Source: an uncultured Actinomycetes bacterium
GTDB lineage: Bacteria > Actinomycetota > Thermoleophilia > Gaiellales > JAICJC01
Reading direction: 5' to 3'
Assembly: GCA_963766445.1 (NCBI GenBank)
Contig: CAVXZW010000029.1
Span: forward strand, 28,681-92,680
Length of the DNA stretch: 64,000 bases
Shown: positions 1-64,000 of the stretch, piece by piece
Numbering within the stretch: the stretch's first letter is position 1
How the letters are laid out: the number at the start of each line of letters is the position of its first letter
The notes under the pieces: generated by a model
What the model was told of the DNA's origin: nothing
What the model saw: the letters and a program-made list of their open reading frames with translations, nothing else
Database searches by the model: none
Position numbers and translations under genes: made by a program

Positions 1-538
1 CGAGATCGCAGGCCGGGTTCTGCTCGACGAGGCCGATCTGCAGCGGACGCTGCGCCGGATCGCGCACGAGATCGTCGAGAAGCACCCCGACATCGACCGC
101 CTCGTCCTGGTCGGGATCCACACCCGCGGCGTCTACCTGGCCGACCGCCTGGCCGCGCTGATCGAGCAGTTCAGCGACGTGCGCGTGCCCACCGGCGCGC
201 TCGACATCTCCTTCTACCGCGACGACGTGCGCGCGCACCCCCAGCCGGTGGTGAAGGCAACCCGGCTGGACTTCCCGATCGACGGCCGCTCGGTGGTGCT
301 CGTGGACGACGTGCTGTTCACCGGTCGCACCATCCGCAGCGCCATCGAGGCGCTGTTCGGCTACGGCCGGCCGGAGCGCGTGCAGCTGGCGGTGCTGGTC
401 GACCGCGGCCACCGCGAGCTGCCGATCCGGCCCGACTACGTCGGCAAGAACCTGCCCACCGCGCGCGCCGAGCGCGTGAACGTCCAGCTTTCCGAGGTCG
501 ACGACGTCGACCGCATCGTCCTTCTCACCGCAGACTAG
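1..538 (+). CDS. pyrR: PyrR, pyrimidine operon regulator / uracil phosphoribosyltransferase (5' end outside window)
   Basis: The frame is open from nt 2. The translation (...LVLVGIHTRGVYLADRL...VVLVDDVLFTGRTIRSAIEAL...) carries the PRTase PRPP motif. The gene sits directly upstream of pyrB. Confidence 0.9.
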   Translation, partial: EIAGRVLLDEADLQRTLRRIAHEIVEKHPDIDRLVLVGIHTRGVYLADRLAALIEQFSDVRVPTGALDISFYRDDVRAHPQPVVKATRLDFPIDGRSVVLVDDVLFTGRTIRSAIEALFGYGRPERVQLAVLVDRGHRELPIRPDYVGKNLPTARAERVNVQLSEVDDVDRIVLLTAD

Positions 539-546
539 GAGCGCTC

Positions 547-1542
547 GTGGATCTCTACCCACCAACCGGACTGCCCAGACGCCGCCACCTGCTCTCGATC
601 TCCGACCTCGACCGCGCCGACGTGGAGCGGCTGCTGGAGACGGCGGAGGGCTTCGAGTCGGTGATGCAGCGCGACGTCAAGAAGGTGCCGACGCTGCGCG
701 GCCGCACGGTCGTCAACCTCTTCTTCGAGTCGTCCACCCGCACCTCGAGCTCGTTCGAGCTGGCCGCCAAGCGCCTGTCGGCCGACACCATCAGCGTCAA
801 GGCCTCGGGCTCCAGCGTCGACAAGGGCGAGTCGCTGAAGGACACCATCCTCACCCTCAGCGCCTACGACCCGGACGTGATCGTGATCCGCCACCCCCAG
901 GCCGGCGCGCCCGCGATCGTCACCCGCCACACCGACGCCCACGTCGTCAACGCCGGCGACGGCAAGCACCAGCACCCGACGCAGAGCCTGCTCGACCTGT
1001 ACACGATCAGGAAGGCACTGGGCAAGGTCGAGGGGCTGCAGGTCGCCATCGTCGGAGACGTCCTGCACTCGCGGGTGGCCCGCTCCAACATCCAGGCGCT
1101 GACCATGCTCGGCGCCAGCGTCACCCTGGTCGGCCCGCCGACGCTGATCCCGCGCGAAGCGGCCGCGATGGGCGTGACCGTCTCGCACAGCATCGACGAC
1201 ATCGCCGAGGTCGACGTCATCTACGTCCTGCGCATGCAGCGGGAGCGCATGCTGGAGGGCGCGAACTACGTGCCCTCGCTGCGCGAGTACAGCGCGCTTT
1301 GGGGGGTGACCCCGGACCGGGTGCGGCCCAGCCAGCTGGTGATGCACCCCGGCCCGATCAACCGCGGCGTCGAGATCTCGGCCGAGGTGGCCGACAGCGC
1401 CAGCTCGCGGATCGTCGACCAGGTGCGGGCCGGCCTGGTGACGCGGATGGCGGTGCTCTACGACCTGCTCACCGAGCCGACCACCACCGGCGGCCAGGCC
1501 GCCCTGCGGGCCGTCGAGCCGGCCGGGCAGGAGGTGGCCTGA
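547..1542 (+). CDS. pyrB: Aspartate carbamoyltransferase catalytic subunit
   Basis: 331-aa ORF with motifs 'ESSTRTSSSFE', 'KHQHPTQ' and 'MHPGPINRG'. Confidence 0.95.
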   Translation: MDLYPPTGLPRRRHLLSISDLDRADVERLLETAEGFESVMQRDVKKVPTLRGRTVVNLFFESSTRTSSSFELAAKRLSADTISVKASGSSVDKGESLKDTILTLSAYDPDVIVIRHPQAGAPAIVTRHTDAHVVNAGDGKHQHPTQSLLDLYTIRKALGKVEGLQVAIVGDVLHSRVARSNIQALTMLGASVTLVGPPTLIPREAAAMGVTVSHSIDDIAEVDVIYVLRMQRERMLEGANYVPSLREYSALWGVTPDRVRPSQLVMHPGPINRGVEISAEVADSASSRIVDQVRAGLVTRMAVLYDLLTEPTTTGGQAALRAVEPAGQEVA

Positions 1543-2867
1543 TGCAGAGGCTGACCCACCGCGAGGCACCGCCCGCCAACCTGCTGATCTCCGGCGCCCG
1601 CCTGTTCGACGGCGGCAGCGGCCTGGAGGGCGTGCAGCTGGACGTCCGCGTCGTCGAGGGAGCGATCGCCGAGATCGGCTCCGACCTGGAGGCCGACGGG
1701 GCCGAGACGATCGACGCGGCCGGGCTGACCATGACCCCGGGCCTGATCGACCCGCACGTGCACCTGCGCACCCCCGGAGACGAGGACGAGGAGGACATCG
1801 CCTCGGGCACCCGCGCGGCAGCGGCCGGCGGGTTCGTGGCCATCCTGGCCATGCCCAACACCGATCCCGTGGTCGACAGCGCGGCCGTGCTGAGCGGGCT
1901 GATCGAGCGCGCCGGCGAGCAGGCCGCGGTGCCGACCGGGTTCTTCGCCGCCATCAGCCGCGGCCTGGAGGGCCGCGAGCTGGTGGACATGGCCGAGCTG
2001 GCCGCCCGCGGAGCAGCCGGGTTCTCGGACGACGGCCGCCCGGTCGAACGCGCCGGCATGCTGCGCCGGGCGCTGCAGTACAGCCGCGTCACCGGCCTCA
2101 AGCTGACGCTGCACGAGGAGGACATGACCCTCACCGCCGGTTCGCAGATGCACGAGGGCGCCGTCTCGGCCGAGCTCGGCCTGCACGGGTACCCCGGGAT
2201 CGGCGAGAGCGTGATGGTCGGCCGCGATCTGCAGATCGCCCGCTACGAGCACGCTCCGCTGCACCTCTGCCACATCTCCGCGGCCGAGTCGGTGGCCGAG
2301 ATCCGCCGCGCCAAGGAGCTGGGCGTCGAGGTCACCGCCGAGGTCTCGCCGCACCACCTGTGCCTGACCGACGAGCTGGTCCGCGATCTCGACCCGGCCG
2401 TCAGCAAGATGAACCCACCGTTGCGCTCGGCCGCCGACCGCGCCGCGCTGATCGAGGCGCTGGCCGACGGTACGCTCGACTGCATCGCCACCGATCACGC
2501 GCCGCACCGCACGCACGAGAAGGAGGTGCCGTTCGAGGCGGCGCCGAACGGGGTGATCGGCCTGGAGACGGCGTTCGCCGCCGTCTACACCGAGCTGGTG
2601 GCTCCCGGCCTGGTGTCGCTCTCGACGGTGATCGAACGGATGTCGGCCGGCCCGGCGCGGGCCTTCGATCTGCCCGTCCCGGCTCTGCGCACCGGCGCTC
2701 CCGCCGACCTCGCGCTCTGGGATCTGTCCGAGAGCTGGGTGGTCGCGCCGCCGTACGCCTCCCGCTCGCGCAACTGCGCATTCGCCGGGCGCACGCTGCA
2801 GGGCCGCTGCACGATCACGATCGCCGCCGGCACCGTCGCCCACCGGCTGGCCGAGGTGGCACGGTGA
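1542..2867 (+). CDS. pyrC: Dihydroorotase
   Basis: ATG at 1542 overlaps the pyrB stop (ATGA). Motifs: 'DPHVHLRTPG' (HxH metal site) and 'ATDHAPH'. The part of ORF 1299-2867 upstream of 1542 is Arg/Gly-rich junk. Confidence 0.9.
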   Translation: MQRLTHREAPPANLLISGARLFDGGSGLEGVQLDVRVVEGAIAEIGSDLEADGAETIDAAGLTMTPGLIDPHVHLRTPGDEDEEDIASGTRAAAAGGFVAILAMPNTDPVVDSAAVLSGLIERAGEQAAVPTGFFAAISRGLEGRELVDMAELAARGAAGFSDDGRPVERAGMLRRALQYSRVTGLKLTLHEEDMTLTAGSQMHEGAVSAELGLHGYPGIGESVMVGRDLQIARYEHAPLHLCHISAAESVAEIRRAKELGVEVTAEVSPHHLCLTDELVRDLDPAVSKMNPPLRSAADRAALIEALADGTLDCIATDHAPHRTHEKEVPFEAAPNGVIGLETAFAAVYTELVAPGLVSLSTVIERMSAGPARAFDLPVPALRTGAPADLALWDLSESWVVAPPYASRSRNCAFAGRTLQGRCTITIAAGTVAHRLAEVAR

Positions 2868-3959
2868 CCGCCCTGCTGGTGCTCGAGGACGGCACGGTGT
2901 TCGAAGGCGAGGCCTACGGTGGAACCGGTACTGCGGTCGGCGAGCTGGTGTTCATCACGTCCATGACCGGCTACCAGGAGATCGTCACCGACCCGTCGTT
3001 CGCCGGCCAGATGATCACCTTCACGCAGCCGATGATCGGCAACTACGGGGTGGAGGCCGATGCCTCCGAGTCGGACCGGCCGCAGGCGCGGGCGGTGATC
3101 GTACGCGAGGGCCGAAACGCCGCGCCGGCGGGGCGCGTGGGCTTCTCTGACTGGTTGGCCGGCCACGGTGTAATCGGCATCCAGGGGCTCGACACGCGCA
3201 TGCTGACGCGGCGCCTGCGCGACGGCGGCACCATGCGCGCGGCCGTCTGCTCGGATGGAACGCCGGTGCCGCAGCTGCTGGCGCTGATCGGCGGCGAGCC
3301 GGAGATGGCCGGGCAGGCGCTGGCCGGCGAGGTGTCGTGCGTGCGGGCCGAGCAGCTGCCGGCCCTGGCGCCCGAGCTTGCCCACGTGGTGGTGCTCGAC
3401 TACGGGGTGAAGGGGTCGATCGTACGGATTCTGCGCGAGCAGGGCGCCCGGGTGACCGTGCTGCCCTGGAACGCCACGGCCGAGCAGGTGCTCGAGTTGC
3501 GCCCCGACGGCGTGCTGCTCGGCAACGGACCGGGCGATCCGGCCGCGCTGCCCGGCTGTGTGTCGGAGGTGCGCGAGCTGGTCGGGCAGGTACCCGTGTT
3601 CGGGATCTGCCTGGGCCATCAGCTGCTGGGCAGGGCGCTCGGCCTGGAGACCTTCAAGCTCCGGTTCGGCCATCGCGGCGCCAACCACCCGGTGCTGGAC
3701 ATCGACACGGGGCGAGTGCTGGTAACGGCCCAGAACCACGGCTTCGCGGTGCGCGTGCCCGCCGGAGGAGGCGACCTCGACACCGATTTCGGGCCGGCCC
3801 GCGTCACCCACGTCTCGCTCTACGACGGCACCGTCGAGGGCCTGGCGCTGCGGGAGCTGCCCGCCTGGTCGATGCAGTTCCACCCCGAGGCCAGCCCCGG
3901 GCCGCACGACGCCCGCGAGGCGCTGGAGCGGTTCGTGGGGTCGCTGACGGAGGCCACCG

Positions 3960-3973
<14 letters not shown>
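2864..3973 (+). CDS. carA: Carbamoyl-phosphate synthase small (glutaminase) subunit
   Basis: GTG at 2864 overlaps the pyrC stop (GTGA). Motifs: '[11 protein letters not shown]' (catalytic Cys) and '[13 protein letters not shown]'. Confidence 0.93.
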
Positions 3974-7121
<3,148 letters not shown>

Positions 7122-7125
7122 GCGG

Positions 7126-7833
7126 ATGCTGCAGGTCGCTCGGGTCGAGGCGGTCGGCGCCTACACCCTGCTGGTGCTGCGAAACGACGGCGGCGAGTTG
7201 GGCGCGCCGGGGCAGTTCTTCATGCTCCAGGCCGACCCCGAGCCGAGCGGCGCCTACCTGCCGCGGGCGCTGTCGGCGGCCTGGGCCGATGCGGGCGAGA
7301 TCGCCTTCCTGCTGGACGTGCGCGGCGCCGGCACGGCCGCCCTGGCCGGGGCTGCGCAGGTGTCGGTGCTGGGGCCGCTCGGCCACGGATTCGAGCTGCA
7401 TGACGGGCCCGCCATCCTGGTCGGCGGCGGCATCGGCGCGGCCATCCTGCCCTGGCTGGTGCGCGACCTGCCCGGTCCGGTGACGACCCTGCTCGGGTTC
7501 CGGGGACAGCGGCAAGCCGTGTGTGCCGCGCTGATCGACGCCGATGCCACCGTGGTGCTGGAGCCGACCTACGTGACCGAGCCGCTGGCGCGCCTGCTGC
7601 CGGCCAACGCAACCGTCTACGCCTGCGGGCCGCACCCGATGCTGCACGCCGTGGCCGCGCTCTGCGCCGAGCACGCCGTGCCCTGCCTGCTGGCGATGGA
7701 GGCGGCCATGGCCTGTGGATTCGGCGCCTGCTACGGCTGCGCGGTCGAGATCGACGGCGAGTGGAAGCGGCTGTGCGTGGAGGGACCGGTGCTGGAGGCG
7801 GGACGGGTGCTGGCGGGCGCGCATGATCGATAG
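7126..7833 (+). CDS. pyrK: Dihydroorotate dehydrogenase (class 1B) electron-transfer subunit
   Basis: FAD/NAD-binding fold followed by a 2Fe-2S Cys cluster ('ACGFGACYGCAVE...LCVEGP'). An alternative in-frame ATG at 7108 overlaps the carB end. Confidence 0.85.
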   Translation: MLQVARVEAVGAYTLLVLRNDGGELGAPGQFFMLQADPEPSGAYLPRALSAAWADAGEIAFLLDVRGAGTAALAGAAQVSVLGPLGHGFELHDGPAILVGGGIGAAILPWLVRDLPGPVTTLLGFRGQRQAVCAALIDADATVVLEPTYVTEPLARLLPANATVYACGPHPMLHAVAALCAEHAVPCLLAMEAAMACGFGACYGCAVEIDGEWKRLCVEGPVLEAGRVLAGAHDR

Positions 7834-8764
7834 CCTGGCCACCCGTTTCTGCGGGATCGACCTCGCCCATCCGGTGCTGAACGGCTCGGGCACACTGGAC
7901 GCGCTGGCGGCGGGTACCCTCGGCGTGTCCGCCTTTGTCACCAAGACGGTCACGTTGAACCCGCGCGCAGGCAATCCGCCGCAGCGCATCGCCGAGACCC
8001 CGCAGGGCATGGTCAACTCGATCGGGCTCGCCAACCCCGGCCTCGAGCGGTTCTGCGCCGAGCACCTGCCGCGGCTGGCCGACCTGGGCGTGCCGCTGAT
8101 CGTGAGCGTGGGGGGCTGGAGCCGGGAGGAGTACGCCGTCGCCGTGCGGCGGATCGGCGCGCACCCGGCCGTGGCCGCGCTCGAGCTGAACGTGTCCTGC
8201 CCCAACGTCGACACCGGCTGCATCTCGATCGGCACCGACCCGTCGGAGACGCGGGCGCTGCTCGAGCGCTGCCGTGCTGAGACCGAACGGCCGCTGCTGG
8301 CCAAGCTCTCGCCGAGCGTGGCCGACGTCTCGGCCGTCGCGCTGGCCGCCGCCGAGGGCGGAGCGGCGGGCCTGGTGCTGATCAACACCGTGCGCGGAAT
8401 GGCGATCGACCGCGACACGCTGCAGCCGCTTCTCGGCGGCGGCGGAGGTGGCCTCTCCGGGCCTGCCGTAAAGCCCGTCGCACTGCACGCCATCTTCCAC
8501 TGCCGCGCCGCCACCGGGCTGCCCATCGCCGGCGTCGGCGGCGTCACCTGCGCCCAGGACTGCCTCGAGTTCGCGTCGGCGGGGGCGAACGTTGTCGCCC
8601 TCGGCACCGCCCTCTTCCGCAACCCTGGGCTGGTCGAGGAGGTCGTCGCCGAACTCCCCGGCCTGCTCGAGCGGCACGGCGTTTCCACCTTTGACGACGT
8701 CGTCGGACGGGCCCATCACCACCAGGGTAAAGCTTTACTTGAGGTTGATGCGAACCACTCTTAA
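7823..8764 (+). CDS. pyrD: Dihydroorotate dehydrogenase catalytic subunit, class 1B
   Basis: ATG at 7823 overlaps the pyrK end by 11 nt. Motifs: 'NGSGT', 'NVSCPN' and 'GGLSGPAVKPVAL'. The last ~15 codons run into an AT-richer promoter-like region, so the true stop is slightly uncertain. Confidence 0.88.
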   Translation: MIDSLATRFCGIDLAHPVLNGSGTLDALAAGTLGVSAFVTKTVTLNPRAGNPPQRIAETPQGMVNSIGLANPGLERFCAEHLPRLADLGVPLIVSVGGWSREEYAVAVRRIGAHPAVAALELNVSCPNVDTGCISIGTDPSETRALLERCRAETERPLLAKLSPSVADVSAVALAAAEGGAAGLVLINTVRGMAIDRDTLQPLLGGGGGGLSGPAVKPVALHAIFHCRAATGLPIAGVGGVTCAQDCLEFASAGANVVALGTALFRNPGLVEEVVAELPGLLERHGVSTFDDVVGRAHHHQGKALLEVDANHS

Positions 8765-8793
8765 ATCGGCCTATTCTGGCCGTTTCTTTGTCG

Positions 8794-8821
8794 TTGCACG
8801 GACGGCCAAGCGTGGTATTAT
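8794..8821 (+). promoter_or_regulatory. Sigma-70/SigA-like promoter candidate for mihF (TTGCAC-16 nt-TATTAT)
   Basis: TTGCAC lies at 8794-8799 and TATTAT at 8816-8821, in a local GC dip. The mihF ATG at 8833 would leave only a ~5-nt leader. Confidence 0.4.
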
Positions 8822-8832
8822 CGCCCCGAAAG

Positions 8833-9156
8833 ATGCCCACGCTCCTCTCGCAGGCCCCCTCCCGTTCCCTCGACCAGAGACTCGACGCACTCGACCGGGC
8901 GAACCGCATTCGCGTCCAACGAGCGCAGCTGAAGCGCGCGCTCAAGGCGGGGGACACCACGTTCGACCAGGTGCTGGTCGACCCGCCGGACTACGTGCTG
9001 ACGGCGAAGGTCTACGACATGCTGCTGTCGGTTCCGCGGCTGGGAAGGGTGCGCGCGGGGCGGCTGCTGACCCAGTGCCGGATCAGCCAGGCCAAGACCA
9101 TCGGCGGACTGTCGGAACGACAGCGCGGCGAGCTGGTCGACCTGTTCAACTCCTGA
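8833..9156 (+). CDS. mihF: Actinobacterial integration host factor MihF
   Basis: ~107-aa basic protein ('...RANRIRVQRAQLKRALKAGD...VPRLGRVRAGRLL...') immediately upstream of gmk-rpoZ, which is the conserved actinobacterial position. The start was chosen at the ATG downstream of the promoter-like site. Confidence 0.8.
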   Translation: MPTLLSQAPSRSLDQRLDALDRANRIRVQRAQLKRALKAGDTTFDQVLVDPPDYVLTAKVYDMLLSVPRLGRVRAGRLLTQCRISQAKTIGGLSERQRGELVDLFNS

Positions 9157-9172
9157 CGCCGGCCGCCGCCGC

Positions 9173-9742
9173 ATGAGCGGCCGGCTGTTCGTCGTGTCCG
9201 GTCCGTCCGGCGTCGGCAAGGGAACGCTGATCGCGCGGGCTCGCGCCGAGGTGCCGCGGCTGGAGCTGGCCACCTCGGCCACCACCCGTCCGATGCGCCC
9301 CAGCGAACAGCAGGGCCGCGAGTACCACTTCCTCTCGCCGGACGAGTTCCAGCGGCGGTTGCAGGCGGGTGAGTTCCTGGAGCATGTAGAATTCGCGGGC
9401 CATCGGTACGGCACGCTGCGCAGCGAGGTGGAACGGCGACTGGCGGACGGCTCGAACGTGATCCTCGAGATCGACGTCCCCGGCGCTCGTGAGATCGAGC
9501 GGCAGCTGCCGGACTCGGTGCTGGTGTTCATCGCACCGCCGGATGTGGGGGACCTCGAGCAGCGCCTGATCGGGCGCGGCACGAACTCCCCGCAGGACAT
9601 CGCCACCCGGCTGCGGATCGCCAGGTCCGAGCTGGAGGCGGGAACCGATTTTCGCTACGTGATCGTGAACGATGATGTGGAACGGGCGGCGTCCCAGCTC
9701 ACCGAGCTGATCCGCGCCGCCCTTGACGAGGAGACCAGATGA
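9173..9742 (+). CDS. gmk: Guanylate kinase
   Basis: P-loop 'GPSGVGKGT'. The ORF is full-length at 189 aa. Confidence 0.95.
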   Translation: MSGRLFVVSGPSGVGKGTLIARARAEVPRLELATSATTRPMRPSEQQGREYHFLSPDEFQRRLQAGEFLEHVEFAGHRYGTLRSEVERRLADGSNVILEIDVPGAREIERQLPDSVLVFIAPPDVGDLEQRLIGRGTNSPQDIATRLRIARSELEAGTDFRYVIVNDDVERAASQLTELIRAALDEETR

Positions 9743-9981
9743 TCTATCCCAAAGTTGACGTCCTGCTCGAGCACGTCGACAGCAAGTACGCGCTCGTGAT
9801 CGCGGCCGCAAAGCGCGCCCGCCAGATCAACGACTACCACCACCAGCTCGGCGAGGGCAGCTTCGAGGGCTTCGCTCCGCCGCTGATCGAGTCGCGGTCG
9901 AAGAACTTCCTGACCATGGCGCTGGAGGAAATCGCCGAGGGCAAGCTGGAGGTCTCGACCTCGGACGCCAACGCCGTCTGA
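9739..9981 (+). CDS. rpoZ: DNA-directed RNA polymerase omega subunit
   Basis: 80 aa, with 'SKYALVIAAAKRARQIN'. ATGA overlap with gmk. Confidence 0.9.
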   Translation: MIYPKVDVLLEHVDSKYALVIAAAKRARQINDYHHQLGEGSFEGFAPPLIESRSKNFLTMALEEIAEGKLEVSTSDANAV

Positions 9982-10034
9982 GGCCCACCGGAGGTCGCCT
10001 GGGTTTCGCGACGGCGACGCCGTACACTTCGGGC

Positions 10035-11237
10035 ATGATCCTGGTGGGGGTGAGCGGGGGGGTCGCGGCCTACAAGAGCTGTGAGCTCGTGCGGCTGCTG
10101 GTCAAGGCCGGCCGCGAGGTGCAGGTCGTGATGACGCCGGCCGCCGAGCGGTTCGTCGGGCCGACCACGTTTGCCGCGCTCTCACGGCGGCCGGTGCTGA
10201 CCGAACAGTCGGCCGAAGTGTTCCCGCACCTCGAGGCGTCGCGGGATGCGATGCTCTACTGCATCGCCCCGGCCGGCGCGAACACGATCGCGCGCCTGGC
10301 GCACGGCGAGGCGCCGAACGTGCTGACCCAGTCGGCGCTGGCGTTCACCGGGCCGCTGCTCGTGGCCCCGGCCATGAACCCGCGCATGTGGGCGGCACCG
10401 GTCACGCAGGAGAACGTGCGCGCCCTGCTGGCGCGCGGCGTCGAGACGATCGGCCCGGAGTCGGGCGAGATGGCCGAGGGGGAGCAGGGCGCCGGCCGCA
10501 TGTCCGAGCCGGACGAGATCGCCGGCCGCATCCAGGCACGGCTGGCGACGCTCGGCAGCCTGGCGGGGCGCCGGTGTGCTGGTCACCGCCGGCGGGACCC
10601 GCGAGCCGCTCGACGCGGTGCGCTACCTGGGAAACCGCAGCAGCGGTCGGATGGGCGTAGCCGTGGCCGACGAGGCGGCCAGGCGCGGGGCCGATGTGAC
10701 GCTGATCCTGGCTGCGGCCACCGCATCGCCGAGCGCGCCGATGCGCACGCTGCGAGCGGAGACGGCCGAGCAGCTGCGAGCGGCCACGCTGGAGCAGTCC
10801 GAAGCGGCGCAGATGTGATCGTGATGGCGGCCGCCGTGGCCGACTACCGGCCCGCCCAGCCGGTCGACGGCAAGCGCATCAAGGACTCGGGAGCCTGGAC
10901 GATCGAGCTGGAGGCGACGGCCGACATCCTGGCCGAGCTGGGCGCCCGGCGGCGCGAGGGCCAGGTGCTGATCGGCTTCGCCGCCGAGTACGGCGAGGGC
11001 GCCGTCGACCGGGCCCGGGCCAAGCTGGAACGCAAGGGCGGCGACGTGATCGTGATGAACGACATCAGCCGCACGGACATCGGCTTCGACAGCAGCCTCA
11101 ACGAAATCGTGCTGGTGTCGTCCAAGGGAGAGCAGCTGGTATCGCGACGCTCCAAACAGGCCTGCGCCGCAGCCATTCTGGACACATTGGGGAACCAAAC
11201 CGCCCGCGCCGCCGTAGAGCAGCGTACGACGGTCTGA
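10035..11237 (+). CDS. coaBC: Bifunctional phosphopantothenoylcysteine decarboxylase / synthetase (hidden compensating frameshift pair)
   Basis: The N-terminal CoaC part ('[11 protein letters not shown]') and C-terminal CoaB part ('AAAVADYRP') are in one frame. The conserved CoaB motif '[25 protein letters not shown]' is readable only in the +1 frame (ORF 10576-10818). Shifts lie at ~10575 (+1) and ~10808-10812 (-1). Confidence 0.85.
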
Positions 11238-11250
11238 CGAGAGGACACCT

Positions 11251-12233
11251 GTGGAAGCATCAGAGCTGCACGACTCGACCCAGTCTCAGGCGATCACCAA
11301 CGCGGGCGTCATCGCTCGCCGCGTGATCGAGAACGTAGCCCGTGTGATCCATGCCCCGGACGGCCTGCTGGAGCGGTGCGTGATGGCGCTGCTGTGCGAG
11401 GGCCATATCATCCTCGAGGACTTCCCGGGAGTGGGCAAGACGATGCTCGCCAAGTCGCTGGCGCGGTCGCTGGACTGCGAGTTCGCGCGCATCCAGGCCA
11501 CGCCCGACCTGCTGCCGTCCGACATCACCGGCGTGAACGTCTACAACCTGCAGGCTAACGAGTTCGAGTTCCGGCCCGGCCCGGTGTTCGCGAACCTGGT
11601 GCTGGTCGACGAGATCAACCGCGCCAGCCCGAAGACCCAGTCGGCGTTGCTGGAGTGCATGCAGGAGGTGCAGGTCACCATCGATGGGTCGACCCACCGC
11701 GCTGGCCCGCCCGTTCATGGTGATCGCCACCCAGAACCCGATCGAGTACGAGGGCACGTTCCCGTTGCCCGAGGCCCAGCTCGACCGCTTCACGATGCGC
11801 CTGCACCTGGGTTACCCGGCCATCGCCGAGGAGGCGCGGATGCTGTCCGAGCACGCGGCCTCCGAGCCGATCGAGCTGCTGGAGCCGGTCGCGTCGGCCG
11901 CCGATCTGGAGTCCGCCATCGAGGCCGTCAAGAGCGTGTACGTCGAGGACAGCCTCAACCGGTACGTGGTCGCGATCCTGCGCCATACCCGTGGCGACTC
12001 GCGGCTTGCGCTGGGCGCCAGCCCACGCGCCGGCATCTCGCTGCTGCGCGTGGCCAAGGCGCTTGCGGCGCTGCACGGTCGCGAGTACGTGATCCCGGCC
12101 GACATCAAGGACGTGGCCGCCGACGTGCTCTCGCACAGGGTGATCATGGCCGCCGATGCGCGCACCGGCGGGGTCGATCCGTCCGAGGTGATCGGCGAGG
12201 CCGTCGACCGCACGCCGGTCCCGGTGTCGCTGA
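11251..12233 (+). CDS. MoxR-family AAA+ ATPase (frame break ~11700; stop not in the frame as given)
   Basis: Walker A 'FPGVGKT'; '[18 protein letters not shown]'; and, after a +1 shift, '[27 protein letters not shown]'. The C-terminus '...DRTPVPV' runs on with no stop in frame. A TGA at 12231 lies in another frame. Confidence 0.8.
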
Positions 12234-13464
12234 CCCCTCGCGGCAAAGGCACGCTCGTCCTCGCAGCCGGGCTGTACCTCGCCTCCTGGGGCTTCGGCAC
12301 CCACGCCATGTACCCGGTGGCGGTGGGCCTGCTGGCGGCGCCGGTGCTTGCCTGGTTGTGGGTGCGCCTGACGGCGCGCCCGACCGAGCTGCGGCGGCGC
12401 ACCGGCCATCGCGAGCTGGTCGAGGGCGGACGCGTGGTCGTGGAGGTCGAGATCCGGGCCGAGGGCGGACTGCTGCCCGCGCGCGCCACGCTGCTCGAGC
12501 AGATGGGCGATCTCGGCAGCCGCGAGCTGCCGCTGCGCCAGCGCGGTCACGCGCTCTACGGCCGCTACACGATCGATCCGGCGCCACGCGGCCGCTACAC
12601 GCTGGCAGCCGCCGAGCTGCGCGTCGACGATCCCCTGGGGCTGGCCGAGTCGCGGACGCAGCTGGCGCGCACCGACACGCTGCTCGTCTATCCCCGCGTT
12701 TACGAGCTCGACGGACTGTTCACCGACGCGGGCAGCGCGGGCGGCGACGAGGGCCGGGCGCTGCTGCACCGCACCGCCGGATACGACCTGCACTCGATCC
12801 GCGACTTCCAGCAGGGCGAGAGCCTGCGCCGGGTGCACTGGCGCTCCACGGCCAAGCGCCGCAAGCTGATGGTCAAGGAGCTGACCGAGCTGCCGCGGGA
12901 CGAATCAGCGGTGCTGCTCGACGGTGACCGCGACTCCAGCGTGGGCGCGCCCGGCGCCAGCAGCTTCGACGCACAGGTGCGGGCGGCGGCATCGCTGCTG
13001 AACAGGATGGTGGAGGGCGGCCAGCGCTGCTCGCTGGTGATGCACGGCCAGACCCGGCGGCGGATCCGGATCCGGGCCGGCGGCGGCGACTGGGGCACCG
13101 CCCTGGCGGCCCTTGCGGCCGTGCGGGCCGACGCCACCCAACCGCTGTCCACGATGCTGCGCGACACGCTCGGCGCAACCGGGGCGGCCGAGGCGATCGA
13201 CGCCGCCCGGCTGTACGTGGTCACCGCCGCGCTGAATCCGGATCTGGCGGCCCGGCTGCTGGCCATGCGCTCGGTCCGCCGCGACGTGGCCGTCGTGTGG
13301 GTGGACGCCCCGTCCTTCGCCGGAGTCGAGCGCGTGCCCGGGCCGGCCGAGGCGGCCTCGCTGCGGCTGGCCAGGGCGGGCGTGCCGGTCGCGCGGCTGG
13401 GCGCGGGCGACGACGTGGCCATGGCGCTCGGCTCGGCAATCGCAAGGAGGGCGGCATTGGCTGA
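12224..13464 (+). CDS. DUF58 (vWA-like) protein, MoxR partner
   Basis: GTG at 12224. Two N-terminal TM helices, then the DUF58 signature '[26 protein letters not shown]'. The probable stop TGA at 13462-13464 lies in a different frame, which implies a further indel near 13430-13460. Confidence 0.7.
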
Positions 13465-15736
13465 GCGGATCTGGGTGCTGGCGGCGGTGGCCCTGTTCAG
13501 CGGCTGGCACTGGCAGCAGCTCGAGCGCCCGACGCCGTCGCCCGGTGAGCTGGCGCTGCTGGCCGTGCTGGCGGCCGTGCCGGCCATCATCGCCGGGCTG
13601 GGACGGCGGCGGCTCGCGATGGCCGCGGCCGTCGGTGGCCACGCTGATCGCGATCTGGCGCGCCTTCGCCTACCTGCCGTGGGATCGCGGTCACCAGGTG
13701 TACCCGGTGCGGATCGTTTCAGGGCTGCACGACGGCGCCAAGAACTGGTTCGAGACCTCGACGCCGTTTGACCCGAGCCGGTTCGTCACGACCTCGGGGC
13801 TCGTAGATCTGTGCTTCTTCGCGCTGATGGCCGTGTTCGCCTGGCTGCTGATCGACGGCCGCTTCGCGCTCGCCGCCCTGGCCTGCGCGTTCGCGCTGTA
13901 CGCGATCCCGAGCACGGCGGTGGGGATGGGCAGCGCCGGCCTGCGCGCCGCCATCTTCCTGCTGCTGGCGCTGGCGATCCTGGCCGTCTGCCAGCGCCGC
14001 GTGCCGCTGGGCGGGGGCGCGATCGGCCAGCTGTCGGTGCTTGCGGTGGCGACGGTCGTGGCCGGGCTGGTGGTGGGATCGGCCCCGGGAGTCGCCAAGG
14101 GCGCTCTGTTCGACTGGCGCCACTGGAACCCGCTGGCCGGCAACGGCCCCCAGGTCAGCGTCGGCTACGTCTGGAACCAGGACTACGGGCCGCTGCACTG
14201 GCCGAAGCAGACCACGACGGTGTTCCAGGTGCAGTCGGCCCGTCCCCACTACTGGAAGGCCGGCGTGCTGACCGTCTTTGACGGCACCCGCTGGGTCTCG
14301 TCGCCGGCCACGCAGGCCAACTACCACGCCACCGACGCGATCGGGATCCCGGCCTCCCAGGAGACCTCCAAGGAGCTCCACCCCGACAGCGGGTCCGACA
14401 TCACGCAGGTCGGGTTCACCGTCGAGGCGCTGGCCGATTTTCGCCTGCTCTCGACCGGGCAGCCGCTCCGCTACACCCTCACCTCGCCGATCGACGCCAG
14501 CCTCACCACCGACGGCAGCGTGATCGCGAGTGGCGACCTGCCCCGCGGCGCCACCTACACCGTGCGGGCCTACTCGCCCAACCCCAAGCCGAAGCAGCTG
14601 GCCGAGGTCGGCAACGCGTTCTCGCCGTCCGTCGCGGAGACGGTGATCGTGAACCACGTGGCGATTCCCGTGTGGGGCAGCACCGCGAAGAAGCGGACGC
14701 TGGTGCCGATCGACGGCCGGCTGGTCGAGGCCAGCAATCAGGCGTGGCACGCGTCCGGGGCGGATGAGCCCGGCACCAGCGAGTACGGCGCGGTGGTCGC
14801 CCTCGAGTCGTACTTCCACGGCAAGCAGTTCCACTACGACCAGACGCCACCGGTCGGCCCGGGCCCGGTGCTGGCGTACTTCATGCTGCACTCCCACCGC
14901 GGCTACTGCCAGATGTACTCCGGTTCGATGGCGCTGGTGCTGCGCCTGCACGGCATCCCCGCCCGGGTCGCCTACGGGTTCACGGAAGGCTCGCAGACCC
15001 AGACCGGCTACAAGGTCACCGACCGCGACGCGCACGCGTGGGTCGAGGCGTTCTTCCCGAAGTACGGCTGGATCCCGTTCGAGCCGACGCCCACCCGGAA
15101 CCTGCCGGAGGTGCAGGCGTCCACCACCAACGCCAGCCTGGGTGAGGTCGATCGGCGACCCGAAGAACGCCAGCCAGTTCGGCATCCAGAGCCACCAGCT
15201 GCAGCGGCGGCTGGTTGGCAGCCGCGGGGCCACACGTCACCAACCTGGGTCGCGGCCACGGCTCCGGCGGCGGCGGCGCCCCGGATGTCGTGGCGGCGCG
15301 GTCGGGTGGCCACAGCTTCTTCCTGTGGGCAATCTCGGCGGCGGCCATCCTGATCGCGGTGCTGGCGGCGGTGAAGCTGGTCGCGGTGCGCTGGCGGTAC
15401 CTGCGGCGCGGCCCGCGGGGACAGGCCTCGGCCGCCTACCACGAGCTGGCCACCTACATCGGCGACCAGGGCGTCAGGGTCAATGCCAACGCCACCTTCG
15501 AGGAGCTGGCGGGGCTGGTCGAGCACACCTGGGGCGTGGACGCGTCGCCGCTGGCCACGGCCGGCAGCGCTGCCCGCTACGCGCCGCCCGCGATCGCCGA
15601 TCGTGCCGGGCACGAGGTGCGGCCGGCGCTGCGCCGGATCCGCCGCGACCTGCGCAAGAGCATCGACCTGCGCGACCGCGCGATGGGCTCGCTGCGGCTG
15701 CGATCGATGCTGGCTCAGACCACGCATCTCGACTAG
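13457..15736 (+). CDS. Transglutaminase-domain membrane protein (TgpA-like), several frame breaks
   Basis: TTG at 13457 lies 6 nt after AAGGAGG (13444-13450). There is a multi-TM N-terminus. The Cys-His-Asp core is 'HRGYCQMYSGSMALVLRLHGIPARVAYGF...DAHAWVEAFFPKYGWIPFEPTP'. A TM helix plus DUF4129-like tail is read in ORF 15215-15736. Frame shifts occur at ~13634 and within 15145-15230. Confidence 0.78.
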
Positions 15737-15782
15737 CGCGCTAGGCGTGAGCGGAGCTTGCACGCGACGCTATCGTGAGGGA

Positions 15783-16142
15783 ATGGCCCAGGACGAGACA
15801 TACGAGCTGTTCCAGCGAGGACGGGCGCACCTGCAGCGCGGTGACAACGCGCAGGCCACCGTCTCGCTCGAGAAGGCGAAGCGGCGCGAGCCGGACAAGG
15901 CCTCGATCCGCGAGGCGCTGGGCCTGGCCTACCTGCGCCTGCACCGCTACCGCGAGGCGGCGGCGGAGTTCGAGTACATCCTGGACACGGCGCCGGCCAA
16001 CGACTACGCGCACTACTGCATGGGGCGCTGCCTGTCGCGGATGGGCGAGGAGGGCCTGGCGGCGGGGCACTACAAGATGGCGCTGTGGCTGCGGCCGGAG
16101 GTCGACTACTACCGCGAGGCGGTCGACAAGCTCAGCGCCTAG
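15783..16142 (+). CDS. Small TPR-repeat protein
   Basis: 119 aa with tandem TPR-like repeats ('[23 protein letters not shown]...[12 protein letters not shown]'). Confidence 0.65.
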
Positions 16143-16591
16143 TCGCCGAGCCAGATCGTGACCGGGCCGTCGTTCACGAGCGAGACCCGCATGTGCGCGC
16201 CGAAGCGGCCGGTCTGCACCTCCAGCCCGCACCGCCGCAGCTGGTCGGCCACCGCGTCCACCAGCACCCGCCCCTCGTCAGGCGGCGCGGCGCCGGTGAA
16301 GCCCGGCCGGTTGCCGCGCGCGACGTCGGCGTAGAGCGTGAACTGCGACACGCACAGCACGCTGCCGGCCACGTCGATCACCGAGCGGTTCATGCGGCCC
16401 TGCTCGTCCCCGAAGATGCGCAGACGGGCGATCTTCTCGGCCAGCCGGCGGGCGTCCTGGTCGCTGTCGCCGGTTCCCGCCGCGACCAGCGCCAGCAGGC
16501 CCGTGCCGATCTCGGCGATCCGCTCGCCGCCGACCTCGACCGAGGCCTCCGATACCCGTTGCAAGAGCGCTCTCACGGCTTTCCGATTCAC
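16139..16591 (-). CDS. dtd: D-aminoacyl-tRNA deacylase
   Basis: Motifs '(V)[14 protein letters not shown]', 'SQFTLYAD' and '[11 protein letters not shown]'. The probable true start is the GTG at 16576 (family N-terminus MRAVVQRV-like). Confidence 0.9.
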
Positions 16592-16653
16592 CCCGGTGGA
16601 GGAACTCCCTGCTATCCTTCAGGCACTGTCAGTGTGATTCGGGCGTCCGGCGA

Positions 16654-16678
16654 GGTGGGTGAGAACCCACCTTTTTTT
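16654..16678 (+). terminator. Rho-independent terminator / attenuator in the rimP-nusA leader
   Basis: GGTGGGT-gaga-ACCCACC (7-bp stem) followed by TTTTTTT, 31 nt upstream of the rimP ATG. A T7 run is exceptional at this GC content. Confidence 0.6.
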
Positions 16679-16708
16679 CGCCCTCAAACCCGCAAAGGGA
16701 GGTGTGTG

Positions 16709-17155
16709 ATGGGAAGCTCAGCAGCGCTTCAGCAACAGATCGAAACGACGCTTCGGACGGCGGTGCCGGAGGTCGAGGTGCTGCTCGCCGAGCAACCATC
16801 ACCCGGCCTCGTACGGGTCACCATCGACCGCCCCGGCGGGACCGTCGACCTCGACCTGTGCGAGCGGGTCAGCCGGGAGCTTTCCCCGCTGCGCGATCGC
16901 TACGCGCTCGAGGTGTCGTCGCCCGGGATCGAGCGGCCGCTGGTGAAGCCCGACCACTACCGTGCTGCCGCGGGCAGCCGCGTGCACGTCCGTACCGCCG
17001 ATGCGGTCGACGGGCGCCGGTCGTTCACGGGCACGCTGACGGATGCAGGAGAAGATGAGATCGAGATCGACCTCGACGGCGCGCGCGCCCGTCTGCCCTA
17101 CGGGGCGATCCAGCGCGCGCATCTGGTCGCGGAACAGGCTGGAGGCACCCGGTGA
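16709..17155 (+). CDS. rimP: Ribosome maturation factor RimP
   Basis: ATG at 16709 is preceded by AAAGGGAGG. Motif 'LEVSSPGIERPL'. GTGA overlap with nusA. Confidence 0.85.
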   Translation: MGSSAALQQQIETTLRTAVPEVEVLLAEQPSPGLVRVTIDRPGGTVDLDLCERVSRELSPLRDRYALEVSSPGIERPLVKPDHYRAAAGSRVHVRTADAVDGRRSFTGTLTDAGEDEIEIDLDGARARLPYGAIQRAHLVAEQAGGTR

Positions 17156-18432
17156 GCAAGGAACTGTTGGAGGGCGTGAAGGCGCTCGAGAAGGAGCGCG
17201 GCATCGAGGCCGAGACGCTGCTGTCAGCGATCGAGGAAGCGCTGCTGGCGGCCTACAAGAAGATGCCCGATGCCCGCCATCCGGTGCGCGTCGACCTCGA
17301 CCGGGAATCCGGCGACTACGTCGTGTGGTCCGTGAACCCCGAGGCGTGGGAGGCCTACCTGGAGGCGCATCCGCACCACCGGCCGCCGGAGGTCGAGGAG
17401 GTCGTCGAGCCGGCTGTGCCGCTGGCCGAGGGTGAGCAGCCCGAGGAGGAGCCCGAGCCCGAGATCGAATGGGCCTGGTTCAAGCCTGCCCAGATGGTGG
17501 ACGTCACCCCCGAGGGCTTCAGCCGCATCGCCGGGCAGACCGCCAAGCAGGTGCTGCGCCAGCGCATCCATGAGGCCGAGCGCTCGATCATGTACGACGA
17601 GTACGCCGACCGCGTGGGCGAGATCGTGACCGGCATCGTGCAGCAGGACGACAACCGCTATGCGTTCGTCGACCTGGGCAAGATGGAGGCGATCCTGCCC
17701 GGCTCGGAGAAGGTGCCGGGCGAGCGCTACGAGCAGGGCAGCCGCATCAAGGCCGTGATCATCGAGGTGCGCTCCGAGGGCAAGGGCCCGCAGGTGGTGC
17801 TCTCGCGCCGCAGCGACGACCTGATCCGCCAGCTGTTCGAGCTGGAGGTGCCGGAGATCGCCGACGGGCTGGTCACGATCCGTGCCGTCGCCCGCGAGCC
17901 CGGCTACCGCGCCAAGATCGCGGTCGAGTCGCGCGTGCAGGGCGTCGACCCGGTCGGCGCGTGCGTCGGCCCGCGCGGTTCGCGCGTGCGCATGGTCGTG
18001 TCGGAGCTGCGCGGCGAGAAGATCGACATCATCCCCTGGAACGACGAGCCGGCCAGGTTCGTCGCCAAGGCGCTGGCGCCCGCCAAGGTGCGGGAGGTCT
18101 ACGTCGACGACGCCGCCCAGCAGGCCACCGTAGTCGTGCCGGACGGCGAGCTGGCGCTGGCCATCGGCAAGGAGGGCCAGAACGCCCGCCTCGCCCACCG
18201 GCTGACCGGCTGGCGCATCGACATCGTGTCCGAGACCGAGCACTACGCCGAGGACACCGACGTGCCCTACACCGGCGCGGAGGGCGAGGAGGACGAGTTC
18301 CCCGGCCGCTGCATCGCGGTCACGTCGTCCGGCAAGCGCTGTCCCAACCAGGCCCTCGACGGAAGCCGGTACTGCGGCGTGCCCGCTCATCGCGAGCTGG
18401 CCGCCAAGGAGGAGGGAGCGGCCGCGTCGTAG
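17152..18432 (+). CDS. nusA: Transcription termination/antitermination factor NusA (with an acidic insert and a Cys-rich C-terminal tail)
   Basis: NTD, S1 ('[10 protein letters not shown]') and KH1/KH2 ('[10 protein letters not shown]', '[13 protein letters not shown]') domains. There is a ~50-aa Glu/Pro-rich insert after the NTD. The tail is '[27 protein letters not shown]'. Confidence 0.93.
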
Positions 18433-18701
18433 CCGATCCGATCAGGCAGTGCGCCGGCTGCGGCCGGCGGCGCCCCAAGGCCGAACTGCTGCGGCTGGTG
18501 TTCGACGGCGAGATGATCGTCTTCGACACGGCCCAGCGTCTGCCGGGGCGAGGCGCCTACCTGTGTCCCGGTCAGGATTGCCTGACGCGGGGGACACGCA
18601 AGGGGGCGTTGGCCAGGCGGTTGAAGGCGCCATCAGGCGCCGCCGCCGGCCTCGAGCGGCGGATCCCGGTTGAGCAGGGGCCGCCGGTTTGGGAGAATTG
18701 A
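18426..18701 (+). CDS. ylxR: YlxR/DUF448 RNA-binding protein (start codon unresolved)
   Basis: Motifs 'PIRQCAGCGRRRPKAELLRLV' and 'GRGAYLCP'. Position between nusA and infB is conserved. No ATG/GTG/TTG lies in frame just upstream of the RxCxxC motif. Confidence 0.7.
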   Translation, partial: VVADPIRQCAGCGRRRPKAELLRLVFDGEMIVFDTAQRLPGRGAYLCPGQDCLTRGTRKGALARRLKAPSGAAAGLERRIPVEQGPPVWEN

Positions 18702-18708
18702 GGACTGA

Positions 18709-20790
18709 ATGGCAAAACGAACGGTCACAGACATCGCCCGCGAGCAGGGCGTCACGGAGGCTGAGGTCAAGGAAAAGCTTGACGCGGCCGGCACCGCCTC
18801 GGGCACGGACGACCTGATCGACGACGACGACGTGCGCCGCGCGTTCGGCGCCAAGGCCACCGTTCCCGCGCAGGAGCCTGGCCAGGCCGCCCGCCAGCCG
18901 CGCCCCCAGCGCGGCGCCACGGCCGGACGCCGCCGCCGAGTCGTGATCGATTCGCAGGCCGGCCGCCGTCCCGGTCAGCGCCGCGACCGCGGCGCACCGC
19001 GCCCGGAGGTCAAGCGCGAGCCGGAGGTGCCGACCGGGCCGGTCAAGGTCGAGTCGGGAGTCACGGTCAAGGACCTGGCCGAGAAGCTCGGCATCAGCCC
19101 CGCCAAGATCATCGCCTACATGATGTCCGAGGGGCAGATGGTGACGCTGACGGTGTCGCTGTCCGACGACGACGTGCTGCTGATCGGCCTCGAGTTCGAC
19201 CGCGAGATCACGATCGCGCACACGGCAGACGAGGAGGACGAGGAGGTCGTCTACGACGATCCCGAGGACTCGCTCCAGCAGCGGCCGCCGGTGGTCACGA
19301 TCATGGGCCACGTCGACCACGGCAAGACCACGCTGCTCGACTCGATCCGCGAGTCGTCCGTGGTATCGACCGAGGCCGGCGGCATCACGCAGCACATCGG
19401 CGCCTATCAGGTCGACGTCGACGGCGGCCGCAAGGTCACCTTCCTGGACACCCCGGGGCACGAGGCCTTCACGGCCATGCGCGCCCGCGGCGCCAAGGTC
19501 ACCGACGTGGCCGTGCTGGTGGTCGCCGCGGACGACGGCGTGATGCCCCAGACGGTGGAGGCGATCGACCACGCCAAGGCGGCATCCGTGCCGATCGTGG
19601 TGGCCGTCAACAAGATCGACAAGGAGGACGCGAACCCGGAGCGGGTGCGTGGCGAGCTGGTCAACCACGGCCTGCAGCCGGAGGAGTGGGGCGGAGACAC
19701 GATCTTCGTCGACGTCTCGGCCAAGGCCAAGGAGAACCTCGACCAGCTGCTCGAGATGCTGCTGCTGCAGTCAGACGTGCTGGAGCTGAAGGCCAACCCG
19801 AACGCCGAGGCGAGCGGCGTCATCATCGAGTCGCGCCTGGACGTCGGCCGCGGGCCGGTGGCGACGCTGCTGGTGCAACGCGGCACCCTGCGCGTGGGCG
19901 ACGCAGTGGTCGCCGGCGACGCCTGGGGACGCGTGAAGGCGCTGAACGACCACAACGGCAAGCGCGTCAAGGAGGCCGGGCCGGCGGTGCCGGTCGAGAT
20001 CCTGGGCTTCGACAAGCCGCCGCCGGCGGGTGAGTTCTGCCACGTCGTCGAGAACGACCGGATCGCCCGCCAGATGGCGCAGAAGCGCGCACAGCGGATC
20101 CGCACCGAGATGCTGGCCCGCCGCAACAAGGCGGTCAGCCTGGAGGATCTGTTCTCCGCGGTGCAGGAAGGGGCGGTGCAGGAGCTGGGCCTGATCATCA
20201 AGGCCGACGTGCAGGGCTCGGTCGAGGCCGCCGAAGGCGAGATCGCCAAGATCCAGCACCCCGAGGTGACGGTCAGCGTGATCCACTCCGGCGTCGGCGG
20301 CATCACCGCCTCGGACATCAACCTGGCCGCCGCGTCCAACGCGATCGTGGTCGGCTTCAACGTCCGCCCGAACGCCGAGGCGAAGGCGCTGGCCGAGCGC
20401 GAGGGCGTCGACATCCGCACCTACAAGGTGATCTACCAGCTGACCGAGGACATCCAGCAGGCGCTGATCGGCATGCTCGCTCCCGAGCAGGTCGAGGAGA
20501 TCCTGGGCGAGGCCGAGGTGCGCCAGACGTTCAAGGTCTCGCGGCTGGGCACGATCGCAGGCTGCATGGTCACGAGCGGCGTCATCCAGCGCGGTGCGCA
20601 GGTACGGCTGCTGCGCGACGGCGCGATCGTCCACGACGGCCGCATCGCCACGCTGCGACGCGTCCAGGACGACGTACGCGAGGTGCAGCAGGGCTTCGAG
20701 TGCGGCCTCACGATCGAGGGCTACAACGACGTCAAGGAAGGCGACGTGCTCGAGGTCTACACGGTCAGGGAAGTCGCCCGCACCAGCTAG
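18709..20790 (+). CDS. infB: Translation initiation factor IF-2
   Basis: 693-aa intact ORF. G-domain motifs '[12 protein letters not shown]', 'DTPGHEAF' and 'NKIDK'. Confidence 0.96.
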
Positions 20791-22354
20791 TCGCTCGCCA
20801 GGCGGATCAGCCGTTCCAGGCCGATGCCGCTGGTGAACAGGCGCTCGGCCCGGTCGGAAAGCAGGCGCTGCGTCCAGTCGGTGCTGCCGCCGTCGGCCAC
20901 CGACAGACTGCGGCCGTCGCGCTCGACGTCGATGTTCAGCAGCAGGCCGTTGTAGTACCCGATCCCGGCCAGCCGGCCGACGCGGAAGCCGAGCCGGGCT
21001 TCCGGGAACTGTTCTCGCGAGCGGTCGCGTACACCCGCTCCCGCACCAGCTCCAGCAGCCGGCTGCCCTCGACCCGCTCGGCGAACCGCTCCACCGCCAC
21101 GCCCGACTCGGCCAGCAGCTGCTCGGGATCGAGATCGTCGTCCCGGGCCTGGTCGGCGAGGTCGTCCAGGTCGGCCCGCGCCTCTCGGCAGAGCGCGCGC
21201 AGCAGCGCCGTGTCGCTGACCTCGACCAGCGGACGGCCGGCGTCGTACCCGGCGGCCGTCAGGGCCGCGATCACGCGCAGGTGGGCGGCGATGTGCTCGT
21301 GCAGGGCGGCCAGCCCGAAGCCGTGGTCGGGCCGCCTGCGCCCGCCGCTGACCAGCGCGAACAGCCCGAAGTGCTGGTTCCAGCCGCCGCCGAACTGCTG
21401 CATGCGCAACACCCGTCCCACCCAGCAGAGCCGCACCGAGGCCTCGCCGCCGCGCCGCCGCAGGGCCGCCTCCAGGGCCAGGCTGGTGGTGGGGTCGGCC
21501 AGCACCTCGCCGCTGCGGACGGTTGCAAGCGACAGGTTCTGATCGAGCCCGCCCAGCACCGTGTTGACGCCGGCGGGGGCCACCGGCGAGAGCGTCACCG
21601 GCTCGAACCCGGGCGCGGCGTCGATCGCCAGCAGCCCCGCCAGCTGCAGCGCGCGCCCGTCCACCGCGACCGGCGCCAGCGTGGCGTCGTCGCGCCGCGC
21701 CTGCAGGACGCCCGCCGGGTCGAGACCCGCCGCGCGGCGCCGGGTGACATGCAGCAGCAGCGAGCGCAGGTCGGAGGTGGGCAGCTCCTCGAGCTGGTCG
21801 ACCAGCGCGCCCTGACGACGAAGGCGCCTCACCACCGGGCCCGGCGGCGGCACGTCCAGCCAGCGGCGCATCCGCAGCTCCATCATGTCGGGCGCGACGT
21901 CGGCCGGCTGCGGCCCGGCGATCACCTCGAAGCCGCAGCGGCGGTAGAGGTCGAGGGCGCCCGTGTTCAGCTCGCGCACGTCAAGCTCGATCGAGGCGCT
22001 GCCCTGGCGTGCCGCCCACCGGCACACGCCCTCCACCAGGCGTTGCCCGATCCCGCGCCGGCGCCATTCCGGGTCGACCCACATCGCCACCAGATCTGCC
22101 GCGCGGGCGGGGTCGAGGCGCAGGCCGGTGGCGCTGCCGACGTGGCGGTCGCCGTCGACGACGTGGAAGGTGGCCACCTGCGAGCTCTGCGCCGCGATCG
22201 CGGCACGCTCCTGCCAGAACTCCTCCGGCTGGGCCGCCTCGTCGGCGTGACGCGACGCGAACGCATCGGGCGTGTCCAGCAGCATCGCTAGGCGCACGCG
22301 GCGCAGCTCATCGGCCTCGTCGACGCGGACGCGTCGCATGCGCAGGTTGCTCAC
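20787..22354 (-). CDS. GNAT N-acetyltransferase fused to a class-II aminoacyl-tRNA-synthetase-like (HisRS/HisZ-type) core; one frame break ~21014
   Basis: GTG at 22354 overlaps the antiporter stop (GTGA). The N-terminal part carries the GNAT motif A 'VAMWVDPEWRRRGIGQRLV'. The C-terminal part carries 'RLCWVGRVLRMQQ...NQHF', 'GIGYYNG', 'ADGGSTDW' and 'FTSGIGLERL'. The last 75 aa are read in a second frame ending at 20787. Confidence 0.6.
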
Positions 22355-23820
22355 GCGCCAACCGTACGCGATCCGCCCTCGAACACGGCCTGGGCATGTG
22401 CGCTCGTGCCCAGCACCAGCACCTCGTCGCCGGCCCGCAGCACCGAGTCGCCGCGGGCCTGGCGGGCGGCGCCGTCGCGCATGATCAGGCTGATCCAGGC
22501 GCGCTCGCCGAGGACGAGGTCGCGCAGCGCCACCCCGTCGGCGGGCGACCCGGCGGCGACCACGTACCGCCCGACCTCCTGCGGCTCGTCTCGGAGGCGC
22601 ACCGACAGGTCCCACGGCTCCTGGTGGATCTGCCGCATCTGCAGGCCAACCCGGCCGGCCACCGTCGGCACCAGCGATCCCTGCACGACCACCGAGAACA
22701 TCACGACCACGAACACGATCCCGTAGATGCGGTTGGCGTGGTCGACGCCCTCCAGCAGCGTGAACGCGGCCAGCAGGATCGGCACCGCGCCGCGCATGCC
22801 GGCCCAGGCGATGAACACCTTCTCGCCCCGCGTCAGCCGTGCCCGCGCCAGCAGCGCCGCCACCACCACCGGCCGCGCCACGAACGTCAGCAGCACCGCC
22901 ACCGCCAGACCGTCCAGCCAGACGCTGCGCAGGTCGAGCGAGCCGAGGTCGATGGTCAAGCCCAGGGCGACGAACACGACGATCTCGCCGAGGCTTGCGA
23001 GCGCCTTGTGGAAGTGCTCGATCTCGGCCTTGTAGGGAGCGCGCAGGTCGGCGATCAGGACGCCGGTGACGAACACGGCCAGGAAGCCGGAGCCGTGCAG
23101 CACCGAGGCCAGGCCGTACACGATGCCGGCGGCGGACAGGGTCAGCAGCGGGTAGAGAGCGGAGTCGGGCAGCATCAGGTCACGCATGGCACGCCCCAGC
23201 GCGAGGCCGCCGATCACGCCGACCACCAGGCCGACCGCCATCTGCAGCGCGAAATCCTCCGCGATCGCCACGCTCGAGCCGCTGTTGGTGGCGATGTCGA
23301 GCAGGCCGATCACGAGCGCGATCCCGACCGGGTCGTTGACCCCGGACTCGCCCTTGAGGATGTCGTCGCTGCGGCCGCTCACCTCGCTGCCGCCCAGCAC
23401 CGAGAACACCACCGCCGGGTCGGTGGGCGCGAGCGCCGCCCCGATCAGGAGCGACGTCGTCCAGCTGGCACCGAACAGCGCGTGGACGAGCACCGCCAGC
23501 AGGCCCGCCACCAGGAACGTGCCGACCACCCCGAGGCTCACGATCGGCCACAGCGACTCGCGGAACCGCGTCACGCCGATGTCCATGCCGCCGTCGAACA
23601 GGATCACGATCAGCGCCACGAGGCAGATCCGCTCGACGTCGTGGATCGTCAGCAGCGGCGCCAGATTCGGGATCAGGTCGGACGACACCGTGGCCGCCGC
23701 CAGGAACAGCGCGGGGGCCGGCACGCGCAGCCGCCCGCTGATGCGGCTGGAAAGGATGGCGACCGCGAAGCCGACCGCGACGATCAGCACCACGCGGCCG
23801 AACTCGGCGGCGTCGGTCAC
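22351..23820 (-). CDS. Monovalent cation:proton antiporter (CPA1/NhaP-type) with C-terminal TrkA-C (RCK_C) domain
   Basis: 489 aa with ~12 TM helices. The soluble tail '...GSPADGVALRDLVLGERAWISLIMRDGAARQARGDSVLRAGDEVLVLG' is typical of RCK_C. Confidence 0.85.
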   Translation of the reverse strand: MTDAAEFGRVVLIVAVGFAVAILSSRISGRLRVPAPALFLAAATVSSDLIPNLAPLLTIHDVERICLVALIVILFDGGMDIGVTRFRESLWPIVSLGVVGTFLVAGLLAVLVHALFGASWTTSLLIGAALAPTDPAVVFSVLGGSEVSGRSDDILKGESGVNDPVGIALVIGLLDIATNSGSSVAIAEDFALQMAVGLVVGVIGGLALGRAMRDLMLPDSALYPLLTLSAAGIVYGLASVLHGSGFLAVFVTGVLIADLRAPYKAEIEHFHKALASLGEIVVFVALGLTIDLGSLDLRSVWLDGLAVAVLLTFVARPVVVAALLARARLTRGEKVFIAWAGMRGAVPILLAAFTLLEGVDHANRIYGIVFVVVMFSVVVQGSLVPTVAGRVGLQMRQIHQEPWDLSVRLRDEPQEVGRYVVAAGSPADGVALRDLVLGERAWISLIMRDGAARQARGDSVLRAGDEVLVLGTSAHAQAVFEGGSRTVGA

Positions 23821-23830
23821 GAATCCATCC

Positions 23831-23859
23831 TAGTTGGTGACCCCCGCCACATCTAGAGT
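23831..23859 (+). promoter_or_regulatory. Candidate promoter giving a leaderless DUF503-rbfA transcript (-10 TAGAGT)
   Basis: TAGAGT at 23854-23859 ends 6 nt before the ATG at 23866. The -35 (TAGTTG, 17-nt spacer) is weak. Confidence 0.3.
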
Positions 23860-23865
23860 GGAGTC

Positions 23866-24174
23866 ATGACGGAGGGCTTCGTGGGCATCCTACGGTTCGA
23901 GCTGCACCTGCCCGAGAACGGCTCGCTGAAGGGCAAGCGCAAGCACCTGCTGAGCGTCAAGAGCCGGCTGGAGCGGCGCTTCGGGGCGTCCGTCGCCGAG
24001 ATCGGGTACCACGAGCTGTGGCAGCGGTCGCTGCTGGTGATGGTGGTGGCGCGGCGTGAGGCGGGGGACGCGATGCACGCCCTGGACGAGGCCCGCAGCT
24101 ACCTTTCATCGCAGGAGTTCGAGCTGGCGCGCGCGGACGCGCAGGTGCTGTCGGTCGAGGAGGCAATCGGGTGA
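23866..24174 (+). CDS. DUF503 (YlxP-like) protein
   Basis: 102 aa ('LRFELHLPENGSLKGKRK...'). It occupies the conserved slot between infB and rbfA. Confidence 0.75.
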   Translation: MTEGFVGILRFELHLPENGSLKGKRKHLLSVKSRLERRFGASVAEIGYHELWQRSLLVMVVARREAGDAMHALDEARSYLSSQEFELARADAQVLSVEEAIG

Positions 24175-24566
24175 GCGAGCGGATGCGACGGGTGAACGAG
24201 TCGCTGCGCAAGGTGCTGGCGGACGGAGTCGAGCGGCTGGGCGACCCCTCTGTGGGCTTCGTCACGGTCACCGGCGTCCGGGCCACCACCGACTTCAGCC
24301 AGGCCATCGTCTACGTCAGCGTGCTCGGCAGCGAGAAGCGGCGCACGCGCTCGCTGCGCGCGCTCGAACGCGCGCACGGCGTGCTGCAGCAGCGTGTTGC
24401 GCGCGAGTTGCGTCTGAGGCGTACCCCTCAGCTGATCTTCCAGTATGATGAGACCCTTGATCGTGCTCTGCGCATGAGCGAACTGCTTGATCAGGTTGTG
24501 CCTGCGCCGCGTCCCGAAGAGCACGTCAACGAGACTCCCGATGACAGACAGCCCGACCTCCCGTGA
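24171..24566 (+). CDS. rbfA: Ribosome-binding factor A
   Basis: GTGA overlap with the preceding gene. Motifs 'RMRRVNESLRKVLA' and 'VTVTGVRATTDFSQAIVYVS'. Confidence 0.9.
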   Translation: MSERMRRVNESLRKVLADGVERLGDPSVGFVTVTGVRATTDFSQAIVYVSVLGSEKRRTRSLRALERAHGVLQQRVARELRLRRTPQLIFQYDETLDRALRMSELLDQVVPAPRPEEHVNETPDDRQPDLP

Positions 24567-25560
24567 GCTTGACGACGTGGTGGCCGCACTCGCGGCGGCC
24601 GACCGCGTGCTGATCGCGTCTCACGAGAATCCCGACGGCGACGCCATCGGCTCGATGTCCGCCGCGGCGCTCGCCCTGCGCGCCGCCGGCAAGCAGGTGC
24701 GGCTGTACCTGCACCCCGATTCGCCGCTGCCCCACGAGTACGGGTTCCTGAACATGCACGGGCTGGAACGCAGCATCGAGCCCGGCTCGACCGAGGGCTG
24801 GACGTTGCTGGCGCTGGACTGCGGCAACGAGTCGCGCCTCGGCCCCGACCACGAGCAGCTGCGGGCCGGCTTCGCGCAGGTGATCGACGTCGACCACCAC
24901 CACGACAACTCCCGCTTCGGCGACGTCAACTACGTGGACGGCCACGCCTCCTCGACCGCCGAGATCCTGGCGCGCATCTGCGACGGGTTGGGGATCGAGC
25001 TGACGCCCCAGATCGCGGAGGCGCTCTACGTCGGCCTGGTGACCGACACCGGCCGCTTCCAGTACCGCACCACGAGCCCGGCGTCGCTGCGGCTGGCGGC
25101 GCGCCTGGTGGAGGCCGGCGCGGACGTGCACAAGGTCTTCGAGCTGGTGTTCGAGACGCTGCCGCTGGGCAAGATGCAGCTGCTGGGGCGCGTGCTCGAG
25201 CACATGCAGTCCTACGAGGGCGGCCGGCTGCTGGTCAGCTATGTGACGCGGGACGACCTGGCGCTGGTGGAGGGTGACGAGGCCACCACGGAGGGCCTGA
25301 TCGACAACCTGCGGGCGGTGGACGGCGTCCGGGTGGCGGCGCTGATCCGCGAGCAGGTGCCGCACCCCGACGGGACGATCACGCCCAACCGCGTGTCGCT
25401 GCGCTCGCGCGGCTCGATCGACGTGTCCCAGATCGCGCGCAAGTCGCAGGGCGGCGGCCACAAGCAGGCGGCCGGCTTCTCGCACCCCGGCAGCATCGAG
25501 GAGATCCGCGAGTTCATCGTCGATGAGGTCGCAAGCCAGCTGGCCGAATCCGCCGCGTAG
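24541..25560 (+). CDS. nrnA: DHH/DHHA1 phosphoesterase, NrnA-like oligoribonuclease/pAp phosphatase
   Basis: Motifs 'SHENPDGDAIGS', 'DVDHHHDN' (DHH) and 'GGGHKQAAG' (DHHA1). Confidence 0.8.
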   Translation: MTDSPTSRELDDVVAALAAADRVLIASHENPDGDAIGSMSAAALALRAAGKQVRLYLHPDSPLPHEYGFLNMHGLERSIEPGSTEGWTLLALDCGNESRLGPDHEQLRAGFAQVIDVDHHHDNSRFGDVNYVDGHASSTAEILARICDGLGIELTPQIAEALYVGLVTDTGRFQYRTTSPASLRLAARLVEAGADVHKVFELVFETLPLGKMQLLGRVLEHMQSYEGGRLLVSYVTRDDLALVEGDEATTEGLIDNLRAVDGVRVAALIREQVPHPDGTITPNRVSLRSRGSIDVSQIARKSQGGGHKQAAGFSHPGSIEEIREFIVDEVASQLAESAA

Positions 25561-25570
25561 ACTGCGGCGC

Positions 25571-26422
25571 GTGACAGGACTGCTGCTCGTCGACAAGCCC
25601 GCGGGACCGACGTCGTTCGCGGTGATCCGCCGGCTGCGGCCGCTGACCGGCCCGAAGGTGGGGCACGCCGGCACGCTCGACCCGTTCGCGACCGGCCTGC
25701 TGCTGGTGCTGGCAGGGCGGGCGACGCGGCTGGCGACGTTCCTGTCCGGCCTGGACAAGCGCTACCACGCGGTCGTGCAGTTCGGTGCGGTCTCCTCGAC
25801 GCTCGACCCGGAGGGGGAGATCTCGCAGACCGGCGGGCGGACGGACGCCGCCGCCGTGGAGGAGGCGGCGTCCGCGCTCACCGGCGAGGTGCTGCAGGAG
25901 GTGCCGCTGGCCTCGGCCGTTCGGGTCGATGGAGAGCGCTCCTACACGCGCATGCGGCGGGGCGAGATGGAAGCGCCGCCGCCGCGGATGGTGACGATCG
26001 AGCGGCTGGACGTGGTCTCGTTCGACGAGGGGGCACAGCGGGCGGTGATCGACGTGCGCTGCTCGAAGGGCACGTACGTCCGCCAGATCGCGGCCGACCT
26101 GGGTGCCGCGACGGCGGCCGGCGGCTACTGCAGCGAGCTGCGGCGCACGGAGGTGGGGGAGTTCACGGTGGATCGGGCGGCCTCGCCTGAGCGGATCCTG
26201 GAGGATGGCGAAGGGCCGTGGATGATCCAGCCGCGCGAGGCGCTGCCGCACCTGCCCGAGCGGGTGCTGGACGGCAGCGAGCTGGAGGATGTGCTGCACG
26301 GGCGGATGCTGCCGGCGGCTGGTGAGACGGGGCCCGTGCGGCTGGTGCACGACCGGCGGCTGGTCGCGATCGGCCGCCCGGACGAGCGCGGATTGCGACC
26401 GGCCGTGGTGCTGGGCCTGTGA
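25571..26422 (+). CDS. truB: tRNA pseudouridine-55 synthase
   Basis: GTG at 25571. Motifs 'LLLVDKPAGPTSF' and 'GHAGTLDPFATGLL'. Confidence 0.92.
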   Translation: MTGLLLVDKPAGPTSFAVIRRLRPLTGPKVGHAGTLDPFATGLLLVLAGRATRLATFLSGLDKRYHAVVQFGAVSSTLDPEGEISQTGGRTDAAAVEEAASALTGEVLQEVPLASAVRVDGERSYTRMRRGEMEAPPPRMVTIERLDVVSFDEGAQRAVIDVRCSKGTYVRQIAADLGAATAAGGYCSELRRTEVGEFTVDRAASPERILEDGEGPWMIQPREALPHLPERVLDGSELEDVLHGRMLPAAGETGPVRLVHDRRLVAIGRPDERGLRPAVVLGL

Positions 26423-27357
26423 TCGAGACCAGCCTCGATCGGGCCGAGCCGGCGGCACGCACCGTGGCGCTGGGCAGCTTCGACGGCGTCCATCTCGGCC
26501 ACCGGCGCGTGATCGAGGCCGCGATCGCGGCAGCGGCAGAGCGCCGGACGCGCTCGAGCGTGGTCACGTTCGAGCCGCATCCGATGGTGGTGCTGCGCCC
26601 CGAGCTGGCTCCCCACGAGCTGTCCACGCCGGAGCGGCGGTCGCAGCTGGTGGCAGAGCTGGAGCCGGACGAGCTGATCGTGATCAGCTTCGACCATGCC
26701 TTCTCACAGATCGAGCACGACAAGTTCGCAGAACAGGTGCTGCACGACGCCCTCGATGCGCAACTGGTGATCGTGGGCCGCAACTATCGCTACGGGCACC
26801 GCGCGCAGGGGTCGATCGAGACGCTGGCAGCGTCCGGGCAGCGGCTCGGGTTCGAGGTGCAGCCGGCGCCGCTGCTGGAGCTGGACGGCGCGCCGGTCTC
26901 GTCGTCGCGGATCCGCGACCTGTTCGGGGCGGGGGAGGTCGAGCATGCGGCGCGGCTGCTGGGAAGGGCGCCGTGGCTGGAGGGCACGATCGTGCGCGGC
27001 GATGGGCGCGGCCGCGAGCTGGGCTTTGCGACCGCCAACCTGGAGTCGGCGCCGCGAAGTGCGATGCCGGCGATCGGCATCTACGCCGGGCGCGCGCACC
27101 TGCCGGGGGAGTCGCACGCGGCGGCGATCAGCGTCGGCTACAACCCGACCTTCTCGGACGAGCGGGAACGCGTGCGCGTCGAAGCGCACCTGCTTGACTT
27201 CGACCGGGACATCTACGGGGAGCCGCTGCTGATCGAGTTCATGCGGCGGCTACGCGGCGAGCAGCGGTTCGGCACGGTCGAGGATCTGGTCGCCCAGGTG
27301 CACCGCGACATCGACGCCGTCCGCGCCGAGCCGCTGGTCTGGCAACCGCTCGGGTGA
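26419..27357 (+). CDS. ribF: Bifunctional riboflavin kinase / FAD synthetase
   Basis: Motifs 'GSFDGVHLGHRRV' and 'GDGRGRELGFATANL'. GTGA overlap with truB. Confidence 0.92.
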   Translation: MIETSLDRAEPAARTVALGSFDGVHLGHRRVIEAAIAAAAERRTRSSVVTFEPHPMVVLRPELAPHELSTPERRSQLVAELEPDELIVISFDHAFSQIEHDKFAEQVLHDALDAQLVIVGRNYRYGHRAQGSIETLAASGQRLGFEVQPAPLLELDGAPVSSSRIRDLFGAGEVEHAARLLGRAPWLEGTIVRGDGRGRELGFATANLESAPRSAMPAIGIYAGRAHLPGESHAAAISVGYNPTFSDERERVRVEAHLLDFDRDIYGEPLLIEFMRRLRGEQRFGTVEDLVAQVHRDIDAVRAEPLVWQPLG

Positions 27358-27632
27358 TAGAGAGGTGCCGGGCACCGTCGTACCACCCGCGACGTCGCCG
27401 TGACCCGTACGCGACGGTCCGGCCGTGCGGGTGGAACGGGGGTGCCGGGCACCGTCGTCACGCGCGTGACCGCGGCGTGACCTGCTGGTAACAGACGGGT
27501 ACTACCAGAACGTTGCGGCGAGACAACGGCCGCTGCGACGGTGCCTGGCACCGGCGTTCCAGAGGGTGTCACCTGGAGGTTGCGGGAGCGCAACGGCCGC
27601 TGTGACGGTGCCCGGCACCTCTCTATCACCCG
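27351..27632. repeat. 282-bp structured intergenic element: 29-nt perfect terminal inverted repeats plus four copies of the palindrome GGTGCC(G/C/T)GGCACC
   Basis: Left arm 27351-27379 (cgggtgatagagaggtgccgggcaccgtc) is the exact reverse complement of the right arm 27604-27632. Palindrome copies lie at 27364-27376, 27441-27453, 27540-27552 and 27607-27619. The element fills the whole gap between convergent ribF and the S51 peptidase gene. Confidence 0.85.
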
Positions 27633-27633
27633 T

Positions 27634-28314
27634 CTACAGGTTGCGCACCGCCAGCGGCTGCGGGCCGCCGGCTTCCACGCGGAAGGCGCGGCCGCCGGGG
27701 GCCTCGCTGACCGCCTCGGCAAGCTCGGTGCCGCGGAACACCAGCCCGACCCCGTCGTCCGCCGCATAGCCTGCCGGCAGCACGCCTTCGGCCACCCACC
27801 GCTCGTACGTCGGCTTCCGCAGCAGCTCGCCGTCGTAGTGCGGGCAGAAGCTCCCGGCAAGGAAGCCGAGCCCGTCGTTCAGCGGTGCCAGGTCAGGCCC
27901 GAACGAGTCGGTCGAGCACGCGTCGAACCAGCAGTTCGCGCCGGCCGATACGCCCGCCAGCACGATCCCGCGCGACCACGCCTCGCGCAACACCACGTCC
28001 ACGCCGTGCAGCCGCCAGATCGCCAGCATGTTGGCCGTGTTGCCGCCGCCCACGTAGATCACGTCCTGCGACAGCAACAGCTCCGCGATGTCGGAGACCT
28101 CGCGATGGAACAGCGTCAGCACCGACAGCTCGGCCATCCCCGCCAGCCGCTCCCGCACCAGCTCGATCCACTCGGCCGCATCGCCGCCCGCGGTCGGCAG
28201 GTAGCAGGCGCGCGGCCGCTCGGCACCGGTCAGCTCCAGGATGAACCGCCGCAGCCCGCCCTCCTCACCGGCGAACCCGCCGCCGCCGAGGGCGACGATG
28301 CACGGCTCGCTCAC
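27634..28314 (-). CDS. Peptidase S51 family (dipeptidase E / cyanophycinase-like)
   Basis: GTG at 28314 overlaps the UXS stop (GTGA). Motifs '[12 protein letters not shown]' and '[11 protein letters not shown]' (Ser nucleophile motif). Confidence 0.75.
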
Positions 28315-29249
28315 GTCGCGACTGCGGTCACACCCAGACTCTCGAGCGTGCGGCGAAGACCCTCTTCGAGCGCCACCTTCGGCTCCCAGTCGAGCACCTC
28401 GCGGGCACGGGTGATGTCGGGCTGGCGCACCTTCGGATCGTCCTCGGGCAGCCCTTCGTAGACGAGCTCCGACGTCGTCCCGGTCATCCGCTGGATCACG
28501 TCGGCCAGCTCCAGGAGCGTCATCTCGTTGGGATTGCCGATGTTCACCGGCATGTGGTAGTCGCTCATCGTCAGCCGGAAGATGCCCTCGATCAGATCGT
28601 CCACGAAGCAGAACGACCGCGTCTGGCTGCCGTCGCCGAAGATCGTGATCGGCTTGCCCTCCAGCGCCTGGCGGATGAAGTTGGGGATCGCGCGCCCGTC
28701 GTGCTGGCGCATCCGCGGCCCGTAGGTGTTGAAGATGCGCACGATGTGCGTGTCCACGCCCTGCTGGCGGTGGTAGGCCATCGTCAGCGCCTCGGAGTAG
28801 CGCTTGGCCTCGTCGTAGACGCCGCGCGGCCCGACCGGGTTCACGTTGCCCCAGTACTCCTCGCGCTGCGGGTGCACCTCCGGGTCGCCGTAGACCTCGG
28901 ACGTCGACGCCAGCAGAAAGCGGGCGCGCTTGAACTTGGCCAGGCCCAGCGCGTTGTGGGTGCCGTAGGAACCGACCTTGAGCGTGTGCAGCGGCAGCCG
29001 CAGGTAGTCGACCGGGCTGGCGGGGCTGGCCAGGTGGAACACCGCGTCCACCGGCTCGTCCACGTCGATGAAGTCCACGCAGTTGTGGTACCGGAACTCG
29101 AACCGGTCCTCGCGCAGGTGCTTGACGTTCATCAGCGACCCGGTGTCGAGGTTGTCCAGGCAGATCACGCGCCACTCGCGCGCCAGCAGGTACTCGCAGA
29201 GATGGGAGCCGAGAAAGCCCGCTCCGCCGGTGACTACCGCAGTGCTCAC
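28311..29249 (-). CDS. UDP-glucuronate decarboxylase (UDP-xylose synthase), SDR family
   Basis: GTG at 29249. Motifs '[12 protein letters not shown]', 'STSEVYG' and 'YDEAKRYSE' (YxxxK). Confidence 0.88.
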
Positions 29250-29429
29250 GCCGATCTGCCCCTCTCGATGGTGAACGGTTCCGGCCAAGCGTACATGCGC
29301 CGGCCCGCGGCAAGCCCGGACCAGGCCCTGTGCTACCCTGCCCCTCGACCGCATCGCGGATCGGCGCAGCTTGCCGGCGTCGTTCTGGGTTGTCGGCGTC
29401 TAGCTACGACTGGCAAGGAGGTGGTAGGC

Positions 29430-29699
29430 GTGCCGCTTACCAAAGAGCAGAAGACGGAGATCGTTGGCGCACACGGCCGGGATACGAATGACACCGGCTC
29501 GACCCGGGTGCAGATCGCACTCCTGACCCAGCGGATCACCGAGCTCACGGAGCACATGAAGGTACACCAGCACGACCACCACTCACGCCGCGGCCTGCTG
29601 AAGCTGGTCGGCCGACGGCGCCGGCTTCTGACCTACATGCAGAAGCACGACCTGGAGGGCTACCGCGCCCTCATCAAGGAGCTGGGGCTGCGCCGCTAG
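29430..29699 (+). CDS. rpsO: 30S ribosomal protein S15
   Basis: GTG at 29430 is preceded by AAGGAGG. The 89-aa product contains '[45 protein letters not shown]'. Confidence 0.95.
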
Positions 29700-29715
29700 A
29701 GGCGGCCAACCCCAA

Positions 29716-29746
29716 GCCCATCAGAGGATGGGCCGGCGATCCGGCC
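29716..29746 (+). terminator. Tandem GC hairpins between rpsO and pnp (rpsO terminator / pnp leader structure)
   Basis: GCCCATC-agag-GATGGGC, then GGCCGG-cgat-CCGGCC. No U tract follows. Confidence 0.3.
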
Positions 29747-29772
29747 GGCCCGAGGAAGGGACGATCGAAGAC

Positions 29773-32261
29773 ATGAGTATCGCAGTGGAGCCAGAGGCAA
29801 CACGGCTCTCCGTCGCCGTGGGCGGCCGGGAGATCACATTCGAGACCGGAGTCGTGGCCAAGCAGGCGCACGGCGCCGTGCTGGTCAAGCAGGAGGGCAC
29901 CGTTGTCCTGGCGACCGCCGTCGGGCGCACGGAAGGACGGCCTGGCGCCGACTTCTTCCCGCTCACCGTGGACGTCGAAGAGAAGATGTACGCCGCCGGC
30001 AAGATCCCGGGCGGCTTTTTCAAGCGCGAGGGACGGTCGGGCGAGAAGGCGATCCTGACCGCGCGCATGGTCGACCGGCCGATCCGGCCGCTGTGGCCGA
30101 AGGGCTACAAGAACGAGGTGCAGGTGATCATCACCACGCTCTCGGCCGACCAGGTGCACGGACACGACATCCTCGGCATGAACGGCGCGTCCGCCGCGCT
30201 GATGCTGTCGCCGCTGCCCTTCATGGGCCCGGTGGGCGCAGTCCGCATCGGCCGCATCGACGGCCAGCTGCTGCTGAACCCGACGCTGGTGGAGCTGCAG
30301 GACTCGACGCTCGACCTGGTCGTCTGCGGCACCCCCGAGGCCATCACCATGGTCGAGGCCGGCGCCGACGAGATCGACGAGGACACGTTGGTCGAGGCGC
30401 TCGAGCTGGCGCACGGTGCCATCAAGCAGATTTGCCAGCTGCAGATCGAGCTGGCGGCCAAGGCCGGCATGCCGAAGTGGTCCGACGGTGCCGTCACCGA
30501 GCAGCTGCGCTCCAGCCGCTCCGGCGACCTGGCAGCGGCCATCCAGGCCGGTGGCCTGGCGGCGCTGCAGCCCAAGGCCGACGCGGTCTTCCGCGAGGAG
30601 GCGCCCGAGATCAGCGGTTCCTCCAGCGAGGCCGACATGCTGCAGCGGGTGCGCACGCAGTTCGCCATCGAGCAGCTCGTGAGCGAGGCCCGCGACGCGG
30701 CCGTCTACCCCAAGGTGAAGCAGCAGTTCACCGACCAGGTGCGCGCGCTGTCCGACGCCGAGCAGGACTCCAAGGAGCTCAAGTCGGCCAAGCGGGCTGC
30801 CCTGCTCGAGCAGATCGAGGCCGAGATCGATCTCGGCTTCCCCAGCCGCGGCGAGGCCGACGAGCACGGCCACGCAGATCTCGACCCGCTGGCCAAGGCG
30901 GCCGTGGGATCGGCCACGGACAAGCTCTACAAGGAGGTCGTCCGCACCAAGATCGCGGTCGACAAGCGCCGCCCCGACGGCCGCTCCGAGACGGAGATCC
31001 GGCCGATCTGGTCGGAGGTCTCGGTGATGCCGAGGACGCATGGCTCCGCCCTGTTCACGCGCGGCCAGACGCAGGCGCTGACGCTCTGCACGCTGGGCAC
31101 TGGCAAGGAGGAGCAGCGCATCGACGACCTCTCGCTGGATCAGACCAAGCGCTACATCCACCACTACAACTTCCCGCCCTTCTCGGTCGGGGAGACCGGG
31201 TTCATGCGCGGCCCCAAGCGCCGCGACATCGGACACGGTGCGCTGGCCGAGCGGGCGCTGCTGCCCGTCATCCCCGGCGCGGATGACTTCCCCTACACGC
31301 TGCGGCTGGTGTCGGAGATCATGGAGTCGAACGGCTCCTCGTCGATGGCATCGGTGTGCGGGTCGACGCTCTCGCTGATGGACGCGGGCGTGCCGATCAA
31401 GGCGCCGGTGGCGGGCATCGCGATGGGCCTGATCAAGGAAGGCGACGCCTACGTGATCCTGACCGACATCCAGGGAGCCGAGGACCATCTCGGCGACATG
31501 GACTTCAAGGTCGCGGGCACCGAGGCGGGCGTCACGGCGCTGCAGATGGACATCAAGATCACCGGTGTCACCACCGAGATCCTGCGCAACGCGCTGTCAC
31601 AGGCGAAGGACGCGCGGCTGTTCATCCTGGACGCCATGCGCGAGGCGATCGCCGCGCCGCGCGAGGACGTGGCGGCACACGCGCCGCGCATCGTCTCGAC
31701 CAAGATCCACCCCGACTACATCGGCATGGTGATCGGCAAGGGCGGCGAGACGATCCGCTCGCTGAGGCCGAGTACGAGGTGCAGATCGACATCGAGGAGG
31801 ACGGCACGATCCGCATCTACGGCACCAACGGCGAGCTGGCCGAGGGCGCCCGGCGCGAGATCGACGCGATGACGAAGGACATCGAGGTGGGCGACACCTA
31901 CGATGACGCCGAGGTGGTCAAGCTGGCCGACTTCGGCGCCTTCATCTCGCTGCGCAAGGGCGTCGACGGCCTCCTGCACGTCAGCCGGATCCTGCCCAAG
32001 GGCAGCCGGCTGGCATCGGCCGAGCAGGTGCTGGCGCGTGGCGACAAGGTGCGCGTGACCGTGGTCGAGGTCGACAAGGACCGCGGCCGCATCGGCCTCA
32101 CGCTGGTGGCCAAGAAGACCGACGACGGCGGCGAGATCACGCCCGAGCAGCTGATCGCGGTGGCCGAGGCCAACCCCGCACCGGAGCGCTCCGAGAGCGA
32201 CCGCCCGCGCGGCGGTGGCGGCGGCCGTGATCGCGGCCGCGGACCCCGGCGGGACAGGTAG
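29773..32261 (+). CDS. pnp: Polyribonucleotide nucleotidyltransferase (PNPase), one frame break ~31764, RG-rich C-terminal tail
   Basis: Two RNase PH domains, then a KH domain ('[13 protein letters not shown]') and, in a second frame (ORF 31356-32261), '[16 protein letters not shown]', an S1 domain and the tail '...[20 protein letters not shown]'. Confidence 0.92.
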
Positions 32262-32344
32262 CAGGGCTGCGGCGGTCTGACCCTTTCGAGGGACAGACCG
32301 CCGCAAACCCCACTGCTAGAGTGGCCCCAGTGCAGCGGTACACC

Positions 32345-33617
32345 ATGACCACGCTCGATGGCGGAGAGCGAATCGTCACCGAGCGTGTCCGGTCGGTGCG
32401 CTCCGTCGCGCTCGGGATCTGGATCGGTGCCGGTTCCCGTGACGAGACCGCCGAGCGCGCCGGCATCAGCCACTTCATCGAGCACCTCCTGTTCAAGGGC
32501 TCGTCCCGCTACTCGGCGTGCAGATCGCGCAGGTGTTCGACGGCCTCGGCGGAGAGCTGAACGCCGCCACCGCGAAGGAGTACACGGTGCTCTACGCGCG
32601 GGTGCTGGACGCGCACCTGGAGTCGGCGCTGGACGTGATGAGCGACATGCTGCTGGCGCCAACCTTCGACGCGGACGAGCTCAACTCCGAGCGCGAGGTG
32701 GTGCTGGAGGAGATCGCGATGTACGAGGACAGCTTCCACGACCTCGCCCACGACCTGATCGCCGGCGCCGTGTTCGGCGCCCATCCGCTGGGCCGGCCGG
32801 TGATCGGCACCAGCCGCGGCCGTGAACGCGATCGACACCGCCATGGTGCGCGACTACCACGCGAACCGCTACGTCGGCCCCAACATCGTGATCGCCGCGG
32901 CCGGCAACCTCGAGCACGAGCCGCTGGTGCACGCCATCCAGCAGCGCTTCGAGGCCTACAGCAAGGTGCCCGACCCGTCGGCCGGCGTGCGGCCGGTCTG
33001 GGTGGGCGAGTCGAGCCCGCAGACCGTGTTCCAGGCCAAGGCCAGCGAGCAGTACCACGTCTGCCTGGGCGGCGCTCGGCCTGCAGCGCTCCGACCGGCG
33101 CCGATTCGCCGCCTCGCTGCTCGACTCGATGCTGGGCGGATCGGCATCGTCGCGGCTGTTCCAGGAGATCCGGGAGCGGCGCGGCATGGCCTACTCGGTC
33201 TACACGTTCGGCTCCCAGTACGCCGACACCGGCATGGTCGGCGTCTACGTCGGCACCCGCGAGGACAACCTGGCCGAGTGCATGCGCATCACCGCCGACC
33301 AGCTGGTGCGGATGGGGCAGGGGGAATTCGCCGACGACGAGCTGCGGCGCTCCAAGGAGAACCTGAAGGGGCGGATCATGCTGTCGATGGAGTCGACCTC
33401 GAACCGCGCCAGCCGGCTGGGCAAGTCGGTGCTGACCGACACCGAGCTGCTGTCGCTCGACCGCATCTGCGCCGAGATCGACTCCGTCGAGCCGGAGGCG
33501 GTGGCGTCGCTGGCCCGCCAGCTGTTCGCACCCGATCGCCTGTCGGTGTCCGGCGTGGGGCCGGACGAGGATCGCTTCCGCGAGGCCGTGGCCGCGCTGA
33601 ACCCCGCGCTCGCCTGA
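32345..33617 (+). CDS. M16 family zinc peptidase (pitrilysin-like), three frame breaks
   Basis: HxxEH motif 'HFIEHLLFKG'. Four colinear ORF pieces (32321-, 32518-, 32822-, 33129-) include 'LGGSASSRLFQEIRERRGMAYSVY'. Shifts occur at ~32517 (-1), ~32814 (+1) and ~33073 (+1). Confidence 0.85.
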
Positions 33618-34730
<1,113 letters not shown>

Positions 34731-34731
<1 letters not shown>

Positions 34732-35186
34732 CAGGCGCCACCGACCGGATCACCGACGCGCAGCTCGCCGCCGTCCAGGATGTCGCCGCGCACGCCCGCG
34801 CGGTGCACCAGCGCCTTGATCGTGCGCGGGTCGCCCAGGTAGACCTGCAGGTCGAGGCAGGGCTCGCAAAGCTCCGTGGCGCGGCAGCGCAGCGGCCCGA
34901 CCCGAAACTCCTTGCCGACCAGGTCGTTCAGCCGCACGCCCCGGGTCACGACCTGGCGGCGCGAGCGTCCCTCCGCGAGGTCGAGGCCGTGCTCGTCCAG
35001 CACCGCCTCGATCACCTCGGCCTCGATCAGCGTGATCGCACAGCCGGTCGGGATCCAGCGGTCGGGCGGGCTGAAGTTGCGGTCGCCTTCCAGGCCGCGG
35101 CCGGCGTGGGCCTGCACCGACGCCACCTCGATCGGCGTCTCGCCGCTGCGCGGAACGATGAAGATCTGCTCGACCGATCCAGCCAC
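34731..35186 (-). CDS. MOSC domain protein
   Basis: 151 aa with 'GLEGDR' and 'ELCEPCLDLQ' (conserved Cys region of MOSC). Confidence 0.8.
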
Positions 35187-35228
35187 TGCGCGCAGGAGTT
35201 TAGATCGCGGAGGAGTAGAATCGATCGT

Positions 35229-36128
35229 ATGACGCGCCCCGTGCTCGGCGAGCTACTGACCGCGATGGTCACCCCGTTTGCGGATGACGGCACCGTCAAC
35301 CACGAGTCGGCCCGCCGCATGGCGCGCCACCTGGTCGATACCGGCTCCGACGGCATCGTCGTCTGCGGCACCACCGGCGAGGGCCCGACCGTCAACGACC
35401 GCGAGAAGCTGGAGCTGCTCGAGACGGTCGTCTCCGAGGTCGGCCCCACCGCCAGCGTGGTCGCGAACACGGGTAGCTACGACACGCATCATTCGGTGGC
35501 GCTGACCCGGTCCGCCCTCGCGTCCGGCGTGGACGGCTTTCTCGTGGTCACCCCGTACTACAACAAGCCGCCCGTGGACGGCATCGTCGCCCACTACGAG
35601 GCCATCGCCGAGGCCGCCGAGGGCCGCCCGGTGATCGTCTACAACATCCCGCAGCGGGTCGTGCTGAACCTCGAGCCGGAGCTGCTGGCACGGCTCAGCG
35701 AGATCGACAACGTGATCGCCGTCAAGCAGGCCACCGCCGACCTCGACCAGGCCCGCAGCATCCTCGACCACGGTGGCCTCGAGCTGTACGCGGGCAACGA
35801 CGACCTGCTTGCGCCGTTCCTGCGGCTGGGCGGTGCCGGCGGCATCTGCGTCGCGTCCCACATCGCGGGGCGCCGGATGCGGGAGATGGTCACTGCCGCC
35901 AGGGCCGGCGACCTCGAACGCACCGATGCCATCGACCGCGAGCTGCAGCCGCTCTACGACGCGCTCTCGATCACCACCAACCCGATCCCGCTGAAGGCCG
36001 CGCTGAACCTGCTCGGCCACGACGTGGGAGGGCTGCGCCTGCCGCTTGTCGAGGCCGACGCGGCGCAGACGGCGACGCTCCAGGCCGCGCTCGAGCTGGC
36101 CGGAATCCTGCCGGTCGCCGCCGGTTGA
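35229..36128 (+). CDS. dapA: 4-hydroxy-tetrahydrodipicolinate synthase
   Basis: Motifs 'TAMVTPF', 'VVCGTTGEGPT', 'VVTPYYNKP' and 'AVKQATAD' (Schiff-base Lys). Confidence 0.93.
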   Translation: MTRPVLGELLTAMVTPFADDGTVNHESARRMARHLVDTGSDGIVVCGTTGEGPTVNDREKLELLETVVSEVGPTASVVANTGSYDTHHSVALTRSALASGVDGFLVVTPYYNKPPVDGIVAHYEAIAEAAEGRPVIVYNIPQRVVLNLEPELLARLSEIDNVIAVKQATADLDQARSILDHGGLELYAGNDDLLAPFLRLGGAGGICVASHIAGRRMREMVTAARAGDLERTDAIDRELQPLYDALSITTNPIPLKAALNLLGHDVGGLRLPLVEADAAQTATLQAALELAGILPVAAG

Positions 36129-37801
36129 CGATGCGCGAACCCGTCAAGATCATCCCGCTCGGCGGGCTGGGCGAGGTTGGCAAGAACATGACCGTGTTCG
36201 AGTCCGGCGGCGACCTGATCCTGATCGACGCCGGCCTCACCTTCCCCAAGGCGGAGATGCACGGCATCGACCTGGTGTTGCCCGACTTCTCCTACGTGGT
36301 CGACCGCGCCGACCGGCTGAAGGCGATCGTGCTCACCCACGGCCACGAGGACCACGTCGGCGCGCTGCCCTACCTGCTGCGCGAGACCGGGACGCATCCG
36401 CTGGTGTTCGGCACCCGGCTGACGCTGGGGCTGATCAAGTCGAAGCTGGACGAGCACGGCCTGGGCGCCGAGACGGAGCTGGTGGAGCTGGTTCCGGACG
36501 GATCGCGCGTCGCGGCGGGGCCGTTCGAGGCCGAGGCGGTGCGCGTCACGCACTCGATCCCCGATGCAGTGGCGATCGTACTGCACACGGCGCACGGCGT
36601 GATCGTGCACACCGGCGACTTCAAGATGGACATGACGCCGGTGGACGGCCGCCCGGTCGACATCGGTCGCCTGCGCTCGCTCGGTGACGAGGGTGTGGCG
36701 CTGCTGATGTCGGATTCGACGAACGCCGAGAACCCTGGCACGACCCCGTCCGAGATGACGGTCGGGCCGAGCATGCGCGAGATCATCGCGAAGGCACCCG
36801 GCCGCGTGATCGTGACGTCGTTCGCGTCGCAGATCCACCGCCTGCAGCAGGTGATCGACGCGGCCGTCGCCAACAACCGCAAGGTCTGCGTGATCGGCCG
36901 GTCGATGGTGCGGAACCTGAACATCTCGCGAAACCTCGGCTACGCCGACATGGACGAGGATCTGCTGCTGAAGCCCAAGACGCTTGACTCCGTGCTTCCC
37001 CACGAGGTGGTCGTATTGTGCACGGGCAGCCAGGGCGAACCCCGCTCCGCGCTGACGCGGATGGCACACGGCGACCATCCCGCACTGCAGGTGCACCCGA
37101 CCGACACGGTGGTGATGTCGTCCAAGGCGGTGCCGGGCAACGAGGTGAACGTCGCGGAGACCGTGAACCGCCTGAACCGGATGGGCGCCACGGTGCTGAC
37201 CGAGAACAACGCCTACGTGCACGTGTCGGGCCACGGCTCGGCCGACGAGCTGCGCACGATGCTGGAACTGGTGCGTCCCAGGTTCTTCGTGCCGGTGCAC
37301 GGCGAGTACCGGATGCTGCGCGCGCACGCCGCCATCGCCGAGCGGACCGGCGTGGAGCCGCACGCCGTGCGGATCGCCGACAACGGCACCGTGCTGGAGC
37401 TGGACGCGGACGGGCTGTTCGTGACCGGGCAGATCGAGACCGGCATGACGCTGGTGGACGGCTACTCGGTGGGCGACGTGCGCGATGAGGTGCTGCGCGA
37501 CCGCAGGCGGCTGGCGACCGACGGCGTGCTGATCGTGGTGGCCACGATCGCCGCCGGAAGCGCCGAGGTGGTGGTGGATCCGGAGGTGATCGCGCGCGGG
37601 TTCGAGACGCCCGACGGCGAGGGCCAGGAGCTGCTCGACCGGGCTCGGGACGCGGTCGACGAGGTGCTCGAACGCTGCCTGGCGAACCGCATGACGGAGG
37701 TCAACCTGCTCCAGCAGGAGCTGCACGACGCGCTGGCGCCGCTGGTGCACAGGATGACGGGCAAGCGGCCGATGGTGTTGCCGGTCGTCGTAGAAGTCTG
37801 A
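36125..37801 (+). CDS. rnj: Ribonuclease J
   Basis: 558-aa intact ORF. Metallo-beta-lactamase motif 'THGHEDHVGALP', beta-CASP region and C-terminal domain. Confidence 0.92.
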   Translation: MTMREPVKIIPLGGLGEVGKNMTVFESGGDLILIDAGLTFPKAEMHGIDLVLPDFSYVVDRADRLKAIVLTHGHEDHVGALPYLLRETGTHPLVFGTRLTLGLIKSKLDEHGLGAETELVELVPDGSRVAAGPFEAEAVRVTHSIPDAVAIVLHTAHGVIVHTGDFKMDMTPVDGRPVDIGRLRSLGDEGVALLMSDSTNAENPGTTPSEMTVGPSMREIIAKAPGRVIVTSFASQIHRLQQVIDAAVANNRKVCVIGRSMVRNLNISRNLGYADMDEDLLLKPKTLDSVLPHEVVVLCTGSQGEPRSALTRMAHGDHPALQVHPTDTVVMSSKAVPGNEVNVAETVNRLNRMGATVLTENNAYVHVSGHGSADELRTMLELVRPRFFVPVHGEYRMLRAHAAIAERTGVEPHAVRIADNGTVLELDADGLFVTGQIETGMTLVDGYSVGDVRDEVLRDRRRLATDGVLIVVATIAAGSAEVVVDPEVIARGFETPDGEGQELLDRARDAVDEVLERCLANRMTEVNLLQQELHDALAPLVHRMTGKRPMVLPVVVEV

Positions 37802-37815
37802 ACCAACAGTCTGAA

Positions 37816-37846
37816 GCGACGCCTGCCAGACAGTGGCAGCCGTCGC
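37816..37846 (+). terminator. GC-rich hairpin downstream of rnj
   Basis: GCGACGcCTGCC-agacagt-GGCAGcCGTCGC (11 bp with one mismatch), starting 15 nt after the rnj stop. There is no U tract. Confidence 0.3.
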
Positions 37847-37964
37847 GCGGCGCACCGCGAGTTATCGAGTACCTCGGAAGGTCTGGCATACACCGAGCCG
37901 ACCCGTGACGGGCACTCGAAGTCACCGGAAGGAACGCCGTCCGATACGGTGAATACCATCGCCA

Positions 37965-40331
37965 ATGGCCAGGACCACTACGCGACGGACCCATCGCGCT
38001 CCTGGTTCACGACCGGCTCGACGCACGCGCAAGTCCCCCATCCGCTCCCAGACCCCCCAGCGGAGGCGTGCGTCGAGTCGGACTTCGCTCTCGCAGCGTC
38101 GTGACCTGATCGGCGGTGGGCTGATCGCAGCCGGAATCTTCCTCGGCTGCGTCGAGTTCCTGGGCTGGGACGGCGGCGTGATCGGCCTCAAGATCGACCG
38201 TCTGCTGCAGCTGTTGGTGGGCAGGAGCACCGCCCTGGTGCCACCGATCCTGGTGATCGCCGGCGCCATGATCTTCGTCGACAGCAAGGCCCGGCACCTG
38301 CGACCGCTGCGCCTGGGCGCGATCATTCTGTTCACCTCGGTGACGCTGGCGCTGGCATCGAACAACACCCTGCGGCCCGAGCACCACGGCGGCCTGATCG
38401 GCGCGTATCTGCACACCGGCCTGGAGGGGTTGATCGGCGGCATCGGCGTCTCGATCCTGGTGGTGCTGGGCATCGGAGCAGCAATCGTCCTGATCACCGG
38501 CGCCTCGATCGGCGTGATGATGCGCAGCTCCGGGCGCACGGTCGCGCGCGCGGCCGAGAGCGGCGCCCGCCTCAGCGGCGAGGTGGCACGGCGGTACCGT
38601 GAGCGGCCCGCATCCCGCCCGACGCTGGCGGCGGTGCCCGATCCCGACAAGCCCAAGCGGCGGCGCAGCGCCCCGCTCGACGGCAGCCAGGAGTACGCCG
38701 ACCTGTTCGGCGACGCACCCGACTTCGAGCCCGAGGCGCAGCAGCCCGACCCTTCGATCGAACCGGAGTCGGAGCCGGAGCCGGCCGCCGTTCAGCCTGA
38801 CGCCGATGAGGACGCCGTCACGGCTGAGGTCGTGGCACCGTCGCTGGCGCTGGACGCATCGCCGCGGCCCAAGACCGAGTATCGCCTGCCGGCGGCCAGC
38901 ATCCTCAAGAAGAGCACCGCCAGCCGCGGCGGCGGCGAGGATCACAAGCAGGTCGCGCGCAAGCTGGTCGAGGCGCTTGCCAACTTCGGCATCGAGGCCC
39001 GCTGCGTGGGCATGGTGGCGGGGCCCCGCGTGACCCGGTACGAGCTGCAGCTCGCACCCGGCATCAAGGTGTCGCGCGTGACCCAGCTGCGCGACGACCT
39101 GGCCTACGCCCTCGCAACCACCGAGATCCGCATCCTGGCGCCGATCCCGGGCAAGCAGGCGGTCGGCGTCGAGGTCCCGAACACCTCACACAACACGGTC
39201 ACCCTCGGGGACATCTTCGGCGAGCCGGCGGCCGGTTCCAGCCCGCTCACCGCCTGGCTCGGCAAGGACATCTCCGGGGCCGGGGTCGCCTGCGATCTCG
39301 CCAAGATGCCGCACCTTCTGATCGCCGGCACCACCGGCTCGGGCAAGTCGGGCTGCATCAACGCCGTGCTCTGCTCGATCCTGCTGCGCGCCACCCCCGA
39401 CGAGGTGCGCATGATCCTGGTCGATCCCAAGCGCGTCGAGCTCAACCACTACGAGTCGATCCCGCACCTGCTCACGCCCGTCGTCACCAACATGAAGAAC
39501 GCGGCGCTGGTGCTGCAGAACATCGTCCGCGAGATGGAGAGCCGCTACGAGCTGATGGGCGCCGTCAAGGCCCGCAACCTGGCCGAGTGGAACCGCAAGC
39601 GTCAGGAGCTGGGCCAGGACACGGTGCCGCACATCCTGGTCGTGATCGACGAGCTGGCCGATCTGATGATGGTGTCGCCGGCCGACGTCGAGGACGCCAT
39701 CATCCGGCTGGCGCAGAAGTCGCGGGCCGTCGGCATCCACCTGGTGCTTGCCACTCAGAGCCCGCGCGTGGACGTGATCACTGGCATGATCAAGGCCAAC
39801 GTGCCGTCACGGATCGCCTTCGCCGTGTCGTCGCAGACCGACTCGCGGGTGATCCTGGACGTGAACGGCGCCGAGGCGCTGCTGGGCGCGGGGGACATGC
39901 TCTACAAGCCGCTCGGCACCTCGAAGATGCTGCGCGTGCAGGGCGCCTACATCTCCGAGGACGAGACCAGGCGCATCGTCGAGGCCTGCCGCAAGCAGGG
40001 CCAGCCCACGTTCGAGGAGGAGCTGCTGGAGCTGCCCGCCGACGTCGAGCCGGAGCAGCTGGACGCCGACGAGGATCCCGTGCTGAACGACGCGATCCGG
40101 CTGGTGGCACAGCATCAGACCGCCTCGGTGTCGCTGCTGCAGCGCCGGCTGCGGGTCGGCTACACCCGCGCAGGGCGGCTGATCGACATGCTCGAGCGCC
40201 GCGGGATCGTGTCCGGCTACGAGGGCTCAAAGGCCCGCAACGTCCTGATCAGCGAGGCCGACCTGGCACGCATCCTGGGCGAGGACCAGCCTGCGCCGAT
40301 CGACGAGCCGGTCGAGGACTTCACCTTCTAG
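37965..40331 (+). CDS. ftsK: DNA translocase FtsK/SpoIIIE
   Basis: 788 aa. N-terminal TM helices and a Pro/Glu-rich linker. Motor motifs 'GTTGSGKSGCINA' and 'ILVVIDELADLMM'. A winged-helix gamma domain is present ('LLQRRLRVGYTRAGRLIDMLE'). Confidence 0.93.
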   Translation: MARTTTRRTHRAPGSRPARRTRKSPIRSQTPQRRRASSRTSLSQRRDLIGGGLIAAGIFLGCVEFLGWDGGVIGLKIDRLLQLLVGRSTALVPPILVIAGAMIFVDSKARHLRPLRLGAIILFTSVTLALASNNTLRPEHHGGLIGAYLHTGLEGLIGGIGVSILVVLGIGAAIVLITGASIGVMMRSSGRTVARAAESGARLSGEVARRYRERPASRPTLAAVPDPDKPKRRRSAPLDGSQEYADLFGDAPDFEPEAQQPDPSIEPESEPEPAAVQPDADEDAVTAEVVAPSLALDASPRPKTEYRLPAASILKKSTASRGGGEDHKQVARKLVEALANFGIEARCVGMVAGPRVTRYELQLAPGIKVSRVTQLRDDLAYALATTEIRILAPIPGKQAVGVEVPNTSHNTVTLGDIFGEPAAGSSPLTAWLGKDISGAGVACDLAKMPHLLIAGTTGSGKSGCINAVLCSILLRATPDEVRMILVDPKRVELNHYESIPHLLTPVVTNMKNAALVLQNIVREMESRYELMGAVKARNLAEWNRKRQELGQDTVPHILVVIDELADLMMVSPADVEDAIIRLAQKSRAVGIHLVLATQSPRVDVITGMIKANVPSRIAFAVSSQTDSRVILDVNGAEALLGAGDMLYKPLGTSKMLRVQGAYISEDETRRIVEACRKQGQPTFEEELLELPADVEPEQLDADEDPVLNDAIRLVAQHQTASVSLLQRRLRVGYTRAGRLIDMLERRGIVSGYEGSKARNVLISEADLARILGEDQPAPIDEPVEDFTF

Positions 40332-40344
40332 CCGTCCGCGGGTC

Positions 40345-40510
40345 GATGGTTGATTCCACGGGATATGTGGATGCTGGACGCAGGATGGGGCGCGTTGGAC
40401 GGCGGGAGCATCCGCAGGGCAGGCTGGGTATGTCCTGGCCAAGGAAGATCGCGACGTCCAGCGTGTCCCAGACCAGCTCCAGCGCCGCTTAGCTCGTGGA
40501 ATCAATCATC
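40345..40510. repeat. 166-bp intergenic segment bounded by 16-nt inverted repeats (15/16 match)
   Basis: GATGGTTGATTCCACG (40345-40360) pairs with CGTGGAATCAATCATC (40495-40510). An internal stem GGATGCT...AGCATCC is also present. GC content is lower than the flanks. Confidence 0.5.
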
Positions 40511-40522
40511 TAGTCTGCGCGC

Positions 40523-41383
40523 GTGACTGACGACTGGTACGCGCGGCTCCAGGCCAGCGGGCTGCTGGACACGCTGGCACCGTATGCACCGGTGCTGGTC
40601 GGCGCCTACCCGCTGGGCATGGCGCCGCCCGGCTCGCGGATCGAGATCGTCTGTCGCGCCACCGACCTGCCTGCCTTCGCACGGACGCTGGAGCGCACGT
40701 ACGGCGGCGACGGGTTCGCGATGTATCCGGGCACGCTGGCGCTTGAGGACGCCGTCTTCGCCGAGTTCGACCTGGACGGACTCCCGTTCGAGGTGGCTGC
40801 CCAGAGCGATCACGAGCACCGCAAGCTGGGGGCCGCCACCATCGGCATCTCGCGGGTGCTGGAGATGGAGGGAGACGTGAGCCGCGACCGGCTGGCGGCG
40901 CGCGTGGCCGGTGGCGAGGACTGGCTGGAGGCGGCCATGCACCAGACCGGCCTCACCCGCTCCGCGCTGGAGGCGCTGGCCACCGCGAACGCGGCCGTCG
41001 CCCGCCGGGTGCTGGGCGTCCGCACCCCGGGACCGTCGTTCCGCGAGTACCTGATCCCGCTGCTGGTGGGCTTCCTGTCGGAGTTCCTGATCATCCTGGC
41101 CACGTCGACCGGCCACTCGCAGGACTTCACCGGGCTGATGCTGATGGTGCAGGCGATCGTGCTGGGCGCGGTGTTCGGCACACGCATGGGCCTGATCGCC
41201 GCGCTGGCCCCGCTGCTCCTGTTCGGCGCCGTGATCGGATCCAGCTTCCTGGTCGGCAACGAGAGCTGCGGTAGCGACGGCTGCGGCTACCAGATTGCGA
41301 GCTACACGTTCGTCGCCCTGCTGGTCGGAAGCGGAGCCGGAGTCACCGGGTTGTTGCGGGATCGCTACTTCCCGCGCGCGTAA
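40523..41383 (+). CDS. Hypothetical protein: soluble N-terminal domain (possibly DUF4269/nucleotidyltransferase-like) fused to a 4-TM C-terminal domain
   Basis: 286-aa ORF. N-terminal half: 'LAPYAPVLVGAYPLGMAPPGSRIEIVC'. C-terminal half: four hydrophobic helices plus 'CGSDGCGYQ'. The family assignment comes from memory only. Confidence 0.55.
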   Translation: MTDDWYARLQASGLLDTLAPYAPVLVGAYPLGMAPPGSRIEIVCRATDLPAFARTLERTYGGDGFAMYPGTLALEDAVFAEFDLDGLPFEVAAQSDHEHRKLGAATIGISRVLEMEGDVSRDRLAARVAGGEDWLEAAMHQTGLTRSALEALATANAAVARRVLGVRTPGPSFREYLIPLLVGFLSEFLIILATSTGHSQDFTGLMLMVQAIVLGAVFGTRMGLIAALAPLLLFGAVIGSSFLVGNESCGSDGCGYQIASYTFVALLVGSGAGVTGLLRDRYFPRA

Positions 41384-41424
41384 GTCGTAGACTGCGCCTT
41401 CGCCGTTCAGCGGCGTACCCACCC

Positions 41425-42222
41425 ATGTTTGAAATTGGATCAGCACTCCGCGAGGCCCGAGAGCGCCGAGGACTGTCCTACTCGCAGGTCGAGGAGGGCA
41501 CCAAGATCCGGGCCCGCTACATCCGCGCCCTCGAGGACGAGGACTTCGGCGTGCTGCCCGGAGCCACCTACAGCAAGGGCTTCCTGCGGGCCTACGCCGA
41601 CTACCTGGGGCTGGACGGCCACCTGTTCATCGACGAGTTCAACTCGCGCTACCACGACCCTCGCAACGACGACGACCGCCCGATCTACCCGCCTTCGCGC
41701 CGCACGCCGTCGCGCCACCGCCGCGAGACCAGCATCGTCCTGATCGCGCTGGCGGCGATCGTGGCGATCGCGTCGCTGGTGTTCCTGGGCGCCGGTTCGG
41801 GCGGCACCCCCAACACCCCGCTGCCGACGCCGTCGACGACGACCCACAACCCCAAGACCACCCAGGGTTCGACCGCGTCGTCCGGTGGCTCGACGCAGGG
41901 CGCCACCACGAGCTCGAAGAAGCACAAGCAGGCAGCGGCCAAGACCTACAAGATCACCATCACGGCCGCGGCCGGAGACTCCTACCTGTCGGCGCATCTG
42001 GGATCGGCCGCCGGCCCCGCCGCGAAGACGATCCATCACACCGATCTCTCCGAGTACCTGCTGCAGCAGGGCGAGCAGGCCGTGATCCAGGCCAAGCGCA
42101 CCGTCGTCGTCTCGCTGGGCGCGCCCGGGAACGTCACCATCACCGTGGCCGGGCACCCGCAGACGCTGCCGCACGGCATCTCCAGCTTCAAGATCACCAA
42201 ACAGGGCATCGCCAAGGCGTGA
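41425..42222 (+). CDS. RodZ-like protein (XRE-type HTH, TM helix, Ser/Thr/Pro linker, DUF4115-like C-terminus)
   Basis: Motifs 'LREARERRGLSYSQVEEGTKIRARYIRALEDEDF' and 'SKGFLRAYADYLGLD'. One TM helix and a beta-rich C-terminal domain. Confidence 0.7.
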   Translation: MFEIGSALREARERRGLSYSQVEEGTKIRARYIRALEDEDFGVLPGATYSKGFLRAYADYLGLDGHLFIDEFNSRYHDPRNDDDRPIYPPSRRTPSRHRRETSIVLIALAAIVAIASLVFLGAGSGGTPNTPLPTPSTTTHNPKTTQGSTASSGGSTQGATTSSKKHKQAAAKTYKITITAAAGDSYLSAHLGSAAGPAAKTIHHTDLSEYLLQQGEQAVIQAKRTVVVSLGAPGNVTITVAGHPQTLPHGISSFKITKQGIAKA

Positions 42223-43481
42223 CCCGGCCCACCGCCGCGATCCTGCTGACGGGCAGCGAGCTCCTGCGCGGTGTCATCCCCGACCGGAACGCGGCGTACC
42301 TGGCCGAGCGGCTCGAGTCGCTGGGCTTCTCGATGCGGCGCACGCTGATGGTGGGCGACCCGCTGGCCGACATCGAGCGGGGCTTCCGTGATCTGGCCGG
42401 CGCCCACGATCTGATCGTCACGTCCGGCGGGCTCGGGCCAACCCACGACGACCGCACCGTGGAGGCGCTGGCGGCGGTGGCCGGCGTGCCGCTCGAGCTG
42501 GACGAGGCGGTGCTGGCCAGGATCACCGGCTGGACGGACGAGGTGGCCCAGCGCATGGGCTTCGACCGCGCCCGCTTCGATGCCGGCAACCGCAAACAGG
42601 CGCGGATCCCGCGCGGAGCCCAGGTGCTGGGCATGGCCGGCACGGCGCCCGGGCTGATGATGGAGGTGGACGGCTCGGTGGTGGTGGTGTTGCCGGGCGT
42701 GCCCTCGGAGCTGCGGCGGCTGTGGCAGCTCGCTCCCGAGCACCCGCTGCTGGCGCCGCTGATCGCCCGCGCGCAGCCGCGGCAGCGGCTGATGCTGCGC
42801 ACCTACGGCATCGGTGAGTCACACGTGGCCGACCTGTTCGAGCAGGCCGGCGGCGACCCGGACGGGGTCGAGACCAGCATCTGCGCCCGCAACTACGAGG
42901 TCGAGATCGACATCCGCTCGACGGCCGAGGGCGAGGCCGCCGGCCTGCAGCTGTGGCAGCAGCTGCAGGCCGATCTCGAGCCGCACCTGTTCGCGACCGA
43001 CGACCGGCCGATCGCGGAGATCGTGCTGGAGCTGGCCCGGGAGCGGGGCCTGACGCTGGTCACGGCGGAGTCCTGCACGGGCGGGATGGTGGCGGCCGAA
43101 CTGACGGCCATCCCGGGCAGCTCGGACGTGTTCGCGGGCGGCGCGGTCACCTACTTGGACCGGCTCAAGCACGAGCTGCTGGGCGTCCCCGAGGCCACGC
43201 TCGAACAGTTCGGCGCGGTCAGCGCCGAGACCGCGCGGGCGATGGCGGAGGGCGCGCGCAGGCGGCTGGGCACCGACCTGGCCGTGGCGGTGACCGGCGT
43301 GGCCGGCCCCGGCGGCGGCACTGAGGAGAAGCCGGTGGGGCTGGTGTACCTGCACATGAGCGGCCCCGACGGCGAGGCCGAGCGGCGGATGCAGTGGGGC
43401 GGGACGCGACACGACGTGCGGCTGCGCGCGACCGCGGCCGCGTTGCACCTGCTCCGTGACCAGCTTGCGACCGGTTCGTGA
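42219..43481 (+). CDS. cinA: CinA competence/damage-inducible protein (MoCF-binding domain + PncC NMN deamidase)
   Basis: GTGA overlap with the previous gene. Motifs 'ILLTGSELLRG', 'LIVTSGGLGPTHDD' and C-terminal 'TAESCTGGMVAAELT'. Confidence 0.88.
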   Translation: MTRPTAAILLTGSELLRGVIPDRNAAYLAERLESLGFSMRRTLMVGDPLADIERGFRDLAGAHDLIVTSGGLGPTHDDRTVEALAAVAGVPLELDEAVLARITGWTDEVAQRMGFDRARFDAGNRKQARIPRGAQVLGMAGTAPGLMMEVDGSVVVVLPGVPSELRRLWQLAPEHPLLAPLIARAQPRQRLMLRTYGIGESHVADLFEQAGGDPDGVETSICARNYEVEIDIRSTAEGEAAGLQLWQQLQADLEPHLFATDDRPIAEIVLELARERGLTLVTAESCTGGMVAAELTAIPGSSDVFAGGAVTYLDRLKHELLGVPEATLEQFGAVSAETARAMAEGARRRLGTDLAVAVTGVAGPGGGTEEKPVGLVYLHMSGPDGEAERRMQWGGTRHDVRLRATAAALHLLRDQLATGS

Positions 43482-43521
43482 CCACAATGGCCTTGAGGTG
43501 CGTCCGATACCAGGGCTAGTA

Positions 43522-43550
43522 TTCCGACACGAACACCCGTTCGCTATCGA
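43522..43550 (+). promoter_or_regulatory. recA promoter candidate (TTCCGA-17 nt-TATCGA) with an embedded LexA/SOS box CGAACacccGTTCG
   Basis: A perfect palindrome CGAAC-N4-GTTCG lies at 43530-43543, matching the Gram-positive/actinobacterial Cheo-type box GAAC-N4-GTTC. It sits 50 nt upstream of the recA ATG. Confidence 0.65.
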
Positions 43551-43593
43551 GCACGCTACAACGTAGGCAGAACGCCGCAGGAGGGTGGAGGAC

Positions 43594-44703
43594 ATGGAAC
43601 GAGACCAGGCACTGGACGCCGCAGTCAGCCAGATCGAGCGCCAGTTCGGCAAGGGCGCGATCATGAAGATGGGAGAGGCGTCGCACGTCGACATCGACTC
43701 TGTCTCGACCGGGGCGCTCTCGCTCGACCTCGGCCTGGGCATCGGCGGGCTCCCGCGCGGCCGCGTGGTGGAGGTGTTCGGCCCTGAGTCCTCCGGCAAG
43801 ACGACACTCTGCTACCACGTGATCGCGGAGGCCCAGCGCAAGGGCGGCCTGGCCGCGTTCATCGACGCCGAGCACTCCATGGACCCGACCTACGCGCGGC
43901 GGATCGGCGTGAACGTGGACGAGCTGCTGCTGTCGCAGCCCGACAACGGGGAGCAGGCGCTCGAGATCGCGGAGATGCTGATCAGAAGCGGTGCGCTGGA
44001 CGTGCTCGTGATCGACTCGGTGGCGGCGCTGGTGCCGCGAGCCGAGATCGAGGGCGAGATGGGCGACTCCCACGTCGGCCTGCAGGCGCGGTTGATGAGC
44101 CAGGCGCTCCGCAAGATCGCCGGCACCCTCAACCGCACGGGCACGATCTGCATCTTCACCAACCAGCTGCGTGAGAAGATCGGCGTCATGTTCGGTTCGC
44201 CGGAGACCACGCCGGGCGGCCGCGCGCTCAAGTTCTACTCCTCGGTGCGCCTGGACATCCGCCGCATCGAGACGCTCAAGGAGGGAACGGAGGCGGTCGG
44301 CAACCGCGTGCGGGTCAAGATCGTCAAAAACAAGGTGGCTCCTCCGTTCAAGCAGGCCGAGTTCGACATCGCCTACGGCGAGGGCATCTCCTGGGAGGGA
44401 ACGGTGCTGGACGTCGCGCTGGAGTACAAGATCGTGACCAAGTCCGGCTCGTACTTCTCGTTCGGCGACGAGCGGCTCGGGCAGGGGCGCACCAACGTCA
44501 AGGCATTCCTGGTGGAACATCCGGACGTCACCGCCAAGATCCTCGATCTGATCCAGGAGCAGGTGCCCGATGTGGTGGTGCCACGCAGGGCGGGGGCCGG
44601 CGATGCACCGACCGTGATCCCGGCGCGCGGCGCGGCCGACGCGTCCGAGGACGACGAGCAGCCCCTGAACGGCAAGGCACAGATGGCCGGTGCTGAAGGC
44701 TGA
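43594..44703 (+). CDS. recA: Recombinase RecA
   Basis: ATG at 43594 lies 9 nt after AGGAGG. Motifs 'GPESSGKTT' (Walker A), 'LVIDSVAAL' and '[29 protein letters not shown]'. No intein is present. Confidence 0.97.
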
Positions 44704-44720
44704 CACTGGACCAGGCTGCC

Positions 44721-45332
44721 GTGGACACCGTACGCTCGATCTCCGCGACCCGGTCACCCGGGTCGCTGGTGTCCGTGACGCTGGCATCCGGTGAGCGCTA
44801 CCAGGTCTCCTCGGCCAGGGTGGCCGAGCTGGGACTCGCGGCCGGCGATGAGCTCGACGTGTCGAAGCTCGAGGCGCTGCGGCAGGCGCACACGCTCGAT
44901 CGGGCCGAGCAGCGGCTGCTGCGGCTGCTGGGGACCCGAGCCCGGTCGCGGCACGAGCTGGCCGACCGCCTGGACGCCTGGGGCGTCGAGCCGGAGCGCG
45001 GGGAGCTGCTGCTGGACCGGTTGACGCGTGCCGGCCTGCTCGACGACGAGCAGTTCGCTCGGGAACTGTCAGAGGGTCTCCAGAAGCGCGGTCACGGCAG
45101 CCTGCGGGCACGGCACGACATGGATCGGCTGGGCGTCTCCGAGTCGGCCCGGTCACGGGCCCTGGCAGGCCACGAGCAGGCCGACCAGCAGATCGCCCAC
45201 GATCTGGTGATCGCCGAGTTCGGCCAGCCTCCGTACGACCAGGCCACGGCCCGGCGCGCGGCCGCACTGCTCGTCCGCCGCGGGTTCGACGAGGTCGCCA
45301 TCACGCAGGTGCTCGACCTCGATCCCGAGTAG
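44721..45332 (+). CDS. recX: RecA regulator RecX
   Basis: 203 aa of three-helix repeats ('RLLGTRARSRHELADRL', 'LLDDEQFA') immediately downstream of recA. Confidence 0.85.
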   Translation: MDTVRSISATRSPGSLVSVTLASGERYQVSSARVAELGLAAGDELDVSKLEALRQAHTLDRAEQRLLRLLGTRARSRHELADRLDAWGVEPERGELLLDRLTRAGLLDDEQFARELSEGLQKRGHGSLRARHDMDRLGVSESARSRALAGHEQADQQIAHDLVIAEFGQPPYDQATARRAAALLVRRGFDEVAITQVLDLDPE

Positions 45333-45378
45333 CGCAACAATCACTTCAGCGGGCTGCTTGGCGGCATAGGCTGCCGAG

Positions 45379-45768
45379 GTGTTCGTCAACGGTTTCGTGA
45401 ATCTGTACACGCGCGACATCGAGGCGGGGATCGTGTTCTACCGAGACCTGCTCGGGTTCGAGGAGACGTTCCGGACGCCCACCGACGGCACTCCCGAGCA
45501 CGTCGAGCTGACCCTGAACGGCTTCTCCGTTGGCCTGGGAACGGTCGAGGCGGCGAGGCGAGTCCACGGAGTCGACGCGGCGCCGGGCAGCCCAGCGATG
45601 GTCCTGGTCGTCTGGACCGACGATGTCGACCATGCCTTCGCGGATCTCAGCGCCGCAGGCACCCCCGTCGTCCGACCGCCGCACAACACCGGCACCAACA
45701 ATCGCAGCGCGTTACTGCGCGACCCCGACGGAAACCTCGTCGAGATCGTCTCCAAGCAGCCGGGCTAA
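45379..45768 (+). CDS. VOC/glyoxalase-bleomycin resistance family protein
   Basis: 129 aa with 'FYRDLLGFE' and 'LRDPDGNLVEI'. Confidence 0.8.
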   Translation: MFVNGFVNLYTRDIEAGIVFYRDLLGFEETFRTPTDGTPEHVELTLNGFSVGLGTVEAARRVHGVDAAPGSPAMVLVVWTDDVDHAFADLSAAGTPVVRPPHNTGTNNRSALLRDPDGNLVEIVSKQPG

Positions 45769-45784
45769 CGGCCCGCCACGTGGA

Positions 45785-46522
45785 TCAGGCGACAGGCGCG
45801 TCGGCGTACACCGCCGTCACCGAGGCGCTCACCTGGCTGCGCCCGGGCCGGGTGGGAACGGCCAGGACCCGGGACGGTGCCAGCGCATCCGCAGAGGCCG
45901 CGCCGTACACCGCGTAGCGGTCGTTCTGTTCCTCCTGGATCGACACCACCCCGGTGATGCGCAACCCGGCCGCCGCGGCCATCGCCGCCGCCTGCGAGCG
46001 CGCCCGCTTGACCGCCGCGGCCAGCGCCGCGCGGTAGCCCTGCTGCTTGCTGGCGAGGCTGAACACCGGACCCTCGCTGCTGTGCGCGCCTGCGGTCACC
46101 CCGGCCGCGTCCAGCTTGCCGGCCCGCGAGATGTCGCGCACGGTGACCGTGAGCGACTGGTCGGCCACATAGCCGGCCACGTGCCTGCCGGCGCGCGCCG
46201 CGTACTGGTCGTGGGTCTGCATGTCCCGATCGGCCACGCCGCCGGCGGACATGGCCGCGATCACGGCCCGCATCGCCCGGCTGGCATGGTTCTGGGCGGC
46301 CGCCAGCGTCGGCCCGCGGCCGCGAGTGGTGAACGAGATCACGGCCCGATCGGGCTTGAGGTTGACCGTGGCCGACCCGGTCACGTGCAGCACGTCGCCG
46401 GACGGCGTCGACGCCGCCCGCGCCGAGGCGGTGTCCGACCCCTCCCTGATCGTGGTGTACGCGGCGATTGCAAGTACGCATACCGCCGCCGTCAGCGTCG
46501 CCTGTCGCAGGTGCTCCCGCAT
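45785..46522 (-). CDS. SIMPL/DUF541 domain secreted protein
   Basis: N-terminal signal/TM anchor and a DUF541-like layout ('VTGSATVNLKPDRA...' then 'AVKRARSQAAAMAAAAG'). Confidence 0.7.
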   Translation of the reverse strand: MREHLRQATLTAAVCVLAIAAYTTIREGSDTASARAASTPSGDVLHVTGSATVNLKPDRAVISFTTRGRGPTLAAAQNHASRAMRAVIAAMSAGGVADRDMQTHDQYAARAGRHVAGYVADQSLTVTVRDISRAGKLDAAGVTAGAHSSEGPVFSLASKQQGYRAALAAAVKRARSQAAAMAAAAGLRITGVVSIQEEQNDRYAVYGAASADALAPSRVLAVPTRPGRSQVSASVTAVYADAPVA

Positions 46523-46839
46523 GGCCGTCTCCTCGGCTCGTGAACTGGTCGGTGGTTCGACCGGCCGAGGCCGGCGCCGGTTCCGCCCGCCGTCACAGGC
46601 GTTGCCAGGAGCTTCTCCAGTCGATTACGATACCGGTGGAGCAGGTCTCCGCCTTCACACCATTTCGCCTGCAAACGCAGGAGTTCTTCATGCGATTCGA
46701 CCAGTTGGCCATCACGGGGGGTACGTCCGATGGGCGTCCGCGTGGTGCCGCGCGGATCTGCTGAGGCCGAAAGAAGGCGCCCCGCTCCTGGTGACATCTT
46801 CCACGCCCGCATGCGGGCGAACAGACCGAAGGAGTGACA

Positions 46840-48372
46840 ATGGAGCTGGTGCTGATCGGCCTGGCCGCGCTGATCGTGGGCGTGGGGGCAGGGTTCGCCG
46901 TGCGCGCACGCATCGGTGCCGGGCGGATGGCGGAGGCCGAACGCCAGGCCACCCGCATCCTGGCGGACGCGGAAGGCCGCGCCGAGGCACAGCTGAAGGA
47001 GGCGCGCGTCACCGCCCGCGAGGAGCTGCTCCAGCAGCGCGCCGAGCAGGAGCGAGAGCTGGGCGATCGTCGCGCCGAGATCGCCAAGATCGAGGAACGC
47101 GTCAACGCCCGCGAGGAGATCGTCAGCGGCCGGAGCGACGAGGTTGCGCGCCGTGAGCAGTCGATTGCCGACCGCGAGACGCACGTCAAGCAGATGCAGG
47201 AGGAGCTGAAGGCCGCCAAGGACATGGAGCTGGCCGAGCTGGAGCGCATCTCCGGCATGACCGCGACGCAGGCCAGGGACACGCTGCTGGCCCAGGTCGA
47301 GGAGCGCTGTCGCCACGACATGGCCAAGATCGTGCGGCAGGTGGACGAGGAGACCAAGCTCGAGTCGGATCGCCGCGCCCGCAACATCCTGTCGGTCGCG
47401 ATCCAGCGCACCGCGTCCGGCCATACGGCCGAGACGACCGTATCCGTGGTGCAGCTGCCGTCGGACGACCTCAAGGGCCGCATCATCGGCCGCGAGGGGC
47501 GCAACATCCGCGCGTTGGAGAACCTGACGGGCGTGGACGTGATCATCGACGACACGCCGCAGGCCGTGGTGCTGTCGGCCTTCGACGGGGTGCGCCGCGC
47601 CACCGCCCGCATGACCCTCGAGAAGCTGATCGCGGACGGCCGCATCCACCCGTCCCGGATCGAGGAGATGTACTACCAGTCCAAGGCCGAGATCGAGCAG
47701 AAGATCGTCGAGGCCGGTGAGCAGGCCTGCTTCGAGGCGAACGTGCACGGCCTGCACCCGGAGCTGGTCAAGATCCTGGGCCGCCTGCACTACCGCACCA
47801 GCTACGGGCAGAACGTGCTCAAGCACTCGATCGAGTGCGCGCACCTGGCCGCGATCATGGCCGCCGAGCTGGGCGCCAGCGAGAAGACGGCCCGCCGTGC
47901 GGCGCTGCTGCACGACCTGGGCAAGGCGGTGACGCACGAGGTGGAGGGGTCGCACGCCGTGATCTCGGCCGAGATGGTGCGCAAGTACCGCGAGTCGCCC
48001 AGCGTCGCCCACGCCATCGAAGCCCACCACTACGACGTCGAGCCACAGACCGTCGAGGCGGTGCTGGTGATCGCGGCCGACGCCGTCTCGGCGTCACGGC
48101 CCGGAGGCCGCGGCGAGAGCCTGGAGCACTACATCAAGCGGCTCGAGGCGCTGGAGGAGATCGCGAGCACGAAGCGCGGCGTCGACCGGGTGTACGCGAT
48201 GCAGGCCGGCCGCGAGGTACGGGTAATGGTCAAGCCGGAGGAGGTCGACGACGACACCGCCGCCCTGCTCAGCCACGAGATCGCCCGCGAGATCGAGGGC
48301 CGGCTCGAGTATCCCGGCCAGATCAAGGTGACCGTGATCCGTGAGTCCCGGGCCGTGGACGTGGCGCATTGA
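46840..48372 (+). CDS. rny: Ribonuclease Y
   Basis: ATG at 46840 lies 5 nt after GAAGGAG. N-terminal TM helix, coiled coil, KH domain ('[15 protein letters not shown]') and HD domain ('[13 protein letters not shown]...LLHDLGKA'). Confidence 0.92.
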
Positions 48373-48453
48373 CCGTCCGCTATGCTGCGAGTCTTACAAA
48401 GTCCTTACATCAGAGCACTGAAGTTCATACACAAGATTCCGATAGTCAATAAC

Positions 48454-48973
48454 ATGAAGGGTCGGGTCACCCTCATCGCATTGCTGCTGACGCTCACCTC
48501 CGCGGTGTCGGCGTCAGCCGCGTCCGGAGCCGTCAGGCTCTCCGCGCACAGCTACTGCGGGTCGCGCTGCGGGCAGGTCGCCGCCGTCCACGGCGCCGGC
48601 ACGCTGCAGCAGTGGGGCACGGGCGTCACCTACGGCACTGTCGGCCAGGGCACGATCGCGATCCTCGACCGCAGCAACAACGGCCACCGCGACTTCAGCG
48701 TCGGCGGCTGGGAGCGCAAGTGGACGAAGAACGGCTTCATCTACTACTCCGGCAAGGGCATGTCTTACCAGGCGTCGACCACGTGGACGGTCAAGATCAC
48801 CGCCTCCTGGGGCGCGTCGACCACGACCACCGCGGTCGGCCGCGGCTACATCCAGGGGCGCGACCAAGAACAACGCGTGGCTGGACACGCACTGGACGCT
48901 CGGCAGCGGCCTCAGCCCCAGCCAGTGGCCGCACTGGCCGACGGCCGGCAAGTCGTTCACGATCGGTCACTGA
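48454..48973 (+). CDS. Orphan secreted protein (signal peptide), one frame break in a GGGG run at ~48855-48858
   Basis: Signal peptide 'MKGRVTLIALLLTLTSAVSASAASG'. The mature part is Trp/Thr/Gly-rich. The C-terminus 'ATKNNAWLDTHWTLGSGLSPSQWPHWPTAGKSFTIGH*' is read in the second frame. No family was recognised. Confidence 0.55.
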
Positions 48974-49008
48974 CCCCGCGTCCCGCCCGACGGCTACGAT
49001 AAGGGCCG

Positions 49009-49704
49009 ATGGCCGAGAAGATCCTGATCGTCGAGGACGAGCGCAACATCGCATCCTTCGTCTCGATGTACCTGAAGAACGCCCGCTACCAGGTCGAGAT
49101 CGCCCGCGACGGCGGCGAGGCGCTGATGAAGGCCGAGAACACCAAGCCCGATCTGGTGGTGCTCGACCTGATGCTGCCCGACATCGACGGGCTCGAGGTG
49201 TGCCGGCAGATCCGCTCCACCTCGGACGTGCCGATCCTGATGCTGACCGCCCGCGACGACGACATCGACAAGATCGTCGGGCTCGAGGTGGGCGCGGACG
49301 ACTACCTGACCAAGCCGTTCAACCCTCGCGAGCTGGTCGCCCGCATCAAGTCGATCCTGCGCCGCGCCACCCAGACCCAGAAGAGCGGCCGACCGCCGGA
49401 GGCCGTGATGGAGCACGGCGCCATCAAGATCGACGCCGGGCGCCGCGAGGTCACGGTCAGCGGCGACCAGGTGCAGCTGGCACCCAAGGAGTTCGACCTG
49501 CTGTGGGAGCTGCTCGACCACCGCGGCCTGGTGCTGACGCGCGATCAGCTGCTCGAGCGCGTCTGGGGTTACACGTTTGCGGGGGACACGCGCACCGTGG
49601 ACGTGCACGTGCGCCAGCTCCGCCGCAAGCTCGGTGACGAGTGCCCGGTTGCCACCGTCTGGGGCGTCGGGTACAAGGTCGCTGACGATGCTCCGGTCAC
49701 TTAG
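49009..49704 (+). CDS. OmpR/PhoB-family response regulator
   Basis: Receiver domain ('ILIVEDE', 'DLVVLDLMLPDIDG', 'LTKPF') plus winged-helix domain ('TRTVDVHVRQLRRKL'). Confidence 0.92.
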   Translation: MAEKILIVEDERNIASFVSMYLKNARYQVEIARDGGEALMKAENTKPDLVVLDLMLPDIDGLEVCRQIRSTSDVPILMLTARDDDIDKIVGLEVGADDYLTKPFNPRELVARIKSILRRATQTQKSGRPPEAVMEHGAIKIDAGRREVTVSGDQVQLAPKEFDLLWELLDHRGLVLTRDQLLERVWGYTFAGDTRTVDVHVRQLRRKLGDECPVATVWGVGYKVADDAPVT

Positions 49705-51098
49705 AACACGGCTGACGCTGCTGTTTGCGGGGACGCTGCTACTGGCGACGGTGATCGCCGGGGCGGCCTCGATCCGGCTCTATCAGAGCTACAACCGCGA
49801 CCAGACGGCCAACGAGCTGCGCTCGCAGGTGGGCGGCGCCGCCGAGTACTTCGACGCGGCCCTGAATGCGTACGGCCACCAACCAGCATCCTCCCACCCG
49901 CGCAACCGTAGGGCAGATCGAAAGCATCTGCGGCTGTCACGTGCTGTACACCGGCAACGTGCCGCCGTTCCCGGTCGGGGACAGACTGATCAGCTTCGCC
50001 GGGAAGGGTGTGGACTGGCAGACCATGCGCCCTGACGACCGGGTCACGTTCCAGTTCCAACCACCGGGCAGCGACCGCACCTACATCGGCGTGGCTGCCC
50101 CCTTGGCCGCGCGGGGTCAGCAGGTGGGGGCGGTCGTGATGGCGAAGCCGCTGGCCGACGTCAACCGCGCCTGGACAAAGGTGGCGGGCCGGGTCGCGGC
50201 CGGTACGGGCATCGGCCTGCTCGTCGCCTTCATCCTGGCTACCTTCGTGGCGCGGCGGATCACGCGGCCGCTGAAGGAGCTGGGCGCGGCCGCCGACCGG
50301 GTCGCCCGCGGCGACCTCGATGTGCACGTGGCCGGCGACGGCACCTCCGACGACGAGCTGGGGCAGCTGGCCCACCGCTTCCAGGGGATGGTCGATCGCC
50401 TGCGCGAGGTGGACGAGCTGGAACGAAACTTCCTGATGCGTGTCACCCACGAGCTGCGCACGCCCGTGACCGCCATCTCGGGCCACGTCCAGGCCATGAA
50501 CGAGGGACTGGTCGGCCCCGAGGACATGGACACGTCGCTCGACGCCGTCAGCGAGGAGGTGCGCCGCATCGGCCGGCTGGTCGACGACCTGCTCGACCTC
50601 ACCCGCCTCGAGGCCCACCAGTTCCGGCTGGTGCGCGAGGAGGTGGGGCTGGAGGCGCTGCTGGAGCAGGCCGCGGCATCATTCCGCGACCGCGCCCGCG
50701 CCAACGACGTCAGCTTCGACACGCCCATCGCCGGCGCGCCCACGATCCTGTCGGACGGCGACCGTGTGCTGCAGATCGTGTCCAACCTGCTCGACAACGC
50801 CTTCCGCTGGACGCCCCGCAAGGGCACCGTCACGCTCAGCTACGCGACCGCCAACTCGACGGCCGCGATCCACATCTCGGACACCGGCCCAGGCATCCCG
50901 GCGGCCGACCAGGACGCCGTCTTCCACCCGTTCTACAGCCGCCGCGGCGAGGGCGGCACCGGGCTCGGCCTGTCGATCGGACGCGAGCTGGCGCACGCCC
51001 TCGGCGGCCGGCTGACCGTCGACAGCGAGGTCGGCCAGGGCACAACCTTCACGCTGTCGCTGCCGTCGAGCCACCTGAACGGGGGCGGAGTGCGCTGA
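49688..51098 (+). CDS. Sensor histidine kinase (TM-sensor-TM-HAMP-HisKA-HATPase), one frame break at 49870-49915
   Basis: ATG at 49688 overlaps the RR gene end. H-box 'RVTHELRTPVTAISG', N-box 'LLDNAFRWTP' and G-box 'GTGLGLSIGRELA'. Confidence 0.88.
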
Positions 51099-51539
51099 TG
51101 CGCTACCGGCTGTGCGACACGGCGCAGGACGTGTCCGGGATCTGCTGTCGAGCTGGAGCTGACGGTCGAACCGTTCGCGGACGAGGTGCCCTACGCGCTG
51201 TCCCTGCACGCCGGCGGCCTGCAGGTCGCCCAGGTCGAGCGCGGCGCCCTCACGCCCGCCGAGCTGTTCGCGCTCGGCCACGCCCTGCTGGACGCCGCCG
51301 CCGACGGGTTCGGCCACTTCGTCCCCGCCGACGAGGTGTTCGGACTCGACCTGGCCCCGCCCAGCGTGCCGGTCGCGTTGCACGAGGTGGGGGTGACGGT
51401 GTGGGTGGACGCGGGCCGCGCGGCCGCGACCAGGGCTACCCGCAGCGGCGTGGCGGTGCAGCTGGTGATCGACGCGCCGTCCCTGGCGATGGTGGCCGAG
51501 TCGGTCTGCGACGACGCCGCGCGCGTGCTCAGCCGCTGA
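51098..51539 (+). CDS. Hypothetical ~146-aa protein translationally coupled to the kinase gene (one frame break ~51140)
   Basis: ATG at 51098 overlaps the HK stop (ATGA). The downstream frame reads '[33 protein letters not shown]...'. No family was recognised. Confidence 0.45.
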
Positions 51540-52065
51540 GGACGGCGGGCAGGCCGAGGTCGCCAGCCGCGGCCACCCAGGCCGCGTGGTCGCGCCCCGA
51601 GAACAGCACGTGGCGCACCGTCCGCACGCTGTCCGACGCGAGCGCCGCGGAGTGGGACACCTCGAGCGCGATCGGAGCCGCCCGTTCGACCGGGTACCCG
51701 AAGATGCCGGTCGAGATGGCCGGAAAGGCCACCGAGGCACATCCCAGCCGGGACGCCACCTCGATCGAGCGGCGATAGCACGAGGCCAGCAGCTCCGGCT
51801 CGCCGTCATCGCCGCCGCGCCACACCGGCCCCACCGTATGGATCACGTAGTCGGCGTGCAGGTCGCCGGCGGTGCTGAACTTCGCGTCACCGGTCTCGCA
51901 TCCGCCCAGCAGCCTGGTCTCGGCCAGGATGGCGGGGCCGCCGGCGCGGTGGATGGCGCCGTCGACGCCGCCGCCGCCGAGCAGCGAGGCGTTCGCGGCG
52001 TTCACGATCGCGTCGGCTGTCTCGCGGGTGATGTCTCCCTGCACCAGCTCGATACTGACGGCCAT
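51529..52065 (-). CDS. Macro-domain protein (O-acetyl-ADP-ribose deacetylase / ADP-ribose binding, YmdB-like)
   Basis: Motifs '[36 protein letters not shown]' and '[14 protein letters not shown]'. Confidence 0.88.
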
Positions 52066-52071
52066 CGCGCG

Positions 52072-53799
52072 TCAGTCCCCGTCGGAGGCCATGGCCAGCT
52101 CGCCGTCAGCCGACTCGACCACGGGGCGCACGTGCTCGCCGCCGTGCACGTACTTGCCGCCCCGGAACCAGGAGGCTGCGGCCGCGGTCACGCAGGCGAA
52201 GATGGCGAAGTCGAAGGCCTCGCTGAGGCCCTGCTCGAACGGCTTGGCGATCAGCTGGGGGAAGTACTGGCGGCTGGTCAGGTAGGCGGCCTGGTGTGGG
52301 CTGAGGTGATTGATCGAGCTGCCCAGCAGCTGGTGCATCGGGTTGTAGCCGAGGAACGACGAGAACAGGAGGCCCACCGGCGGCAGCTGCGAGATGCGCT
52401 GGGCGGCTTCCGGTGCGACGCCCTGGGCGCGGAGGCCCTGGTCGAGCGTGCCCGGCAGCGACCCGGCCAGGCCCAGCACCATCAGCGTGAAGAAGATGCC
52501 GATCGAGAGCACCAGTGCCGAGTTCTGGAACGTGGTGGCCATGCCCGCGCCGGCGCCGCGGCGGTTGGGCGGCAGGCTGTTCATGATGCCGGCCTGGTTG
52601 GGTGAGGTGAACAGGCCCATGCCGATCCCTACCAGCACCAGCAGGGCGGCGAACTCGGGGTAGCCGAAGTTCACGGGCAGCCGCTCCAGCAGGTAGAAGG
52701 AGAGCGCGGCGATCAGCATGCCGCCGGTCGCGAACGGGCGCGCACCGAACCGGTCAGAGAGCAGCCCCGAGGTGGGTCCGGCGGTCAGGAATCCGACCGT
52801 CAGCGGCAGCATGTAGACGCCGGCCCACAGCGGCGTCTGCTCGAAGCTGTAGCCGTGCAACGGCAGCCAGATTCCCTGCAGCCAGATGATCAGCATGAAC
52901 ATCAGGCCGCCGCGGCCAAGCGAGGCCAGCAGGGTCGCGATGTTGCCGAAGCTGAACGCTCGAATCCGGAACAGGGAGAGCCGGAACATCGGGTCCTCGG
53001 TGCGCATCTCGATCACCACGAACGCTGCCAGCAGCGCCAGGCCCACCACCATCGCGCCCACGACGCGCGGGTTCGTCCAGCCCAGGACGTGCCCGCCGTA
53101 CGGCTGGATGCCGTACGTGATCGCGACCAGCACGGCGATCAGCCCGAGGGCGAACGTGATGTTGCCCGACCAGTCGATGCGGGCCTGCTGGCGGATGCCG
53201 CGCTCCTCGAGTTTCATCCAGGACCAGACCGTCCCGAACAGGCCGACCGGTACCGACACCAGGAACACCAGCCGCCAGTCGATCGGACCGAGGATGCCGC
53301 CCACCACCAGGCCGATGAACGAGCCGGCGATGCCGGCCACGGCGTTCACGCCCAGCGCCATGCCGCGCTGGTCGGAGGGGAAGGCGTCGGTCAGGATGGC
53401 CGAGGAGTTGGCGAACAGGAAGGCGCCGCCGACGCCCTGGCCGATGCGCATCACGATCATCCAGATCGCGGCCGGCGGCCCGGTCATCCAGGTCACGGAC
53501 AGGAGCAGCGAGAACACGGTGAAGATCGCGAAGCCGAGCGTGAACATGCGCACGCGTCCGTAGATGTCGCCGACCCGGCCGAAGCTGACCACGAGCACCG
53601 CCGTGGCCACCAGAAAGCCCATGATCATCCACAGCAGGTAGCTCGAGTTCTCGGGCTGCAGCGGGTTGAGGTTGATGCCGCGGAAGATGTCCGGCAGCGC
53701 GATCAGCACGATCGACGAGTTGATCGTCGCCATCAGGATGCCGATCGTCGTGTTCGAGAGCGCGATCCACTTGTAGCGCTCGGGATGGGTGGGGCTCAC
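52072..53799 (-). CDS. MFS transporter, DHA2 (EmrB/QacA-like, 14 TMS)
   Basis: GTG at 53799 overlaps the MerR stop (GTGA). Motifs 'GRVGDIYGRVRMF' (motif A-like) and 'LSDRFGARP', with many TM helices. Confidence 0.85.
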   Translation of the reverse strand: MSPTHPERYKWIALSNTTIGILMATINSSIVLIALPDIFRGINLNPLQPENSSYLLWMIMGFLVATAVLVVSFGRVGDIYGRVRMFTLGFAIFTVFSLLLSVTWMTGPPAAIWMIVMRIGQGVGGAFLFANSSAILTDAFPSDQRGMALGVNAVAGIAGSFIGLVVGGILGPIDWRLVFLVSVPVGLFGTVWSWMKLEERGIRQQARIDWSGNITFALGLIAVLVAITYGIQPYGGHVLGWTNPRVVGAMVVGLALLAAFVVIEMRTEDPMFRLSLFRIRAFSFGNIATLLASLGRGGLMFMLIIWLQGIWLPLHGYSFEQTPLWAGVYMLPLTVGFLTAGPTSGLLSDRFGARPFATGGMLIAALSFYLLERLPVNFGYPEFAALLVLVGIGMGLFTSPNQAGIMNSLPPNRRGAGAGMATTFQNSALVLSIGIFFTLMVLGLAGSLPGTLDQGLRAQGVAPEAAQRISQLPPVGLLFSSFLGYNPMHQLLGSSINHLSPHQAAYLTSRQYFPQLIAKPFEQGLSEAFDFAIFACVTAAAASWFRGGKYVHGGEHVRPVVESADGELAMASDGD

Positions 53800-54248
53800 G
53801 CCTGCGCCTGCTCGATCTCGACCAGCATCGAGCGCACCTTCCGCCGCTTGGCCGACAGCTCGTCCTCCAGCTGCTCCAGCGATCCCAGGCGCGAACGCAC
53901 CAGCAGCAGCTGCGTGTCCATATGCGCGATCGCCTCGCGGATGATGTCGGCACGCGTGCTCTCGTCGGGCGCCGGCTGCTCGTTCCAGCGCTCGCGCAGC
54001 CGCGCGCGGGCGTCCTCCGCGTCCATCCACTCGCGCAGCTCGACCAGGGTCAGGCCCAGCAGCTCGCGCACCCGCAGCAGGTCGCGCAGGCGTGCCTCGT
54101 CGTGCTCGTCGTAGACGCGGTGCGCGCCGTCGGAGCGATCGCTGCCCGGCAGCAGGCCCAGCTCTTCGTAGTAGCGCACGGCGCGGGGCGTGGTGCCGAC
54201 CCGGCGGGCCAGCTCGCCGATCCGGAACTGAGGAGGAGTCATCACCAT
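53796..54248 (-). CDS. MerR-family transcriptional regulator
   Basis: HTH 'FRIGELARRVGTTPRAVRYYEELGLL' followed by a coiled-coil tail. The start could be 54248 or 54242. Confidence 0.85.
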   Translation of the reverse strand: MVMTPPQFRIGELARRVGTTPRAVRYYEELGLLPGSDRSDGAHRVYDEHDEARLRDLLRVRELLGLTLVELREWMDAEDARARLRERWNEQPAPDESTRADIIREAIAHMDTQLLLVRSRLGSLEQLEDELSAKRRKVRSMLVEIEQAQA

Positions 54249-54340
54249 GATTCTCACGATAACGTAAGGTTTGGATCCACGCAAAACCTCACCAATTGCA
54301 GTGATAGAGTGACGCTCATGTCAGAAACCCGGAGGGACAC

Positions 54341-55026
54341 ATGAACATCGACTGGCATGGTCAATCCGCGTTCACGCTGCGCGGCAGCGAGCGTTCGGTG
54401 CTGATCGACCCGTTCGACCAGCGGCTGCGGCCCGAGGGCATGTCCATCCGCTTCGACTACCCCCAGATCCCGCAGCAGCAGGTCGACCTGCTGCTGATCA
54501 CGCATGAGCACTTCGACCACAACGGCGCGGCTGTCGCCGACGGCAGCCCGCAGGTGGTGCGAAGCACGGCCGGGAAGCTTCGACAGCACGCCGGTGGGCG
54601 AGGTGATCGCGATCGCGTCGGAGCACGACGACCAGGCCGGCACGCGTCGCGGGCCCGAACACGATCTTCGTGTTCGCGCTGGACGGCATCCGCGTCTGCC
54701 ACATGGGCGACTTCGGCCAGGCCGCGCTGCGGCCGGAGCAGCGGGAGGCGATCGGCACCGTCGACCTGCTGTTCGTCCCGGTCGGCGGCGGACCCACGAT
54801 CGGCGCCGAGGACGCGGCCGAGATCACACGCGCACTCGACCCGCGCTGGGTGGTGCCGATGCACTACCGCACCGACCTGATCGACTTCCTGGAGCCGGCC
54901 GATGCCTTCCTGGCCGCGTTCGACGATGCGCACACGCCGGGCGCCGGCGGGTTTGACCTGTCCGGCGTGCCCGCCGGCGATCGACCCCGGGTCGTGCAGC
55001 CGGGCCCGGCCGCCGTCCCGGCGTAG
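54341..55026 (+). CDS. MBL-fold metallo-hydrolase, two frame breaks (~54578, ~54655)
   Basis: ATG follows GGAGGG. Motif 'LLITHEHFDHNG' (HxHxDH). Later pieces 'FDSTPVGEVIAIASEHDD' and 'TIFVFALDGIRVCHMGDFGQ...WVVPMHY' lie in two other frames. Confidence 0.75.
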
Positions 55027-55051
55027 GGCCCGCCGCGGATACACTCAGGGC

Positions 55052-56372
55052 GTGAAGCGCTACCACGTCCAGACCTTCGGCTGCCAGATGAACGTGCATG
55101 ATTCCGAGCGGATCAAGGGCCTGCTGGAGTCGCTGGGAATGGGAGAGGCGCGGGATCAGGGCGAGGCCGACGTGCTGGTGTTCAACACCTGCACGATCCG
55201 TGAGAAGGCGGACGAACGGTTCGTGGCGCACCTGATGGAGGCGCGTGCGGCCAAGCAGCGCGACCCGGAGAAGCGAATCGTGGTCGGCGGCTGCTGGTCG
55301 GAGTCGATGAAGCAGGAGCTGTTCGACCTCTACCCGTTCGTCGATCTGGCGTTCGGCCCGGGCGCCATCCACAAGCTGGGCGACTACATCACCGCCGGCG
55401 GCGAGCTGCCGGAGGGCCACTTCTCGACCTTCGACCACTTCGCCGGCCACCTGCCCGGCAAGCGCGAGCGCCGCCACCAGGCCTGGCTGCAGATCTCGCA
55501 GGGCTGCAACTCGAAGTGCAGCTACTGCATCGTCCCCAGCGTGCGCGGCCGCGAGCAGAGCCGGTCGCTGGATGACCTGGTCGGGGAGGCGCGGCGGCTG
55601 GCCGCCGACGGCGTCCGCGAGCTGACGCTGCTGGGCCAGAACGTCAACTCCTGGGGGCGCGACCTGCCCGCCGGCGGAGCGGGCCGGGTTCGGCGGTCTG
55701 CTCCGCCATCTGGACGAGGTGGACGGCATCGCGCGCATCCGTTTCACCAGCCCGCACCCAAAGGACATGCGCGACGACGTGATCGCAGCCATGGCCGAGT
55801 GCGAGTCCGTCTGCGAGCACCTGCACCTGCCGCTGCAGTCGGGCTCCACGCGCGTGCTGAAGGCGATGCGCCGCACCTACAGCGCCGAGCGCTACCTGGG
55901 CCTGGTCGAGCGGATCCGCACGGCCATCCCCGGCATCGCCCTCACCACCGACATCATCGTCGGCTTCCCCGGTGAGACGGAGGCCGACTTCGAGCAGACG
56001 ATGGAGGTGGTGGACGCCGTCGGCTACGACCACGCCTTCACCTTCGTCTACTCGCCGCGGCGCGGCACCGAGGCGGCCGTGATGGCCGAGCAGGTGCCGG
56101 AGGACGTCAAGCGCGACCGCATCACGCGGCTGGTCGACCTCGTGCAGCGCCACGCGGCCGAGCACAACGCCGCGCTGGTCGGCACCGTCCAGGAAGTGCT
56201 GGTGGAGGGGCCCAGCCGCACCGACCCGTCCATGCTGCGCGGCCGCACCCGCGGCAACAAGACCACGCTGTTTCGAGGCGATGTCGGCGAGGGCGAGCTG
56301 GCGCTGGTCGAGATCCTGCGATCGACCTCCCAGACGCTGGGCGGCCGCCCGGCCGTCACCGCCGCGGCCTGA
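55052..56372 (+). CDS. miaB: tRNA-2-methylthio-N6-dimethylallyladenosine synthase, one frame break at 55660-55688
   Basis: Motifs 'VQTFGCQMNVHDSE' and the radical-SAM 'GCNSKCSYCIVP'. The second frame reads 'IRFTSPHPKDM', followed by a TRAM domain. Confidence 0.92.
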
Positions 56373-56385
56373 CCGATGGCGCGCC

Positions 56386-57265
56386 GTGATCGCGGTCTAC
56401 GGGCCCACCGCGTCCGGCAAGAGCGCGGCGGCGCTGACCCTGGCCACGCGGCTCGATGCCGAGATCGTCAACTGCGACGCGATGCAGCTGTACGCCGGAC
56501 TGCCGGTGCTGACCAACCAGCCCTCGCCCGAGCACCTGGCGCAGGCACCGCATCACCTGGTCGGCGTCTGGCCGCTGTCGCACGAGGGCTCGGTGGCCGA
56601 GTACGCCGAGCTGGCCCGCGCCGCGATCAAGGACGTGCACGGGCGCGGCCGCGACGTGATCCTGTGCGGTGGCAGCGGCCTCTACCTGCGCGCGGCGCTG
56701 TCCCCGCTGGAGCTGCCGCCGGCGCCGGCCGATGGCGTGCGCGAGCGCTACCAGCGGATCTACGACCAGCGTGGCGCCGGCGCGGCGCACGCGTTGCTGG
56801 CCGAGCTCGATCCGGCCGCTGCCGCCGCCGTCCACGAGAACGACCGCCGTCGCGTCGTGCGCGCGCTGGAGCTGGCCGACGCCGGCGCCACGCTCGCCCC
56901 CGCCGCCGGGACGCTGTGGCTGGAGCCTCCGGAGGGCACGGTGATCCTGGGGCTGGAGGTAGCCGGCCGATACCGTGCGGGAGCGGATCGAGGCCCGCAC
57001 CCGGGCGATGTTCGAGCTCGGGGTCGAGCGTGAGGTGGCCGCCGCCGTCGCGGCGGGTCCGCTGTCGGCCACGGCCGCCCGCATCCACGGCCTGTCCGAC
57101 GTGCGTGCGCTGCTCGACGGCGAGATCGACCGCGACGAGGCGGTGCGGCGCCTCGTCGTGCGCACCCGCCAGTACGCCCGGCGCCAGCGGGTCTGGATGC
57201 GGCGACTGCCGGGCGTGAGGCCGGTGGCCGGGCCGGATCAGCTGCTGGCCGAGGCGACGGCATGA
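56386..57265 (+). CDS. miaA: tRNA dimethylallyltransferase, one frame break ~56960
   Basis: GTG at 56386. P-loop 'GPTASGKS', then 'CDAMQLY' and 'GGSGLYLRA'. The C-terminal part is in ORF 56975-57265. Confidence 0.9.
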
Positions 57266-57660
57266 GCAGGCGCGAGCACGACGCGGTGCGCGAGGCCCGT
57301 GACGCGCTGCTGGTGATCGCCGTGGTCACGCCGCCGCTGCTCGTGGTCGCGATCCTGTTCGGGGTTGCAAGCGGCCAGCTGGAGGAGTTCCTGCGCTGGG
57401 TGGGCGGGACGCTGCTGATGGCGGTGGTGCTGCTGGTCTGCCTTGCCTCGGCGCTGCTCGCGGCCGATCGCGTGGCCCGCCACTGGTGGAACCTGCGCCC
57501 CTACCCGCTGCGACGGATGCAGCTGATCCCGGCCAGCCTGGGGCTGGGCCTGCTGCTGGTCGCCGGCTACCCGACCACCAAGCCGGTGATCCTCGGCCTG
57601 GTGCTGGTGGCGGTGCTGATGGGCGCTCTGGTCGTGGCCGCCGCCGCGCTCGACCTCTAA
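57262..57660 (+). CDS. Hypothetical integral membrane protein (about 4 TM helices)
   Basis: 132-aa hydrophobic ORF with an ATGA overlap with miaA. Confidence 0.55.
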   Translation: MSRREHDAVREARDALLVIAVVTPPLLVVAILFGVASGQLEEFLRWVGGTLLMAVVLLVCLASALLAADRVARHWWNLRPYPLRRMQLIPASLGLGLLLVAGYPTTKPVILGLVLVAVLMGALVVAAAALDL

Positions 57661-57768
57661 CTTCGCCCGAGCCGGGCCGTCCAAGCGGTGTCGGGGTCAA
57701 TCGGGGGGCGGCCGGGCCGCTTCGGCCCGTCGCCTCCCGATCCTTCCTACGGCGGATATCCTGCCGCG

Positions 57769-58570
57769 ATGCGCTTCGAGAAGTGGCACGGCATCGGCAA
57801 CGCCTACCTGGTGATGGAGCAGGACGACCTGCCGATGGAGGCCGGAGCGGAGCGCGTGCGCCGCATCTGCCATCCCGACCTGGGCGCGGGCGGCGACGGC
57901 ATCCTGCTGATCGGCGATGGCGATGCCGGGCGCTCGCACGTGCGCATCTTCAACCCGGACGGCGGCGAGGCGGAGTTCTCCGGCAACGGCACCCGCATCG
58001 CAGCCGGCTACCTGATGGAGCGCGACGGCGTGGATGCCGTCGAGATGCTCACGATCAAGGGCATCATCCGCGGCGAGCGGCACGACGGCGTGATCACGAT
58101 CGACGCCGGCCGCGCCACCCTGGAGTCACCCGACCACGTTCCCGGCCCGGGCAGCGGCGCCCGCCGAGAGCTACACGTTCGTCTCGGTCGGAAACCCGCA
58201 CTGCGTGATCGAGGTGGATGACCCCGAACCGCTCGACCTGACGGCGGTGGGCGCACCGATCGAGCATCACCCGTGGTTTCCCAACCGCACCAACGTCGAG
58301 TTCTACCGGCCGATGTCGCGCCACGATCTGCGCATGCGGATCTGGGAGCGCGGCGCCGGGGAGACGCTCTCCTCGGGCAGCGGCTCCAGCGCAACCGCCG
58401 TGGCCGCGGTCGTGAACGGCCTCGCCGACTCGCCGGTGACGGTGCACCTGGACGGCGGCGACCTCACGATCGAGGTGTCGGCCGACCTGGACGTGCGGCT
58501 GACCGGGCCGGTCGAGCGGATCCTGCGCGGCGACTTCGACCAGGCCTTCGTGACGCGAGCTGGAGTCCCT
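57769..58570 (+). CDS. dapF: Diaminopimelate epimerase (frame break at 58145-58165; no stop before dapL in the sequence as given)
   Basis: Motifs 'FEKWHGIGNAYLV', 'FNPDGGEAEFSGNG' (first catalytic Cys position reads Ser), 'SVGNPHCV' and 'WERGAGETLSSGSG' (second catalytic Cys position also reads Ser). Confidence 0.85.
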
Positions 58571-59740
58571 TTGAGGATCGCCGACCGCGTCACCCAGCTG
58601 CCGCCCTACCTGTTCGCCGAGCTGGAGCGGAAGATCGAGGAGAAGCGCGCGGCCGGCGTGGACGTGATCTCGCTCGGCATCGGCGATCCCGACTTGCCGA
58701 CCCCGGCGGCGGTGGTGGAGGAGGGCCAGCGGCAGCTGGCGCGGCCCGACACCCACCGGTACCCGTCCAACCGCGGCCGGCCCGCCTTCCGGCAGGCCGT
58801 GGCCGACTTCTACCGGCGCCGGTTCGGCGTCGAGGTCGACCCCGACACCGAGGTGCTGCCGCTCTTGGGCGGCAAGGAGGGGGTCGCGCATATCTGCTGG
58901 GCCATGCTCGATCCCGGCGACGTCTGCCTGGCGGCGGACCCCGGCTACCCCGTGTACACGTCGGGCTCGCTGCTGTGCGGAGCCGAGCCGGTGCTGATGC
59001 CGCTGACGGCCGAGCACGGTTTCCAGCCGAACCTGGACGCGATCACGGCGCCGCAGCGCGACCGCGCCAACCTGCTGTTCTGCAACTACCCGAACAACCC
59101 CACCGGGGCCGTGATCGACGACGACTTCTTCGAGCGGCTGGCCCGCTTCGGCCTCGAGCACCAGATCCCGATCGTGCACGACAACGCCTACTCGGAGATC
59201 ACCTTCGACGGCTACGTGGCACCGAGCTTCCTGCAGGCGCCGGGGGCCAAGGAGGCCGGCATCGAGATGTTCTCGCTGTCCAAGGCCTACAACATGACCG
59301 GCTGGCGGACCGGCGCCGCGGTCGGCAACGCCACCATGATCGAGGCCCTGTGGAAGCTGAAGACGAACATCGACTCGGGCATGTTCGAGGCGATCCAGAT
59401 GGCCTCGGTGCGGGCGCTGGCCGAGGGTAGCGGGGTCGCCCGCGAGATGTGCGAGGTGTATCGGCGCCGCCGTGACCTGGCGGTGGCCGCGCTGCGCGCC
59501 GTCGGCATCGACGTCGACCCGCCGCGCGGAACCATGTACATCTGGGTGCCCGTGCCGGAGGGCCACACCTCGGTCTCGTTCACGGAGCTGGTGCTGGAGC
59601 AGGCCGGCGTCGTGGTGTCGCCCGGGTCGTCCTACGGCCGCAACGGCGAGGGCTACGTGCGGATCTCGCTGACCCTGTCCGACGAGCGCCTGCGCGAGTC
59701 GATGGAGCGGATCGAGCAGCACCTGCGCGTCACCGCCTGA
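58571..59740 (+). CDS. dapL: LL-diaminopimelate aminotransferase (DapL type)
   Basis: TTG at 58571 lies 6 nt after GGAG. Motifs 'LPPYLFAELERKI', 'ISLGIGDPDLPTP', 'NYPNNPTG' and 'FSLSKAYNMTGWR' (PLP Lys). Confidence 0.88.
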   Translation: MRIADRVTQLPPYLFAELERKIEEKRAAGVDVISLGIGDPDLPTPAAVVEEGQRQLARPDTHRYPSNRGRPAFRQAVADFYRRRFGVEVDPDTEVLPLLGGKEGVAHICWAMLDPGDVCLAADPGYPVYTSGSLLCGAEPVLMPLTAEHGFQPNLDAITAPQRDRANLLFCNYPNNPTGAVIDDDFFERLARFGLEHQIPIVHDNAYSEITFDGYVAPSFLQAPGAKEAGIEMFSLSKAYNMTGWRTGAAVGNATMIEALWKLKTNIDSGMFEAIQMASVRALAEGSGVAREMCEVYRRRRDLAVAALRAVGIDVDPPRGTMYIWVPVPEGHTSVSFTELVLEQAGVVVSPGSSYGRNGEGYVRISLTLSDERLRESMERIEQHLRVTA

Positions 59741-59834
59741 TCCCGGCCGTGCGCGCCTCCCTATACTGATTCGATGGCCGAGATGTCCCGAAACGGCGCC
59801 GCGCCGGGCTTACGCGCCCGAGCGCGGCCTGATC

Positions 59835-61062
59835 ATGCTGACCCTGCCGCAGGGCGAGGACCCGGCACCGATGCTGCTGGAGATGGAGGAGCTCCTGCGC
59901 ACCGCCGGCGTGGACACGGTCGCGACGGTTGTCCAGCATCGCGACAGGCCGCACCCCAGCACCTACCTGGGCCCGGGCAAGCTGCGGGAGCTGAAGGAGC
60001 TGGCCGGACGGCTGTCGGTCGAGGTGATCGTCTGCGACGACGAGCTGACACCACGCCAGCAGCGGCGGCTGGAGGACGAGCTGCAGTCACGCGTGGTCGA
60101 CCGCACCGCCGTGATCCTGGACATCTTCGCGCAGCACGCGCACACGGCCGAGGGCAAGCTGCAGGTCGAGCTGGCGCAGCTGGAGTACAACCTGCAGCGC
60201 ATGCGCGGCATGTGGAAGCACCTCGAGCGGCTCGGCGGCGGCATCGGCACCCGCGGCCCGGGCGAGTCGCAGCTGGAGTCCGACCGGCGGATGGCGCGGC
60301 GGCGGATCACGCTGGTGCGCGGCCGGCTGCGCGACGTGGCCGCGCGGCGCGACGTGATGCGCCAGGAGCGGGCGCGCAACGAGACGCCCAGCGTGTCCCT
60401 GGCCGGGTACACGAACGTCGGCAAGTCGACCCTCCTGAACGCCCTCACCGGCAGCCACGTCAGCGTCAACAACCGGCTGTTCGAGACGCTCGACCCGACC
60501 ACCCGCGGGTTCAGCGAGGGCGGGCGGTCATACCTCGTAACCGACACGGTCGGGTTCATCCGCAAGCTGCCACATCAGCTGATGGAGGCCTTCGCGGCCA
60601 CGCTCGAGGAGACGCTGGCCGGAGACCTGGTGCTGCTCGTGGCCGATGCGTCGGCGAGCGAGGAGGAGCTGGCCGGACAGCTCCAGAACGTGCGCGACGT
60701 GCTGGACGAGATCGAGGCCGAGGAGATCCCGCAGCTGCTGGTGCTGAACAAGATCGACCTGGTCGACGACGTGACGCGCCGGCGGCTGGCCAACCGCAAC
60801 CCCGACGCCGTGCTCCTGTCGGCGCGAACCGGCGAGGGGCTCGATCTCCTGAAGCAGCGCGTGGCCGAGTTCTTCGCCGGCCGCTTCGTCGACGTCCAGC
60901 TGCTGCTGCCGCACTCCAGCGGCGCCGAGCTGTCGGCGCTGTATGAGTCGGGCGCACCGATCACCTGCTCGCGAGGACTCGGCCGAGGGCGTGCTGGTCT
61001 CGGCGCGGCTCCCGCAGCGTCTGGTCAGCCGGTTCGCGGCCTACCGCGCCGACGCCCCGTGA
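59835..61062 (+). CDS. hflX: GTPase HflX (C-terminal frame break ~60965; N-terminus may extend to the ATG at 59774 via another break)
   Basis: Motifs 'GKLQVELAQLEY', 'GPGESQLE' and G1 'GYTNVGKSTLLNAL'. The C-terminus '[29 protein letters not shown]' lies in the +1 frame. Confidence 0.9.
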
Positions 61063-61507
61063 GCGCTGCCGTCTCGATCAAGCGGCTGCATCCAGATGCG
61101 CGGATTCCGTCGATGGCATACGCCCGGCGACGCCGGGCTCGACCTGTCCAGCGTCGAGCGGCTGGTGCTGCGGCCGGGCCGGCGCAGCATGGTCGCAACC
61201 GGGCTGGCGGTGGCGATCCCGGCCGGGCATGCCGGCTTCGTGCAGCCTCGCTCGGGGCTCGCTGCGAACCATGGCATCGCCGTGGTTAACTCTCCCGGAC
61301 TGATCGACGCCGGCTACCGCGGGGAGCTGCGGGTGGTGCTGCTGAACACCGATCCGGAACGGGACTTCACCATCGAGGTTGGCGACCGCATCGCACAGCT
61401 GGTGATCCTGGCGCTGCCGACGGATCGAGCTTGTGGAGGTCGACGAGCTGCCCGGGTCCGAGCGGGCTGACCGCGGGTTCGGCTCCTCGGCGGTCGGGCC
61501 GGCGTGA
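61059..61507 (+). CDS. dut: dUTP diphosphatase, two frame breaks (~61114, ~61420)
   Basis: GTG at 61059 overlaps the hflX stop (GTGA). Motifs 'GDAGLDL', 'PRSGLA', '[14 protein letters not shown]' and 'GDRIAQLV'. The C-terminal 'RGFGSS' lies in a third frame. Confidence 0.88.
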
Positions 61508-61956
61508 GCGAACCGCGCATCAGGGTGGCCGCGCTGATCCGCCGCGGCGACGACCTGCTGCTGATCAGGCACGCGAAGCTGGGCCGCTCCTACTGGCTGC
61601 TGCCGGGGGGCGGGGTGGAGGAGGGGGAGTCGATGCACGAGGCGCTGCTGCGCGAGCTGGACGAGGAGTGCTCGCTGCGCTCGGTGCGGCTGGAGGGCCC
61701 GATCGCGATCGCCGAGTCGATCGCCCCCGCCAGCGAGTGGCCGCGAAAGCACGTCGTGCACCTGATCTTCGCGGGCACCGTTGCCGACGACCAGTTCTCC
61801 GGCATCACCTCCGAGGATGCGGCGGTGCGCGGCCACCAGCTGGTGCCGATCGCGGAGCTGGCCTCGTTCGACCTGCGTCCGCCCATCCACCGCTTTCTGG
61901 AGCGCTGGACGCCGGGCGACCCGTTCGTGCATCTGGGCCAGCTGTGGGCGCGTTGA
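61504..61956 (+). CDS. NUDIX hydrolase
   Basis: GTGA overlap with dut. Nudix box 'GGGVEEGESMHEALLRELDEECSL'. Confidence 0.85.
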   Translation: MSEPRIRVAALIRRGDDLLLIRHAKLGRSYWLLPGGGVEEGESMHEALLRELDEECSLRSVRLEGPIAIAESIAPASEWPRKHVVHLIFAGTVADDQFSGITSEDAAVRGHQLVPIAELASFDLRPPIHRFLERWTPGDPFVHLGQLWAR

Positions 61957-62054
61957 GCGCCCGGTGTTGACCCCGCGTTAAGCGGTTTGACGGGTCACGA
62001 TGCGTCCGCCTACCCTAATGTCCACTAACCCACTGGACAATATGGAGGCAGACC

Positions 62055-62213
62055 ATGGTGCGACCGATCCCGATGCCCCGGCCCCACGCACACCCACCCC
62101 GCGAGTCCGAGCGCGACCTGCTGATCCGGCTCGCCCGGGAGAGCCGCGCCCAGGATCGCCGCGAGCGGCGCGGGCGGCTGCGGGGCGTGCGCCGCCTGCT
62201 CGGAGAGCGTTAG
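62055..62213 (+). CDS. Candidate 52-aa Arg-rich small protein (not in ORF track)
   Basis: ATG lies 6 nt after GGAGG (62044-62048). The product is 'MVRPIPMPRPHAHPPRESERDLLIRLARESRAQDRRERRGRLRGVRRLLGER'. A TTGACG-18-TACCCT promoter-like site lies upstream and a 10-bp hairpin downstream. Confidence 0.35.
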   Translation: MVRPIPMPRPHAHPPRESERDLLIRLARESRAQDRRERRGRLRGVRRLLGER

Positions 62214-62262
62214 CTCACCGCGACCCGCCCCGGCACCCTCCGCCGGAGCGCATGCGCGGAGC

Positions 62263-62298
62263 GGGGGAGCGGTCGACCTGCGGCCGCTCCCCCTTTGG
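62263..62298 (+). terminator. Hairpin terminator between the convergent small ORF and gatD
   Basis: GGGGGAGCGG-11 nt-CCGCTCCCCC, a perfect 10-bp stem, followed by TTTGG. Confidence 0.45.
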
Positions 62299-62301
62299 CG
62301 C

Positions 62302-63030
62302 TCAGCGCGCGGCGATCGCCGCCGCCACCCGCTGCGCCTCCAGCTCGAGGCCGTCGTCAAGCGGCGCCAGCTGCTGATCCTGTCCTTGCCGCTCGAGCGC
62401 ACGGCCGATCAGCCAGTCGCTCAGCCACGGGTTCTTGGGCAGCAGCGGGCCGTGCACGTAGGTGCCGATCACCGAGCCCTGCTGCACGCCCTCTCCGCCG
62501 TCCTCGCCGTTGTTGCCGTGCCCATGCACGACCTGGCCCAGCGGCTGCACGCCCTCGCCCAGAAGGGTGCGGCCGGCGTGGTTCTCGAATCCGACCAGCC
62601 GCTGCGGGGCCGCCCCGTCCAGGCGGCAGTCGAGCATGATGTTTCCGATCATGCGCCTGCTGCCGGCCTCGGTGACCAGGTCGACGAGGCCGATGCCGCG
62701 CATCTCGTCACCCTGATGGCCGCGGTAGTAGTGGCCGAGCAGCTGGTAGCCGCCGCAGACCGCCAGCACGCCGGCACCGTCGTCCACCGCCGCGCGCAGC
62801 GGCTCGGCGTGCCGGGCGATGTCGTCGGCGATCAGCAGCTGGTCGCGGTCCTGCCCGCCGCCCAGGTAGTAGAGGTCGGCGTCGGGCAGCACATCGCCGG
62901 GACCGATCGCGATCGCCTCGAAGTCGATCCCGCGCCAGGCGCAGCGCCGCTCCAGCGCGGCGATGTTGCCGCGGTCGGCGTAGATGTTGAGGTGCTCGGG
63001 GTAGAGGTGGCCGACCGTGATGCGGGTCAT
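62302..63030 (-). CDS. gatD: Lipid II isoglutaminyl synthase glutaminase subunit GatD (CobQ-type GATase)
   Basis: Motifs 'LAVCGGYQLLG' (catalytic Cys) and 'IGTYVHGPLLPKNP'. The gene overlaps the murT stop. Confidence 0.85.
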   Translation of the reverse strand: MTRITVGHLYPEHLNIYADRGNIAALERRCAWRGIDFEAIAIGPGDVLPDADLYYLGGGQDRDQLLIADDIARHAEPLRAAVDDGAGVLAVCGGYQLLGHYYRGHQGDEMRGIGLVDLVTEAGSRRMIGNIMLDCRLDGAAPQRLVGFENHAGRTLLGEGVQPLGQVVHGHGNNGEDGGEGVQQGSVIGTYVHGPLLPKNPWLSDWLIGRALERQGQDQQLAPLDDGLELEAQRVAAAIAAR

Positions 63031-64000
63031 GCCGCCTCCTGCCAGAACGGCAGCACCAGGCCGCGCTGCTCCAGCCGCCCGCGCAGGTCGAGCATCGCCG
63101 TGTAGGTGGCCAGCAGGTACGAGCTGCCGCCGGCCGCGGCCAGCCGGTCGAGCGCCTCGTCCATGTCGGTGCGCACCTCGATCCGGTCAAGCGCAACCCC
63201 GGCGTACTTGAGCCGCATCGCCATCTCGGCCGCGCGCGTGCCGCAGCAGATCACCGACCCGATCTGGGGCGCGAGCCGCTCGAAGTCGACGTCCCAGATC
63301 CAGGACACGTCGCGGCCGTCGGCGATGCGGTCGTTGAGCGCGATCAGCATCCGCTTCGGGGCCTCGTCGGCGGCCAGCGTGCGGATCACCTCGTTGCCGC
63401 CGGCCGGGTTCTTGACCAGCAGCAGCACCGCCTCGCCGCCCCCGAGGTCGATCCGCTCGAAGCGGCCGAAGGCCGCCGAGAACCGCTCCAGCCCCGCCCG
63501 CACCTGCTCCAGCCCCGCACCCAGCTCGAGCGCCAGTGCGGCCGCGGCCAGGGCGTTGTAGACGTTGTAGACGCCGGGCAGCGGCAGGCGCACGGCCACG
63601 TCGCCGGCGGGCGTGCAGAGCCGGAAGCCGACGGCGTCGAGCCCGTCGATCTGGATCTCGCGGGCCGTCACCGAGGGCCGGGGACGGGCGTCGCCGCAGG
63701 CCGGGCAGCGCCAGTCGCCGAGGTGGCCGAGGTACACGGCCGTGTAGGCGTAGCGGGCGCCGCAGCGCACGCACCACTTCGAGTCGGAGGCGTGCTGCAT
63801 CTCGGGCAGCGCCGCGGTGGGGTCGTCCAGCCCGAACCAGGTGTGGCGCTCGAGGTCGCGGCCGATCGACGCCACCAGCGGATCGTCCGCGTTCGAGACC
63901 AGCGTGGTGGCGGGCCCGAGCGTGGCTGCGAGGTCGCGCCAGCCGGCCGCGATCAGCTCCAGCTCGCCGTAGCGGTCGAGCTGGTCGCGGAACAGGTTTC
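63027..64000 (-). CDS. murT: Lipid II isoglutaminyl synthase MurT (Mur-ligase family); 5' end beyond window
   Basis: The frame is open to nt 64000 ('NLFRDQLDRYGELE...'). A Cys4 ribbon 'CVRCGARY...WRCPACG' and a DUF1727 C-terminal domain are present. Confidence 0.88.
   Translation of the reverse strand, partial: NLFRDQLDRYGELELIAAGWRDLAATLGPATTLVSNADDPLVASIGRDLERHTWFGLDDPTAALPEMQHASDSKWCVRCGARYAYTAVYLGHLGDWRCPACGDARPRPSVTAREIQIDGLDAVGFRLCTPAGDVAVRLPLPGVYNVYNALAAAALALELGAGLEQVRAGLERFSAAFGRFERIDLGGGEAVLLLVKNPAGGNEVIRTLAADEAPKRMLIALNDRIADGRDVSWIWDVDFERLAPQIGSVICCGTRAAEMAMRLKYAGVALDRIEVRTDMDEALDRLAAAGGSSYLLATYTAMLDLRGRLEQRGLVLPFWQEAA

Follow-up and report, generated by a model that had tools for sequence, protein, structure and literature searches.

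A GNAT acetyltransferase joined to a HisRS/HisZ-like class II core in Gaiellales, an apparently undescribed architecture

A single fusion gene in Gaiellales

The minus strand of the window (the whole 64,000-nucleotide stretch of DNA analysed here) encodes, at positions 20787..22354, a protein that joins a GNAT N-acetyltransferase domain to a HisRS/HisZ-like class II core. The gene starts at GTG 22354 or ATG 22339 and ends at the TAG stop codon 20787-20789. Immediately upstream, as context only, lies a gene (22351..23820, minus strand) that encodes a Na+/H+ exchanger bearing a TrkA_C domain; its stop codon overlaps the GTG start by 4 nt (GTGA). This pairing is retained in one relative (57% identical) and missing in another (62% identical). 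In Gaiellales, the fusion gene is convergent on infB, within the nusA-infB-rbfA cluster.

The original prediction recorded a frame break in this gene. The break is present, not as the 1-nt event near 21014 described there but as a net gain of 2 nt (equivalent to -1) at 21024..21025, as revealed by alignment against five intact orthologous loci. Removing these 2 nt restores one open reading frame of 521 codons. The gene segment beyond the break contains no stop codons, and its codons differ from those of the orthologue at locus L006 by 11 synonymous and 4 non-synonymous changes. Many other housekeeping genes in the window are broken as well (carB, dapB, miaB and miaA, with an M16 peptidase and MoxR also affected), and close relatives on long-read contigs also display frameshifts, but different ones. 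The intact orthologous loci, the selected-looking downstream segment and the other broken genes make it almost certain that the break arose in the assembly.

Intact orthologues of 510-537 aa, among them P0002 (520 aa, 90% identical to the window protein) and those of loci L005-L009, agree with the single polypeptide originally proposed. The fusion is thus encoded by one real gene in a soil bacterium of the order Gaiellales (Thermoleophilia, Actinomycetota). The option of a plain hisZ with a separate GNAT gene was refuted. It is highly improbable that the window copy is a decaying and functionless pseudogene, or the fusion an artefact of noisy assembly: the frame break does exist in the window sequence and indels are numerous in the assembly, yet short-read assemblies and at least nine species-level genomes carry the fusion unbroken, its architecture is maintained down to 45% identity, and the stop-free segment past the break differs mostly by synonymous changes.

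The GNAT domain

The N-terminal module (aa 1-160 counted from Met 22339; 21860..22339, minus strand) matched Pfam Acetyltransf_1 in the window protein (1.8e-17; 64 bits, where 20.7 is the cut-off), which bears out the predicted GNAT domain. The solved structures nearest to it are those of RimI, 5isv (1e-8) and 2cnm. Its acetyl-CoA pyrophosphate-binding loop, RRRGIGQRLV (R/Q-x-x-G-x-G/A; 22034..22063, minus strand), was located in the translation, and the pattern R..g.G is kept in all 21 aligned fused proteins. The conserved strand/helix segment IELDVRE...DLYRRCGF (21929..21991, minus strand) aligns with WLEVRASN...ALYESLGF of RimI, which carries the proposed catalytic Glu and Tyr of that enzyme. 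Judging from the intact acetyl-CoA loop and the aligned Glu and Tyr, this RimI-like module looks catalytically competent. The Ngg model TIGR03103 gave a weak match, confined to the GNAT part.

A HisRS-like module without an anticodon-binding domain

The C-terminal module (aa ~165-516; 20790..21847, minus strand) was delimited through structure prediction with AF2, Foldseek, PF13393 matches in relatives and family searches. Its ~350 aa correspond to the entire length of the standalone family proteins and include no anticodon-binding domain. Structure prediction was performed on the intact, 90% identical orthologue P0002 and yielded a model with pLDDT 93.8 and pTM 0.91. When this model was searched against the PDB with Foldseek, the top 50 matches were all HisZ, HisRS or the HisRS-like domain of GCN2 (E 4e-14 to 1e-11, with alignments spanning ~320-345 columns). 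The best HisZ structures were 8oy0, 3od1, 6fu7 and 1z7m, and the GCN2 domain was matched through 8t7t (E 1e-11). The two modules are predicted to be packed tightly in the fusion protein, and the pTM of 0.91 indicates a fixed domain–domain interface in the model.

The module is part of an extensive, unnamed protein family that descends from the HisRS/HisZ class II core. Searches gave 931 clusters at E<=1e-30, 1762 at 1e-10 and 2362 at 1e-3, and the family occurs in 487 species genomes. Its members are mainly standalone proteins (~95%) of 290-390 aa. Of the HMM searches that the original prediction had named, Acetyltransf_1 was positive, while PF13393 (tRNA-synt_His) was positive in relatives only: it matches 16 of the 79 members searched, with a best E of 5e-8; P0184 scores 33.8 bits, above the cut-off of 25; and the C-terminal part of the window protein has no Pfam or NCBIfam match. 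The HisZ model TIGR00443 produced weak matches in two relatives (<= 25.6 bits, where 271.65 is the cut-off) and none in the window protein. The module qualified neither as HisZ nor as HisRS in membership tests, and its profile gave only a marginal match to PDB sequences (E 0.08). No Pfam or NCBIfam model covers the family. Reviews name HisZ as the sole HisRS paralogue and, for bacterial GNAT lysine acetyltransferases (KATs), only ACT, cNMP and NADP domains as fusion partners. The GNAT–HisRS-like architecture, which was not recognised as a described family at the outset, thus appears to be undescribed.

Conservation was measured over 157 family sequences, and the register to E. coli HisRS was set with a sequence verified against 1KMM. 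The motifs quoted in the original prediction were all found in the minus-strand translation, and together with the fold they agree with the class II core that it had proposed, its motifs arranged as in HisRS. The module begins with a family-specific helical extension of about 75 aa, the start of which (VVRRLRR, 21815..21835) holds the near-invariant R172 (P0002 numbering). In the class II motif 1-like segment GFEPVTLSPVAP (21575..21610), Pro252 is invariant and Pro255 occurs in 145/157 sequences. The conserved segment RSGEVLADPTTSLA (21476..21517), which includes VLADPTTSLA, has two invariant residues, R275 and D282, and two that are nearly so, E278 and T284; from a motif register drawn by eye, D282 and T284 may correspond to the alpha-amino clamp Glu83/Thr85 (LRPEGT) of HisRS. 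The motif 2 segment RLCWVGRVLRMQQFGGGWNQHFGLFAL (21353..21433), quoted originally as RLCWVGRVLRMQQ..NQHF, aligns by eye without gaps to E. coli HisRS, so that R312 is equivalent to Arg113, Q314 to Glu115 and F324 to Phe125. These three residues and H323 are invariant and R309 is near-invariant, while the motif-2 loop is variable.

With hhalign, the last 60 residues of the module could be matched to E. coli HisRS in a gapless alignment. In the segment GRLAGIGYYNG (20946..20978), which contains the quoted GIGYYNG, the invariant Tyr pair aligns with Tyr263/Tyr264; Ala stands where HisRS has its catalytic Arg259, with a near-invariant R455 two residues upstream. The segment VADGGSTDWTQRLL (20859..20900, including ADGGSTDW) aligns to A-G-G-R-Y-D-G of HisRS and has an invariant D-G-G..W core and a near-invariant D487. 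In the motif 3 segment RLFTSGIGLERL (20808..20843, including FTSGIGLERL), R499 is near-invariant and the Arg of ERL, present in the window protein, aligns with Arg311 of HisRS. Class II synthetases require this motif-3 Arg to bind ATP; in the family it occurs in 24/27 Gaiellales-type fusions against only 39/130 standalone members, being replaced by Leu, Phe or Tyr in ~70% of the latter. The abrupt end past motif 3 stood as predicted, at 6 residues (IRLASD) after GLERL instead of 8, and this proximity implies that the anticodon-binding domain is absent.

No aligned equivalent of Arg259 or of the loop residue Arg121 was found in the family, and the imidazole-binding, histidine-specific Gln127 and Glu131 are not conserved among the 157 sequences. 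Some 15 polar residues are invariant between phyla, in sequences that share roughly 35% identity overall. We infer from these alignments that the module retains the HisRS alpha-amino holders (Asp/Thr), the Tyr-Tyr and Gly-Gly pocket floor, the motif-2 Arg that contacts the alpha-phosphate and the adenine-stacking Phe, and that the family has an invariant polar set of its own (R275, E278, R309, H323, D482, W488, R455 and R499). This combination of kept, lost and new residues suggests that the module is neither a tRNA synthetase nor HisZ. Most likely, it binds an amino-acid-type ligand plus an adenylate-type moiety. Both the motif-2 and the motif-3 Arg are present in the window protein, which might therefore still perform adenylation.

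Repeated fusions to GNAT domains

The architecture survey that had been proposed revealed recurrent GNAT fusions across the family. No partner other than GNAT recurs in fusions with the module, and among the top 150 representatives every longer architecture is a GNAT fusion. Besides the Gaiellales type (P0009), four lineages carry an N-terminal GNAT and two a C-terminal one, the C-terminal fusions each being found in two independent samples. In each of the non-Gaiellales lineages (P0160, P0193, P0235, P0267, P0289 and P0298), the HisRS-like module is nearer to a standalone protein than to any other fusion type, and the GNATs of P0193 and P0235, 48% identical, sit at opposite ends (N-terminal and C-terminal, respectively). 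By these sequence relationships, the GNAT fusions are polyphyletic and have arisen independently several times.

The partners belong to at least five GNAT subfamilies. Their best NCBIfam resemblances, all of which score below cut-offs, are mostly to acetyltransferases of amino acids or small amines (ArsN1/PAT, EctA, STAT and BlmB), with RimI/RimL among them as well, and two fusion lineages display Acetyltransf_3 (RimL/BlmB-like) GNATs. Independent fusions to varied subfamilies, at either end, argue for functional coupling, and hence for two modules that act in the same process. They lend strong new support to the coupling of the two halves that was first suggested for the window protein alone. 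Among ~90 loci, no neighbouring gene and no pathway context proved to be conserved.

A proposed coupling of amino-acid handling to acetylation

We tentatively prefer a coupling of amino-acid handling to N-acetylation over ligand-gated control of the acetyltransferase. The HisRS-like module would handle an amino-acid substrate without tRNA, possibly adenylating or ligating it, and the GNAT would then N-acetylate the amine-bearing product using acetyl-CoA. The repeated GNAT fusions speak for this mechanism, as do the resemblance of most GNAT partners to acetyltransferases of amino acids or small amines and the presence of both Arg residues in the window protein. The same logic applies to MshC and MshD and to the NAGGN (N-acetylglutaminylglutamine amide) synthetase Ngg, in which an ATP-dependent amino-acid ligase is followed by an N-acetylating GNAT; Ngg combines GNAT and ATP-grasp activities in one polypeptide. 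These ligases are not homologous to the HisRS-like module, MshC being class I (CysRS-like) and that of Ngg an ATP-grasp, so the MshC/MshD comparison drawn originally is an analogy only.

Several observations speak against the proposed mechanism. The motif-3 Arg is gone in most standalone members, equivalents of Arg259 and Arg121 are absent, and the nearest structures, those of HisZ and of the HisRS-like domain of GCN2, belong to non-catalytic regulators. A class II pocket would bury the amine of the ligand and leave the GNAT to act only once the product has left. Furthermore, the ~90 loci share no conserved context, a GNAT gene seldom adjoins a standalone member, and the variety of GNAT partners fits a general regulatory module equally well.

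Alternative readings

A possible but less probable reading is that of a ligand-gated acetyltransferase, in which a non-catalytic HisRS-like sensor of an amino acid and/or nucleotide would switch the GNAT, or set its specificity, towards a protein or small-molecule target. It would be comparable to the HisZ–HisG pair, to the HisRS-like domain and kinase of GCN2, and to ACT- and cNMP-GNATs. HisZ, which is catalytically inactive and binds histidine, sets the precedent, and both it and the GCN2 domain are among the best structural matches. The loss of Arg259, Arg121 and mostly of the motif-3 Arg is as expected of a pseudo-enzyme, the predicted interface is fixed, and one invariant pocket is attached to differing GNAT subfamilies. 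The GCN2 domain is likewise HisRS-derived, non-aminoacylating and joined to a catalytic signalling domain, although GCN2 is eukaryotic, keeps an anticodon-binding-like part, binds tRNA/ribosomes and has a protein kinase as partner. Actinobacteria are known to join ligand-binding modules to GNAT lysine acetyltransferases, as in the ACT-GNAT AAPatA, the cNMP-GNAT PatA and NADP-GNATs, which places acetylation under amino-acid or nucleotide control. However, a HisRS-like class II core falls outside these three regulatory types, and the N-terminal position of the GNAT in the fusion is unlike that of described type III KATs. General sensors usually have many output domains, whereas here GNAT is the sole recurrent partner; ~95% of members stand alone with no conserved partner gene, and the ~15 invariant polar residues look catalytic rather than regulatory.

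It is unlikely that the HisRS-like pocket recognises an aminoacyl-adenylate-like moiety for acetylation by the GNAT. The target would be an aaRS-inhibiting aminoacyl-nucleotide antibiotic or the aminoacyl-A76 end of charged tRNA, leading to detoxification (MccE/RimL-like) or translational control (TacT/AtaT-like), with standalone members as binding or decoy proteins. GNATs can acetylate aminoacyl-nucleotides and aminoacyl-tRNAs. The contacts to amino acid, alpha-phosphate and adenine are kept, and Arg121, Arg311 and Arg259, which hold the beta-/gamma-phosphates or stabilise adenylation, have been lost or can be dispensed with; this pattern is consistent with this reading, as are the two lineages with Acetyltransf_3 GNATs and the position of the Gaiellales gene beside infB. 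Nevertheless, that position may be mere inherited gene order, the buried alpha-amine would be out of GNAT reach while the ligand is bound, and the protein has neither an anticodon-binding domain nor conserved basic residues for the acceptor stem in its variable motif-2 loop. No toxin-antitoxin or resistance-cluster context was seen in the contexts examined. In LysRS-MprF and fungal AspRS-MprF-like proteins, one polypeptide likewise unites a part derived from a class II synthetase with a GNAT-fold part, but the synthetases there are complete and charge tRNA, and the GNAT-fold part works as an aminoacyl-tRNA transferase instead of being an Acetyltransf_1 domain of the acetyl-CoA type.

Still more doubtful is a divergent HisZ or other histidine-pathway component, which would bind histidine or histidinol and aid histidine biosynthesis, the GNAT being a lineage-specific addition. 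HisZ is the closest fold, shares the class II HisRS-like core without anticodon-binding domain and without the HisRS catalytic machinery, and is similar in size to the standalone members (~300-390 aa); the weak TIGR00443 matches of two relatives point the same way. Those scores nevertheless lie far under the cut-off, the imidazole-binding residues are not conserved, and neither hisG nor any other his gene occurs in the annotated contexts. The module also differs from HisZ in its invariant R275, E278, R309, H323, D482 and W488, in its N-terminal helical extension and in its recurrent GNAT fusion; to our knowledge, no GNAT fusion of HisZ is known. From HisRS, with which it shares motifs 1, 2 and 3 and HisA/HisB-like motifs in the same order along with the motif-2 Arg, stacking Phe, Tyr-Tyr and Gly-Gly, it differs by the missing anticodon-binding domain, the non-conserved Arg259, Gln127, Glu131 and Arg121, a dispensable motif-3 Arg and an invariant Gln in place of the motif-2 Glu. 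One metagenomic protein, P0139, speaks for a link to the histidine pathway, since its module is fused to a histidinol-phosphatase domain resembling HisN (TIGR02067, 222 bits); it is a single sequence, however, and HisN adjacency was absent at all of the other ~90 loci.

Domain architecture of the fusion gene

The fusion gene is encoded on the minus strand. The ORF list contains a 559-aa ORF at 20936-22615, and six-frame translation revealed that reading continues in another frame to a TAG at 20787-20789. The likely start is either a GTG at 22354, part of a GTGA that also contains the upstream gene's stop, or an ATG at 22339. Removing 2 nt at 21024-21025 yields a single 521-codon ORF, and all of the peptide motifs quoted in the original prediction were found at their places in the translation.

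The N-terminal domain had been proposed to be a GNAT acetyltransferase, and the searches bear this out: residues 37-137 matched Pfam Acetyltransf_1 (PF00583) with 64.1 bits, against a gathering threshold of 20.7, and the acetyl-CoA pyrophosphate-binding loop R/Q-x-x-G-x-G/A is present as RRRGIG (window 22034-22063) and kept in 21 of 21 aligned fusion proteins. The closest solved structures were those of RimI, namely 5isv (1e-8) and 2cnm. The stretch IELDVRE...LYRRCGF aligns with WLEVRASN...LYESLGF of RimI, which carries the proposed catalytic Glu and Tyr of that enzyme. Meanwhile, the score against the RimI equivalog TIGR01575 (ribosomal protein S18 alanine N-acetyltransferase) was 46.8 bits, below the cut-off of 86.4. 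Judged from sequence, the domain is an active-looking GNAT for which RimI is just the nearest solved relative.

The remaining 350 aa displayed a different behavior. Pfam and NCBIfam HMM searches of the repaired protein matched the GNAT only and were silent on the C-terminal part, so the homology of this module is visible only through its relatives, the family profile, and the fold. Among the models named in the original prediction, the window protein matched the GNAT family, and it gave no hit to PF13393 (tRNA-synt_His) or the HisZ models. A homologue search retrieved 113 relatives, some fused to a GNAT (465-537 aa) and many standalone (~285-390 aa), the latter starting exactly where the module starts in the fusion. 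PF13393 matched 16 of the 79 aligned members at E<=1 (best E 5e-8); against a cut-off of 25, P0002, an intact orthologue of 520 aa, scored 24.2 bits and the homologous protein P0184 scored 33.8 bits. Comparing the family profile with PDB sequences gave Thermus thermophilus HisRS as the best match, with a marginal E of 0.08 and the correct register, and a phmmer search of P0184 against PDB returned nothing useful.

The fold was clearer. An AF2 model of P0002, built on the 79-sequence alignment, reached a pLDDT of 93.8 and a pTM of 0.91, and predicts the two domains in a confident fixed packing. In the Foldseek comparison with PDB, the best 50 matches were all HisZ, HisRS, or the HisRS-like domain of GCN2 (E 4e-14 to 1e-11, ~320-345 columns), those to HisRS structures going down to 4e-13, with a class II core fold and motifs 1-3 in the HisRS order. 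This is the HisRS/HisZ-like core that had been claimed, and the structural check suggested for it gave the expected type of fold. The claimed lack of an anticodon-binding domain also holds, as the protein terminates 6 residues past motif 3 and not the 8 first counted. The full-length family members examined terminate 31-64 residues (mostly 31-46) past the DGG motif.

Pocket residues and relation to HisRS and HisZ

We compared the module with E. coli HisRS, using a reference sequence of 424 aa that is 100% identical to 1KMM. In the hhalign alignment to this single sequence only the last 60 residues aligned, without gaps, and they place Y461/Y462 (P0002 numbering) at Tyr263/Tyr264, G483/G484 at Gly285/Gly286, D487 at Asp289, and R509 at Arg311. 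A gapless alignment of motif 2, made by eye, equates R312, Q314, and F324 with Arg113, Glu115, and Phe125, and D282 and T284 match, also by eye, the alpha-amino clamp Glu83/Thr85.

Conservation was measured over 157 sequences from many phyla. P252, R275, D282, R312, Q314, H323, F324, Y461, and Y462 are invariant; E278, R309, D482, G483, G484, and W488 have one exception or alignment gap each; and R172, T284, R455, D487, R499, S503, G504, and G506 are near-invariant. In HisRS, Arg113 of motif 2 and Arg311 of motif 3 are involved in ATP binding. The equivalent of Arg113 is invariant across the family, and that of Arg311 is found in the window protein, in 24 of 27 Gaiellales-type fusions, and in only 39 of 130 standalone members. 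The module therefore appears to keep that part of the pocket which serves the amino acid, the alpha-phosphate, and the adenine, and to add invariant polar residues of its own. We infer that this pocket binds an amino-acid-type ligand, probably with an adenylate-type moiety.

Like HisRS, the module has the class II core fold, with motifs 1-3 in the same order and a gapless motif alignment, but it differs from it in lacking the anticodon-binding domain and several specific residues. The position of the catalytic Arg259 is Ala in the window protein (A457) and variable across the family, those of the histidine-specific Gln127/Glu131 are Leu and Val/Ala in the by-eye register, and neither these two nor that of the loop Arg121 are conserved across the 157 sequences. 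The module resembles HisZ in being a HisRS-like core without an anticodon-binding domain, but it fails the HisZ models: TIGR00443 and NF0089xx did not match the window protein, and the best relative, the homologous protein P0062, reached 25.6 bits against the TIGR00443 cut-off of 271.65. Moreover, no hisG, or any other his gene beyond a lone HisN-like fusion, was found within +/-4-8 kb in the annotated contexts. Since the HisZ models fail and the HisRS-specific positions are not conserved, the module is, on these sequence criteria, neither HisRS nor HisZ, and we treat it as a distinct paralogous family.

Distribution of the family and recurrent GNAT fusions

Searched exhaustively with the family profile, 1.84 billion representatives yielded 931 clusters at E<=1e-30, rising to 1762 at 1e-10 and to 2362 at 1e-3, and a scan of one genome per species found relatives in 487 of 185,579 species. 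The full-length fusion of the window type was found only in Gaiellales/Thermoleophilia MAGs, the closest being locus L006, with 94% nucleotide identity. Standalone forms occur in Bryobacteraceae/Terriglobia, Myxococcota, Solirubrobacter, Nonomuraea, Chloroflexia, Planctomycetota, CPR (candidate phyla radiation), and others. The family has no Pfam or NCBIfam model, and its proteins are called "hypothetical protein" wherever the source gives a name.

A survey of domain architectures, which the original prediction had suggested, revealed that GNAT fusion is recurrent. Within the top 150 family representatives, the additional domain, where there is one, is always a GNAT, located at the N-terminus in P0009 (the Gaiellales type), P0160, P0193, P0289, and P0298, and at the C-terminus in P0235 and P0267, each of these last two found in two independent samples. 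The fused GNATs belong to different subfamilies, all of the resemblances being below curated cut-offs: RimI-like in the Gaiellales type, ArsN1/PAT-like in P0193 and P0235, Acetyltransf_3 of the BlmB/RimL-like kind in P0298 and P0267, PseH/STAT-like in P0160, and EctA-like in P0289. The GNATs of P0193 and P0235 are 48% identical and sit at opposite protein ends. In each of the six non-Gaiellales fusions, a standalone protein is the nearer relative of the module, ahead of every other fusion type, indicating that the GNAT fusions are polyphyletic, with at least 5 events. The only other partner seen was a HisN-like (IMPase-family) domain in a single sequence, P0139 (locus L092:4584-6236). This exclusive and repeated fusion is strong comparative evidence that the module and the GNAT would act in the same process.

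Paralogues of aminoacyl-tRNA synthetases have taken on unexpected roles as enzymes or regulators, as in AsnA, HisZ, EpmA, MshC, the amino acid:carrier-protein ligases, and GCN2. For HisRS, HisZ is the sole paralogue function given in a 2022 review. The regulatory domains listed as fused to bacterial GNAT lysine acetyltransferases are only ACT, cNMP, and NADP (PMC6456759); these Type III (class I-beta) enzymes have an N-terminal ACT, cNMP- or NADP-binding domain followed by a C-terminal GNAT, whereas our fusion has an N-terminal GNAT followed by the HisRS-like core. Known fusions of class II synthetases to a GNAT fold (LysX, the fungal AspRS-MprF-like proteins) join a complete, tRNA-charging synthetase to an MprF-like aminoacyl-tRNA transferase (PMC2922099), whereas ours lacks the anticodon-binding domain and its GNAT is of the acetyl-CoA type Acetyltransf_1. 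A full-text literature search that paired GNAT with HisRS-like or tRNA-synthetase-like proteins gave no match, in agreement with the original prediction, in which the architecture was not recognised as a described family. On these grounds, we rate this as a new family of synthetase paralogues within a new GNAT architecture.

Genomic context

In the window, infB and DUF503-rbfA flank the fusion gene, which is oriented antisense within a nusA-infB-DUF503-rbfA-nrnA-truB-ribF cluster that is otherwise co-directional. The TAG stops of infB (20788-20790, plus strand) and the fusion gene (20787-20789, minus strand) overlap in the palindrome CTAG. This antisense placement is kept in Gaiellales relatives at 57-62% identity (locus L002 and the contig of P0013). 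On the other side, 22351-23820 on the minus strand encodes a Na+/H+ exchanger that ends in a TrkA_C (RCK) domain. The stop of this gene and the GTG start of the fusion gene share 4 nt, an overlap suggestive of translational coupling. This arrangement is not obligatory, since it is present in L002 (57% identical) but absent in the P0013 contig (62% identical), and the context is different again in a relative at 45% identity.

All-vs-all ORF clustering of ~90 loci, plus 14 annotated contexts, yielded no neighbour conserved across taxa, and gene order was lineage-local only: HSP70-like, amidase, sigma-54-activator, and GH32 neighbours occur in one clade each. A GNAT gene adjoins standalone members rarely, the only cases being Solirubrobacter and one CPR locus. 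The context thus points to no particular pathway. In Solirubrobacter phytolaccae (L003:3170-5984) the gene after the standalone one overlaps it and encodes a 381-aa protein, and two genes downstream lies an Acetyltransf_3-type GNAT that is unrelated to that of Gaiellales. In Myxococcota/Polyangia (L004:6120-7930, L038, and L066) the standalone gene overlaps the end of another gene, whose 294-aa product has a sigma-54 activator AAA domain as its only called domain, with no receiver or DNA-binding domain.

Possible functions

We tentatively favor a two-step process acting on a small molecule. The HisRS-like module would handle an amino acid independently of tRNA, and might adenylate or ligate it; the product would then be N-acetylated by the GNAT. 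What speaks for this reading is that GNAT is the sole recurrent partner, that the GNAT partners mostly resemble acetyltransferases of amino acids or small amines, that the pocket is invariant in the manner of a catalytic site, that most members are standalone, and that both class II ATP-binding arginines are retained in the window protein. By analogy, the same two-step logic may be seen in MshC/MshD and in Ngg. Membership in the MshC/MshD system itself was rejected: MshC is a class I enzyme, and the pathway logic alone is comparable.

The main rival is a gating of the acetyltransferase by a ligand, in the style of HisZ or GCN2. The nearest structural relatives are indeed regulators, Arg259 and Arg121 are lost, as is the motif-3 Arg in much of the family, and there is an actinobacterial precedent in the ACT-, cNMP-, and NADP-GNAT enzymes. 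We consider gating somewhat less likely than the two-step process. If the module were a sensor, it would be a fourth kind of regulatory domain for bacterial acetyltransferases.

The acetylation of aminoacyl-adenosine compounds or of aminoacyl-tRNA is a lesser alternative that we judge improbable. A divergent component of the histidine pathway is very improbable, given the failed HisZ models and the his-free neighborhoods. In P0139, a single metagenomic protein, a HisN-like histidinol-phosphatase/IMPase domain is joined directly to the module, with 222 bits against the TIGR02067 cut-off of 275. This adjacency was not repeated in other loci, and we regard the fusion as a weak lead, explained either by the loss of a stop codon or by a possible connection with histidine or inositol-phosphate metabolism.

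Returning to the two-step reading, the module could be, in a more speculative and rather unlikely extension, a third major HisRS-derived lineage, after HisZ and the GCN2 domain: tRNA-independent enzymes that activate or ligate an amino acid, with the amine-bearing product N-acetylated by a partner GNAT. If so, these would be widespread enzymes of soil bacteria (Acidobacteriota, Myxococcota, Actinomycetota, Chloroflexota, and others) offering a new route to an N-acetyl-aminoacyl metabolite, e.g., a compatible solute or a low-molecular-weight thiol-like compound, and the GNAT fusions would be the Rosetta stone for the pathway. An enzymatic module would also point to a hitherto undescribed N-acetylated metabolite in abundant, little-studied soil lineages such as Gaiellales and Bryobacteraceae. 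The repeated, independent fusion to acetyl-CoA-dependent GNATs provides a directly testable hypothesis, that of an amino-acid/adenylate pocket coupled to N-acetylation.

Integrity of the gene

That the fusion gene is a pseudogene is the least probable reading of all, in spite of its frame break. A 1-nt break near 21014 had been predicted; a break is present, but alignment to five orthologous loci places it at 21024-21025, as a net gain of 2 nt within a locally scrambled stretch. It is probably not biological, to judge from the sequences compared. Intact orthologues of 510-537 aa are abundant, including P0002 (on a short-read contig, 90% identical), those at loci L005-L009, and those of nine species-level Gaiellales genomes. 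The 78 codons past the break contain 0 stop codons and, relative to L006, 11 synonymous and 4 non-synonymous codon changes. Close public relatives on long contigs with "contig_N" names (P0005, P0015, P0036, and P0113) carry frameshifts that differ from that of the window. Finally, other genes of the window are broken as well. We also rejected a plain hisZ and a separate GNAT split by a real stop, as intact orthologues exist and the HisZ model failed.

The broken housekeeping genes lie at 3960-6864, 11684-15736, 32321-34155, and 54670-57265, with frame shifts or truncations. The carB gene occupies two overlapping frames, dapB breaks off within DapB_C, the N-terminus of miaB is missing, only the last third of miaA remains, an M16 peptidase gene is fragmented, and a MoxR-like AAA ATPase is truncated and lacks most of the ATPase domain. 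This pattern indicates an uncorrected, indel-rich long-read assembly.

Two further proteins had unusual lengths. P0146 (647 aa) was rejected as a further architecture, being an over-extended ORF call whose true start matches that of the homologous protein P0103. P0157 (701 aa, on a JGI contig of 3091 nt) combines a GNAT with the initial ~80 residues of the module (92% identical to P0002) and then runs into a TPR/MalT-like region; either the assembly is chimeric or the gene has been rearranged.

Follow-up and report, generated by a model that had tools for sequence, protein, structure and literature searches.

The 282-bp gap between the convergent ribF and S51 peptidase genes of an uncultured Gaiellales bacterium consists of four REP-like units, two per strand, arranged > > < < as two nested inverted pairs. 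We interpret this gap, with a probability of about 0.88, as a REP/BIME-like (compound-REPIN-like) cluster whose family is dispersed in a genus-level group of Gaiellales together with a REP-associated tyrosine transposase (RAYT) of the TIRYT type. The window, that is, the whole 64-kb stretch of DNA that was analysed, contains this cluster alone and lacks a RAYT gene; multi-copy status and a cognate RAYT would be expected for the window's own genome by extension from its sister species.

The spacer consists of four copies of one repeat unit

Each unit is about 66 nt long and comprises a head (CGGGTG-N7), a 13-nt hairpin core (GGTGCC-N-GGCACC) and a tail, which opens with GTCGTAACACCC and carries three G(T/C)GAC boxes at an exact spacing of 11 nt. 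The core forms a hairpin with an all-GC-rich stem of 5–6 bp and a loop of 1–3 nt, and the family consensus around it reads cgCGGGTGaTAgaGA-GGTGCCGGGCACC-GTCGTA. With an nhmmer profile made from 107 units of other genomes, the window being left out, exactly four units were matched in the window (E 9e-18 to 5e-7, Table 1), and the best match outside the element in the rest of the 64 kb reached only E 3.5. No further copies of the element were found within the window by blastn-short and nhmmer.

An earlier note on this DNA had described the entire spacer as one structured unit, which proved wrong: it is one ~66-nt repeat present in four copies, with short linkers. The details given in that note were all recovered. 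Its terminal arms are exact inverted repeats, complementary at 29/29 positions, the palindrome GGTGCCNGGCACC occurs exactly at the four core positions with spacings of 77, 99 and 67 nt, and the nested stems are present, as is the direct repeat caacggccgctg(c/t)gacggtgcc; the left arm also holds the end of ribF (ORF 26419-27357), and the S51 peptidase ORF on the minus strand stops next to the right arm. The 29-mer arm had only these two sites in the window even with up to three mismatches (expected 0). No fifth exact copy of GGTGCCNGGCACC was found anywhere in the 64 kb; allowing one mismatch gave six matches, a number that none of 100 shuffles reached (shuffle mean 0.75). The RibF C terminus reads ...VWQPLG* here and ...VWR* in element-free relatives (sequences L003 and L006).

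The order of the first two units, in which an ATAGAGA unit is followed 77–79 nt on by a GAACGG unit, recurs in L150, L219, L227 and L200, and the tail type of unit 4 was found on the S51 side in L147, L208 and L210 too.

Table 1. Features of the spacer between ribF and the S51 peptidase gene (positions in the window)
Feature	Position	Strand	Remarks
Left 29-nt arm	27351..27379	+	Head, core and GTC of unit 1
Right 29-nt arm	27604..27632	-	Exact reverse complement of left arm
ribF stop codon TGA	27355..27357	+	Within head of unit 1
S51 peptidase stop codon TAG (convergent gene)	27634..27636	-	1 nt outside unit 4
REP-like unit 1	27351..27416	+	nhmmer E 9.1e-18
Unit 1 head CGGGTGATAGAGA	27351-27363	+	Supplies the ribF stop codon
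Unit 1 core palindrome	27364-27376	+	
Unit 1 tail boxes GCGAC/GTGAC/GCGAC	27389, 27400, 27411	+	11-nt phase
REP-like unit 2	27428..27493	+	nhmmer E 2.8e-14
Unit 2 core palindrome	27441-27453	+	Head CGGGTGGAACGGG, GAACGG subtype
Central linker	27494..27503	.	Between inward-pointing tails; part of the ctggta...taccag stem-loop; no unit match
REP-like unit 3	27504..27561	-	nhmmer E 4.7e-07; most diverged copy
Unit 3 core palindrome	27540-27552	-	Head ...CTGGAACGCC
REP-like unit 4	27567..27632	-	nhmmer E 4e-14
Unit 4 core palindrome	27607-27619	-	Head CGGGTGATAGAGA; variant tail GTCACAGCGGCCGTTGCG...GGTGAC

Predicted folding and signals for transcription

We folded both strands, as the earlier note had proposed, and the predicted structure of the whole region was exceptional on each, with z near -10 relative to shuffled sequences: -203 kcal/mol on the plus strand (z -10.1) and -194 kcal/mol on the minus strand (z -10.2), with 0 of 100 shuffles as good in either case. 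When single units were folded alone, they were no stabler than shuffled sequence (z -1.1 to -1.7), which led us to abandon the view of each unit as an exceptionally stable hairpin. The exceptional fold of the region is therefore attributed to the inverted arrangement of the units; unit 3, for instance, pairs with unit 2 in the predicted fold. Hairpin-plus-T-run terminators had 0 sites in 26900-28100 on either strand, the promoter/terminator scan found no promoter-like site, and Rfam gave 0 family matches at E<=1 in 26000-29000.

The ribF–S51 site varies among relatives

In distant relatives, whose RibF proteins are 75–78% identical, the orthologous gap measures only 19–22 nt, being 19 nt long in GCA_036403155.1, and contains no unit, which indicates that the element arrived by some insertion process. 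Close relatives have one, three or four cores at this site. Three cores were observed in L002, L147 and L210, which are three independent assemblies, and four in the window, L005 and L214. The view that L001 and L002 are simple collapses of the window's element was revised: the three-core form is real, and the hairpin of L001, on a contig from error-prone long reads, is a diverged double-headed unit. In L199 the interior is different. The two arms change together, reading ATAGAGA/TCTCTAT in the window and ATACAGA/TCTGTAT in L214, and in L214 the flanking modules are inverted while the orientation of the central linker is unchanged.

The unit belongs to a family dispersed in sister genomes

We scanned genome contigs with the 19-base pattern GGGTG-N7-GGTGCCNGGCACCGT and obtained at least 112 stretches. 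Among the 112 listed, 56 (about 78 pattern matches) belong to eight Gaiellales/Thermoleophilia metagenome-assembled genomes (MAGs), six of which overlap the window at 93–97% nucleotide identity. Seven of the eight gave at least 5–10 stretches each, and the best-sampled MAGs at least about 7–10 each. The other matches listed were mostly single stretches in unrelated organisms, without the head and tail consensus. The exact 28-nt core of the arm was present in at least 3–4 stretches in each of five MAGs and in at least one in a sixth. The pattern search suggested by the earlier note thus placed the arm and palindrome at other loci too, as parts of a dispersed family in sister genomes. Two observations had been named there as arguing against a repeat family: the first, an arm unique to the locus, does not hold, and the second, orthologous gaps lacking the element, holds for distant relatives only.

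The 122 units among the matches listed fell into 63 clusters, including 22 singlets, 20 inverted doublets, 8 tandem pairs and 8 triplets; the > > < < arrangement accounted for 5 of these 63 and was seen at a second locus too. Based on rough GC3 gene calls, 59 clusters could be evaluated; 33 of them had a gene's 3' end no more than 120 nt away, and 8 fell within an ORF. Many of the sampled unit loci are shared between MAGs by orthology and do not represent new insertions. Unit copies were seen to face either way relative to neighbouring genes, and one copy sits in frame within the Lhr-like helicase gene of relatives. The 15-base pattern GGTGCCNGGCACCGTC is useless as a probe for the family, its matches in viral contigs being, among those listed, single and apparently due to chance.

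Inverted repeat copies lie on both sides of a RAYT gene in sister genomes

The earlier note had also called for a search for a RAYT/IS200-like transposase. By tblastn no RAYT was detected within the window. In sister MAGs a RAYT gene lies between two copies of the arm in inverted orientation. In L154, positions 3650-4372 encode a 240-aa protein that matches the NCBIfam equivalog NF047646, 'REP-associated tyrosine transposase', with 103 bits (cut-off 80) and Pfam Y1_Tnp at 1.6e-14. Comparison with the E. coli transposase TnpA_REP (PDB 4ER8) gave an E value of 5.8e-9, and in the alignment NHYH falls on HMH, the HUH motif, and YIPLNP on YIYINP, the motif of the catalytic Tyr. Residues 211-239 scored just below the Pfam cut-offs for HTH_23 (22.9 bits) and Sigma70_r4_2 (22.4 bits). 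Judged by its motifs and length, the enzyme is a RAYT of the long, HTH-bearing TIRYT or subclass 2.1 type.

The L154 gene is framed by cgGGTGATAGAGAGGTGCCGGGCACCGTCGT (first copy at 3551-3579) and its inverted copy, 843 bp apart. A RAYT gene between inverted repeat copies was present in five MAGs (L154, L209, L230, L133/L213 and L204), and the neighbouring genes are alike in all five; the gene is single and syntenic. The 28-nt arm core flanking the RAYT is that of the window's arm in four of the five. The head subtype that dominates in a genome tracks the copy next to its RAYT: where the RAYT flank is GAACGGA, in LS_ISSM, 13 of the 15 units listed are of the GAACG type, and among the units listed for the other six well-sampled MAGs, ATAGAGA dominates in five and ATACAGA in MFD04967. 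That LS_ISSM differs from the other MAGs in dominant subtype and in the RAYT-flanking copy together suggests that copying from a master is still going on.

Comparison with known repeat families

The closest resemblance in organization is to the REP/BIME/REPIN-RAYT systems of E. coli and Pseudomonas (PMC3116915, PMC3337134, PMC6006769; PDB 4ER8), which likewise have short palindromic, mostly extragenic units occurring as singlets, inverted doublets and clusters, without target duplication and with occasional in-frame copies in genes. Two unit subtypes alternate in arrays here as Y and Z do in BIMEs, and, as in a REPtron, one syntenic HUH-Y1 gene lies between inverted repeat copies. The repeat differs from those of the proteobacterial systems in that its unit, at ~66 nt, is long and bears in its tail three G(T/C)GAC boxes in helical phase, its transposase is of the long type with a C-terminal HTH, its abundance looks moderate, with one cluster in the 64 kb of the window, and its host is a Thermoleophilia actinobacterium. 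Unlike canonical REPs, it has no GTAG/GTGG beside either stem on either strand, and membership of the GTAG-tagged REPs was rejected on the sequence since GT[AG]G is missing at the hairpin foot. The CGTC-tagged REPs (PMC3733652) share with it a CGTC tetranucleotide, which here borders the core hairpin on its 3' side (GGCAC-CGTC); these have stems of 8–9 bp starting with A/T pairs, loops of 4–5 nt, a CCA tail and no transposase, and membership was rejected because stem, loop, tail and transposase association all differ.

With respect to the enzyme, the nearest relatives are the TIRYTs of TIRtrons (Di Nocera et al. 2013, PMC3733652), equivalent to TnpA_Y1 subclass 2.1 and to Bertels group 1 (PMC6006769). 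The length of 240 aa compares with a median of 238 (PMC6006769, Table 1), NHYH fits NH[YF]H, there is an FQ motif, YIPLNP departs from Y[IV]HLNP by a single residue, and the C-terminal extension is HTH_23-like, at a sub-threshold score in our case. TIRYT genes also lie between long inverted repeats that form moderately abundant dimer or cluster families. The published TIRYT motif GGGGWSAS is not matched exactly here: the head CGGGTGAT agrees with it at 6 of 8 positions, and GTGAC of the tail fits its GWSAS part (PMC3733652). Quentin et al. (2018, PMC6006769) found no REPs adjoining subclass 2.1 genes, whereas the flanking repeat described here has a true hairpin and is dispersed. Like IS200/IS605 elements (IS608, ISDra2), the system has an HUH-Y1 enzyme and no target duplication and, by analogy, subterminal hairpins that would be recognised on single-stranded DNA; in contrast to them, its transposase gene is single-copy, syntenic and not carried along with the repeats, and its ends are symmetric inverted copies rather than two same-strand hairpins. 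We read the repeat as a fresh example of the known REP/RAYT kind, one that opens no new kind of biology.

In the literature searched, class 2 enzymes are reported to be absent from large-genome Actinobacteridae, and our search returned no paper on a REP-associated tyrosine transposase in Actinobacteria or on REPs in Gaiellales.

Alternative explanations

The earlier note had offered a MITE-like element, a REP-cluster-like element or a very large bidirectional terminator/cruciform. The REP-cluster reading stands, as the units are dispersed in sister genomes and a RAYT gene lies between inverted copies of the same arm. The perfect 29-nt terminal inverted repeats, the length of ~280 bp and the lack of coding capacity would suit a classical MITE, in which a DDE-type insertion sequence has been shortened by deletion and is moved in trans; we nevertheless consider a MITE highly improbable, because no target-site duplication is present (flanks accgct|CGGGTG ... 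CACCCG|tctaca), the interior is itself built from the same repeat unit, units occur singly and in tandem as well, and the only arm-framed gene found encodes an HUH-Y1 enzyme, no DDE gene having been found between the arms. There is equally little to recommend a non-mobile spacer specific to this locus, in the form of a bidirectional terminator or cruciform produced by local duplication and selected for its function between the convergent genes. It fits the occupation of the entire gap, the extreme fold energy on both strands and the conservation among close relatives with a compensatory change in the arms, but the same units turn up at numerous unrelated loci and on both sides of a transposase gene, T-run terminator and Rfam match are both missing, and relatives do with a gap of 19–22 nt. 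A structured non-coding RNA expressed from the spacer (an sRNA, 3'UTR regulator or riboswitch-like element) is likewise very hard to credit: the predicted RNA structure is strong and lies in the 3' regions of two genes, but Rfam gave no match even at E<=1, the structure is symmetric on both strands, copies occur in both orientations relative to their neighbours, one of them in frame in the helicase gene, and there is no promoter-like site. CRISPR arrays and integron attC sites were ruled out: no unique spacers separate the units, which are inverted or tandem, and the enzyme is HUH-Y1, neither Cas nor IntI.

It is also possible, if doubtful, that the units are relics: the RAYT, perhaps domesticated for another role, would have ceased to move them, and host replication slippage, template switching and core recombination alone would have built the cluster and would reshape it. 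Recombination between 13-nt cores could produce three versus four cores, the inverted isomer and the collapsed hairpin alike; the RAYT is single-copy and syntenic, as a housekeeping gene would be, many sampled loci are shared by orthology rather than freshly occupied, and RAYTs have been argued to resemble domesticated genes in their behaviour (Bertels et al. 2017, PMC5581495). Against relics stand the exact 28-nt arm at no fewer than 3–4 stretches per genome, RAYT flanks among them, the change of the dominant subtype together with the RAYT-flanking copy in LS_ISSM versus the other MAGs, and the element-free orthologous gap of distant relatives, to which some insertion process must have brought the element.

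Proposed mechanism

For a cluster dispersed by the RAYT, analogy with E. coli TnpA_REP and IS200/IS605 suggests that the enzyme would recognise the hairpin once it has folded on single-stranded DNA, most likely at the replication fork, and would cut and rejoin beside it. Units and doublets may have been seeded at the ribF–S51 site by this activity, displacing the original ribF stop codon, and slippage or recombination from one 13-nt core to another may later have remodelled the cluster; since these cores serve as direct and inverted repeats at once, the three-core deletion form and the inverted isomer would result. To our knowledge, neither cleavage nor transposition has ever been demonstrated for RAYTs of the long TIRYT/subclass 2.1 class.

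Roles at RNA 3' ends, in termination and exonuclease protection, are described for REPs in enterobacteria. More tentatively, the long hairpins here might form a barrier at the RNA 3' ends of the convergent genes by either route, and the cluster might act as a terminator; the sequence lends no support to a role at the RNA level, as no T-run terminator is present.

A more specific proposal, which we regard as unlikely, is that of an undescribed Thermoleophilia REPIN-like population driven by a subclass 2.1/TIRYT-type RAYT with dual recognition of core and boxes. The HUH-Y1 domain would read the hairpin core on single-stranded DNA, and the C-terminal HTH would bind the three G(T/C)GAC boxes, one helical turn apart, on duplex DNA. 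If true, such dual recognition would be a feature not yet described for REP systems.

Significance

The dispersed REP/RAYT family extends systems of this type to an uncultured soil lineage of actinobacteria, the Gaiellales, and ties a dispersed hairpin repeat to the long HTH-bearing class of RAYTs, for which the DNA partners are poorly known. Members of the family can be annotated with the 66-nt profile. The clusters differ in copy number and orientation between close strains, and they break or confuse assemblies, as many RAYT contigs are only 1–2 kb long. Such repeats also rewrite gene ends, as seen in the repeat-derived stop codon of ribF and in the in-frame copy in the Lhr-like helicase gene.

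Organization of the element

The structured gap between the convergent ribF and S51 peptidase genes (the element) holds four clustered repeats, all belonging to one dispersed family. The earlier note had taken its 282 bp as a single structured unit; the gap instead consists of four ~66-nt repeats, two on the plus strand followed by two on the minus strand (> > < <), separated by 11, 10 and 5 nt. The features on which that reading was built were all recovered, namely the perfect 29-nt arms, the four palindromes (none elsewhere in the 64 kb) and the two stop codons at the edges. The arm 29-mer had no further site in the window, even at three mismatches, while the palindrome with one mismatch gave six matches, a count not reached in any shuffle. 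When read in one orientation, all four palindromes lay between CGGGTG-N7 and GTC(G/A).

A unit profile built from 107 distinct units, taken from other genomes only, found exactly four units in the window. The sole additional match below E 0.1 was weak (E 1e-4) and echoed unit 1 on the opposite strand, and outside the element the best score was only E 3.5. No Rfam family matched the element region, and no promoter-like or hairpin-plus-T-run sites were found around it.

Features of the element and its surroundings in the window
Feature	Position	Strand	Basis or remark
Element	27351-27632
Left arm	27351-27379		29/29 complementary to right arm
Right arm	27604-27632
Palindrome GGTGCCNGGCACC	27364, 27441, 27540, 27607		exact copies
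Unit 1	27351-27416	+	profile E 9e-18
Boxes of unit 1	GCGAC 27389, GTGAC 27400, GCGAC 27411	+	sequence
Unit 2	27428-27493	+	profile E 3e-14
Unit 3	27561-27504	-	profile E 5e-7
Unit 4	27632-27567	-	profile E 4e-14
RibF C-terminus	27343-27357		...VWQPLG*
ribF TGA	27355-27357		inside left arm
S51 peptidase stop	27634-27636	-	1 nt past right arm
S51 ORF	27634-29313	-	mechanical ORF, 559 aa
Part absent from three-core form	27454-27539

The family consensus was cgCGGGTG-aTAgaGA-GGTGCCGGGCACC-GTCGTA.CAccCGTgaC-N6-CGTgAC-N6-GTGAC, with three G(T/C)GAC boxes beginning 13, 24 and 35 nt past the core, an exact 11-nt spacing, and conservation ending at the third box. Two head subtypes, ATAGAGA and GAACGG, occur side by side in the family; in tandem arrays the ATAGAGA head is followed 77-79 nt on by the GAACGG head, an order that the window's units 1 and 2 also show.

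As single strands, the units form two stems, CGGGTG/CACCCG on the outside and GGTGC/GCACC on the inside, separated by an internal loop. In RNA folding, which the earlier note had proposed as a check, the whole region had fold energies about ten standard deviations below those of shuffles on both strands, while single units folded no better than shuffles (z -1.1 to -1.7). The extreme fold stems from units pairing in inverted orientation, unit 1 with unit 4 and unit 2 with unit 3.

The ribF-S51 site in relatives

The site is empty in more distant relatives, and unit number and orientation vary among close ones. RibF homologues bear names such as "Gaiellales bacterium", and relatives with RibF 75-78% identical keep the gene order with a ribF-S51 gap of just 19-22 nt and no unit. 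RibF ends in ...VWR* in relatives without the element, whereas in the window the TGA comes from the repeat head (GGGTGA), indicating that insertion displaced the original stop and added four residues.

In close relatives (93-97% nucleotide identity) the element was present in differing states: a four-core form in L005 (a short-read contig) and L214, a three-core form in three independent assemblies (L002, L147 and L210), and, in L199, the outer pair around an interior that differs. L001 had a single hairpin, diverged and double-headed, on a long-read contig whose gene calls are frameshifted. Gene calls in L001 and L002 (ENA long-read style) were fragmented or fused, with ribF calls of 394 aa and 257 aa, a NusA-RimP fusion and a truncated IF-2; these faults point to indel errors, and element details there, especially the single hairpin of L001, are therefore uncertain.

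In L214 (MFD04967), the orthologous region (~4055-4338) had the modules flanking the centre swapped and inverted, while the central ~20 nt, ggtaacagac(g/t)gtactacc, kept the orientation of the window, which suggests that inverted repeats nested at two levels have undergone flip-flop inversion. The arms co-vary, being ATAGAGA/TCTCTAT in the window and ATACAGA/TCTGTAT in L214.

The S51 domain covered only residues 340-531 of the window ORF. In relatives the S51 gene is 227-229 aa, and an epimerase of 312 aa is encoded by a separate gene after it; the long N-terminal part of the ORF is therefore not peptidase.

Dispersal of the repeat family

Our view of the host genome itself spans 64 kb, and family dispersal and the transposase gene were read from sister genomes. 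Scanning the pattern GGGTG-N7-GGTGCCNGGCACCGT (19 specified bases) against one genome per species (GTDB) matched at least 112 stretches. Eight Gaiellales/Thermoleophilia MAGs accounted for at least 56, seven of the eight supplying at least 5-10 each among the matches listed; the remaining listed stretches came mostly one per unrelated organism, with unrelated flanks. Together with the profile, this bears out the earlier reading as a REP cluster, the same repeat being dispersed at many loci in sister genomes.

On 408 kb of family stretches, the profile recognised 122 units, which group into 63 clusters: 22 are singlets, 20 are inverted doublets, 8 are tandem pairs, 8 are triplets, and 5 have the > > < < form, which also occurs at a second, unrelated locus. 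By rough, GC3-based heuristic gene calls, 33 of 59 evaluable clusters had one or more gene 3' ends no further than 120 nt away, seven of them between convergent ends, and eight lay inside an ORF.

One intragenic head and core (L157 4536-4575, MFD05442) is in frame within the ORF of a 1412-aa Lhr-like helicase (L157 1210-5448) and appears in the protein as ...PPAGDREVPGTVVTCV...; the site recurs in L156, L163, L197, L202, L216 and L220, and the common flanks in seven MAGs indicate that this copy is conserved. Other Actinomycetota MAGs carry a second family with an identical 13-nt core in near-perfect ~37-nt palindromes, for example GGGTGAATAGAC-GGTGCCTGGCACC-GTCTATTCACCC (MFD09368: L212, L232, L239, L240; MFD03975: L175, L205, L217; MFD08988: L144, L223). 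Repeated ggtgcc(w)ggcacc also occurs in Steroidobacteraceae (L229) and Iamia (L203).

A transposase gene framed by the repeat

In sister genomes, copies of the family bracket an HUH-Y1 transposase gene that is present as a single copy. In one stretch from each of two MAGs, units on opposite strands, plus and minus, lie exactly 843 bp apart. The product of the 240-aa ORF between them matched NCBIfam NF047646 "REP-associated tyrosine transposase" (RAYT; equivalog, 103 bits vs cut-off 80) and Pfam Y1_Tnp (1.6e-14), with HTH matches slightly below threshold at residues 211-239. Against E. coli TnpA_REP (PDB 4ER8; 5.8e-9), NHYH aligned on HUH and YIPLNP on the catalytic tyrosine motif. The search for a cognate RAYT suggested earlier thus succeeded in sister MAGs, where the window's arm repeat brackets the gene: in L154, cgGGTGATAGAGAGGTGCCGGGCACCGTCGT and an inverted copy flank it, with a 28-nt core identical to the window arm. 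No RAYT gene was found in the 64-kb window.

The gene is present once per MAG in five MAGs (81-100% identity), with constant neighbours, a BMC-domain gene on one side and a 154-aa gene on the other. The repeat population follows the RAYT gene. In LS_ISSM, with the most diverged RAYT (82% identity), the flanking head is GAACGGA and 13 of 15 sampled units have GAACG-type heads; ATAGAGA predominates in five of six other well-sampled MAGs, MFD04967 having ATACAGA instead. Among the matches listed, the exact 28-mer occurred in at least 3-4 stretches in each of five MAGs and in at least one in LS_ISSM.

RAYT homologues are plentiful in soil metagenomes, and annotation pipelines already call them "REP element-mobilizing transposase RayT" or "transposase [Gaiellales bacterium]". 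Many contigs with close homologues are just 1-2 kb long, a length in keeping with assembly breaks at the flanking repeats.

Comparison with known systems and proposed mechanism

In its organization the element matches REP/BIME-RAYT systems and probably works likewise, although the canonical GT[AG]G tag of REPs is absent from the unit consensus; nor does the unit fit CGTC-tagged REP families. By length and motifs, the RAYT fits TnpA_Y1 subclass 2.1 (Bertels group 1, Di Nocera TIRYT), a class of long enzymes with an HTH, and the unit head matches 6 of 8 positions of the TIRYT GGGGWSAS motif. According to Di Nocera et al. (PMC3733652), certain repeats beside TIRYT genes make up families of moderate abundance, with dimers and clusters. 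Quentin et al. (PMC6006769) detected no REP-like sequences beside subclass 2.1 genes and found class 2 genes absent from the large-genome Actinobacteridae sampled. Our literature search found no paper joining REP/RAYT terms to Actinobacteria or Gaiellales. On the REP/RAYT fit and this comparison, we rate the element as an example of the known REP/RAYT type. Its composite unit is somewhat unusual, and such systems have not yet been described from its host lineage.

By analogy with TnpA_REP and the IS200/IS605 mechanism (summarised in PMC6006769), the RAYT would bind the folded hairpin on single-stranded DNA, then cut and rejoin beside it, so that units or inverted doublets would spread without target duplication. 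Slippage between the 13-nt cores, or recombination among them, may have given rise to later changes; as palindromes, the cores are direct and inverted repeats at once. An inverted dimer with a central deletion yields a "double foot" unit (Quentin et al., PMC6006769), and the middle core of the three-core form looks like one. By analogy with enterobacterial REPs, the element itself could plausibly serve as a 3'-end barrier for both convergent transcripts.
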